Source: Planctomycetota bacterium (lineage in GTDB: Bacteria > Planctomycetota > MHYJ01 > WSZJ01). From it: a stretch of 43,530 bases of DNA. Numbering within the stretch: the stretch's first letter is position 1; the number at the start of each line of letters is the position of its first letter. This document shows, piece after piece, positions 1-43,530 of the stretch. The stretch is taken from positions 1 through 43,530 of the forward strand of contig JBBTCT010000040.1 in assembly GCA_038060895.1 (NCBI GenBank), written 5' to 3'. The translations under genes and the position numbers were made by a program. The notes beneath the pieces were generated by a model that made no database searches, was not told the DNA's origin, and saw only the letters and a list, made by a program, of their open reading frames with translations.

Positions 1-99
1 CGCCCCCCCCGCGCGACCCCCACCCGCCCTCCCCCAGCCCCTGCCGTTTTCCCGCGTTCAACCCTTCGCTTTCCCCCGCACCTGAGCGATGATTCCCTC

Positions 100-1422
100 A
101 TGAGCACCATGACCCAGCGCCCTGTCGTCGACTGCACCACCCTCGCCAAACAGACCTCCGCCAACCGCGTCTCGAAGATGGCCTCGGGGCTGGTCGGCTC
201 CGAGATCCTGAAGATCGCGGGGGAAATCCGCGCGATGATCAAGGGCGGGAAGAAGATCTGCAACCTGACGGTGGGGGATTTCGACCCGAAGCAGTTCCCG
301 ATTCCGGTGAAGCTGAAGAACGAGATCGGGAAGGCGCTGGAAAAGGGCGAGACGAACTACCCCCCGAGCGATGGCGTGATGGATCTGCGGCAGGCGGTGC
401 AGCGGTACTACGAGCGCGAGCTGGGACTCAAGTATCCGGTGGAATCATTCCTGATCTGCGGCGGCGCGCGGCCGGCGATCTACGGGACTTACCGCACGCT
501 GGTCGATCCCGGTGACAAAGTCGTCTACCCGCTTCCGTCGTGGAACAACAACCACTACATCCACCAGCTCGGCGCGGTGGGTGTCAAAGTGCCGTGCACG
601 CCGGAAAACAAGTTCCTGCCGACGCTGGCGGACCTGCAGCCGGCGTTTGCGGGGGCGCGGCTCGTGTGCCTGAATTCGCCGCTCAACCCGACGGGGACCG
701 CGATCGAGCCCGCGGCGCTGCGGGCGATCTGCGAAGGCATCGTTGCGGAGAACCGCCGCCGCGAGGAAAAGGGCGAACGTCCGCTCTTCCTGATGTACGA
801 CCACGTCTACTGGCCGCTCTGCGTCGGCGAGACGAAGCACGTGACGCCGCCCGAGCTCGTTCCCGAGATGGCGCGGTGGACGGTGTTCGTGGACGGGATC
901 TCCAAGGCATTCGCGGCCACGGGCGTCCGCGTCGGCTGGGCGGTCGGGCCCGTGGACGTCATCGAGCGCATGTCCGCCATCCTCGGCCACGTCGGCGCCT
1001 GGGCGCCGCGCGCCGAGCAGGTCGCGACCGTCGCGCTTCTCGACGACCCCGCGGCGTGCTCCGAGTTCTCGAAGACCTTCATGGCCGGCGTCACCCGCCG
1101 CCTCGATGCCCTTCACGCCGGCTTCCAGAAAATGAAATCCCGTGGTCTCCCCGTCGACAGCATCGCCCCGATGGGCGGCATCTACCTCACCGTCCGCATT
1201 CACCCGTTCGGCAAGAAAGCTGCGTCAGGAAGCGCTCTCAAGACCAACGAGGACATCCGCCGGTACGTGCTCGACGCCGCGGCCATCGGAATCGTCGCAT
1301 TTCAGGCATTCGGTGCGCCGGACGAGTCGGGGTGGTTCCGGCTGTCGGTCGGCGCGGTGAGCGAAGCGGACATTGCCGAGGCTTTGCCGAGGCTCGAAGC
1401 GGCGCTCGCGGCGCTCTCGTAG
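100..1422 (+). CDS. PLP-dependent aminotransferase class I/II (aspartate aminotransferase-like)
   Basis: 440 aa; NLTVGDFD, YPPSDG, NSPLNPTG, DHVY, PLP-lysine motif GISKAFAATGVRVGW, C-terminal FRLS. Confidence 0.93.
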   Translation: MSTMTQRPVVDCTTLAKQTSANRVSKMASGLVGSEILKIAGEIRAMIKGGKKICNLTVGDFDPKQFPIPVKLKNEIGKALEKGETNYPPSDGVMDLRQAVQRYYERELGLKYPVESFLICGGARPAIYGTYRTLVDPGDKVVYPLPSWNNNHYIHQLGAVGVKVPCTPENKFLPTLADLQPAFAGARLVCLNSPLNPTGTAIEPAALRAICEGIVAENRRREEKGERPLFLMYDHVYWPLCVGETKHVTPPELVPEMARWTVFVDGISKAFAATGVRVGWAVGPVDVIERMSAILGHVGAWAPRAEQVATVALLDDPAACSEFSKTFMAGVTRRLDALHAGFQKMKSRGLPVDSIAPMGGIYLTVRIHPFGKKAASGSALKTNEDIRRYVLDAAAIGIVAFQAFGAPDESGWFRLSVGAVSEADIAEALPRLEAALAALS

Positions 1423-1455
1423 GCCGCACCTCCGCGCGATGCCGGGGAGGCTCGC

Positions 1456-3000
1456 ATGAACTTCGCGGAAACCGCTTATCTGTTCCGCCACGCTCTCCTG
1501 CGCGATGCTGCGTACCAGCTTCAGCTCCCCGGCGACCGCGCGCGGCTTCACGTGCTGGCGTTCAGGGTTCTCGAACAAGCGTCCGGGGGGCGGGCGCCTG
1601 AGCCGGCGCACCTGGCCGGTGAGGGAGCTGCGGCCTTTCAGCCGCACCAGGCGGATTCGGCGGCGCTGGAGCTTGCCGGGCATGCGCGGCTCGCACTCGG
1701 TGCGCCGGACGTCCTTCCAAGCGCCGAGCTGCCCGACCTTCGCGCCGCGCTGCGGCTCTATCTGCGCCGCGCGGCCGAGCATGCGGAAAGGCAGTTCCGG
1801 TTCGAGCTGTCCTGCACCTGCTGGCGCGGGCTTGCGGAAGTCTTCACGGGAAGCGAGAAAGGTGAATCCCTTCGCCGCGCAGCCGTGGCGACCTGGAGCG
1901 GAGGTCGATTGCGGAGTGCCGAGCCGCTTCTGGGCGAAGCGCTCGCCGTCTTGCGCGAGGCCGGCGACCGGCGACTGGAGGGCGTCGCCCTGGCGAGCAT
2001 GGCCAACCTGTATCGGGAGACCGGACGCGCGGCGCTTGCCGAGCGCCTGTATGGGGAGGCGCTCGTGATTCACCGCGAAGTCGGCGACCCGGGTTCCGAG
2101 GGAACTACGCTGAGAAATCTGGGAATCCTGTACTGGGAATCCGGGAATGTCGTGGAGGCCGAGCGCATTCACGGGCAGGCGCTCGCCGTGTACCGCGAAG
2201 CCGGCGACCGGCGTGCGGAGGGAGTCGCCGTGGGGAACATAGCCCTCCTGTACCAGGGAACCGGGCGGGTGGAGGAGGCCGAGCGTTCCTACGAACTCGC
2301 ACTCGCCATTCGCCGCGAAATCGGCGACAGGCGGCTGGAGGGAAGCGCGCTCTCAAACCTCGCGGGGCTGTACCAGGAAACCGGGCGGCACGACCGCGCC
2401 GAGCACCTGTTCGAGCAGGCGATTGCCATCGCCCGGGAAGTCAGCGACCGGCGCCTCGAGGGTGTCGTCCTGGGAAATCTCGCCCACCTGTACCAGGAGA
2501 CCGGCCGTTCCCGGCAGGGCGAGGTCACTTGCCTGCAGGCTCTTGCCATCCACCGGGAAGTCGGCAACCGCCGTTCCGAAGGCATCACGCTCGGAAACCT
2601 CGCCAGCCTTTTCCAGGACAGCGGGCGCGCCGGGGAGGCCGAGCAGCTTTTCGAGCAGGCGCTCTCCATCAATCGTGAGGTCGGCAACCGCGGCTCCGAG
2701 GGAGTCGTCCTGGGAAATCTCGCCGGCCTCCTCAAGGTGACCGGTCGGCAGGAGCAGGCCGAGCGCCTGTACACGCAGGCCCTCGCCCTCCATCGCGCCG
2801 TAGGCGACCGGCTCATGGAGGGCTCTCACCTCTGCGGGTATTCCCGCCTCCTGCTCGAGCGGGGACGATGGGTCGAAGCGCGCCAGGCCTGGCTGGACGG
2901 CGAGGCCATCCTGCGGGAGATCCGCGACACGACGGAGCTGGCGCGCCAGGCCGCCGCCATGCGCGAGGCTTACGCGAAGGCGGGCGTGCCGTTCCCCTAG
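1456..3000 (+). CDS. Tetratricopeptide-repeat protein (40-aa repeats) with N-terminal FRHALLRDAAY motif
   Basis: About 8 repeats of the type ALAIHREVGDRRxEGxxLGNLAxLYxETGR; purine-rich RBS ggggagg before the ATG. Confidence 0.88.
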   Translation: MNFAETAYLFRHALLRDAAYQLQLPGDRARLHVLAFRVLEQASGGRAPEPAHLAGEGAAAFQPHQADSAALELAGHARLALGAPDVLPSAELPDLRAALRLYLRRAAEHAERQFRFELSCTCWRGLAEVFTGSEKGESLRRAAVATWSGGRLRSAEPLLGEALAVLREAGDRRLEGVALASMANLYRETGRAALAERLYGEALVIHREVGDPGSEGTTLRNLGILYWESGNVVEAERIHGQALAVYREAGDRRAEGVAVGNIALLYQGTGRVEEAERSYELALAIRREIGDRRLEGSALSNLAGLYQETGRHDRAEHLFEQAIAIAREVSDRRLEGVVLGNLAHLYQETGRSRQGEVTCLQALAIHREVGNRRSEGITLGNLASLFQDSGRAGEAEQLFEQALSINREVGNRGSEGVVLGNLAGLLKVTGRQEQAERLYTQALALHRAVGDRLMEGSHLCGYSRLLLERGRWVEARQAWLDGEAILREIRDTTELARQAAAMREAYAKAGVPFP

Positions 3001-3041
3001 TGGTGAGTCAGCTTTAATTCCGGCGTGGAGGCCGGCATCGG

Positions 3042-4238
3042 TCAGCGCTTCAGGACGTCGATCGAGGACGCCCCGATAAACGCTCCCAGGCGCTCGAGCG
3101 CCGTGCGGAGGCGCCCCTCGTGCCTGCGAGACTTCTCCCACCAGACGCCGCGGATCTCGAGCGTGCCGGTGTCGCGGCGGAATTTCGGCTCGACGCGCGC
3201 GACAAGCTCCTCGCCGTCGAGCACCGGCATCACATAGTAGCCATGCTTGCGCTTCGGCGCCGGTACGAAGGCCTCGAAGTGATAGTCGAACCCGAACAGC
3301 CGCAGCGCACGTGCGCGGTCGCGAAGGATCGGGTCGAACGGACTGAGCAGGCGCGTTCGATCGGGCGGCGAGGGGAGCCTCTTCAGGCGCGCACGCCAGC
3401 CGGCGACCGCGATCGCCTTGCGCGGCGCCGAGCCGTCGACGGATTCGACCACCACGTTTTCCGCTTCCCCGCGCCCGACGGCTTCACGGCACCACCGGCG
3501 CGCGTCGGACGGCGTGACCGCCCGCCAGAACTGGAAGATCTCGCTGGGGGAAGCGACGCCGAGCCGCTCGAGCGCTGAGCGGCAGGCCCAGTCGGCATGC
3601 TCGCGCGGCTCCGGCGCCGGGAGTCCGTGCACTTCCGGCAGCACGCGTTCGGTCAGGTCGTAAACTTTCTGGAAGGCTTCGCGCCTCACGATCGCGAGCT
3701 CGCCGGAGCGCCAGAGCACCTCGAGAGCCGCTTTCTGCGGTTTCCAGCCCCACCAGCCGCCGGGCTCGCCCTTGCGGTCGTGCTCGAAGTCGCGCGAGAG
3801 CACCGGCCCGTCGCGGCGGATCCGCTCGCGGATTTCGTCCATGATTCTCCGGTAGCCGGGCCCCAGACGTTCGCGAAGCCAGCCGTCGCCGCGAATGCGT
3901 TTCAGGAAGCGAGAGAAGCGATGGCGCCAGTGCGGGAAGAATGAGGTGGGGATGGCGGAAGCGTCGTGGGTCCAGTGCTCGAAGAGGGAGCGGCGTTTCT
4001 CAAGGAGGCCCGACAGCAGCGCGGGGCGGTAGGCGTCGAGGCGGGAGGCGAGCGTGAGGTGGTGGGCGCGCTCAACGACGTTGATCGAGTCGACCTGTAC
4101 GAAGCCCATGCGCTCCACGAGCGACTGGACGGATGCTGCCGTCGCGGGGCGCGCGGGGTCGTCGAGGAGGCCCTGCGCGCCGAGGAGCAGGCGGCGCGCC
4201 TCGGCGGCGCGCACGACGGGCATTATCTTCGCCGGCAT
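3042..4238 (-). CDS. ycaQ: YcaQ/AlkZ-family (HTH_42) interstrand-crosslink repair DNA glycosylase
   Basis: QVDSINVVERAHHL (QxD catalytic motif), FEHWTHDAS, YDLTERV, LLSPFDP, EAFVPAPKRKHGYYVMP. Confidence 0.88.
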   Translation of the reverse strand: MPAKIMPVVRAAEARRLLLGAQGLLDDPARPATAASVQSLVERMGFVQVDSINVVERAHHLTLASRLDAYRPALLSGLLEKRRSLFEHWTHDASAIPTSFFPHWRHRFSRFLKRIRGDGWLRERLGPGYRRIMDEIRERIRRDGPVLSRDFEHDRKGEPGGWWGWKPQKAALEVLWRSGELAIVRREAFQKVYDLTERVLPEVHGLPAPEPREHADWACRSALERLGVASPSEIFQFWRAVTPSDARRWCREAVGRGEAENVVVESVDGSAPRKAIAVAGWRARLKRLPSPPDRTRLLSPFDPILRDRARALRLFGFDYHFEAFVPAPKRKHGYYVMPVLDGEELVARVEPKFRRDTGTLEIRGVWWEKSRRHEGRLRTALERLGAFIGASSIDVLKR

Positions 4239-4272
4239 CCCGAGAACTTACTCCGCGCCCGCCGAACCCGCC

Positions 4273-5139
4273 TCAATCATTCAACAGGAGGCGCACGGCC
4301 TGTTCGGCCGAGCGCAGGCATCTCGGTTTCGCCGCGGCGATGCCGTAGTGCGCGTCGTACACCGCGACGCAGAGTGCCTGGAAAAGCGCGCGGCCGGCGA
4401 GGCCGGCGTCAACCGGGCCGTCGTAGTGAGCGAGGACTTCGCGCAGGAATGCTCCCCCGCCCCAGTTCGCAACGCCCGCGAAATCCGTCGCGGGGTCGCC
4501 GATGCGCGCATCGGACCAGTCGATGACGCCGGAGAGGCGGTCGCCGTCGAGAAGCGCGTGCTCGGGGCCGAAGTCGTTGTGGACGAGAAGGGCGGGCCCT
4601 TCATAGGGCGCCGGCGCGGTCTTGAGACGCTCGCGCGCGGCGGCGCCGGGCTCGCCGAAAGAATCCAGCGCGGCAATCCACCCGTTCGCGCGCGCCTGCA
4701 TGTTGAGGAGATTTCGCGGGCCGCTGGGAACCGTGAGGGAGGAAGTGGGGATTGCGTGGAGCGCGGAGAAGAACTGGCCGAGTTGCGGCGCGAGCGTGCG
4801 GGCCAGCGCGGGGTCCCAGTCACGGCCGGCCAGCGGCTCGCCGCGCAGGAATCCGTACCCGAACCAGGTCCCCGCGTCGAAAGCGACTTCCGGGATCGGG
4901 ACCGGGAGCTTTCCCGCGATCGCCTTGAGCAATGGAATCTCCACCCGGGCATCCTCGTCGCCGTCGGCGTGCTTCGAAAGCCGGAAGACCCACTTCCCCT
5001 CCACGAGAAACGCCCGGCTGTCCCATCCTTCTCCGAGGTACTCGACTCGGGCGCCGGCGAGTTCAGGGAAGCGTTCCGCGATGCGACGCGCGGTCCCCGG
5101 GATGTCGAGGGGTCGATCGGTTTCCCAGGGTTGCGGCAT
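4273..5139 (-). CDS. Aminoglycoside phosphotransferase (APH)-family kinase
   Basis: GEGWDS loop, Brenner-like HNDFGPEH, VIDWSDARIGDPATD. Confidence 0.85.
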   Translation of the reverse strand: MPQPWETDRPLDIPGTARRIAERFPELAGARVEYLGEGWDSRAFLVEGKWVFRLSKHADGDEDARVEIPLLKAIAGKLPVPIPEVAFDAGTWFGYGFLRGEPLAGRDWDPALARTLAPQLGQFFSALHAIPTSSLTVPSGPRNLLNMQARANGWIAALDSFGEPGAAARERLKTAPAPYEGPALLVHNDFGPEHALLDGDRLSGVIDWSDARIGDPATDFAGVANWGGGAFLREVLAHYDGPVDAGLAGRALFQALCVAVYDAHYGIAAAKPRCLRSAEQAVRLLLND

Positions 5140-5228
5140 GAGGTGTCAATCGCGTCCCGGGCAGAAAGGTTCTCATTCCTTTCCATAACCGTCCGCTTCC
5201 CTGCATCTCGACGCTTCACCCACAAACG

Positions 5229-5244
5229 CGGCACGAGCGTTGCG
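5229..5244 (+). promoter_or_regulatory. Candidate sigma-54 (-24/-12) promoter
   Basis: CGGCAC-GAGCG-TTGCG with GG-N10-GC spacing, upstream of the 5390 CDS. Confidence 0.4.
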
Positions 5245-5389
5245 ATTTGAGTCCCTTCGACATCCGAAGTCATGCGAAACAGTCGAAACAGGGGGTTTGA
5301 AGCGCTTGGCGCCGTGCGGCGCCGACGCCGATCGTCTGTTTTTATTACGCATCGTTATAAAACAAGTCACCGGTAAAAGGAGTCCCTTC

Positions 5390-7114
5390 GTGAAGCCGAT
5401 CCTCGCGCTCGTCGCTTCCCTGCCCTTGCTCTCAGGCTGTGCGATCCTTTTCCGCGACCCCACCCACGTCGATTTCCGCGCCGCGGTCGGCGCCGATGAC
5501 TGGCCCCGGGTCGCCCTCGAACCCCTGCAGGTCCCTTCACTCGAATTGCCCCGCAGGCCGTCGACCGCCGATGAGATCCGCGTTTGTTGCGGCCGACTCG
5601 GCGACGACGATCCGGACGTGCGCGACCAGGTCACCGAAGCCCTCGCCGAAGCCGGCGAAGCCGCGCTCCCCGCGCTTCGCGCCATCCGCGAACGCGGCGA
5701 ATCCGAGGCCGCGGCCCGCGCCGGACAGCTCATCGAGCGCATCCTCTTCGGCGACGTCGATGCGCTCCGAACCCGCCTGCGACAGAACTCCGCCCCCGAC
5801 GCGCCTTTCGTAGTCACCCTGGAGCCCCCGCTCGACCTCCGGATGGACTCGCGTCACGACGCCCTCGAAATCCTCTCGACGCTTCAGATGGCCAACCGGG
5901 GCGGCGCAGTCGAGGACCCCGATGCCCGCCAGGCGCGGATCGCCTTCAACCTGATGGGCCTCCTCGTCGGAAGCAGCGCCTTCGACCGCGCCGGCCGCCG
6001 CCGCGCCGCCGGCTACGACGATCCCCGCGACCCGGTCGCCATGACTGCCTTCGCGCGCATCGTCCGCTACGGCCTCCGCTCCCCCGACCGCGCGATTCAG
6101 CGCGCAGCGCTGGGGACCGCGTCGTTGATGGGAGGAATCTGGGAGGCGGCGCTCTTCCCGGACATGATCGCGATCGGGCGCGACGCGAACGACGCGCTGG
6201 CCGAGGAAGCGCTGCTGGCCGTTGCCGCAGCGGCCCGTGCAGGCGCCGAGGACATCGGCCCGGCGCTCGTCCGTGACTTCGGCGGCACACCCCCGGGCCC
6301 CACGAACGTCTCGCAGACCCTGCGTCCCTGGGCCGATCTGCTGGTCTCCATCGCCGAGGACACCCACCGCCCCATGACCGCGCGCGCCGCCGCTCTTGAA
6401 GCCGCGTGCTACTCGGGCGAAGCGCGCCTGTCGCTGCGGATCCAGGCGCTCTGCGAAGTCCCGGGACTGAAGTTCCGTGCGTTCCAGGCGATCGTCGCGC
6501 TCGGCGGGCCGGAAGCCGACGAAGCGATCCTGCGGGCGCTCGGGGACTCGTTCGGTGAAGTCGGGGCCGAGGAAGCGGTGTCGGCCGCCGTGCGGCGCGG
6601 GACGCGCGCGGCGATCCCTCTTCTGGCAAAGGCGTGGATCGACAGCGGACTGGGCTGCGCCGCCATCGGGGCGATCGCAACGGCCGACGATCTCGGCGAG
6701 ATCCTCTTCCTGCTCGAAAGCCGCATCACCGTTGAGGAAGTGCGGCCCCTCTTCGGCGCGCTCGTCCGGTTTTCCCCGCTTCCCGAACCCTACGACGCCC
6801 GTGCCCGGCGACTCCTCCGCGACCACCTCCGTGCGTCCGTCCCGAACGTCCGCTTCCTCGCCGCCTGTGCGCTCTCCGCGATGGATGTGCGCGCCGGCAT
6901 TGCGGCCTGGGGCAGCCGGCTGGAAGACGAAGGCGTGGTGACCGTGACGTGGCCCGGCTTCGAGACGGGGCTGCCGATGTGGGCGTACGCGTGTGGCGGG
7001 CTTTCGCAGCTCAGCGAGAACTACTTTCAGGGCGAGCACGACGATCAGCGGGAGCAATGGAAGGAATGGTGGGAGGAGCATGCGGCGGAATTCGAGACGG
7101 GAGACGCGCGCTGA
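5390..7114 (+). CDS. HEAT-repeat putative lipoprotein
   Basis: GTG at 5390 after aaggag; signal peptide with lipobox LSG-C; HEAT-like LGDDDPDVRDQVTEALAEAGEAALPAL; ends with QWKEWW. Confidence 0.7.
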   Translation: MKPILALVASLPLLSGCAILFRDPTHVDFRAAVGADDWPRVALEPLQVPSLELPRRPSTADEIRVCCGRLGDDDPDVRDQVTEALAEAGEAALPALRAIRERGESEAAARAGQLIERILFGDVDALRTRLRQNSAPDAPFVVTLEPPLDLRMDSRHDALEILSTLQMANRGGAVEDPDARQARIAFNLMGLLVGSSAFDRAGRRRAAGYDDPRDPVAMTAFARIVRYGLRSPDRAIQRAALGTASLMGGIWEAALFPDMIAIGRDANDALAEEALLAVAAAARAGAEDIGPALVRDFGGTPPGPTNVSQTLRPWADLLVSIAEDTHRPMTARAAALEAACYSGEARLSLRIQALCEVPGLKFRAFQAIVALGGPEADEAILRALGDSFGEVGAEEAVSAAVRRGTRAAIPLLAKAWIDSGLGCAAIGAIATADDLGEILFLLESRITVEEVRPLFGALVRFSPLPEPYDARARRLLRDHLRASVPNVRFLAACALSAMDVRAGIAAWGSRLEDEGVVTVTWPGFETGLPMWAYACGGLSQLSENYFQGEHDDQREQWKEWWEEHAAEFETGDAR

Positions 7115-7227
7115 TTACATTCCGGCGCATGCGAAACGCGCTGAGCGCAGACACGCGCTGATACGGCCAACGACCAGAAATTTCAGCTCCGGAGCGTGCT
7201 CGGCCCCACATTAACTTCTCCCATTCC

Positions 7228-7255
7228 TTGCACCTCCTCGAATCGCCAGTAAAAT
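7228..7255 (+). promoter_or_regulatory. Candidate sigma-70 promoter of gyrA
   Basis: TTGCAC-16 nt-TAAAAT. Confidence 0.5.
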
Positions 7256-7308
7256 GAGGCGCTCTAAGGACTTGCCGTCATTTTGCCTCCCCGATTCCAG
7301 ACCCGCGC

Positions 7309-10020
7309 TTGACCCCCGAATCCGACCCCAAAACTGAGCTCATCCGCGACCTCCTCATCGAAGAGGAGATGAAGGATTCTTACCTCAACTACGCGATGAG
7401 CGTGATCGTGTCGCGCGCGCTTCCGGACGTGCGCGACGGGATGAAGCCTTCGCAGCGGCGCATCATCGTGGCGATGAACGACCTCGGCCTCGGGCCGCGC
7501 TCGAAGTTCAAGAAGTGCGCGAAGATCGTCGGCGAGACGATGGGAAAGTATCACCCGCACGGCGACCAGGCGATTTACCCGACGATGGTGCGCCTCGCGC
7601 AGGATTTCGCCAGCCGGTACATGCTGATCAACGGCCAGGGCAATTTCGGGTCGATCGACGAGGATCCGCCGGCGGCGATGAGGTACACGGAAGCGCGGAT
7701 GTCGCAGTTCGCGGCGCTGATGCTGGAGGATCTCGACAAAGGGACTGTCAAATACGTCCCGAACTACGACGAGACGGAGACGGAGCCGTCGGTGCTGCCG
7801 TCGAAGTTCCCGAACCTGATCTGCAACGGGAGTTCGGGGATCGCGGTCGGCATGGCGACGTCGATCCCGCCGCACAACCTCTCGGAAGTCTGCGACGCGA
7901 TCGTGCGCGTCATCGAGGAGCCCGAGGTCACGATCGCGGACCTGATGCAGATCGTGAAAGGCCCCGACTTCCCGACGGGCGGGATCATCTGCGGGCTCAA
8001 AGGCGTCCGCGACGCATACGAGACCGGCCGCGGGAGCTGCGTGGTGCGCGCGAAGATCGCGCTGGAAGAAGACAAGAAGGGCCGGCGCGCGCTCGTCGTG
8101 ACGGAGATCCCGTACAACGTCTCGAAGAAGCGGATCATCGAGCGCGTCGCGGAGCTGCACCGCGAGGGGCGCATCCAGGGAATCGCGGACCTGCGTGACG
8201 AGTCGGACAAGGACGGGATGCGGCTCGTCATCGACCTGAAGAAAGACGCCGACGACCTCGTCGTCCTGAACCAGCTCTACCGCAGCACGCCGCTCCAGGA
8301 CACGTTCTCGATCATCATGATCGCGCTCGTGAAGGAGCGGCCGCAGACGCTCAGCCTCAAGGACTTCCTCGTCGCGTACAAGGACCACCGCATCGAGGTG
8401 ATCCGCCGCCGTACGAAGTTCCTGCTCGACCGTGCCGAGGCGGAAGCGCACATCCTCGAGGGGCTGCTCAAGGCGATCGACGTCATCGACGAGGTCATCG
8501 CGATCATCCGCTCCTCCTCCGACGTCCCGACGGCGGAGAAGCGGCTGATCGACAAGTACAAGTTCACGGTCATCCAGGCGCAGGCCATCCTGCGCATGAC
8601 CCTCGCGAAGCTGACCGGTCTCGAGCGCGAGAAGCTGCAGAAGGAACTCGCGGCGCTTCACGAGAAGATCGCAGAGTACCGCGCGATCCTCGCCGACGAG
8701 CGCCTCGTGCTCGATATCATCCGCGAGGACCTGATCGAACTGAAGGCGTCGCTCGGCGACAAGCGGCGCACGGAGATCGCCGGCGAAGTCGGGGAGTTCG
8801 TGCAGGAGGACCTGATTCCCGACGACGCGATGGTGGTGTCGATCAGCCGCGAGGGGTATGTGAAGCGCGTGCCGGTGGCGACCTACAAGCGCCAGGGGCG
8901 CGGCGGCAAGGGCGTCATCGGCGCCGACATGAAAGAGGGCGATTTCATCGAGCGCCTCTTCGTCGCCACGAACCACGAGACGATCCTGTTCTTCACGGAT
9001 CAGGGCCGCGTCCACTGGCTCAAGGTTTACGAACTGCCGCAGCTGTCGCGCACGTCCAAGGGCCGCGCGATGGTGAATCTTCTGGCGCTCCAGCAGGGCG
9101 AAGCGATCCAGGCCGCGATCCCGATCCGCGATTTCACGAGCGGCTACATCGTGATGGCGACGCGCAAGGGCACCGTCAAGAAAACCGCCCTCGACGAGTT
9201 CTCGAACGTCCGCAAGGGCGGCATCATCGCCATCAAGCTCGACGACGGCGACCGCCTCATCGGCGTCCAGAGCACCACCGGCGACGAGCACGTCATCCTC
9301 GGCACCCGCCTGGGCCGCTCGATCCGCTTCCCCGAAGCGCATGCCCGCCCGATGGGCCGGGCGACTTACGGATCGCGCGGCATCCGTCTCCGGGACAAGG
9401 ATTTCGTCATCGACATGGTGATCGTCCCCGCCGACCTCGTGCCCCCGGGCGCCAATGAGGTTGAGGAGCCCGTGGAAGCGGAGGCTCCCGCGCCGAACGA
9501 GTCGGACGCGCCCGCGGTGAATGACACGCAGATCGAGGTCGCCGACGACGCCGATGCCGGCCCCGAGGAGCGCGTCGCCCTCCTCACCGTCTGCGAGAAC
9601 GGATTCGGCAAGCGCACTCCGTTCCGCGAATACCGCACCCAGGCCCGCGGCGGCATGGGAATCATCAATATCCGCGCTTCCGACCGGAACGGCCCCGTGG
9701 TCTCGCTCAAGGCGGTCTCGCTGGGCGACGACATCGTCATGATCACGCAGCAGGGCATGGTCGTGCGCACCAACGCCGGCAAGATCAAGCAGACGCGCCG
9801 CGCGGCGCAGGGCGTTCGCGTCATCGGCCTGAACGGCGACGACAAGCTGGTCTCGATCGCGGTGATCCGCGAAGAAGAACAGGGAGCGCCCGTGGAGGCC
9901 GCGGCGGCAGCGCCCGCTTCGCCGACGGGCGCCGGGCCTGACCAGAAGAAGGCGCTGGATGAGCTCGTGAAGCGCGCCGAGGAACCTGAGGACGACGGCG
10001 GCGGCGGCGGGGAGGAGTAG
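7309..10020 (+). CDS. gyrA: DNA gyrase subunit A
   Basis: YAMSVIVSRALPDVRDG, YHPHGD, catalytic AAMRYTE, GyrA-box QGRGGKG, six beta-pinwheel blades; TTG start. Confidence 0.97.
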   Translation: MTPESDPKTELIRDLLIEEEMKDSYLNYAMSVIVSRALPDVRDGMKPSQRRIIVAMNDLGLGPRSKFKKCAKIVGETMGKYHPHGDQAIYPTMVRLAQDFASRYMLINGQGNFGSIDEDPPAAMRYTEARMSQFAALMLEDLDKGTVKYVPNYDETETEPSVLPSKFPNLICNGSSGIAVGMATSIPPHNLSEVCDAIVRVIEEPEVTIADLMQIVKGPDFPTGGIICGLKGVRDAYETGRGSCVVRAKIALEEDKKGRRALVVTEIPYNVSKKRIIERVAELHREGRIQGIADLRDESDKDGMRLVIDLKKDADDLVVLNQLYRSTPLQDTFSIIMIALVKERPQTLSLKDFLVAYKDHRIEVIRRRTKFLLDRAEAEAHILEGLLKAIDVIDEVIAIIRSSSDVPTAEKRLIDKYKFTVIQAQAILRMTLAKLTGLEREKLQKELAALHEKIAEYRAILADERLVLDIIREDLIELKASLGDKRRTEIAGEVGEFVQEDLIPDDAMVVSISREGYVKRVPVATYKRQGRGGKGVIGADMKEGDFIERLFVATNHETILFFTDQGRVHWLKVYELPQLSRTSKGRAMVNLLALQQGEAIQAAIPIRDFTSGYIVMATRKGTVKKTALDEFSNVRKGGIIAIKLDDGDRLIGVQSTTGDEHVILGTRLGRSIRFPEAHARPMGRATYGSRGIRLRDKDFVIDMVIVPADLVPPGANEVEEPVEAEAPAPNESDAPAVNDTQIEVADDADAGPEERVALLTVCENGFGKRTPFREYRTQARGGMGIINIRASDRNGPVVSLKAVSLGDDIVMITQQGMVVRTNAGKIKQTRRAAQGVRVIGLNGDDKLVSIAVIREEEQGAPVEAAAAAPASPTGAGPDQKKALDELVKRAEEPEDDGGGGGEE

Positions 10021-10041
10021 TCGGCCTTCGGCCGGAAACGA

Positions 10042-10173
10042 CAACTTCAAGACCGCGAACTTTCAAGCAAACTGAGAACTACAAAGGACAACGCTCCTGA
10101 TCGCTGCGGTTCCTCGCGCTGAAGTTCTCCTTTTGTAGTTGCTGTTTGCTTGGAAGTTGAAACGTTGAAGTTG
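10042..10173. repeat. AT-rich imperfect inverted-repeat element (MITE/REP-like), possibly also a terminator
   Basis: Left arm caacttcaagaccgcgaactttcaagcaaactgagaactacaaagga; right-arm reverse complement caacttcaacgtttcaacttccaagcaaacagcaactacaaaagga; followed by a T-tract. Confidence 0.7.
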
Positions 10174-10210
10174 CTTTTTTCCGCCCTCCGCCGCGGCATA
10201 CCATGGGCCG

Positions 10211-11857
10211 ATGCTTCGCGTCGCCCCCCTTTTCTTGCTGGTCCTCGCCCTCGGCGCGTCCGCCGGAGACGATGAAGCCCTCATCTCCCGCCTCGGCGCC
10301 GACTCCTGGCGTGAGCGGGAAGAAGCGATGCTTGCGTGCCTCGGCCGGCCGCAGCTCAGGCCGCTTCTCGTGGCGGCCGCCGACGGCGCGGACGCGGAAG
10401 TCGCGTGGCGCGCGCGGTGGGCGCTCGGTTGCATCGACTGGGACATCGACGCGACGCTGGCGAAGCGCGCCGGGAACCCGTTTGAGAATTTCGCGACGCT
10501 GACCGAAGACGAGATGCAGCTGGGCCTGCAGTCCCTCATGAACGACGAGCGTCCCGAAAGGCTGGCCGTTCTGCTGCAGGCTTCGCGCCGCTTCCCGGAG
10601 GGTCCGGCGCGGCAGGCCGCGCTCGCCAACCTGCGCTCGCCCGTTTCCGGCGACGCCGCATGGGCCGCGGCGCGGCTCGTCTCGGAGGACCCGGCCACGC
10701 GGACCGGCGCGGCGCTGGTCCTCGCCTGGCGCGGCGACAAGCGCGGGGCTGAAGCGCTGAAAAAGGACCTCGCTTCCGCGAATCCCGCGTTCGGGCGGCA
10801 GACGGCCATCGACGCGCTGATCGCCATCGGTGACCCGGCCGGCCTCGAGAGCCTGCTCGGATCGGTCCTGGACGCCGTGAATCGCAAGACGCCGCCTGAC
10901 CCGGAGGACCTCCACAAGATCGCCCAGGCACCGATCGGCACGGCCGCGGTCGAGGAGGCGCTTCTCCTGGCCCTCGAGGCCGAATACGGTGCCGCGCCGG
11001 GCGCGGAACAGGCGCGCACTGCGGCTCTCGACGGCCTGGCCCACTGCGGCGGGCCGAAGACGGCCGGCCGGCTCGCGGCCTGGTGGGAGCAGAACCCGGA
11101 AATGCGGGGCGAAGCGCTCACGGTCGCGGCGGCGCTGGCAGACGCGGCGGCGCTGAAGGACCTCGCCGCGAAAGCCGCGGCTAAGCTCGGCGGCGAAAAG
11201 GCCACGCCCGACCAGCTCTTCCTCGTCGCTGCGCTCCAGCGTCTCGCAGGCGACAAGGAGGCCCACCGCGCCACGATCGACCGGATGGCCGCCCTCGATC
11301 CTCCCGCCGCTTCCGAGCGCGCCGCCGAGGTCGCGCTCGGCTACATGGACGACGGCAAGCCCGGGGATGCGCTCGAGTACCTCCACAAGGCGATCAAGAA
11401 GGGGTCCGATCCCGACGGCGTGCTCTCCCTTCTGGCCTTTGAGGCCGCAACGGCCGCGAAGACCGACGAGAAGAGGTTTCAGGTCCAGGACAATTACAAC
11501 GACGACGCGTGGGAACTTGTCACGCACCCCGAGAGACTCGCTCCGCCCGGGCTCGCGGTGCGGCTGGCAGAGCAGACCGTCAAGCTGGACCCCGACCTCG
11601 CCCACCGCGGAACGCTGGGAGCTTCGTATTTCCGCGCCGGGCGCTACGAGGATTCCATCAGGACGCTGGAGCAGAATCTGGAGCCGTACTATTTCGGCAA
11701 GGAGGAGGATTTTGCGTTCATGGTGATGTCGTACAAGAGGCTCGGGAAAGATGAAGACGCGCACAGGATCGAGGCGAAGTGCCGCGAGTGGGAAAGCAAG
11801 TCGGCGAAGCTGAACCCGATGCGCGGAGAAATGGAACGGGTGCTGCGCGAGCCATAA
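10211..11857 (+). CDS. Secreted HEAT/TPR helical-repeat protein
   Basis: Signal peptide ending ALGASA; RLGADSWREREEA HEAT repeat; C-terminal TPR-like TLGASYFRAGRYEDSI. Confidence 0.7.
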   Translation: MLRVAPLFLLVLALGASAGDDEALISRLGADSWREREEAMLACLGRPQLRPLLVAAADGADAEVAWRARWALGCIDWDIDATLAKRAGNPFENFATLTEDEMQLGLQSLMNDERPERLAVLLQASRRFPEGPARQAALANLRSPVSGDAAWAAARLVSEDPATRTGAALVLAWRGDKRGAEALKKDLASANPAFGRQTAIDALIAIGDPAGLESLLGSVLDAVNRKTPPDPEDLHKIAQAPIGTAAVEEALLLALEAEYGAAPGAEQARTAALDGLAHCGGPKTAGRLAAWWEQNPEMRGEALTVAAALADAAALKDLAAKAAAKLGGEKATPDQLFLVAALQRLAGDKEAHRATIDRMAALDPPAASERAAEVALGYMDDGKPGDALEYLHKAIKKGSDPDGVLSLLAFEAATAAKTDEKRFQVQDNYNDDAWELVTHPERLAPPGLAVRLAEQTVKLDPDLAHRGTLGASYFRAGRYEDSIRTLEQNLEPYYFGKEEDFAFMVMSYKRLGKDEDAHRIEAKCREWESKSAKLNPMRGEMERVLREP

Positions 11858-11896
11858 TCCCTCCCGCCGGGGATCGCTTACAATGCCCCATCACCC

Positions 11897-11968
11897 TTCC
11901 CGGTGGTGTAATCGGTAACACTAGGGATTTTGGTTCCCTCATTGGAGGTTCGAATCCTCCCCGGGAAA
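11897..11968 (+). tRNA. tRNA-Gln (anticodon TTG), CCA not encoded
   Basis: Acceptor TTCCCGG/CCGGGAA; D arm GTGTAATCGGTAACAC; anticodon arm AGGGA-TTTTGGT-TCCCT; T arm GGAGG-TTCGAAT-CCTCC. Confidence 0.96.
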
Positions 11969-11980
11969 TCGAGGAAGCGG

Positions 11981-12067
11981 GATTCGGCGAACGGGCGCGA
12001 GGGCGCCCGATCCGGGTGAAGCGGTCGGTTCAACGCCGGGGAGCCCGCGCGCCCGTTCGCGCGAATC
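11981..12067. repeat. GC-rich long inverted repeat (REP-like or bidirectional terminator) between tRNA and convergent gene
   Basis: gattcggcgaacgggcgcgagggc pairs with gcccgcgcgcccgttcgcgcgaatc. Confidence 0.65.
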
Positions 12068-13232
12068 AGGCTTGAGACTCCCGGATGGCGATTCCCCAGG
12101 TTTTGAGGCGCTCGACGTGCGGCCTGGCCGGGACGGCGGTCTCGAGGGGGATCGCGCCCCGCATCGTTTCGCCGGCGGCCATCATGTGCGCGACGAGCGC
12201 CGCGGGGAATGCGGTGGTGCGCTCCATCGCCGTGAAACCGGTGATGTCGTCGCCGTAGTCGAGGACGTCGTACTGCACGCGTCTGGCCACCCCTGCCTTC
12301 CTGCCGTCCGCCCAGACGCGCAGGATCACCAGGTCCTTGTCGCCGCGGAAGGTGAGGCGCGGGATGAGGCATGCCGCCGTGAGGTCGCGCGGGCGGACTG
12401 AATTCGGGCCGATCGTGACCGGTGCGTTGTCGAGGAAGCCGAGGTCGAGAAGCGTCTTCACGCGGTCCCAGTGCCCCGGGTAGCGGATCGTCTTGTAGTC
12501 GTAGTCCCGCACGCGGCCGAGAAACGACTTTGGCGCGGTGGAAGTTCCGCCGCTGGTGACGGCGCACTGAAGCGTCCCGAGCGGAGGGCCCATCTCGATC
12601 GGCTCGAATTCCGAGATCGTCGGCACGCGCACAATTTTGCCGCCGCGCAGGTACTCCGCTTCGCCCGTGTACTCGTTGATCAGCCCGTGGATCGAGAAGA
12701 CCAGCATGTAGCTGAGCGGCGGCTTCGGGTTGACCGGAAGTCCGCCGCAGCGCACGTGCACCGAAATCTCCTGGTCGAATTGCTCCACCGCCAGCGCCGC
12801 CAGCGTGTTGCCGAGCCCGGGCGCGAGGCCGCAGTCCGGGATGAGCGACAGGCCGCGCTTCGAAGCTTCAGGATGAAGAGCTAGCTCGTTCTCAACGACC
12901 TCCGTGTTGCCGCCGAGGTCGCAGAAGTGAACGCGGGCATCGACGGCAGCGCGCGCGACCTCCTCGTTGAGGAAATAAGGGACGCACGACAGCGCGGCGT
13001 GGTGACCCTTGAGCAGCGTCCTCGTCGTGACGGGATCCGACGCGTCGAGCCGCCCGGGCCGCACCACTTCGCGATTGAGCAGGCCGTTGACTCGCTTCGC
13101 CGCCGCCGCCGCGATGGACTCGTCCACGTCGGCGAGCGTGACGGACTCGGCGTCGCCGTACTTCGCGAGGCCCCAGGCGGCGCAGGCGCCCTGACGGCCG
13201 GCGCCCAGGATCGCGTAGCGGAAGGAAGACAT
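12066..13232 (-). CDS. Saccharopine dehydrogenase / lysine 6-dehydrogenase family oxidoreductase
   Basis: Rossmann ILGAGRQG; DLGGN; PDCGLAPG; GGLP; GLINEY; KTIRYPGH; AMERTTAFP. Alternative start at 13241. Confidence 0.9.
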   Translation of the reverse strand: MSSFRYAILGAGRQGACAAWGLAKYGDAESVTLADVDESIAAAAAKRVNGLLNREVVRPGRLDASDPVTTRTLLKGHHAALSCVPYFLNEEVARAAVDARVHFCDLGGNTEVVENELALHPEASKRGLSLIPDCGLAPGLGNTLAALAVEQFDQEISVHVRCGGLPVNPKPPLSYMLVFSIHGLINEYTGEAEYLRGGKIVRVPTISEFEPIEMGPPLGTLQCAVTSGGTSTAPKSFLGRVRDYDYKTIRYPGHWDRVKTLLDLGFLDNAPVTIGPNSVRPRDLTAACLIPRLTFRGDKDLVILRVWADGRKAGVARRVQYDVLDYGDDITGFTAMERTTAFPAALVAHMMAAGETMRGAIPLETAVPARPHVERLKTWGIAIRESQA

Positions 13233-13450
13233 GCCAGGCATTCAAACATGGGGGGCTGAAACGGCAACTTCAAGTCAGCGAACATTGTTCTCGAATGAGA
13301 GTTGTGAGGTCCACGGGGAGCAAGCGATGTGCCTCACGCGACGCCCCGGGCCGGGTCGAGGAGCCGGTAGGAAGTTCCACCGACGGTATTTCTGGCCGGG
13401 GATCTGTCCGAATCTCATGCGCAGCGGGTTTCCCCGTGCGAGGGGGCCGG

Positions 13451-13466
13451 TGGTATGGGCTTTGCT
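13451..13466 (+). promoter_or_regulatory. Candidate sigma-54 promoter
   Basis: TGGTAT-GGGCT-TTGCT with GG-N10-GC spacing, about 70 nt before the 13538 ATG. Confidence 0.5.
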
Positions 13467-13537
13467 TCCTGAACGACTGTTCTTTCGCCCCGCACGCCAG
13501 CGATCGCGGGCCACCCTTACAAAATCGGGAGAAACCC

Positions 13538-14143
13538 ATGAAAACCCGCTTGCTCTTCGTCCTCGTCCTGGCCGTCCTCGCGTTCGGCGGTTGCCGCAGA
13601 ACGGAGGTCGTTTCCGAGCCCGAGAGAACCGTCGTGGTCCGCGAGCGCGACTCGGTCTGGGATGGTCACGTCTGGATTACCGTGAGGGGCCACGTTCACG
13701 GAGCGCATTGCGGGCACTACTGGCACCACGGCTGCTGGCACCTGTACCCGGAAGACTACGTCTACTACGAAGCGGGCTACGGCCACTTCGGCATCTACGT
13801 CGAATACCGCGACTCGGACCCGTATGTGTGGGACGGCGGCACGTGGATCGTGGTTCGCGGCCACACGCATGGACCGCATTGCGGGCACTACTACCACCAC
13901 CGGCGCTGGCACGCCCACCCCGAGTCCCACGTCTACGAACGTCGGGACCAGGGCCACTGGGGAACGCGCGTCGAGCCTCAGCGCCGTCCGCCGCAGGTGG
14001 AATCGCCGGACCGCCGGCGGCCTGAGCCGCCCCGGCAACCCGAGCCGCGCAAGCCGGAGCCGCCCAGGAAGCCTGAGCCCCCGCGGAAGCCCGAACCTCC
14101 GAAGAAGCCCGAGCCGCCGCGTCAGCCCGAAAAGCCGAAGTAG
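13538..14143 (+). CDS. His/Trp/Cys-rich putative lipoprotein with two internal repeats and a Pro-rich (PEPPRK)n tail
   Basis: RBS ggag; lipobox FGG-C; two WDGxxWIxVRGHxHGxHCGHYxHHxxWH units; 6-7 PEP(P)R/K repeats. Confidence 0.75.
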   Translation: MKTRLLFVLVLAVLAFGGCRRTEVVSEPERTVVVRERDSVWDGHVWITVRGHVHGAHCGHYWHHGCWHLYPEDYVYYEAGYGHFGIYVEYRDSDPYVWDGGTWIVVRGHTHGPHCGHYYHHRRWHAHPESHVYERRDQGHWGTRVEPQRRPPQVESPDRRRPEPPRQPEPRKPEPPRKPEPPRKPEPPKKPEPPRQPEKPK

Positions 14144-14154
14144 CGAAGCCTGAC

Positions 14155-14265
14155 GACCGGGTTCCCCGCGCCCAGCCGCGAAGGCCGCACCGCTTCCCGG
14201 CGCTTCGCCGCGGCCGCAGCGATCGACTCGTCCATGCCGGCCAGCGTCACGGATTCGGCGTCACC
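14155..14265 (-). pseudogene. Degenerate duplicate of the 5' part of the saccharopine-dehydrogenase-family gene
   Basis: Reads GDAESVTLAGMDESIAAAAAKR------REAVRPSRLGAGNPV versus GDAESVTLADVDESIAAAAAKRVNGLLNREVVRPGRLDASDPV at 13029-13157. Confidence 0.85.
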
Positions 14266-14998
14266 GCCCCCCGGATCCCGCATGTTTCTTCGCCTTCTCT
14301 TCCTGCTCCTTGCGCCACTCTTCGTAGGAGATGGCCTGTTCGCCCGTCAGAAGCGGCGATATCTCGCCATCGACCTTCGCCCACAGTTCGTCCGACTTCG
14401 CGGTCCGCTCCTCCGGAGTTCCATCGGGGTTGTGCCACACCTTGTTCATTTCCGGCAGGTAGGTCTTCAGGACCGCCGACACACGCTCTTCCTGGACCGG
14501 CGTCAACTGGAGCTTCTCGCGCATCGACTTGGTGAATCGCGCCTGGATCCCGGTAGCCCAGCCCCAGATCTCTTCCTGTCGCAGTTCCTTCTGCGCCTCT
14601 TTGACCAGCTCGAGGACCGCGCGGCGGTCGTCCGGGGCGAGCGCCGCCCACGCCTGGCGGCCGCGAGGCGACGTGCCCGGCGCCGTGGATGGCGAAGCGG
14701 GATCCGGCGAAGCGGCCGCCGCGACCGGCGGTTCCGCGTTTCCATGCGCGCGCGATTTCTCGTCCATGCGTCGCTCGAGGTCACCCGTGCGGGAATCGAT
14801 CACGCCGGAAGCGACCGGCGACCCGCCGGAGACAGCTGCCGCACTCTCCAGCTTCGCCAGCCGTTCGGTGAGATCTTCGAGCCTCCGTTCGGCTTCCCGC
14901 GTCCGCTCGCGCGCGCTTCGCGAGTGCACCAGCGCGAATGCGGCCGTCACCGAGGCCACCACGACCAGCAGTCCGCCTGCGATCATCCGGCCGTTCAT
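14261..14998 (-). CDS. Hypothetical membrane-anchored protein (coiled coil plus LTxxQ-like helical C-terminus)
   Basis: N-terminal TM helix; LQLTPVQ and LLTGEQ motifs; RBS ggagg. Confidence 0.65.
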   Translation of the reverse strand: MNGRMIAGGLLVVVASVTAAFALVHSRSARERTREAERRLEDLTERLAKLESAAAVSGGSPVASGVIDSRTGDLERRMDEKSRAHGNAEPPVAAAASPDPASPSTAPGTSPRGRQAWAALAPDDRRAVLELVKEAQKELRQEEIWGWATGIQARFTKSMREKLQLTPVQEERVSAVLKTYLPEMNKVWHNPDGTPEERTAKSDELWAKVDGEISPLLTGEQAISYEEWRKEQEEKAKKHAGSGGR

Positions 14999-15026
14999 GC
15001 GAGCCTCCCTGGGAATCCGTTCCGGG

Positions 15027-16793
15027 TCATTTCACCGTCACGACAAAGTCCGCGTCGCCGTCCATGTCGCCGCCTCCGTCGCCGGCGTCTACCCGCACGA
15101 TGACGGCCTTTCCCCCCGTGCGCGCCGCAGCCCGTCCGGGGATCCCGAAACGGTACCCCGCGTGTCCCGAACCCGCGACGACGACCATGCGGTGGAGACG
15201 CCGCTCCTGCTGGAATCGGGCCGTTGAAGCGGCCATCACGCTGTCCCAGGTCGCCATCACCTGGTAGGTGCGCTCCAGTTGTTCCGCGGACGGCTTCTTG
15301 TCGCCGTGCATCGCGCCGATGCGCTCGAGCCAGTGGGCGCGGTGCTCCTGCGAGGCGAGGTCCACCGCTCCCAGCGAAGTTCTGTCCTCGTCGGAAAGAG
15401 ACTCCCAGCCTCCCTTGCCGATCTTGCGCGTCAGCGCTTTCGGCGCATTCAACGCCGCCAGTCCGATTCCGTTCCGGCGGCAGAACTCGACGATCGGCCG
15501 GTAGAGGCTCCATTCGAACCCCCAGCTGTTCGCCCAGTCCGTCTCCTTGAGGAACTCCTCCTCGGTCATCGAGCCCGCGATGTAGCGGTCGAGGATCTGC
15601 TGAAGCGGTGTCTGGAACATCTCCATGCCGACGCCGAGACTTTCATCGCTGGCGAACAGCGCCTTGATGACGCGCAGCTGCACCTCGTGGTGCGCTTCGC
15701 TGTCGTGCGTTTCACCGACGCAGATGATGTCGGCCGCGAGCAGCCGGTCGGTGAATTCGCCCCACGTGATCGTGCGCCCGTCCTTCACCGAGAGGACGCT
15801 GAGCTCCGGGCTCTCGCCGCGCGCCTGCCCCAGGAGGCGCGAGAACTCGAGGTCGTCGGGGCGATCGACGAGGTACGCGCGGTCCCCGCGCGTCGCGATC
15901 GCAAGCAGCGCGCCTCCGGCGCCGCGCCACTCCCGCAACCCCTTCTCTTCGTGGACGGTGACTAACCCGGGCTCCTTCGCGCACTTCAACCGCGCCAGCG
16001 CTTCCGCAAACTCTTCCGCGTCCGCCGCCGTCTCGAACGCGACCTCCCACAAGCGAGCCGCGCCTGAGACCGTCTCGCCGTCACCCTTCCATCCTGCCGC
16101 CGCCTTGACCGCATCGGCTGAGGAAGCGGGATCGGCCGCCAGCAAGCGGATGATCCCCAGCTCGCCGACGGACTTGCCGTTCCGGACGCGCACGGGATTG
16201 ACATGCCCCAGCGGGTGCAGGATCGCCGCCGTCGTGCGCGGCGGGTTCCGGTAGAGCGCATTGACCGCTTCCCAACCGCCTTTCTCCTTGAGCGCGCGCA
16301 CGAAGCGTGCGCCCTGCGCGTAGAGGAAGGCCGACTGGAGATTGCGAGATTTCTCCAGGGGCGACTCGAGCATGGCGCCCGCTTTCGGCTGCTCCGTTTT
16401 CAGGACCTCGATCATGGTGAAAGTCGCATCACCCTCGATCAGGGCTGCCAGGGCCAGCTCGCTTTCGCCCTCGAACGTCGCCTGGTGGAGTTTCGCGAGG
16501 CCGAAATGCTGATCCTGAAGCGCGTGGGCCATCTCGTGGATCAGGACGCCTTTTTCATAGGCGCCCGAGATATCCGAATAGAGGTAGAGCGTCTTGTCGT
16601 CGGTGCTGTAGTAGCCCTGGATGTGTTTCGTCGCGTCCGCCGGCCGATCGATCGTCTTCGCGCGGACCGGTTCTTTGAAGTCGAGGCCGCGTGCGGCGGC
16701 GATGTCCTTTTCGAGGGCGCGCAGGCGGTCTTCCTGGGCGGAAGCGGCGAGAGCCATGACCAGAAGCGCGGCGGCGGTGCGCAAGGCGTTCAT
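15027..16793 (-). CDS. Secreted fusion of a zincin-like metallopeptidase domain and a ChaN (EreA/ChaN/TIKI-like) domain
   Basis: Signal peptide; HEMAHALQDQHF...ALIEGDA, GWKGD; C-terminal VGETHD..HHEVQ..GMEMF..WDSVMA..GSGH. Confidence 0.75.
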   Translation of the reverse strand: MNALRTAAALLVMALAASAQEDRLRALEKDIAAARGLDFKEPVRAKTIDRPADATKHIQGYYSTDDKTLYLYSDISGAYEKGVLIHEMAHALQDQHFGLAKLHQATFEGESELALAALIEGDATFTMIEVLKTEQPKAGAMLESPLEKSRNLQSAFLYAQGARFVRALKEKGGWEAVNALYRNPPRTTAAILHPLGHVNPVRVRNGKSVGELGIIRLLAADPASSADAVKAAAGWKGDGETVSGAARLWEVAFETAADAEEFAEALARLKCAKEPGLVTVHEEKGLREWRGAGGALLAIATRGDRAYLVDRPDDLEFSRLLGQARGESPELSVLSVKDGRTITWGEFTDRLLAADIICVGETHDSEAHHEVQLRVIKALFASDESLGVGMEMFQTPLQQILDRYIAGSMTEEEFLKETDWANSWGFEWSLYRPIVEFCRRNGIGLAALNAPKALTRKIGKGGWESLSDEDRTSLGAVDLASQEHRAHWLERIGAMHGDKKPSAEQLERTYQVMATWDSVMAASTARFQQERRLHRMVVVAGSGHAGYRFGIPGRAAARTGGKAVIVRVDAGDGGGDMDGDADFVVTVK

Positions 16794-16807
16794 GAGGATC
16801 TCCGGGT

Positions 16808-17209
16808 TCAGCGTTTTTCGGGGTCGCCGGCGAGGCGTGTGAAGAGCTTCTCGCGCTGGGCGGGGGTGAGCAGGGGGCGGACGGCGATCAGGTGGTCGAC
16901 GACGTGACTCTGGATCCGGGCACGCGTTTCCGTGATGTCGGCCGCGAGCCTGTCAACGGCCGCGCGATCGCACGGCTCTTTCTGCAGTTCGGCGTAGAGC
17001 GCGCGCCGCTTTTCGCCGAGCGTCCGGCACTCAGGGCCGACGGCGGCGCTCAATTTCTTCATTTCCGGCTCGACCACCTGCGTCAGGCCGAGTTCGGCAT
17101 AGACCGCGTCGATGCCGTGTCTTTTCGTGCCTTGATCCGTGGGCACCGCGAACGCCGCGAGGCCGGCGCCGGCGAGGAAGACGCAGGCGTGCAGCATCCA
17201 GTTCTTCAT
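16808..17209 (-). CDS. Periplasmic Spy/CpxP/ZraP-like (heavy-metal sensor) protein
   Basis: Signal/TM segment; ELGLT...; HLIAVRPLLTPAQREKL (LTxxQ motif); overlaps the anti-sigma stop (ATGA). Confidence 0.75.
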   Translation of the reverse strand: MKNWMLHACVFLAGAGLAAFAVPTDQGTKRHGIDAVYAELGLTQVVEPEMKKLSAAVGPECRTLGEKRRALYAELQKEPCDRAAVDRLAADITETRARIQSHVVDHLIAVRPLLTPAQREKLFTRLAGDPEKR

Positions 17210-17595
17210 CGTTCATCTCCCGTAACGAAGTCGGCCAGGTCCCCGCCCCCGCCCAGCGCAGCCGGATCCACCGGGCGCGCGACCTGCGCGGGGCCCGGGC
17301 CAAGCGCCCGGACGGCTCCCAGACCCGTCAGCGACCCGAGCACGAAAATGAGGAATTCGGCCGCCACGAGCGCCCACCGGGACTTCCGGCGAGTGGACGG
17401 AAGCGCGGCGAAGACCTTTGCTTCGAAGGATCCGGAAAGCGGAGGCGCGGGCCACGCGGCCAGCCGGGCCGGAAGCGCCGCGAGGCCGGCGGCCCACGCG
17501 CGGCACTCGGAGCAAGCCTCAAGGTGCCCGGCGGCTTCGGGTGGCGTTCCCGCTTCGGCGGCGGACAGCGCTTCTCGTGCCTCGTTGCAGTTCAT
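17206..17595 (-). CDS. Zinc-finger (ZAS, zf-HC2) membrane anti-sigma factor
   Basis: MNC...HLEACSECR (HxxxCxxC), then one TM helix. Confidence 0.85.
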   Translation of the reverse strand: MNCNEAREALSAAEAGTPPEAAGHLEACSECRAWAAGLAALPARLAAWPAPPLSGSFEAKVFAALPSTRRKSRWALVAAEFLIFVLGSLTGLGAVRALGPGPAQVARPVDPAALGGGGDLADFVTGDER

Positions 17596-17645
17596 GCCCC
17601 GTTGAACCGGCTCCCCGGCCGCTACTTGCGAAAATTCCGGAGAAT

Positions 17646-18176
17646 CTAGGGTGGAGGCAGCAGATCGATCAGTTTCCTGCGCGCCCGGAACAGCAGCGCC
17701 TGCGCGGCGCTGAGCGACAGATCCAGTGCCTCGGCAACTTCGCGGTCCGTCCGTTCACCGAAGTACTTGAGCGCCACGGCCATACGCTGATCGTCCGGAA
17801 GCGACAGGACCGCCTGCCGCACTCCCTGGGCTTCGTCCTCCCCGATGCGGCCGTCCTCGGCCGCCGCGACATCCTGCTCCGGAAGCGTCCGCCGCCGCGC
17901 GAGCCTGGGGCGTTCGTTGAGGCACAGTCGCGAGGCGATCGTCGCGAGCCAGGTCGTGACCCGCGCCTTCGGCTGCCAGCGCTTCCGCGCCATCCACGCG
18001 CGCAGGTAGACCTCCTGGGCGAGGTCTTCCGTTTCGCGGGCATGCCCGAGAAACCGGTAGACGATGCCCGCGACGAGGGTCCGTGTTCCGGCAATCAGCT
18101 CCGCGAACGCGGCCGAATCGCCGTCCGCGACGCGGCGCATCAGGGGTGCAAACGGGTCGTCGGAGAATGAGGTCAT
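17646..18176 (-). CDS. ECF RNA polymerase sigma factor
   Basis: GDSAAFAEL, EDLAQEVYLRAW, TWLATIASR (region 2); LPDDQR..EVAEALDLS..LFRARRKL (region 4). Confidence 0.92.
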   Translation of the reverse strand: MTSFSDDPFAPLMRRVADGDSAAFAELIAGTRTLVAGIVYRFLGHARETEDLAQEVYLRAWMARKRWQPKARVTTWLATIASRLCLNERPRLARRRTLPEQDVAAAEDGRIGEDEAQGVRQAVLSLPDDQRMAVALKYFGERTDREVAEALDLSLSAAQALLFRARRKLIDLLPPP

Positions 18177-18312
18177 CGCAAAGGATACGGAGAACTTGCG
18201 TCGATGGAGGGATTACTTGAAGCGCCGCCCTGCGAAGCAGCGGGCCCGTGCTCCTCTGTCGCGCGGCGTGGTTCCACCGCTGGCTCGGCTGGAGGTAGAT
18301 CCGCGCCCCGCC

Positions 18313-18341
18313 TTGCCCCCCCCGGAGCGCGCCAGTAGACT
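18313..18341 (+). promoter_or_regulatory. Candidate sigma-70 promoter
   Basis: TTGCCC-17 nt-TAGACT, ending 10 nt before ATG 18352. Confidence 0.5.
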
Positions 18342-18351
18342 CCCGCCTCCC

Positions 18352-19260
18352 ATGGCGATCCCCAACCGGCTTGTCGAATGCGTCCCGAACTTCTCCGAGG
18401 GCCGACGGCCCGAGGTCGTGGAGAAGATCGTCGCTGCGATCGCGAGCGTTCCCGGCATCAAGGTGCTCGACGAGTCGATGGACATGGACCACAACCGGAG
18501 CGTGGTGACGTTCGTGGGGGAGCCGGAAGCGACGGTCGATGCGATGTTCCGGGGGATGCAGACCGCCGCGGACCTGATCGACATGGCGCAGCACCACGGG
18601 GCGCACCCGAGGATCGGTGCGACGGACGTCGTGCCGTTCGTGCCGCTGATCGGCGTGACGATGGAAGAGTGTGTCATCCTCGCGCGTCGGCTGGGCGAAA
18701 TGGCCGGGCGGCTGCTCGGCATCCCGATCTACCTGTACGCGGACGCCGCTTCGAAGCCCGAGCGCCGCATCCTGTCGGACGTACGCAAAGGCGAGTACGA
18801 AGGACTGAAGGAAGACCTCGGAAAGAAGCCGGAGCGCACGCCGGATTTCGGCCCGGACGCGTTCAACGCCAAGTCGGGGGCGACGGCGGTCGGGGCGCGC
18901 AAGCCGCTCATTGCGTACAACATCTACCTGAAGACGACGGACGTGAAGGTCGCCAAGGGGATTGCCAAGGCTGTGCGCGAGAAGGACGGCGGCCTGCCGA
19001 AGGTGCAGGCGCTGGGCCTGTGGATCCCCGAGCGCAGCATGGCACAAGTCTCCATGAACCTGCTCGACTACCGGACGACCGGTTTCAAGACCGTGTTCAA
19101 CGAAGTGACCCATCGCGCCGAAATGGCCGGCGTCAAGGTCGCGGAGAGCGAACTGATCGGCCTTGTGCCGCGCGACGCCTTCGCGGAGGTCTCACCCGAA
19201 CAGCTCCTCCTCGCCGGATTCACCAAGAACCAGATCATCGAGAATCGCTTAGAGGACTGA
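18352..19260 (+). CDS. ftcD: Glutamate formimidoyltransferase (stand-alone FT domain)
   Basis: ECVPNFSEGR, DHNRSVVT, HPRIGATDVVPFVP, GARKPLIAYN, QVSMNL, SELIGLVP. Confidence 0.93.
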   Translation: MAIPNRLVECVPNFSEGRRPEVVEKIVAAIASVPGIKVLDESMDMDHNRSVVTFVGEPEATVDAMFRGMQTAADLIDMAQHHGAHPRIGATDVVPFVPLIGVTMEECVILARRLGEMAGRLLGIPIYLYADAASKPERRILSDVRKGEYEGLKEDLGKKPERTPDFGPDAFNAKSGATAVGARKPLIAYNIYLKTTDVKVAKGIAKAVREKDGGLPKVQALGLWIPERSMAQVSMNLLDYRTTGFKTVFNEVTHRAEMAGVKVAESELIGLVPRDAFAEVSPEQLLLAGFTKNQIIENRLED

Positions 19261-19267
19261 TCGCTCC

Positions 19268-20305
19268 ATGGGGGTCGAGACTTTGACGGAACAGGAGTCC
19301 GCCGTCGCTCCCGAAGCGTCCCCCGGGACGATGTCCCCGCTCGGGGCGTTCTGCCGGCGGCACGATGTGCTGTTCTCGGAGGCGGTCTGGTTCTCGGCGC
19401 ACGTCCTGTTCGACCTGCTGATCGTGATCGCGTGGGTGGCCACGGGAATGCCGCAGGCGCCGAAGTTCCTTGCGATCAATTTCGGCACCCTGGCGGGCGT
19501 GCTTGCGCTGCGGCCGTTCCTTCGCCGCGCCGACCGCGGGCTGCTCTGGATCCTGCGGCACTGGTACCCGGTCACGTTCTACGGGGTCTTCTTTTTCGAA
19601 TGCGGCGCGCTCGTTCCGGCCCTCAATCCTCGCGTCTGGGACGCGGAACTGGCCCGTCTCGACCTCGCCATGTGGGGCGGCAACCCCGTTGACTTCTTCG
19701 CACGCCTTCACTTCCCCGCCCTCTCCGAGTTCCTGCAGTTCTGCTACGCGACCTATTACTTCCTTCCGCTCGTCGCCGGCGGCCAGATCATGGCCCGCCT
19801 CGGCACGAAGAAACTCTCGGACGCGATCGGGATCACCTCCGTGGCGTTCTACGGCTCCTACATCGGCTACTTCCTGATGCCCGCCGTCGGCCCACGCTTC
19901 TTCCCGCCCTTCCACGAAGGGCTCTACGGTCTGTTCACGTTCGACGCCATCCGGAGCTTCCTCGCCGAGTCCGAGGGCAAGATGCACGACTGCATGCCCA
20001 GCGGCCACACGGCGGTCACGCTCATCACCCTGTATTTCGCCTGGCGCGTCCACCGGCCCAGTTTCTGGCTGATCCTCCCGTTCGCCGCTGGCCTCGTGCT
20101 CTCAACCATGTACCTCCGCTACCACTACGTCATCGACGTCGTGGTCGCCATCCCCTTCACGCTCCTCTCCGTCTACCTGGGGCGTGTCTTGATTCGCGCC
20201 TGGGACCGCTTTACCGGCAACCCCGGAGCTTCGGAGCTGCTAGGCCCGAACGAGGGGCGGGCAGGCGGGCAGGCGGGCGAGAGGGCGAAAAACGACCCCC
20301 GCTAG
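19268..20305 (+). CDS. PAP2-superfamily integral membrane phosphatase/phosphotransferase (PAP2_3, Aur1/Ipt1-like)
   Basis: Multiple TM helices; PAVGPR, DCMPSGHTA, STMYLRYHYVID. Confidence 0.85.
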   Translation: MGVETLTEQESAVAPEASPGTMSPLGAFCRRHDVLFSEAVWFSAHVLFDLLIVIAWVATGMPQAPKFLAINFGTLAGVLALRPFLRRADRGLLWILRHWYPVTFYGVFFFECGALVPALNPRVWDAELARLDLAMWGGNPVDFFARLHFPALSEFLQFCYATYYFLPLVAGGQIMARLGTKKLSDAIGITSVAFYGSYIGYFLMPAVGPRFFPPFHEGLYGLFTFDAIRSFLAESEGKMHDCMPSGHTAVTLITLYFAWRVHRPSFWLILPFAAGLVLSTMYLRYHYVIDVVVAIPFTLLSVYLGRVLIRAWDRFTGNPGASELLGPNEGRAGGQAGERAKNDPR

Positions 20306-20347
20306 TTCGGTTTGCTGGTCGTCCTGCCCGCCCGCCCGCCTGCCCGC
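20257..20347. repeat. Inverted repeat built from 8-nt tandem units (REP-like)
   Basis: (gcgggcag)2-gcgggcga at 20257-20280 pairs with cctgcccgcccgcccgcctgcccgc at 20323-20347; inner acgacc/ggtcgt pair. Confidence 0.7.
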
Positions 20348-20430
20348 GCGCGCGAAGCGCGCCGCCCGCCTTGACGCGGGTGCCGGACAATCGCTCTAAT
20401 AGCGGGTCTGGCGCCTGCGAGAGGGACGCT

Positions 20431-22149
20431 TTGGCCAAGCTGATCGTCACGACAGGGCCCCTGGCCCCGCGCGAAATCGAGATCGGGAAAGACGTGTTCT
20501 CGATGGGACGCATGCCCGAGAACGACATCGAGCTCCGGGACTCCCTTGTCTCGCGGAAGCACTCCGAGCTCATTCGCCGGGCGAACAGGTTTACCCTCTA
20601 CGACCTGGGGTCGTCGAACGGGACCTACGTGAACAAAAAGCGCGTCGATGTCAAGGTGCTGGACGACGGCGACGAGGTCTCGGTCGGCGAGACGACGTTC
20701 ACGTTCAAGGACGAGAATTCGCCCGCGCGGCCGGCGGAATCCGCACCGGAGCCCGCCGAAAGCGAACTGATCGCAAGCCTTTACGGCAATCCGAACGAAA
20801 TCGTGAAGAAAGTCGCCGACTTGCCCGAGGAGTACCGCATCGACGTCAAGGAGTCGATCGCCCGCGGGTATTCGTTCAAGGACCTCAAGTCCGTTGCAGG
20901 CCAGCAGGCGCCCGCGGCAGCCGCGCCCGTAGCCGTGGCCCAGCCGGCCAAAAAAGACGACAAGAAGGGCGTTTCCGCCTCCAGCGTCTCACCCGACCAG
21001 GACGACCGGTTCAAGTTCCTGTATCACCTCGGGCGCGACCTGTCTTCCAAGGCGACCCTGAAAGAAGTTCTCCAGAGCGCTCTCGACACGATTTTCGCCG
21101 TCATCAACGCCGAGCGCGGCGTCATCCTCACGATCGACAAGGCCACCAACGAACTCGTCCCCCAGGTCGCCCGGCATCGCGCCCACGGCTCCATCTCGGT
21201 CCACGAGGTCGTCCCCAGCCGCACCATCACGTCGCGCGTCATCCAGGACAAGAACTTCATCATCACGAGCGACGCCAAGAACGACCAGCGCTTCCAGATG
21301 GGAATGTCCATCATCCAGTACAACATCCGAAGCGCCATGTGCGTGCCGCTCTGGGAAAAGGAAGAGGTCTTCGGCGTCATCTACCTCGACAACCAGATGA
21401 AGACCTACCCGTTCGAGGTCGCCGACCTGCACATCCTGGGCGCCATCGCCAACCAGGTGGCCATCCGTATCAAGCAGGAAGAGCTCTTCAACCGCCTCAA
21501 GCAGGAAGAAATCACCCGGTCGAACATGGAGCGCTTCTTCAGCCCCGACATCGCCGAGATTCTGATCAAGCGGGGGCAGGCGGGGCTTCAGCCCGAGGAA
21601 AAGGAAGCGACGATCGTCTTCTGCGACATTTCGGAGTTCACGAACATCTCCGAGAAGATGAAGCCGCCGCAGATCGCGGATCTCCTGAACGGCTATTTCG
21701 AGATGGCGAGCCGGATCATCCTGGACCACAAGGGGTCGGTGAACAAGTACATCGGCGACTCGATCATGAGCGTTTTCGGCGCGCCGGTGCACTACGAGGA
21801 CCACGCGATGAGGGCCGTCAAGGCGTCGCTGGCGATCCAGAGAGAGATTCACCGGCTGAACGAGAAGACGGATACCCGGCTGCGCTACCACGTGCACATC
21901 GGCGTAAATACGGGCGATGTCGTCGCCGGCAACATCGGGTCCCAGAAGCGCATCGAGTACACGGTTCTGGGGGACGCGGTGAACGTCGCGGCGCGCCTCG
22001 AAAAGCGGGCGGGGGCCGGCCAGATCGTAATTGGAGATCGCACGCACAATCTGGTCCGGGAACGGATAAACTGCCGTCCCCTTGGAGCCGAGCGCTTGAA
22101 GGGAAAGCAGAACGAGATACATCTGTTCGAAGTCACGGGTGAGAAGTAG
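20431..22149 (+). CDS. FHA-GAF-class III adenylate cyclase
   Basis: FHA GR..NDI..VSRKH..DLGSSNGT; GAF SAMCVPL..GVIYLD; cyclase FCDISEFT, KYIGDSIM, YTVLGDAVNVAARLE; TTG start after gagaggga. Confidence 0.92.
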   Translation: MAKLIVTTGPLAPREIEIGKDVFSMGRMPENDIELRDSLVSRKHSELIRRANRFTLYDLGSSNGTYVNKKRVDVKVLDDGDEVSVGETTFTFKDENSPARPAESAPEPAESELIASLYGNPNEIVKKVADLPEEYRIDVKESIARGYSFKDLKSVAGQQAPAAAAPVAVAQPAKKDDKKGVSASSVSPDQDDRFKFLYHLGRDLSSKATLKEVLQSALDTIFAVINAERGVILTIDKATNELVPQVARHRAHGSISVHEVVPSRTITSRVIQDKNFIITSDAKNDQRFQMGMSIIQYNIRSAMCVPLWEKEEVFGVIYLDNQMKTYPFEVADLHILGAIANQVAIRIKQEELFNRLKQEEITRSNMERFFSPDIAEILIKRGQAGLQPEEKEATIVFCDISEFTNISEKMKPPQIADLLNGYFEMASRIILDHKGSVNKYIGDSIMSVFGAPVHYEDHAMRAVKASLAIQREIHRLNEKTDTRLRYHVHIGVNTGDVVAGNIGSQKRIEYTVLGDAVNVAARLEKRAGAGQIVIGDRTHNLVRERINCRPLGAERLKGKQNEIHLFEVTGEK

Positions 22150-22224
22150 ATCTCAGACCGCGGAGAGCCGACCCGGGGGCGGAGCGAGGGAGATCCCGGG
22201 TCCAAGACAACGGGGGATTGCAAC

Positions 22225-22812
22225 ATGATGGTTGCGCTGGTCGCGCTGGCCGCCTTTGCGGGCGGGATCGTGTACTGCAGTTTCTTTGAGTGGACGCTCC
22301 ATAAATACCTCATGCACAAGCCTCTCCTGGGTTTCAAGTACGCATTCAAGGCCCACGCACAGACTCATCACCGGATTTTCGAGTATGACGAGACGTACTC
22401 GCTCCAGAGGGACGAGGACAAGACGCTCGTGGCCATGGCGTGGTGGAACGCGCCGGTCATCATCGCCGCCAACAGCCCCGTGTGGTTCGGGGCGGGGATG
22501 ATCGCGGGGCTGGGACATTTCACGGCAAATTTCTGGGTCGGCGCCGTCGGGGCCGCCTGCTCGATGGTCGTCTACTACGCCGTCTACGAGTCGCTTCACT
22601 GGTGCATGCACGTCCCAGGTCACCGCTGGTTCTCGAATTCGCGGTGGTTCAAGTTCCTGGACGACCATCACCGGATGCACCACAAGCGCCCGATGTCGAA
22701 CCTGAACGTCGTTTTCCCGCTCGCCGACTTCATCCTCCGCTCCAAGGCCCCGGGCCTTCCGCCGGTGTCGCGCATGGCCTCGGAAGCGCGTGAAGCGGCT
22801 GGCGTGAGGTAG
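22225..22812 (+). CDS. Fatty acid hydroxylase / sterol desaturase superfamily di-iron membrane enzyme
   Basis: His boxes EWTLHKYLMH, HAQTHH, YESLHWCMH, HHRMHH. Confidence 0.85.
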   Translation: MMVALVALAAFAGGIVYCSFFEWTLHKYLMHKPLLGFKYAFKAHAQTHHRIFEYDETYSLQRDEDKTLVAMAWWNAPVIIAANSPVWFGAGMIAGLGHFTANFWVGAVGAACSMVVYYAVYESLHWCMHVPGHRWFSNSRWFKFLDDHHRMHHKRPMSNLNVVFPLADFILRSKAPGLPPVSRMASEAREAAGVR

Positions 22813-22822
22813 CGCCTTCCGA

Positions 22823-22871
22823 ACCGAAGCTCCCGGCCGCGCGGCGGATTGCCGCCGGCCGGGGAGTTCGG
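22823..22871 (+). terminator. GC-rich hairpin after the hydroxylase gene
   Basis: ccgaagctcccggccg...cggccggggagttcgg; no clear U-tract. Confidence 0.4.
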
Positions 22872-22891
22872 GGTTGGTACGCTCATCCACG

Positions 22892-23785
22892 GTGGTCACC
22901 GACTCCGATCTGCTTTTCGTCGTCCTGGCCGCTCGCCTCGGCTTCACGCCCCCCGTGCCGGCCGAACAGGCCGCCGACCTGGAAGACCGGTTGGCGCCGG
23001 CGGCACGGATGGCCGTCCGCGCCGCGCTCGCCGCGCACCTCGCGATGCATGGAGGCAGTGCCGCGCGCGCGCTGGACTCGCTCCGGCCGACGGGGACCGC
23101 CGCCCGCGTGCCCTCGGGCGTCCGCCTCGCACCCATGGGCGCGGGACCGGCCGCGGGGATCGCTCGCCTCCTGGAAGCCTGGGACGCCCGTCTCGACCCG
23201 GATGAAGCCCCACGACTTCTCCTTAACGACCTCCCCCAGGAACTGGCGCTTCGCTTCATCCCTCGTCCCGGCGAAGCGGGAGTCGCGCCCTTCCTGAAGC
23301 GGTTCAAGGGCCGGGACCTGGGCTCCCTGCTCGGGGACATCGCGCGGGGAGACAAGGCGCTCGCGAAGCGATGGACGCTGGAGAAGCTGTTGCGGGTGTT
23401 TGAGACCCTTTGTCTCGGGCTTGCGTATGCCCATGCGAAGGGCGTCGTCCACCGCGATCTCAAACCCGCGCACATTCTCGTCGGTGACGACGGAGAGGTC
23501 CTTATTGCCGACTGGGGCGCGGCGCGGTCGTCGGGCGGCCCGGGTGAGGCAGAGGCCGGCGCGGACATGGATGCCCTCGGCGCCATTCTTCACAGCATTC
23601 TCACCCTGCGCTCACCGGCGGACGGTCCGCCCATCCCCGCGAACATCCAGGCCATTGCGGTCAAGGCGCTCGCCCCGCGCCGCGAACTCCGCTATGCCTC
23701 CGCGGAGGCGCTTCACCAGGAGCTCTGCGCCTGCCTGAACGAGATGCCGTCGCGCGGACGGAAGAAGCCCGGATCCACGGCGTAA
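22892..23785 (+). CDS. Degenerate Ser/Thr kinase (pseudokinase), paralogue of the downstream kinase
   Basis: HRDLKPAH and ADWG present; no Gly loop, VAxK or GTPxYMSPE segment; GTG start inferred. Confidence 0.65.
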   Translation: MVTDSDLLFVVLAARLGFTPPVPAEQAADLEDRLAPAARMAVRAALAAHLAMHGGSAARALDSLRPTGTAARVPSGVRLAPMGAGPAAGIARLLEAWDARLDPDEAPRLLLNDLPQELALRFIPRPGEAGVAPFLKRFKGRDLGSLLGDIARGDKALAKRWTLEKLLRVFETLCLGLAYAHAKGVVHRDLKPAHILVGDDGEVLIADWGAARSSGGPGEAEAGADMDALGAILHSILTLRSPADGPPIPANIQAIAVKALAPRRELRYASAEALHQELCACLNEMPSRGRKKPGSTA

Positions 23786-23804
23786 CTTCGATCGGGAGAG
23801 AGCG

Positions 23805-26800
23805 ATGCCCGGTGATTCCGCGCTGAGATTCGGACTGATGGCTCTTCAGATGAGATTCATTTCAAGGAAACAGTTCCTGGGCGCTGCGGAGGTGCTGCTC
23901 CGGGAACGGGAACAGGCAGGCGCCCCCGGTCAATCGGCGCGTTCACCCGCGGAGGTCCACCTTGCGCTGGGTTTCCTCGGGGCGGAGCAGGCAGACACCA
24001 TCACGGAAGCGCTTGAAGCCGACGCAAAGGGGCCGGCGGGAATCGATTCGGAACTCAAGCAGGCTCTTCTGGAACTCCGCCCGCAACCCGCAGAAGTTGC
24101 CTGGCTCCACCGCCTCGGCGAGCGCCAGGCCGCCTTCCGACTCGTGCCCCGCGACGAACGTTTCCAGATTCTCGGCGAGATTGCGCGCGGCGGACTCGGG
24201 CAGGTCCTGGAGGCGACGGACCGGCAGCTGCGTCGCGAAGTGGCCGTGAAGGTGGTCCTGGACGGAATGACGCCGGACGTCTCAGAGCGGTTTGTGCGCG
24301 AGGCGCAGATCACGGCGCGCCTGGACCACCCGAACATCGTCCCGGTCTATGACTTTGACGAGCTTCCTGCGGCCGATGCCGGGAGAAAGCTGGTCCTGCT
24401 CATGAAACGAATCCGCGGGCGGGACCTCGGGACGCTTCTCGGCGCTCTTCAGCGAGGCCAGGAAAGCGCGGCCCAGTGGACGCGGGCCCGCCTGCTGTCC
24501 GTTTTCCAGGGAATCTGCCTGGGAGTGGCGTACGCACATTCCAAAGGGGTGATTCACCGCGATCTCAAGCCGGCGAATGTGATGATCGGCGATTTCGGCG
24601 AGGTCCTGATCGTGGACTGGGGACTCGCCAAGGAGCAGGGTGAAGTTTCGGGCGAGGCGAAAGTGGAAGCGCCGCCTGCAGCGCAACATGGGCTTGCTGC
24701 CGACCTGACTTTCGCGGGCGACGTCGTCGGGACTCCCGCCTACATGTCCCCGGAACAGGCCGCGGGAAGAATCAGCGAAGTGGATTCGCGCAGCGACATT
24801 TACGCGCTCGGCGGGATTCTGTTCGCGATCCTTGCGCACCGATCTCCGTACGCGGGGAAGACCAAGGACGAGGTGATCCGAAGCGTCCTTTCGGGGCACG
24901 TGCCGTCGCCGTCGCGGGTCGTGGCCGCGGCGCACTCCTTCGAGGTCACGGCGCACGTCCGTTTGCCGGAACTCGTGCCGCCCGAGCTTGAATCCATCTG
25001 TCTCAAGGCGCTCGCCCCGCGCCGCGAAGACCGGTATGGGTCCGCGCGCGAACTGCACGACGAAATTCAGCTTTTCCTCGAGGGCGTCAAGGAGCGGGAG
25101 CGCAATCACAGGCTGGCGGAAGAAGCCGCTGCAAAGGCGAAGGCTGCGATGGAGCGGCAGAGGAGGCTGAAGGAAGAGGCGAGAGTCGCGGCCGAGGAAG
25201 CGAAGAAGGCGGAAAAGGGAGTGCATCCGTGGGACGCGGACAAGAGCCGGCTGTGGGCGGTGCAGGACCGCACGAAGGCCCTGGAACGGGAGGGGGTGGA
25301 AGCGTTCGCGGAGGCGAACGCGAAGCTGACCCAGGCGCTCGGGTACGAGAGTGACCACGCAGAAGCGCGGCGGCTGAAGGCAGAGCTCTTCTGGAGGAAG
25401 TACCTGGAGGCGGAAGAACACGGGGACGAGGCGGAGATGCTGCTCCATCGCAGCGTGGTGGAACAGCACAACGACGGGCCGCTGGACGCGCTTCTGAAGG
25501 GAGACGGCACGCTGACGGTTCGGACGCGGGAGTACCGCTGCCGATGCCTGGTGGAGGGCCGGATCGTGAAGCCCGGCGAGCCGGCCTGGATCGGCTATCA
25601 CCCGTTCTCTGGCCGGGCGCTCGACGGCCACCGGGGTGCGGAGGGGCTGCCGGAACTGGAGCCTGCGGAGCCCGTGCGGTTGAGGGTTCATGGACCGGGC
25701 TGCGCGCCTTCGGGCGTGGAGGGGGCAGGTGTCTGGTTGTTCCGCTACGAAGAGGCAGGCCGGCGGCTGATGCCCGTGACGCCCGACCTGGACGAAGCGA
25801 AGGCCGACAATCCGGCCGCGCCTCCACTGGACGGGCTGTTCGCGCCGGACTCGCCGTACCGTCCTCAGGGGCCAGGAGTGTGGCTGGGCCGGACACCGAT
25901 CGAAAAGCGTGCGCTGCCGATGGGCTCCTGGCTGCTTGTCGTGGAACGTGAGGGTCGCGTGCCCATGAGAGTGCCGGTCAGCATTCCGCGATGCGGGCAC
26001 GCGGAACAGGAGGTGACTCTCTTCCACCCGGACGAGCTTCCGGCGGGTTTCGTTCCGATCCCTGCGGGGCCGTTCGGCTTCCAGGGCGACCCGGAAAACC
26101 CGTTCGCCGGACCCGCGGAGACGAAAGTCATCGACGACATTTTCATCGCGCGCCATCCCGTGACCTGCCGCGAGTACTGCGAGTTCCTGAACGACCTGGC
26201 GAAGACGGACTCGAAGCAGGCGGCCCGGCGCGTCCCGCGGCAGGCAGAGGAGTCGGGTTTCTACTGGCCGGGCCCTCCGTTCGCCGTGCCCACCAGCGCC
26301 TGGCTCGCAGCAGCGCCGTCCGGGCTCCGCGCGAAAGCGAAGAAGCTTCATCACGGCCTGGTGGACTGGGAAGAAGACTGGCCTGTGTTCGGCATTTCGT
26401 GGGAGGACGGCATGGCCTACGCGGCATGGATGCGCGGGCGGGAAGCGCGCGCGACGATCCTGACGCACGAATTGGAGTGGGAAAAGGCCGCCCGAGGCAC
26501 GGATCGACGCGCGTTTCCCTGGGGACGCCACTGGGATGACCGCTGGGCAAACGGAAACAAGTCGAAACCAGGAGACCCGCGTCCCGTCTCCGTTCGCGCA
26601 TTCCCCGACGACGAGTCGCCCTACGGAGTCCGGGGACTGGGGGGGAACAGCCGCGATACCTGCCTGAACGATCCGGGTCCGGAGCACCCCGGGTGGCGAC
26701 TCTTCCGCGGCGGCTCCTGGTCGGACATGGGAATCCTGTGCCGAGCCGTCCACCGCACGGGCCACTCCACTCGCGGCGTGTTTTACTACGGCGGGTTCCG

Positions 26801-26837
26801 GCTGAGCTGCGTTGTCCGTTTTGCCCGGACTCCTTGA
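23805..26837 (+). CDS. Hanks-type Ser/Thr kinase with coiled coil and C-terminal FGE-sulfatase (SUMF1, C-type-lectin fold) domain
   Basis: IARGGLGQV, VAVK, HRDLKPAN, DWG, GTPAYMSPEQ; PVT..EY, EWEKAARG, FPWG, SPYGV, RGGSW...GFRL. Confidence 0.93.
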   Translation: MPGDSALRFGLMALQMRFISRKQFLGAAEVLLREREQAGAPGQSARSPAEVHLALGFLGAEQADTITEALEADAKGPAGIDSELKQALLELRPQPAEVAWLHRLGERQAAFRLVPRDERFQILGEIARGGLGQVLEATDRQLRREVAVKVVLDGMTPDVSERFVREAQITARLDHPNIVPVYDFDELPAADAGRKLVLLMKRIRGRDLGTLLGALQRGQESAAQWTRARLLSVFQGICLGVAYAHSKGVIHRDLKPANVMIGDFGEVLIVDWGLAKEQGEVSGEAKVEAPPAAQHGLAADLTFAGDVVGTPAYMSPEQAAGRISEVDSRSDIYALGGILFAILAHRSPYAGKTKDEVIRSVLSGHVPSPSRVVAAAHSFEVTAHVRLPELVPPELESICLKALAPRREDRYGSARELHDEIQLFLEGVKERERNHRLAEEAAAKAKAAMERQRRLKEEARVAAEEAKKAEKGVHPWDADKSRLWAVQDRTKALEREGVEAFAEANAKLTQALGYESDHAEARRLKAELFWRKYLEAEEHGDEAEMLLHRSVVEQHNDGPLDALLKGDGTLTVRTREYRCRCLVEGRIVKPGEPAWIGYHPFSGRALDGHRGAEGLPELEPAEPVRLRVHGPGCAPSGVEGAGVWLFRYEEAGRRLMPVTPDLDEAKADNPAAPPLDGLFAPDSPYRPQGPGVWLGRTPIEKRALPMGSWLLVVEREGRVPMRVPVSIPRCGHAEQEVTLFHPDELPAGFVPIPAGPFGFQGDPENPFAGPAETKVIDDIFIARHPVTCREYCEFLNDLAKTDSKQAARRVPRQAEESGFYWPGPPFAVPTSAWLAAAPSGLRAKAKKLHHGLVDWEEDWPVFGISWEDGMAYAAWMRGREARATILTHELEWEKAARGTDRRAFPWGRHWDDRWANGNKSKPGDPRPVSVRAFPDDESPYGVRGLGGNSRDTCLNDPGPEHPGWRLFRGGSWSDMGILCRAVHRTGHSTRGVFYYGGFRLSCVVRFARTP

Positions 26838-26861
26838 CACTCCCACCCTCGGCGCTACTCT
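26834..26861 (+). promoter_or_regulatory. Candidate sigma-70 promoter of the riboswitch-btuB unit
   Basis: TTGACA-16 nt-TACTCT, overlapping the kinase stop codon. Confidence 0.55.
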
Positions 26862-26867
26862 GCTCGC

Positions 26868-27035
26868 CGCACAGATCTAGGGAACGCGGTGTGAATCCGC
26901 GGCGGTCCCGCCGCTGTAACCGGGGACGAAACCCGAATGCCACTGCTCCAATGCTCGGCTGATGGCCGGAGAGCCGCGCGGGGTGGGAAGGCCGGGAAGT
27001 AGTGTGATCCGGGAGCCAGAAGACCTGTCTGTGCG
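26868..27035 (+). ncRNA. Cobalamin (B12) riboswitch
   Basis: AGGGAA-cgcGGTGtgAATCC, CCCGCCGCTGTAA, GCCACTG, GGGAAGG, B12 box GAGCCAGAAGACCTGTC; P1 cgcacaga/tctgtgcg; upstream of a TonB-dependent receptor. Confidence 0.93.
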
Positions 27036-27140
27036 ACATCGTCCTTGAGCCTGGACCCCAGAAGAGGTCCCGGGTCATGGGCGAGGCGTCGCTTCCGGAA
27101 AAGAGGCGCGCGCCGCTCGGAGAGTGAAAGACGGGCAAAC

Positions 27141-27183
27141 ATCTCCGTATCCCTTCGAAAGAGGGGATGCGGAGATTTTTTTT
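27141..27183 (+). terminator. Intrinsic terminator (riboswitch attenuator)
   Basis: atctccgtatcccttc-gaaa-gaggggatgcggagat followed by a T-tract, located between riboswitch and CDS. Confidence 0.85.
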
Positions 27184-27211
27184 ACTCCGGCCGTGAAGTG
27201 AGGAGACGTAG

Positions 27212-29245
27212 ATGCGCATCGTGATGGCGTGGCTGGTGATGGCGGCGGTGGGATGGGCGCAGGCGGCGGAGCCGGAGAAGAAGGAAGAGGTGAAGACGGA
27301 CGGCAAGGAGGACGTGAAGAAGGAGGAGGAGACGCCGAAGCCGCGGAAGGGCGAGGGCGTGGTGGTGACGGCGGAGAGGATGGAAGTCGAACAGCGACTC
27401 GCGCCCGAGACGTACACGATCGTCAAGGGGCGCGAGATCGAGGTCCGGCAGCAGGAGGACGTGCACGAAGCGCTCCGGTTTTCGCCGGGCGTCCACATCG
27501 CCGAGACCGCGGGCAAGGGCGGCCTCACCTCCCTGTTCATCCGCGGCGGCGAATCCGACCACGCGCTGGTCCTCGTTGACGGCGTCGAGGTGAACTCCGA
27601 CGGCGGCGGGATCGACATGGCCTTCCTCACGACCGACGGGATCGACACCGTGGAAATCGTCCGCGGCGCCGGGTCGTCCGTCTGGGGGGCCGACGCGATG
27701 AGCGGCGTCGTCCACGTGATCACCCGGCGTGGCGAAGGGCCGCCGCGGGCGCGCTTCTCGCAGGAGTGGGGCCGCTACGGCACCTGGCGCGAGAAGCTGA
27801 GCTTCGGGACGGGCAACGACGACTATGGATTCACGTTCGCGCTGTCGCGCTACGACCGCAGCAACGGCCGCTTCTCGCATAGTTCCTACGACAACACGAC
27901 AGCGGTCGGGCGGTTCGACTACGCGCTCGGCAAGTACACGAAGATCAAGGCAACGGTGCGATTCGCCAACGAGCAGGCCGACATGTTCGCGGTTGATCCC
28001 GGCCCGCGCTTCGCCTGGGAGGACCGCAACGGCCAGAAGCGCGCGACGCACTTCGTGCTCGGGCTGGAGCTGGTGCAGAGGATCATGGAAGGCTGGACGG
28101 TGACGCTTCGCGGCGGGCGCTTCGACCAGGATGTGCGCTTCGACAACCTCGGCTCGTTCGACTACGACAGCACGAGCAAGTTCGAGCGGTCGCGGCTGGG
28201 GGCGCAGACGGACGCGGCGGTCCTCGACCAGGAGAACCTGAAGCTGGTGCTGAGCGCCGGCGGGGAGTGGGCGCTGGAAGAGCTGGCGACGTCGGATTCG
28301 TTTTCCGCCGGGCTCGGGGTGAACGAGCGGCGGCGGTCGCGCGGCGGGTTCGGGCAGGCAAAGCTGGAGGCCTGGGACCGGTTGGGCGTGATCCTGTCGG
28401 GGCGCGTGGACCAGAGCACCGGCTACCGGACGGGATACACGGGGAAGTTCGGCGTGACGTACGACATCAAGGAGACCGGCACGCGGCCGCACGCGTCGAT
28501 CGCCAACGGCATCAAGACGCCGACGATGGTGGAAGTGTTCTCGACGAATCCGTTCTTCCTCGGGAACCGCGACCTGCGGCCCGAGATGTCCCGCACCTGG
28601 GACATCGGCATCGAGCAGCGCATCCTGGGCGACTTCCTGCTCGCGGACGTCACGTTCTTCGAGAACCGCATGCGCCGCCTCGTGCAGTTCACGGGCGGCA
28701 CGCCGGCGTTCGAGAACGCCGGCAACGCGCTCGCCCGCGGCATCGAGGTCGCCATCGCCGTGAAGCCAGTCGAGTGGCTGAGATTCGACGCGGGGTACAC
28801 GTACCAGCGCACGCGCGTCACGCATTCGAGCGTGACGAGCGTGACGTTCGAAGAGCGCCAGCCGCTGATCCGGCGACCGGATCACGCGGGGTTCGTGGGG
28901 GCGGCACTGCAGCTGAACTACGAGGACGGCATCCCCAAGGCCGAGCGCAAGGACCACCCGCGCGTCTCTGCTTCAATCCGCACCCGCTATGTCGGCCGCC
29001 GCGACGACGTGATCTTCTACGACTTCCCGGCGCCGGCCGACCGCGTAAAAAACCCCCGCTACCTCAAGCTCGACCTCGCCGCGGAGTGGTGGATCCTCGA
29101 CCGCAACCTCCGCGTCTTCGGCGGGATCAATAACCTCTTCAGCAGGGACTACGAAGACGTCATCGGCTACCCGAACGACCGCCTGACGTTCATCATCGGG
29201 GTGGAGGCGGCGTTTGAGCTGGGGCAGGTGTTTGGCGTGAAGTAA
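27212..29245 (+). CDS. btuB: TonB-dependent outer-membrane receptor, BtuB-like cobalamin transporter
   Basis: Signal peptide; TonB box VVVTA; plug IRGG..LVLVDGV..VEIVRGAGSSVWGADAMSGVVHVIT; GNRDLRPE; NNLF..Y; substrate inferred from the riboswitch. Confidence 0.85.
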   Translation: MRIVMAWLVMAAVGWAQAAEPEKKEEVKTDGKEDVKKEEETPKPRKGEGVVVTAERMEVEQRLAPETYTIVKGREIEVRQQEDVHEALRFSPGVHIAETAGKGGLTSLFIRGGESDHALVLVDGVEVNSDGGGIDMAFLTTDGIDTVEIVRGAGSSVWGADAMSGVVHVITRRGEGPPRARFSQEWGRYGTWREKLSFGTGNDDYGFTFALSRYDRSNGRFSHSSYDNTTAVGRFDYALGKYTKIKATVRFANEQADMFAVDPGPRFAWEDRNGQKRATHFVLGLELVQRIMEGWTVTLRGGRFDQDVRFDNLGSFDYDSTSKFERSRLGAQTDAAVLDQENLKLVLSAGGEWALEELATSDSFSAGLGVNERRRSRGGFGQAKLEAWDRLGVILSGRVDQSTGYRTGYTGKFGVTYDIKETGTRPHASIANGIKTPTMVEVFSTNPFFLGNRDLRPEMSRTWDIGIEQRILGDFLLADVTFFENRMRRLVQFTGGTPAFENAGNALARGIEVAIAVKPVEWLRFDAGYTYQRTRVTHSSVTSVTFEERQPLIRRPDHAGFVGAALQLNYEDGIPKAERKDHPRVSASIRTRYVGRRDDVIFYDFPAPADRVKNPRYLKLDLAAEWWILDRNLRVFGGINNLFSRDYEDVIGYPNDRLTFIIGVEAAFELGQVFGVK

Positions 29246-29260
29246 GAGATCGATTTCCAC

Positions 29261-29299
29261 GCGGCCGGCGGGGGGCATCCCTGCCGGCCGCTGTTTTTT
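29261..29299 (+). terminator. Intrinsic terminator of btuB
   Basis: gcggccggcgggg/ccctgccggccgc hairpin followed by tgtttttt. Confidence 0.8.
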
Positions 29300-29672
29300 C
29301 GATGAAGCGCTCTCCCTCCATCGCCTGACCCGGAACCGCAAGTTCGAGGGCATCGTCCTGGGCGACCGCGGCTACACGCACCGCGAGCTTGGAAACAGCG
29401 CTGCGGCGGAACCCTTGTTGCGCGAAGCCATCCAGATCCACGTCGCCGTCCGCAACCGCCGCTTCGAGGGCGTGCACCGCTGCGCGCACGCGCTGGCGCT
29501 TCTGTCGCTCGGGCGCGCGGCGGAAGCGGCGCCGCAGTGGAGCCGCGGGCTGGCGATCCTGAAGGAGATCGGGGATGCGGACAGCGTCGAGCGAATGACG
29601 GGGGAGATGCGCGTGACGTGCCGGGAAGCCGGGGTGCGGGACCTGGTCCCGCAAGCGCCGGAGTCCACTTAG
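29298..29672 (+). pseudogene. 3' remnant of a third TPR-family gene
   Basis: In-frame FDEALSLHRLTRNRKFEGIVLGD...RNRRFEGVHRC..LLSLGRAAEA..MRVTCREAGV matches the C-termini of the 1456 and 31087 proteins; no start codon or N-terminus. Confidence 0.8.
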
Positions 29673-31087
29673 TCCCGGAAGGGCGCGACACCAGCGGCGC
29701 GGCAGGCGACCTGCATGTAGTCCAGGGCGCTCTCCAGGTCCCTCAATTCCCCCGCCGCGCGCAGGATCTCTGCCCCCTCGTTCCACCGCGCGCGCGCCTC
29801 GTCGGCCCGGCCGAGCGCGAGCAGCGTCAGCGCACTGCTGCAGAGGTGATTGCCCTCGAAGCGCTTGTTGCCGAATTCCCGGTGGATCGCGATCGCCACT
29901 TCGTACCCGGACATCGCTTCGGCAAGCCGGCCCGATTCCTCATGAAGCCCCGCCAGGTTCCCGAGGGCGACGCCCTCGGTCCGCCGGTCGCCGAGTTCGC
30001 GGCTGATCCCGAGCGCCTGCCGCGCAAGCCGGAAGGCCGGCTCGAGCTGGCCCGCTTCGCGATGCAGGTTCGCCTGGCTGAGAAGCGCCATCCCTTCGGT
30101 CCGCCGCTGGCCGGTCTCGCGGATCAGCGCGATCGCCTGCTCGCGCGTGCGCTGCGCCAGCTCCGTGCGTCCCGTCTCCTGGAACAGGTTGGCAAGGTTC
30201 GAGAGGAGGGAGCCTTCGTGGCGCCGGTCCTTGAGCTCCCGCGCCAGCGCCAGCGCTTCCGCGAAGCCGCGCTCCGCGTCTTCGGCCCGGCCGATCCGCT
30301 TGTGGAAGCTCGCCCGGTTGCCGAGCACGGTGGATTCCGAAGACCGGTTGCCGCACTCCCGGTGAATCGCGAGCGCCTCGTCGAAAAGCGCCGCCGCCCG
30401 CGCCGCGTCCCCGCTCTCCTGCCAGAGCATCGCCACGTTCCCCAGGATCTTCCCCTCGCCGCGCCGGTCGCCCTTCGCCCGCAGCAGCGCCAGCGTCCGA
30501 TCGTAGTCCCGCTCTGCTTCCGCCGCCCGCCCCGAACGCTGGTGCATCCCCGCGAGATTCCCCAGCGCCACCGCTTCCAGCGCCGCATTTCCGCCGGCCC
30601 TGTGAAGCGCCACCGCCCGCTCGTACAGGAGCGCCGCCGCGCCCAGCCGCCCGATGTGCTGCGCCGCATTCGCCGCCCGGCAGAGCGCCGCCCCCCGCGA
30701 ATCCCCCTCGAGCAGCCCGGCCAGCTCTTCCCAGAGCCGCCCCGCCGTTTCCCCCCGGAAATTCCGGTCCGCCCACGCCGCCCCGCGCCGGAGATACAGC
30801 TTCTGCGCCGCCACGAGCCGCGCCGCGTCCTCGCCCGGCGCCGCAAGCGCAAGCCGCGCGTGCCCGGCCAGCTCCGCGGCGACGGCGTCGCACGGAAGTG
30901 GCCGACTGGCTTCATCCGGCGAGACCTCGAGCGGCGGCATCTCCTCCGGCCGCCCGCCGAAGGCGTCCTCGAGCACCGCCAGCGCCAGCGCGTGCAGGCG
31001 CGCGCGGCTGCTCGGGAGGTGCAGGTGATAGGCCGCGTCGCGGAGGAGGGCGTGGCGGAACAGGTACGCGGTTTCGGCGGAATTCAC
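29669..31087 (-). CDS. TPR protein, paralogue of 1456..3000
   Basis: MNSAETAYLFRHALLRDAAY N-terminus; about 7 GDRRxEGxxLGNLA repeats; same C-terminal cap. Confidence 0.87.
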   Translation of the reverse strand: MNSAETAYLFRHALLRDAAYHLHLPSSRARLHALALAVLEDAFGGRPEEMPPLEVSPDEASRPLPCDAVAAELAGHARLALAAPGEDAARLVAAQKLYLRRGAAWADRNFRGETAGRLWEELAGLLEGDSRGAALCRAANAAQHIGRLGAAALLYERAVALHRAGGNAALEAVALGNLAGMHQRSGRAAEAERDYDRTLALLRAKGDRRGEGKILGNVAMLWQESGDAARAAALFDEALAIHRECGNRSSESTVLGNRASFHKRIGRAEDAERGFAEALALARELKDRRHEGSLLSNLANLFQETGRTELAQRTREQAIALIRETGQRRTEGMALLSQANLHREAGQLEPAFRLARQALGISRELGDRRTEGVALGNLAGLHEESGRLAEAMSGYEVAIAIHREFGNKRFEGNHLCSSALTLLALGRADEARARWNEGAEILRAAGELRDLESALDYMQVACRAAGVAPFRD

Positions 31088-31128
31088 GCCCGGAATGATA
31101 CGAGTCCGAGCTCAGCTGCGACTCGATC

Positions 31129-31491
31129 CTACGACTGGCGGACATAGAGCTTGGACCCCTTGGTCCAGGCGGCTCGGGGAAGCGTGTCGAGCTCGAACTT
31201 CTCTTCCTCAAACACGCTCCGCGTGCACGGAACCACATCCACAGGCACATTCAGTCCGCGCAGCAGCCCCCAGGCCGCAACCGGATCCAGGAGCCCGGGG
31301 TCCACGCCGTCCGGCACCACGACCAGCAGATCCCAGTCGCTCCCCTCATGCGCCCGGCCTTCCGCGCGGCTCCCGAAGAGCCAAATTTCTTCCGGGCGCA
31401 TTTTCTCCACGAGCGCCTCCAGGACGGAACGAAGCGCGCACCTTGCCTGCTCCACGGTGCTGGGAGCGAGGATGGTCCTGAGGCCGCTCAT
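31129..31491 (-). CDS. Minimal nucleotidyltransferase (MNT antitoxin-type)
   Basis: IWLFGSRAEG..SDWDLLVV..VDVV; ATG overlaps the DUF4411 stop (ATGA). Confidence 0.88.
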   Translation of the reverse strand: MSGLRTILAPSTVEQARCALRSVLEALVEKMRPEEIWLFGSRAEGRAHEGSDWDLLVVVPDGVDPGLLDPVAAWGLLRGLNVPVDVVPCTRSVFEEEKFELDTLPRAAWTKGSKLYVRQS

Positions 31492-31985
31492 TGGATCTTC
31501 CCCAGGACGAACTTCGCCTTTTCGCGCCTCAGCATCTGAAACGGTGTCATGCACTTCACGCCGACACCCAGGCAAGCGTCAGGAATCTTGACCACTTTTC
31601 TTGCCAGAGGCTCCGGCCTTTCCATGGTGACGACCGTGTAGCCGCGCGCATGGGCGTGGGAGACCAGGTAATAGTCAGCGACCTGGAGAAAGGTGTTCAC
31701 CGCCGCCGGGTCGAATTTCTGGCCTGCGGCCCAGGCGCTGACGGCGCCAAAGGATGCTCGAAGCGCCGGGTCGGGCTTCAAGAACAGCTTTGCTCCCCGG
31801 TTCTTCGCCCACTCGGAGAGGTCATCGCCGCCGGATTCCAGTTCGTCGGCGACCTTTTCGATGCTGAACACTTTGCCGGCCGCGTTCTCGTGCACCAGCC
31901 AGTCCCAGAAGGCAGGGCAGAAGTCGAGCCCGTAGTGAAGCTTGGAGCCCTGGATGAACACGTTCGTATCGAGCAGATAGGGCAT
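31488..31985 (-). CDS. DUF4411-family PIN-like protein
   Basis: YLLDTNVFI..YGLDFCPAFWDWL..ADYYLV..VVTME..KIPDAC. Confidence 0.88.
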   Translation of the reverse strand: MPYLLDTNVFIQGSKLHYGLDFCPAFWDWLVHENAAGKVFSIEKVADELESGGDDLSEWAKNRGAKLFLKPDPALRASFGAVSAWAAGQKFDPAAVNTFLQVADYYLVSHAHARGYTVVTMERPEPLARKVVKIPDACLGVGVKCMTPFQMLRREKAKFVLGKIQ

Positions 31986-33151
31986 CAGACGACTCCGAGG
32001 CTGCTTCCGAGCTTTTCGAAAGTGGCTAGCTTCGAAAACCCGAGGAGCCGGAAAGCTTCGGTGTAGAGGGTCAGGCCTTCGAGGGTCTGGGAGACGAGGG
32101 CGCGGGCGAAGCGCTTTCCGACGCGCGCCGCCTGGGTCAGGTAGAAATCACCTCCGCTCGACTTCGGCTTCGCCAGGAGGCGGGCGAGTTCGCTCTTGTA
32201 GGCCTTCCACATCTCGGCCTCCGTCAGTCCGCCCGCATCGTGGATCCGTCGGAGGATGACCAAGCTGCTCACCTTGAAGACGCCGGCCAGCCGCGCCACT
32301 TCCGTCCAGAGGTCCGCCTTCGGGTGGTACTCCTTCTTGACCGCCGCCAGCGGAACGAGGAATTCCGCGGCGACCCGATTGCACCACCCCTCGGCGCGAT
32401 TCTGGGGAGTCGAGACGGGACGGGCATTGGACAGGGCCGTTTCTCCCAGCCAGACGTGCGCCAATTCGTGCGCCAGGGAGAACATCTGTCCCGCTTTGGT
32501 GTCGGCGCCGTTCAGGAAGACCAGGGGGGCCAGCGCATCGGCGAGGGCGAATCCCCGGAACTCCTCAGGGTCGAGTTTACGCGCGTTGTTGCTTCCCACA
32601 ACGCCGCTGACCATGACGAGGACACCGGCGTCGTCGGCGAGCTCAATGAACCGTCTCAACGCCTCGGTCCAGGTCGGCATTCTCCGACGCTCCTCAAGGT
32701 CGAAGCGAAGGACCTTCCTCATCCCGGCCGCCGTGCTTTCGACGCTGCTCGTCACCTTCGAAGAGCCCACAAAGGGTCGCGCTTCCGCCCCGATCGAGCT
32801 GCAGAACGCGCGATACCACTCCTGGCGCTGCTGGCAGATGTAGATCGTCTCGAGCAGGTCGGGCGAGGGGCGTCCGATGGGCACGTTTTCCATCGTCCGG
32901 AAATCGGGAATGGGCACCGATTCCTCAGGCGGCGTCTCCAGGAACAGGAACCCCACCGGCGTGCGCGTCGCCTTTGCGAATTCCTCAAGCTGGCGAAGCG
33001 TCGGCAGCGAGACCCCGGTCTCCCAGTCGCCCAGGTGCGGGACCCGATGCAACAGCTCCTCAGAATCCAGCCCGGACCGCTCGCGCGCCCATTGCAGGAG
33101 CTCGGGTTTGACTTCCACGCGCAGAACGGAGTTTCCCATTTCCTTCCTCAT
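31985..33151 (-). CDS. XRE-HTH plus ImmA/IrrE (DUF955) zinc metallopeptidase
   Basis: N-terminal HTH (LQWARERSG..WETG..PTLRQL), PDFRT, FSLAHELAHVWL (HExxH), E..CNRVAAEFL. Start may be 33139. Confidence 0.9.
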   Translation of the reverse strand: MRKEMGNSVLRVEVKPELLQWARERSGLDSEELLHRVPHLGDWETGVSLPTLRQLEEFAKATRTPVGFLFLETPPEESVPIPDFRTMENVPIGRPSPDLLETIYICQQRQEWYRAFCSSIGAEARPFVGSSKVTSSVESTAAGMRKVLRFDLEERRRMPTWTEALRRFIELADDAGVLVMVSGVVGSNNARKLDPEEFRGFALADALAPLVFLNGADTKAGQMFSLAHELAHVWLGETALSNARPVSTPQNRAEGWCNRVAAEFLVPLAAVKKEYHPKADLWTEVARLAGVFKVSSLVILRRIHDAGGLTEAEMWKAYKSELARLLAKPKSSGGDFYLTQAARVGKRFARALVSQTLEGLTLYTEAFRLLGFSKLATFEKLGSSLGVV

Positions 33152-33240
33152 CGACTAACCGAGGGACATTCTGAAGCGGCAGACTGCAAAGTGCAATCCG
33201 TCGGAGGGCTTCAAGGGAGCCTCTCACTCCTGCAGCGTCC

Positions 33241-34444
33241 TTAGGCCTTCAAGAGCGACCGGAAGTACGCCCCCGTCTCCCCATCCGTGTAATAAACCGC
33301 GCAGCTCTTCATCCCCCGCGTCAGCAGCGTCCGGTACGTGTTCTTGATGATAGGCTCAACCAGCTTCTGCGCCGCGACCGGGTCTTCCGCGAACTTCCCT
33401 TTGAACCCGAAGATCGACGTATCCGTGGAAGCCCGCGCCCGGCCGTCGGTGACGACGACCCCCTCCCGGACAACAAGGTCCGGCCCCACGATCACCCCGA
33501 CGTGGTCCAGCTCCAGCCCCTGGCAGGTGTGGATGCACCCGACCTCCTTCACCGACTCGGGCGCCATGATCCAGAGGCTGCCGTCCTTCTCGAGGTTCCA
33601 CCGGGCCCTGAACCCGCACCCCGGGAACTCGATGTCCATCGCCGCGCGGTCCTTCTTCTTCGACACCCAGTTCCAGCAGTACCCCGCCACCATCCGCGCC
33701 TTGTTCGCCCCCTTGTTCAGGTCGTAGATCCGGTCCCGCAGCTCCGACGCCGTGTCCATCACCCGGAAGTCAAACTCCCCCGCCCCCAGGAACGCGTTCG
33801 CGGTCTCGCGGATCTGAAGCGCGTTGTCCAACCACGGCAGGTACCCGTCCGCCCCGTTGCACCGGAACTGCGACGCCAGCGTCCCCCGGTGGATCTCCGC
33901 CCCGAGCTTCCGCGCCCACTTCTCGATCTCCCCGCGCGTCCCGATGTCCTTCAGCGTCACCCGCTGGTCCTCGTCGAGGAAGAACACCGTCACCCTCGCC
34001 CCGCGGATCAGCTCCATCACCTGGTTCTCGCCCGCGATGTACTGCGACCGCACGTTCAGCCGGTGCGCCTCGTCCGCGATCAGCATCTCGAACGCGTCCG
34101 GCTTCGTCTTCGTGAACGACGCCGAGCCCTTGAAGAGGTTCCCGATCTCCGACTTCCGGAGCGACCCCGCGAGTTTCTGTTCGTAGATCACCCGCGGCGC
34201 CTGGTTCTTCGTCACGTACATCGCCAGCCGCCGCTCGCCGGTCATCCGCGCGAGCAGGTTCACCGCCACCACCGACTTCCCCGTCACCGGCCCGCCCTCG
34301 ACGATGAAGACCTGCTTCGCCCCGCCCTCCGCCTTCTTCACCAGGCTCATGCCCGTCGTCGCCCGTCCGGATGTGCTGCTTGATGAACTCCCTTAGCCGA
34401 AGCGCATCCGCCTTCAGGAACAGCGGCGCCCGGTCCACGTGCAC
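33241..34444 (-). pseudogene. DUF2075 (Schlafen group 3-like helicase) gene, 5'-truncated and frameshifted
   Basis: ORF 33241-34350 has GGPVTGKS, DEAHRL, SQFRC, GCIHTCQGLE, YRTLLTRG; out-of-frame upstream fragment APLFLK..LREFIKQHIRTGDDG at about 34350-34444. Confidence 0.72.
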
Positions 34445-34637
34445 CTAGTAGAAGAGGCGGGTCAGCGGCTGGAACGAGGAAGAACTCAGGGTGGCGAAGC
34501 AAAGTTACATAAGTTAATATTTGCACGCATGTTAAGAAAAGTTGCAGACGGTCGATCTTGACTAGTTTCACATTTTAGTTCACCCTATTTTTCACATCTG
34601 GCTACACAAGTTGGAAAGTATGAGGTATGATCGTTTC

Positions 34638-35429
34638 ATGCCCAAAGACTACGATCCGATTGCCGCCGAGCCTCCACGGGAGGTTCCGCTTCCGAAGGCC
34701 CCGCTGATTCGGGTGATCGCTCAGATGAAGTTCCCGCTTATCGCAATGATCGAGCGAAGCGATTTTGTAGCACCCTTTCAAGAAGCGATTCGGGCCAAAT
34801 ACCCAGTCCTTCGACATGAGCCTGCCCCCAAGATCTTTGTCGGAGCTGGATCGCCGCCGGTTCAGGGACCCAGCGCTTGGAGGTTCTCGGACATCCAAGG
34901 ATCTTGGCGAGCCTCTCTCGCCGGCGACTTCCTCGCCCTTGAAACGACTCAGTACAAGAGTCGGACCGATTTCTTCGCTCGGTTCGGCGAGCTTGTCAAA
35001 GCGCTTGACCAACACGTGGGGCCTAAGCTCGTGGACCGGTTGGGAGTTCGTTACATCGACAAGATCTCCGGGCTGGCCATGCAGGGCATCGACAAGTTGG
35101 TTCGACCAGAAGTGCTTGGCATCACAGGGTCGCCCTCCTCGATTCACGCGGAGCACACACTCGCCGAGACAAAATTCACAGCGGACAAAGCCTTCATGAC
35201 AGCGAGATGGGGGTGCCTGCCCGCTGGCGCAACTCCGGATCCGTCCGCGATTGAGCCCATGAGCGACCGCAGCTGGATTCTCGATCTCGACATGTTCAGC
35301 GCGGCTCCCTCAGAGTTCTCGGTGGACACCGTGGTTGCGACTGCCACGCGGTTCGCAGAGCGGATCTATACGGTCTTCCGCTGGGCTGTTACGGATGAGT
35401 TTCTTCGCCATTTCGGAGGCAAGCCATGA
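34638..35429 (+). CDS. TIGR04255-family protein
   Basis: LPKAPLIRVIAQMKFP, WRFSD, LALETTQY, RLGVRYID, ILDLD, FRWAVTDE; start chosen 6 nt after TATGAT (alternatives 34611, 34620). Confidence 0.82.
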   Translation: MPKDYDPIAAEPPREVPLPKAPLIRVIAQMKFPLIAMIERSDFVAPFQEAIRAKYPVLRHEPAPKIFVGAGSPPVQGPSAWRFSDIQGSWRASLAGDFLALETTQYKSRTDFFARFGELVKALDQHVGPKLVDRLGVRYIDKISGLAMQGIDKLVRPEVLGITGSPSSIHAEHTLAETKFTADKAFMTARWGCLPAGATPDPSAIEPMSDRSWILDLDMFSAAPSEFSVDTVVATATRFAERIYTVFRWAVTDEFLRHFGGKP

Positions 35430-36091
35430 ATGGGATCGGCGAGGCTCGTGTCGCGGAATCGACTTCGTCAGGCGGCTCCTTCGCGCCTGTCCGTCGCATG
35501 ATCGTCGTTGGCTCGTTGCTTGCGGCGCTCGGGACTTCCTCAGGGGCCGAGCCCTTGGGCAGCGAGGAGCTGACTCCTGTGCCGGCCGAAATCCAAACGA
35601 ACTCTGGCATCAGCTCTGCCGCTCCGATGCGTCCTGGACTGGCAATCGGGAAGCTCCGTCGGCTGAGCGGGCTGACTTGGGACGAACTCGCTCGCCTCTT
35701 TGGAGTCAGTCGCCGATCGCTGCACTTCTGGGCTAGCGGCAGGGGAATGTCATCCTCCAACGACGAGCACCTGCAGAGGTCTCTCGGAATCATGCTGAGA
35801 ATTGACCGTGGCACCGCACGCGCGAACCGCTCCGCGCTCATGTCCGTACAGGGGGACGGCGTCATTCCGTTCGACGTGCTGATGAGAGGAGAGTATGAAT
35901 CGGTGGTCGCGCGCATCGGGGAGGCTGCAAACCGCGGTCGCGCGACTCTTTCTCCCCTCTCCGAGGAGGAAAAGGCCGCGCGTACTCCACGCCCCCCTGC
36001 TGACTACATTTCGGATCGCAAGGATTCTGGTTATCGCGACGCAGGACGATCTCGAATTGCGAAGAGTGTGAGGAGCCAGGGTGCCCCCTGA
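35426..36091 (+). CDS. XRE-like HTH protein with hydrophobic/low-complexity N-terminus
   Basis: LRRLSGLTWDELARLFGVSRRSLHFWASG; ATGA overlap with the upstream gene. Confidence 0.78.
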   Translation: MNGIGEARVAESTSSGGSFAPVRRMIVVGSLLAALGTSSGAEPLGSEELTPVPAEIQTNSGISSAAPMRPGLAIGKLRRLSGLTWDELARLFGVSRRSLHFWASGRGMSSSNDEHLQRSLGIMLRIDRGTARANRSALMSVQGDGVIPFDVLMRGEYESVVARIGEAANRGRATLSPLSEEEKAARTPRPPADYISDRKDSGYRDAGRSRIAKSVRSQGAP

Positions 36092-36938
36092 TCTTCCTCA
36101 CGATCCGAAGGCCGACGCGGTTAACCAGGCACTTCGTGACTGGCGTCAGGGAGACTGTGTCCTCGGAGAGACGGATTTCGTGCACCTGTTCAAATCCGAT
36201 TATCCGCTTTCTGAAGGGGAATTTGCGGGTGCCGAAGATCCATATCAGATCTTACGGACAGAAGTTCACGGCTTAGTTGTGGTCACCCAGACGTGCGATA
36301 TCCAGCGGCCCTGCAGGGAACGCCCCTTTGTTGAGGTCTGTCCCCTTGTAGAAAAGGACCCTGACGAGATCAAGGCCATCGAGAAGGCGCGTCATCCCAG
36401 ATTCGGATTCGTTCCGGGCGTCGCGGACAGACTCTTGGTTGCGCACCTTGACCGGGTAATGACGGTCGAGAAGCCTCTGGTGGCTTCGTGGACGAGGACC
36501 GCAGGTTGCACTACGGACCGAGAAATGCGCTCTTTTTCGGACTGCCTCTCAAGGAAGCGCTCGCGATTCGCTTTCCCGGATGACTTCGACGAATTCGCCA
36601 AGAGACTCCGGAACCGTCTGCAGCAGAAGCATGGAAATCAAACACCTGAGGGGGAGGCGCTACGGGCGCTTCGCGAGATTCGTGTTCGCGCAGCTCCTTC
36701 CTGGAAGGCCGAGTCCGTATCGATCACGCTGTTTTTCGTGCCTATGGAAGAAGCCGACGATTTTCAGGGGAAGAGCTGGGCGAGCTTCGTCGACGGCTGG
36801 ATGAAGCTCGTTCCCCCAAGCGGGCGGTTCACCAACGTTGCCGGCCTTGTTCAGTACATGGAAGACCTGTCCGCTCTGGACTACGTGGAGAGTGACCGTC
36901 TAGACCTCGACCACTTGTCATCCGTGGACGAGGAGTGA
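36081..36938 (+). CDS. Conserved-looking hypothetical protein (WRQGD / VVTQTCD / RFAFPD motifs)
   Basis: 285 aa; start overlaps the HTH gene by 11 nt; RBS gaggag. Confidence 0.75.
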   Translation: MPPDLPHDPKADAVNQALRDWRQGDCVLGETDFVHLFKSDYPLSEGEFAGAEDPYQILRTEVHGLVVVTQTCDIQRPCRERPFVEVCPLVEKDPDEIKAIEKARHPRFGFVPGVADRLLVAHLDRVMTVEKPLVASWTRTAGCTTDREMRSFSDCLSRKRSRFAFPDDFDEFAKRLRNRLQQKHGNQTPEGEALRALREIRVRAAPSWKAESVSITLFFVPMEEADDFQGKSWASFVDGWMKLVPPSGRFTNVAGLVQYMEDLSALDYVESDRLDLDHLSSVDEE

Positions 36939-37011
36939 TCCTGCAGAAGGGCATGCAGTGATTGCTCAGGGGGCTTCCGCTGGGTAGCGGCAAATCTGTA
37001 GCATCACCCCT

Positions 37012-37752
37012 GTGGAGCGAATCAACCCTCGAAGTCTCGCGGATTCGACCTCCCCCCCGCACTCTGCGGTCCGAGCGCGCCATGGGTCCGAAGGTCATCG
37101 CGCCCGCTTGCGGGACCGCCTCGACCGCGCCGGCCTCGACGCCCTAGCCGACTACGAGATCCTCGAGTTCCTCCTGGGCCTCGCCATCCGCGGCCGCGAC
37201 GTCAAGCCTCTCGCCCGCGCCCTCCTCAAGGCCTTCGGCGGCAGCCTCGGCCGCCTCCTCGACGCCCCGCGCGCCGACATCCTCGCCGTCCCCGGCGCCG
37301 GCCCCGCCGTCGCCGACGCCCTTCTCGCCGCCCGCACCGCCTCCGTCGCCGCCCTCCGCGACCGCGCCGCCCGCACTGACGCCCTCTCCAACCCCCGCCT
37401 CGTCGCCGACTACTGCCGCACCCGCTTCGCCGGCGAACCCCAGGAAGTCGTCGCCGCCCTCCTCCTCGATTCCCGCAATCGAGTCATGGAGACTCGAGTC
37501 TTGAGTCGTGGGACGGTGGATCGGGCGGCGCTGTTTTCGAGAGAAGTGGCCAAAGCTGCCCTGGAGAAGGCGGCGGCGGCAGTGATGGTTGTGCACAATC
37601 ATCCGAGCGGCGAAACGGAACCTTCCGCGGAAGATCGGCGCGTAACTCTAGAAGTGTCCCGGGCCCTGGCCACGGTGGGTGTGCGTTTTGTTGATCATCT
37701 GGTTGTCGGTCGCGAGGGCGTTTTCAGTTTCCGCGAGGAAGGGCAGCTCTAG
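37012..37752 (+). CDS. radC: RadC (JAB/MPN domain) protein
   Basis: GHRARLR, YEILEFLL, HhH VPGAG, E..LLLD, HNHPSG..PSAED, DHLVV. Confidence 0.92.
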   Translation: MERINPRSLADSTSPPHSAVRARHGSEGHRARLRDRLDRAGLDALADYEILEFLLGLAIRGRDVKPLARALLKAFGGSLGRLLDAPRADILAVPGAGPAVADALLAARTASVAALRDRAARTDALSNPRLVADYCRTRFAGEPQEVVAALLLDSRNRVMETRVLSRGTVDRAALFSREVAKAALEKAAAAVMVVHNHPSGETEPSAEDRRVTLEVSRALATVGVRFVDHLVVGREGVFSFREEGQL

Positions 37753-37756
37753 TCAA

Positions 37757-39067
37757 TCAAGAGTTGACCGTGCCGAGAATCGTCGCGAGCCAAGGCACCG
37801 AAAGGCCGCGCATCATCTTGAACTCGTCCGATTCCAGATCCAGACACACTACGCTGAGAAGAGGCTGAGAGTCGCCCACGCGCGGCAACTCGAAAGCAGT
37901 TTCCTTGGATCCCCTTAGGCCTGGATGCCATGGATAGATCAAAGCCAGGTGCTTGCACTTGAGGGCCGCACCGTAGGCGTGCAGTTGATAAACGTCTGCT
38001 GTGTTCGGCACAATGTGCCCCGAGCCCCGTATCTCCAGGCGCTTCCACTTCGTATCAGCGACAAGAACAATCTCGTCGTTTCGCCGCAGGATCAGATCGG
38101 GTCTCAAGTCGAATTCCCTCCTGCCACCGCCCCTAACCAACGTGGCTAGGTGAGCTGTTGTCTCTTGGGAATGAACCTGCACGTCAGAGTGCCGGCTGGC
38201 CTCACGACGACAGTGCTCCGCAACCGCGGATTGAAACAGCAGGTTTATGTCGAATAGAAGTGCCGGTGAAGTGTCCTTACCGGCGCGCAGCTTCGGGGAG
38301 AGTAGAGCGAGAATCCAGCGAACCCAGTCCACGACCGTCCGGTATCGGACGGCGTGCCTGTCGAAGACCAGGCCGTCCAGATCGCGCGCTCCGACCTGGG
38401 AGTCGTCAACTTCCTCGAACACCGCGGCAAGCTCTACCCACCGACGGCTGAGCTCAGCGCGCCGAATCCATGGCCTCACAGCGTGCAACGCCGCCTTGAC
38501 CAGGCGGTTCCACACGTTGTCAGGTGTCAGCTCGTCGAATCGGCAGGCGATTCGGTCAGGCCGATTGGAGTGGATTGCGAACTGCCGGGCCGAGAGGATC
38601 CTGCCTCGGATGACCGCGAGATCCTCCTCGTGCTCCCGATACTGACGCAGGAGTCCACCCCGTACGACCTGCGTGGTGGCGTCGAAAAATGCCGAGATGA
38701 ACACCTCAATCAGGGGAGCGTGTCGAAGCTGTTGTCCAACCGGAAGGTGCCGGAAGATCGGGAACTCAGAGGTCTTGCGAAGTAGGCGAAGCAGCAAGCC
38801 ACGGCAGCTGTCAGGAGTCGACAAAGAGTCGATTTTCGGCAGGATCTCGAGAACTCGGTGTCCGGTAGTCACGAGCCCGCAGTAATGAGCCAGCTTGACG
38901 GAGCGGTGGCTTCGTTCGCAAAACCCGGGACGCATTCCGGCGAGGCGCTCGAGATTCTCCGCCTCCGCAAACGAAAGTGCCTCCGCGGATTCGAGTTCCT
39001 GAACCGGGATTGGCTGGTGCTCGACGGCGGTGAGGTAACGCGGTGGCAGGGGCGTTGCTCCTCTCAA
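37757..39067 (-). CDS. mcrC: McrC-family restriction endonuclease subunit
   Basis: LEILPKI, DNVWNRLVK, LFD..LLF, PD..DTKWK nuclease motif, ADVYQLHAYG, LIYP. Confidence 0.9.
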   Translation of the reverse strand: MRGATPLPPRYLTAVEHQPIPVQELESAEALSFAEAENLERLAGMRPGFCERSHRSVKLAHYCGLVTTGHRVLEILPKIDSLSTPDSCRGLLLRLLRKTSEFPIFRHLPVGQQLRHAPLIEVFISAFFDATTQVVRGGLLRQYREHEEDLAVIRGRILSARQFAIHSNRPDRIACRFDELTPDNVWNRLVKAALHAVRPWIRRAELSRRWVELAAVFEEVDDSQVGARDLDGLVFDRHAVRYRTVVDWVRWILALLSPKLRAGKDTSPALLFDINLLFQSAVAEHCRREASRHSDVQVHSQETTAHLATLVRGGGRREFDLRPDLILRRNDEIVLVADTKWKRLEIRGSGHIVPNTADVYQLHAYGAALKCKHLALIYPWHPGLRGSKETAFELPRVGDSQPLLSVVCLDLESDEFKMMRGLSVPWLATILGTVNS

Positions 39068-41001
39068 CCTCGAACTTCACTGTCGGCGTCCGAGGTCGCT
39101 GGAGAGTAGATGGCACGGAAATCACCCTCCGTCCATGTCTCGGCCTTGGTTATCACAAATCGATCGCGAGATTCCGGCACTCCCTCTGAGCTTGGCCCGG
39201 CAAACAGATCCCGATGAAGAACTCGCTGACGGGAGACAAACGCCGATGCGGTTGCGGAAGTCGAAAGCACTGTCGCAACTCGAGCGAAATCGTCGAAGAA
39301 GTACTCCTGGAGCAAGGGAATGATCTGTACTCGGAACACCCGTTGCAGGTCTTCGAGCGAGCCCAAATTCATCAGGTACGCGTGGCCGATGCGATGATCT
39401 CGGTCGAGCAAGAACTCAAGCCGGTCGTTGATCTGTCTGAGAAGACTACCGAGGTCGATCTTGCCGACAGATCCAAGGAGCGTCTCGTTGGGCTCCATCT
39501 CCATGAACTCGAATCGCCTCCGCAACGCGACATCGAGAAGCGCAATGGAGCGGTCTGCAGTGTTCATCGTGCCGAAAATGTCCAGATTTGGAGGGACTCC
39601 AAATCTGGGCTCCGCAACCTCTGCATCCTCTCCGCCCGGTAGCTGGACCGCCATCCCGTGAGTCAGGCGGCCGGCCTCGTCGAAGACCGCGCGCTTGTCC
39701 GGCTCAATCAGAGTGATCAACTCGCCGAAGACCTTGGCGATGTTTGCCCGGTTAATTTCATCAATGAAGAGTGCGTAACGTTTGCCCGGATTTCTCCGAG
39801 CCTCGTCACAGATCTGCTTGAACGCTCCATCGACGACCCGGAATTGAGTTGCCCCATCCTCGCCGACCGCTACGGGCCGGATGCCTCGCACGAAATCCTC
39901 GTAGCCGAAGGAGGGGTGAAAGGTGACGGTCCGATACCTCCGAATGGCTTCACTTGTGCTCGTAGACTTTGTGCCAAGCAGGCGCAAGAGGTCGACCGAT
40001 TCCGGGTCAGCGTCCTTCCAGTCGGGCATCAATTCCCACTCGCTGTTCTCAGATTTCGAGAAGATCGCGGGCGGCCGTCGGTTCGCGGCCTTTACGGTGG
40101 TGCTTGATTCGGGCGTGTGATCCATCAACCGTCCCCAGATTGTTGACGTGACGGAACCGGCCAGGCGACCCCTCTCCCGCGTCTTTGCGCTCACCCACCG
40201 ATGCGCCCGGATTTCCGGCACGCGCGCCGGACGCCCGAGGTCGGCGAGTGAGGCAGCGATCACTGATCGCCACCCAAAGGCGGCCAATGTCTCCTGAATT
40301 CGAGTGTCCTCATCGACTTCCTCGGGCGCATCTGTGTAGTCTGCGAACTTCGCTCGCAGCCAATGGGTCTTTCCGGTGCCCGGAGGTCCGTACAGGATCA
40401 GGTTCTTGCACGGCGTCTTCTCTGTGCGAACCGGCTGGGGGACGGGCCGAGTCGACTTCCGACTCCGCAGCGCCTCGATCGTTGCGAACATTTTCTGAAA
40501 CTTGTCGTCGGAGACTAGAAAGACATTGTTCTGCCCGGCAGCTTGAATGATCTCGCAAATCCGCGGGTGATCCTTGGACAGGAATTCCTGGAAGGACACC
40601 AAAGGGTCCGGCGACGCGTAAGTGCGCTGGTACTTATGGCGCTTGGAGACTTCGCGGAAGCCACCGAGAGTGGAGACAATCTCTTCATGCACCTTCGCCA
40701 GACCCTTCGGCCGGGCCCCTCCGAATACGATTTCCAGGTAGCACTTTGAAGGGTCGCCTGCCTCGTTGAACAAGACCACGAAACCTACTGTCTTTGTCTT
40801 GTTGTTCTGGTCGTTCGGCCGGAAGGGGGCAAAGAACAGGTAGTCATCGTTTCCGGTGAACCAGTAACCCTTCGCGAGGCGGCCTTCGTCGTTGTCTCGG
40901 GTTCGAAAACAGAATCTGAATTCTGGGTGATTGGCTCGCCATGCGAGCGCTGCCCCGAGTAGCTGTTCGTGCCAGGCGGCGATCTTCTGCCACGCGTCCA
41001 T
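39064..41001 (-). CDS. mcrB: McrB-family AAA+ GTPase
   Basis: GPPGTGKT, TFHPSFGYEDFV, IDEINRANIAKVFGELITLIE, GTMNTADRS, ALRRRF, IGHAY, PLLQEYF. Confidence 0.93.
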   Translation of the reverse strand: MDAWQKIAAWHEQLLGAALAWRANHPEFRFCFRTRDNDEGRLAKGYWFTGNDDYLFFAPFRPNDQNNKTKTVGFVVLFNEAGDPSKCYLEIVFGGARPKGLAKVHEEIVSTLGGFREVSKRHKYQRTYASPDPLVSFQEFLSKDHPRICEIIQAAGQNNVFLVSDDKFQKMFATIEALRSRKSTRPVPQPVRTEKTPCKNLILYGPPGTGKTHWLRAKFADYTDAPEEVDEDTRIQETLAAFGWRSVIAASLADLGRPARVPEIRAHRWVSAKTRERGRLAGSVTSTIWGRLMDHTPESSTTVKAANRRPPAIFSKSENSEWELMPDWKDADPESVDLLRLLGTKSTSTSEAIRRYRTVTFHPSFGYEDFVRGIRPVAVGEDGATQFRVVDGAFKQICDEARRNPGKRYALFIDEINRANIAKVFGELITLIEPDKRAVFDEAGRLTHGMAVQLPGGEDAEVAEPRFGVPPNLDIFGTMNTADRSIALLDVALRRRFEFMEMEPNETLLGSVGKIDLGSLLRQINDRLEFLLDRDHRIGHAYLMNLGSLEDLQRVFRVQIIPLLQEYFFDDFARVATVLSTSATASAFVSRQRVLHRDLFAGPSSEGVPESRDRFVITKAETWTEGDFRAIYSPATSDADSEVRG

Positions 41002-41088
41002 TTAATTGTTCTCCCGCGAGATGCTGAGTAACACGCATGAGCCGGGAGCGTCCTCACGAGAACCACCCGGTTATGTTAAGTGTTCGAT

Positions 41089-43530
<2,442 letters not shown>

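Follow-up and report, generated by a model that had tools for sequence, protein, structure and literature searches.

A 43,530-nt contig from a Planctomycetota bacterium (the whole stretch is called the window here) carries three co-oriented genes at the broken end of a helicase gene, and the question raised by this trio is whether it encodes a toxin-antitoxin (TA) system controlled by a third protein. In the original prediction, gene 3 was a PemK/MazF-like toxin, gene 2 its autorepressing antitoxin, and gene 1, of the TIGR04255 family, a chaperone or phage sensor analogous to the SecB-type chaperone of toxin-antitoxin-chaperone (TAC) systems. Gene 1 (34638-35429, + strand) encodes 263 aa from the ATG at 34638, which is the start called in the public database (P0121); alternative starts are ATG 34620 and TTG 34611, the latter giving 272 aa (34611..35429, + strand). 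Gene 2 (35426..36091, + strand, 221 aa) and gene 3 (36081..36938, + strand, 285 aa) follow with overlapping stop and start codons, as had been claimed. Read directly from the letters, the first junction is ATGA at 35426-35429, and at the second the GTG of gene 3 (36081-36083) precedes the TGA of gene 2 (36089-36091), with GAGGAG at 36070-36075. These junctions are identical in contigs from other studies' sequencing runs. An RNA library yielded one 213-base contig inside gene 2 and left most of the operon without RNA cover; DNA carry-over is possible in such libraries.

The trio is lower in GC than its flanks and has its own AT-rich upstream region. In 400-base windows, GC is 0.51-0.64 across 34400-36999, compared with 0.66-0.68 at 33400-34399 and 0.72-0.76 at 37000-37599. 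The AT-rich region (34464..34637, + strand, GC 0.51) forms the left end of the insert and contains the sole promoter-like site upstream of the trio (TACACA-17-TATGAT, 34603-34631; 0.5 expected in shuffles) as well as two short direct repeats (13 nt at 34497 and 34534; TTTCACAT at 34566 and 34590), and we infer that it may be the operator. Next to it lies a 5'-truncated DUF2075/SLFN-type helicase gene (33241..34463, - strand), consisting of an ORF at 33241-34350 (PF09848, E 1.4e-91) and an upstream coding remnant to 34463. The homologue in a genome of the same genus (G401) is 87% identical and has a 646-aa open frame, versus 383 aa in the window. Aligned by blastn to the G401 gene, the window's copy falls into two pieces (34350-33262 and 34463-34350) separated by a 131-base deletion, and DNA homology to this intact gene stops at 34463, with nothing past that point. 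The DUF2075 gene is truncated and marks the insertion boundary of a lower-GC insert, so that the comparison with G401 upholds the placement of the trio at its break point. A search for flanking repeats or a target-site duplication around the insert returned short, chance-like repeats only, and no + strand terminator was found downstream of gene 3.

The trio sits within a restriction/abortive-infection island in the window. On the left are genes for a nucleotidyltransferase (31129-31575, - strand), DUF4411 (31488-31985, - strand) and IrrE/M78 (31985-33151, - strand), and on the right genes for RadC (37012-37752, + strand), McrC (37757-39067, - strand), a McrB-like AAA_5 protein (39064-41001, - strand) and a type I R subunit (41089-43530, - strand). 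Elsewhere, 8 of 11 related loci are flanked by restriction, Abi, nuclease or transposase domains. Conjugative plasmids carry the trio too, in one case next to a tyrosine recombinase. The gene-breaking insert and the plasmid copy speak for horizontal mobility; it is from the neighborhood only that an anti-phage role is suggested.

Homologues of the three genes co-occur, as would be expected of a functional unit. The order gene 1-gene 2-gene 3 is kept in 11 of 12 related loci, and seven or more phyla are represented (Myxococcota, Planctomycetota, Nitrospirota, Pseudomonadota, Actinomycetota, Acidobacteriota and Bradymonadales); at locus L028 a stretch of N follows gene 2, where gene 3 may be present or absent, and at L011 the interruption in the match to gene 3 likewise corresponds to a stretch of N. 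Among 401 genomes sampled in the window's phylum, 71 carry TIGR04255 and 11 carry gene 3. Every genome with gene 3 also has TIGR04255, which lies directly upstream of gene 3 at 10 places. This recurring arrangement exceeds chance.

Gene 3 has 2434 relatives at E ≤ 1e-3 and matched no family in Pfam (E ≤ 0.01), NCBIfam, PADLOC or PHROGs. Its model (pLDDT 89.3) has a first domain at about residues 17-165, bearing the motifs WRQGD, TQTCD and FPDDF, and an alpha/beta C-domain at about residues 165-283. In Foldseek searches with this model, 12/12 matches at E ≤ 0.001 were MazF chains. VIA-align gave Z 9.9 with MazF-mt3 (8zws_A; rmsd 2.9, 102/105 residues aligned), 9.1 with S. aureus MazF (4mzm_A), 8.4 with CcdB (1vub_A) and 7.6 with Kid (1m1f_A); besides 8zws_A, six MazF/CcdB chains matched at Z ≥ 8. 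The N-terminal domain is therefore predicted to have the MazF/CcdB/Kid SH3-like barrel fold, which among solved structures is known chiefly from TA toxins. Of the PemK/MazF resemblance first proposed, the fold and the alpha/beta C-domain stand, but membership of the PemK sequence family does not: the model PF02452 (PemK/MazF) fails to match gene 3, hhalign of its profile against the PemK protein of a sister cassette (L036) returned nothing, and a profile search of solved chains gave a best E of 1.5 to an unrelated chain. In the ESM Atlas, MazF clusters came up for gene 3 with TM values of just 0.39-0.41, short of the threshold set by the tool. The proposed motif reading also holds in part, with WRQGD present in 17/17 gene 3 ORFs from the loci and the Cys-Asp pair in 16/16 readable ones. 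The conserved residues (Gln-Gly-Asp, Cys-Asp and several Arg/Lys) include an invariant set of W21, Q23, G24, D25, C72, D73, R76 and others, and what we take to be the catalytic Arg and Thr/Ser positions of MazF appear, by eye, to be replaced. Inserted helices and the 120-residue C-domain are further features of the protein. Fold matches of the C-domain are middling (Z 6.0-7.3, a common range for VIA-align) and include minimal nucleotidyltransferase (MNT) and HEPN-MNT entries (8xeh_E, 2rff_A, 1no5_B) and a MafB2-CT/MafI2 complex (8hhj_A); the MNT motif G[GS]...DxD was not seen among the conserved columns of this domain. A tblastn search of phage genomes found no match to gene 3.

The absence of PemK sequence signatures, together with the fact that most partner families described below are unknown, could also be accommodated if gene 3 were a non-toxic nucleic-acid-binding or regulatory SH3-like barrel protein, in a trio devoted to regulation or maintenance of the element rather than to TA. 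We consider this quite improbable, given that the slot of gene 3 is occupied by PIN and PemK proteins in sister cassettes and that gene 2 resembles antitoxins. Furthermore, 21 distinct places include 5 with a broken gene 3, at three of which the adjoining gene 1 is intact, a pattern that fits a costly gene and that MAG assembly errors could also produce.

The antitoxin likeness of gene 2 is supported at the level of profiles. About the first 70 residues of the protein form an N-terminal extension, in which TSSG-type motifs and a hydrophobic segment are found; an Xre-type HTH and an MbcA/ParS-like domain follow (about residues 70-167), and there is a basic tail. In Pfam at E ≤ 0.01, gene 2 itself matches only HTH_3 (E 4.5e-4, 20.6 bits, under the cut-off of 23) and MerR; among family members, HTH_3 was found in 8/17 and Xre-like-HTH (PF20432) in 4/17 at E ≤ 0.01, with a best value of 4.5e-4. 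No match of gene 2 to the Pfam models PF20432 and PF09722 rose above threshold, and a PF09722 search of the window's genome found another locus and not gene 2. NCBIfam likewise returned nothing for gene 2. Among solved sequences, MbcA (6fkg_C) ranks best, at E 0.015. When 17 gene 2 relatives were compared by hhalign with 8 PF09722 antitoxins encoded beside RES-type ORFs, the match reached a probability of 93.9% (E 1.6e-7) over 98 columns, corresponding to gene 2 residues 70-167. By this profile comparison, gene 2 appears to be a homologue of Xre/MbcA/ParS antitoxins across both the HTH and the putative toxin-binding domain. The N-terminal extension is conserved in the alignment of gene 2 relatives. 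The first suggestion that its hydrophobic segment might make gene 2 chaperone-dependent has only indirect hints in its favor, namely gene 1-gene 2 fusions without this segment.

The prediction for gene 1 fared less well. Gene 1 matches TIGR04255 over model positions 2-252 of 252 (E 1.4e-40; 139.8 bits, cut-off 30), has 1637 close relatives, is the sole TIGR04255 copy in its genome, and belongs to no Pfam family. Its model (pLDDT 89.4, pTM 0.87) has an alpha/beta, internally pseudo-duplicated TBP-like fold. For the SecB-like fold that had been proposed, there was no match to the Pfam SecB model and no SecB chain among the fold matches listed, nor did gene 1 match a known chaperone. A sequence search of solved structures returned chance-level matches only (E 1.5). 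Even the best fold matches reach middling scores only (Z ≤ 8.1), with DNA-binding and kinase domains among them. The McsB/arginine-kinase catalytic domain ranks first (Z 8.1, 180 residues aligned; Foldseek probability 0.99), ahead of TBP, AdoMetDC and Med18/20. Foldseek matches also include TBPs (weak, TM 0.25-0.31) and a rolling-circle Rep. As McsB/arginine kinase is the best whole-domain match, a variant of the non-toxic reading would make gene 1 a phosphagen-kinase-like enzyme that modifies its partners. Over 87 TIGR04255 sequences, however, the only columns conserved at ≥85% are P22, P56, Y106, Y139 and F247, and the enzyme reading loses weight, since the classes of TIGR04255 share no conserved polar residue and no catalytic-type residue is invariant. 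The lack of family-wide polar invariants is more in keeping with binding than with catalysis.

TIGR04255 almost always heads tight three-gene cassettes with exchangeable last two genes, which co-vary as pairs. Sorting of 85 TIGR04255 places identified recognized toxin families as the third gene in 7/85 cassettes (PIN at 6 places and PemK at 1), gene 3 itself at 10 places, relatives of its Cys-Asp domain at 8 (hhalign 96% and 78%), and DUF7689 and a metallo-beta-lactamase fold at 3 places each. The third gene belongs to unknown families in one pair found at 28 places and in four other recurrent pairs found at 10; housekeeping-type genes follow TIGR04255 at 4 places (one lineage), and 10 places have no clear class. 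That PIN, PemK and further families all lie behind the same head gene supports the view of gene 1 as the constant component. At both junctions the genes overlap by a median of 4 bases, and they are ≤10 bases apart in 61/74 and 60/71 cases, figures favored by the use of first-start ORFs chosen close to the preceding gene. On a tree of gene 1 proteins, those from trios group in a single clade (22 rows, SH-aLRT 97), and its sister group consists of gene 1 proteins whose third gene is a gene 3 relative. Partner labels change 26 times on this tree versus 57.9 in shuffles, a count that alone is no proof of co-evolution, as related sequences share labels. PADLOC, PHROGs and NCBIfam returned nothing for 20 partner proteins of other cassettes, and the commonest partner toxin candidate (L052) fell in unnamed clusters only in the ESM Atlas. 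With its overlapping reading frames and kept gene order, and with middle and third genes that cluster in matched pairs behind TIGR04255, the trio conforms to the general genetic layout of type II TA systems. TIGR04255 is present in about 1/6 of the genomes sampled in the phylum, and cassettes extend across phyla and onto plasmids.

Some cassettes are fused. Besides locus L003, four further 50%-identity clusters contain gene 1-gene 2 fusions, of which P0243 is the cleanest and lacks the gene 2 N-terminal extension; one gene 2-gene 3 fusion (P0392) is the only longer fused form of gene 3 found. Some of the fusion junctions look like frameshift errors. These fusions bear on a further possibility, namely that gene 1 is a DNA-binding regulator of the operon, as omega or PaaR are, and not the protein partner of the antitoxin. 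Gene 1 does come first in the operon, its TBP-like fold brings Foldseek matches to TBPs and the rolling-circle Rep, and the middle genes of many other cassette classes carry no recognizable DNA-binding domain. In the trio, however, an HTH is already present in gene 2, the TBP matches are weak (TM 0.25-0.31, as above), a 263-aa regulator without a basic surface motif kept across classes would be unusual, and fusion of gene 1 to gene 2 argues for a single protein complex. Altogether a regulatory gene 1 is very unlikely.

The same modularity can be read as that of a sensor-effector defense cassette instead of an addiction-type TA module. TIGR04255 would then sense a phage cue (a nucleic acid or phage protein) on its TBP-like sheet, gene 2 would be an effector-specific adaptor or inhibitor, and gene 3 an exchangeable effector, with gene 1 activating the system and not stabilizing the antitoxin. 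One constant gene with many alternative effectors is a modular defense pattern, the setting is that of a defense island both in the window and at 8/11 other loci, and a TBP-like fold can bind nucleic acid. A MazF-like domain also serves as the effector in a validated variant of Gabija (PMC13069673). A common ligand site would nevertheless predict conserved residues, and no set is kept across TIGR04255 classes; nor did PADLOC or PHROGs offer a match, and both the fusion of gene 1 to gene 2 and the antitoxin likeness of gene 2 are compatible with this reading and with TA alike. We regard a sensor-effector cassette as unlikely.

What the analysis shows are the folds and homologies, the conservation of the trio and the modularity of the TIGR04255 cassettes; starting from these, we place the balance of probability slightly on the side of a mobile, translationally coupled tripartite toxin-antitoxin-accessory module, with TAC-like logic and an unrelated accessory. 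Gene 3 would be a growth-inhibiting effector, built of a divergent MazF/CcdB/Kid-fold domain and an alpha/beta C-domain, whose target is most likely nucleic acid. Gene 2, with its HTH and MbcA/ParS-like toxin-binding domain, would be the cognate antitoxin of gene 3 and probably an autorepressor. Gene 1 would be a non-enzymatic accessory that acts on gene 2, most likely by holding its N-terminal extension, such that neutralization of gene 3 by gene 2 would depend on gene 1. Loss, titration or inactivation of gene 1, for example by phage infection or loss of the element, might then free the toxin. A broader proposal, to which we would give somewhat less than an even chance, is that TIGR04255 is a TBP-like universal guardian or sensor placed over at least a dozen interchangeable inhibitor-effector pairs. 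These would constitute a large unrecognized tripartite superfamily with SecB-independent three-component control of toxins, probably serving abortive infection or mobile-element upkeep.

As originally anticipated, the trio matches no named defense system in the databases searched: in PADLOC-DB v2.0.0 (2023), genes 1, 2 and 3 matched 0 families at E ≤ 0.01, and PHROGs gave 0 matches for the trio proteins. Literature searches did not find "TIGR04255" or "DUF7689" in any paper, and those on tripartite TA systems returned TAC-type and unrelated work only. The trio suggests a family of tripartite toxin-antitoxin or defense modules not described so far. If TIGR04255 plays a TAC-like accessory role, a widespread family without known role would gain a function. 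If the model is true, gene 3 would represent a toxin family of its own, MazF-like in fold and distinct in its set of conserved residues, alongside several further candidate toxin families; a gene pair behind TIGR04255 would provide a genomic handle for new toxins, antitoxins and possibly defense effectors; and an antitoxin made dependent on a third protein would be a testable prediction.

The closest known systems each resemble the trio in part. With the toxins MazF/PemK/Kid and CcdB, gene 3 shares the predicted fold of residues about 17-165 (Z 7.6-9.9), and as in type II TA systems it takes the final place in a coupled operon, after a gene that resembles antitoxins. It differs from MazF/PemK/CcdB in its own invariant set, its inserted helices, its C-domain and the lack of a PF02452 match, and its partner is an Xre/MbcA-like rather than a MazE- or CcdA-like antitoxin. 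A divergent MazF-like effector domain within a multi-gene system in a defense context also describes GajC of Type II Gabija (PMC13069673), which is likened to gene 3 by description only. The partner of GajC in that account is the UvrD-type helicase GajB, without a TIGR04255 or Xre gene. The core of gene 2 aligns over the HTH and the next domain with the antitoxins of Xre-RES/MbcT-MbcA and ParS-ParT systems, but gene 2 stays below the family thresholds, is longer by its N-terminal extension and its basic tail, and is paired with a MazF-fold protein instead of the RES or ParT toxin of those systems. The omega-epsilon-zeta and paaR-paaA-parE systems are, like the trio, three-gene operons whose first gene is neither toxin nor antitoxin. 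Their first genes encode small dedicated repressors, unlike gene 1, which is 263 aa long and TBP-like, with the HTH residing in gene 2. Three-component TA systems are rare, and the best understood, TAC, uses one accessory family, the SecB-like chaperones. The chaperone-addiction element of TAC is C-terminal. Both the TAC antitoxin and gene 2 carry an extra segment outside the core; that of gene 2 is N-terminal, the accessory is TIGR04255 with a TBP-like fold and no SecB among the matches listed, and the gene order is accessory-antitoxin-toxin, in all of which the trio differs from TAC. TAC systems have been reported to act in phage defense (10.1101/2024.02.24.581848; PMC11618068; PMC9098466). 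It is with TAC, exemplified by M. tuberculosis HigB-HigA-SecB-like chaperone and CmdTAC, that the trio shares its overall design of three genes in which a constant accessory accompanies varied toxin-antitoxin pairs.

TIGR04255 genes almost always head three-gene cassettes with paired downstream genes, which is the main new result of this analysis, and the operon in the window is one version of such a cassette. Its three open reading frames proved to be real and as first described, all on the + strand: gene 1, the TIGR04255 gene, at 34638-35429 (the 263-aa form is the public database call, P0121; alternative starts are TTG 34611 and ATG 34620), gene 2 at 35426-36091, and gene 3 at 36081-36938. 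Direct reading of the sequence confirmed the overlapping stop and start codons, ATGA at 35426-35429 for genes 1 and 2, and GTG 36081 with TGA 36089-36091 for genes 2 and 3, with GAGGAG preceding. The operon is indeed lower in GC than its flanks (0.51-0.64 vs 0.66-0.68 and 0.72-0.76), and the AT-rich leader noted earlier, which spans the 170 bases just before gene 1, contains a pair of short direct repeats and one promoter-like site. In contigs from other studies' runs, the two gene junctions and the two outer boundaries were identical; an RNA-library contig that lies inside gene 2 does not count as evidence of transcription.

Window 1-31000 encodes housekeeping-type proteins (e.g., GyrA, aminotransferases, a TonB-dependent receptor). 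The stretch from 31129 to the window end encodes a nucleotidyltransferase, a DUF4411-IrrE/M78 pair, a DUF2075/SLFN-type helicase, the trio, RadC, McrC, a McrB-like ATPase, and a type I restriction R subunit. Judged from sequence comparison, the trio is an insert within this variable island, because the DUF2075 gene is truncated, as originally noted (383 aa here vs the 646-aa frame of its 87%-identical homologue in G401, a genome of the same genus), because DNA homology to G401 stops at window 34463, the exact start of the AT-rich leader, and because RadC and the nucleotidyltransferase are ordered differently in G401. No flanking repeats were found around the insert. GC in the island peaks at 0.72-0.76 at window 37000-37600, where RadC starts, adjoining the 0.58-GC end of gene 3, and this jump is another sign of a mosaic island. 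At window 31488-33151 (-), a pair of genes is separated from the truncated DUF2075 gene by 90 bases: the IrrE/M78 peptidase gene is immediately followed by the DUF4411 gene (PIN-like, E 1.6e-51), their stop and start codons abutting at 31985. Among PADLOC models, the peptidase matches RmrA (best E 2.2e-17) and capP, and the two genes are a candidate second toxin or defence pair in the island. The end of the DUF4411 gene is overlapped by 88 bases by the small nucleotidyltransferase gene (NTP_transf_2, E 1e-11; 31129-31575 (-)).

The three genes were found to travel together. In species-representative genomes, the order gene 1-gene 2-gene 3 on one strand was seen at 11 of 12 gene-3 loci; at the twelfth, gene 2 is present, gene 3 is interrupted by three stop codons, and gene 1 gave no match. 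Trio loci, like the cassette loci mostly from metagenome-assembled genomes, span at least seven phyla or orders. Among 401 genomes of the window's phylum, the gene 3 profile was detected in 11 and TIGR04255 in 71 (vs 0/14 control genomes); all 11 gene-3 genomes carry TIGR04255, and at 10 places it precedes gene 3 on that strand by about 0.7 kb. The trio copy of G197, from the same genus as the window, is only 38-48% identical, so the copies were acquired independently. Relatives of gene 3 occur on seven plasmids, five of them of conjugative type, and a plasmid of Chroococcidiopsis thermalis PCC 7203 carries the trio next to a tyrosine recombinase; its annotation there reads 'TIGR04255 family protein / transcriptional regulator / hypothetical protein'. 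Phage records gave no gene 3 match. At 8 of the 11 loci scanned, the neighbours include restriction, Abi, nuclease, SNF2 or transposase domains, a raw count with no background control from 55 of 60 listed flank ORFs (four from L002 and a short one from L012 were left out), and neighbours at L001, L004, and L012 are ordinary. In a Sphingomonas paeninsulae plasmid (L058, 3601-5786), the gene table, known to be incomplete, has a TIGR04255 gene and a gene 3 relative with nothing tabulated in the 590 bases between them, the expected site of gene 2; the neighbours of this pair are AlpA, an MT-A70 methyltransferase, and a Fic protein.

Gene 3 could not be assigned to a family with Pfam, NCBIfam, PADLOC or PHROGs, and its 2434 relatives at E <= 1e-3 are all without a name. 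The original prediction of a PemK/MazF-like protein holds for the modelled fold, but no PemK sequence link was detected. In the predicted structure (pLDDT 89.3), the N-terminal domain has the MazF/CcdB/Kid fold: MazF chains account for all 12 Foldseek matches at E <= 0.001, and VIA-align gave Z scores of 9.9 (MazF-mt3, 102/105 residues), 9.1, 8.9, 8.7, 8.4 (CcdB), and 7.6 (Kid). The model also contains the expected alpha/beta C-terminal domain, with middling fold matches only. Invariant residues include W21, Q23, G24, D25, C72, D73, R76, P88, and L89, and the Cys-Asp motif is kept in 16/16 readable ORFs from the loci. Gene 3 would be the toxin. It is broken at 5 of 21 distinct places (L012, L006, G022, G199, and G376), and an intact gene 1 adjoins three of these broken copies. 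Such damage fits a costly gene; assembly errors could give the same picture. In L028 and L011, gene 3 is unreadable because of 100-base N runs, within gene 3 in L011 and right after gene 2 in L028.

For gene 2, the antitoxin-like character originally proposed was supported by a profile alignment, at 93.9% probability, of residues 70-167 with eight PF09722 proteins, all bona fide antitoxins from related genomes. Gene 2 itself scores just below the HTH_3 cut-off; 8 of 17 relatives match the HTH_3 model, and 4 of the 17 match an antitoxin-type Xre-like HTH. Among solved sequences, its profile ranks MbcA best (E 0.015), which is the antitoxin of MbcTA in M. tuberculosis. The core is preceded by an N-terminal extension of ~70 residues that includes a hydrophobic stretch and TSSG-like motifs, and is followed by a basic tail. 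Gene 2 would be the antitoxin and a probable autorepressor. Genes 1 and 2 form a single 463-aa frame in L003 (2098-3489 (+)), and a comparison of this frame with 1.84 billion cluster representatives gave four more proteins spanning both halves among the matches listed (P0243-P0246), placing gene 1-gene 2 fusions in five 50%-identity clusters, L003 included. In P0243, a complete gene 1 end leads directly into the HTH core without the N-terminal extension, and two of the other fusions have frameshift-like junctions. One protein of 524 aa (P0392) is a gene 2-gene 3 fusion.

The neighbourhood survey of TIGR04255, which covered a sample of one phylum and 12 loci found elsewhere, found cassettes of the TIGR04255 gene and the next two genes at nearly all of 85 places (88 rows minus three partial, namely a fragment of 113 residues in G199 and two rows, in G119 and G165, that score under the cut-off). 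In 74 non-trio chains, with each ORF read from its first start codon and chosen for closeness to the stop before it, genes overlap or lie <=10 bases apart at 61/74 junctions of gene 1 with the second ORF and at 60/71 of the second with the third, and both junctions have a median overlap of 4 bases. Middle and third genes group into matching pairs, the middle-gene family tracking the third-gene class. Gene 2 with gene 3 occupies 10 of the 85 places, and gene 1 with gene 2 but no readable gene 3 another 2 (one with an N run there). One unknown pair is found at 28 (both partner clusters at 20, one cluster at 8), relatives of the gene 3 Cys-Asp domain at 8 (HMM of the gene 3 family alignment, E 4e-10 to 1e-4; hhalign 96% and 78%), PIN at 6, PemK at 1, DUF7689 at 3, a metallo-beta-lactamase fold at 3, and four further recurrent unknown pairs at 10. 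Downstream content was not classifiable at 10, and M48 peptidase with dihydroorotate dehydrogenase, at 4 places of one lineage, are probably unrelated neighbours.

The commonest pair (L052 2238-3115 (+), with genes at 2238-2696 and 2693-3115; L041, L045, L050, and ~24 more loci) encodes proteins of ~155-220 aa and ~116-190 aa, with no Pfam or NCBIfam match and only unnamed ESM Atlas neighbours. The metallo-beta-lactamase-fold third gene, ~340 aa (L096 1713-2756 (+), L101 806-1825 (-), L110 39-1079 (-)), follows a matching middle gene of 233-275 aa and is a candidate nuclease-type effector, unlike classical small TA toxins. In a TIGR04255 tree (91 proteins, quick method, LG+G4; three short or odd rows and one ORF-less place left out), trio gene 1 proteins form a single clade (22 rows, SH-aLRT 97), whose sister comprises gene 1 proteins with a long Cys-Asp-domain protein as third gene. 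Partner labels change 26 times on the tree vs 57.9 in shuffles (0/200 as low), with relatedness alone giving some clustering. Four proteins of genome family f42 (L069, L073, L076, and L079) form a long-branch clade (SH-aLRT 100), followed after a 21-131-base gap by the M48 peptidase and dihydroorotate dehydrogenase genes and no small gene pair; TIGR04255 may be domesticated in this clade or serve an unrelated purpose there.

Four features point to a tripartite toxin-antitoxin-accessory module: gene 3 has a toxin-type fold, gene 2 has an antitoxin-type core, PIN and PemK take the place of gene 3 in sister cassettes, and the head gene is constant. From these folds, homologies and gene patterns, of which every structural statement on the trio refers to predicted models, we infer toxicity, neutralisation, gene 1-gene 2 contact, a trigger, and any phage defence. 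Gene 1 would be a non-enzymatic partner of the antitoxin, acting via the gene 2 N-terminal extension. The main rival keeps the same parts but casts gene 1 as a sensor switching on exchangeable effectors; it would take the varied third genes behind the constant head gene as those effectors. A lesser rival has no toxicity in the trio at all.

Gene 1 was rightly assigned to TIGR04255 (E 1.4e-40) and matches no Pfam family. Its model (pLDDT 89.4, pTM 0.87) has a TBP-like alpha/beta fold, internally duplicated. Its top fold matches, all of middling score, are led by the McsB kinase domain (Z 8.1 over 180 aligned residues) and include arginine kinases, TBPs, AdoMetDC, Med18/20, and RepD. An enzymatic gene 1, a lesser rival to which the kinase matches would be congenial, is opposed by conservation: across 87 sequences covering every class, after removal of four long-branch rows, conservation reaches >=85% only at P22, P56, Y106, Y139, and F247, and therefore TIGR04255 has no family-wide catalytic-type residue. 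A DNA-binding regulator, also a lesser rival, would draw on the TBP matches, middling as they are; the HTH core of the operon lies in gene 2. In BFVD, the best viral neighbour of the model is an unnamed protein of 202 aa, A0A515MGR4 (E 1.3e-8, TM 0.65 by target); TBP-like proteins of giant viruses come next in the ranking, with scores well below it.

The trio matched none of the PADLOC (2023) and PHROGs models, in agreement with the original expectation of no named system, and newer defence model sets may list the family. TIGR04255 and DUF7689 were unmentioned in the literature searched, and keyword searches on related three-component systems found TAC-type (toxin-antitoxin-chaperone) work only; supplementary tables of TA-network surveys may list the family. 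A recent study found a MazF-like domain to be the defence effector of a Gabija variant (PMC13069673). Gene 3 shares the predicted fold of MazF and CcdB and its proposed action would be alike, but it is not PemK by sequence; gene 2 is a distant relative of the MbcA/ParS antitoxins, below family thresholds. The proposed logic of the trio would be that of TAC systems, with an accessory that appears to come from an unrelated family. The trio is likened to TAC systems without a claim of membership, because no SecB-like chain is among the listed fold matches of the gene 1 model. We read it as a putative three-component TA system, a known kind, with an apparently unrelated accessory.
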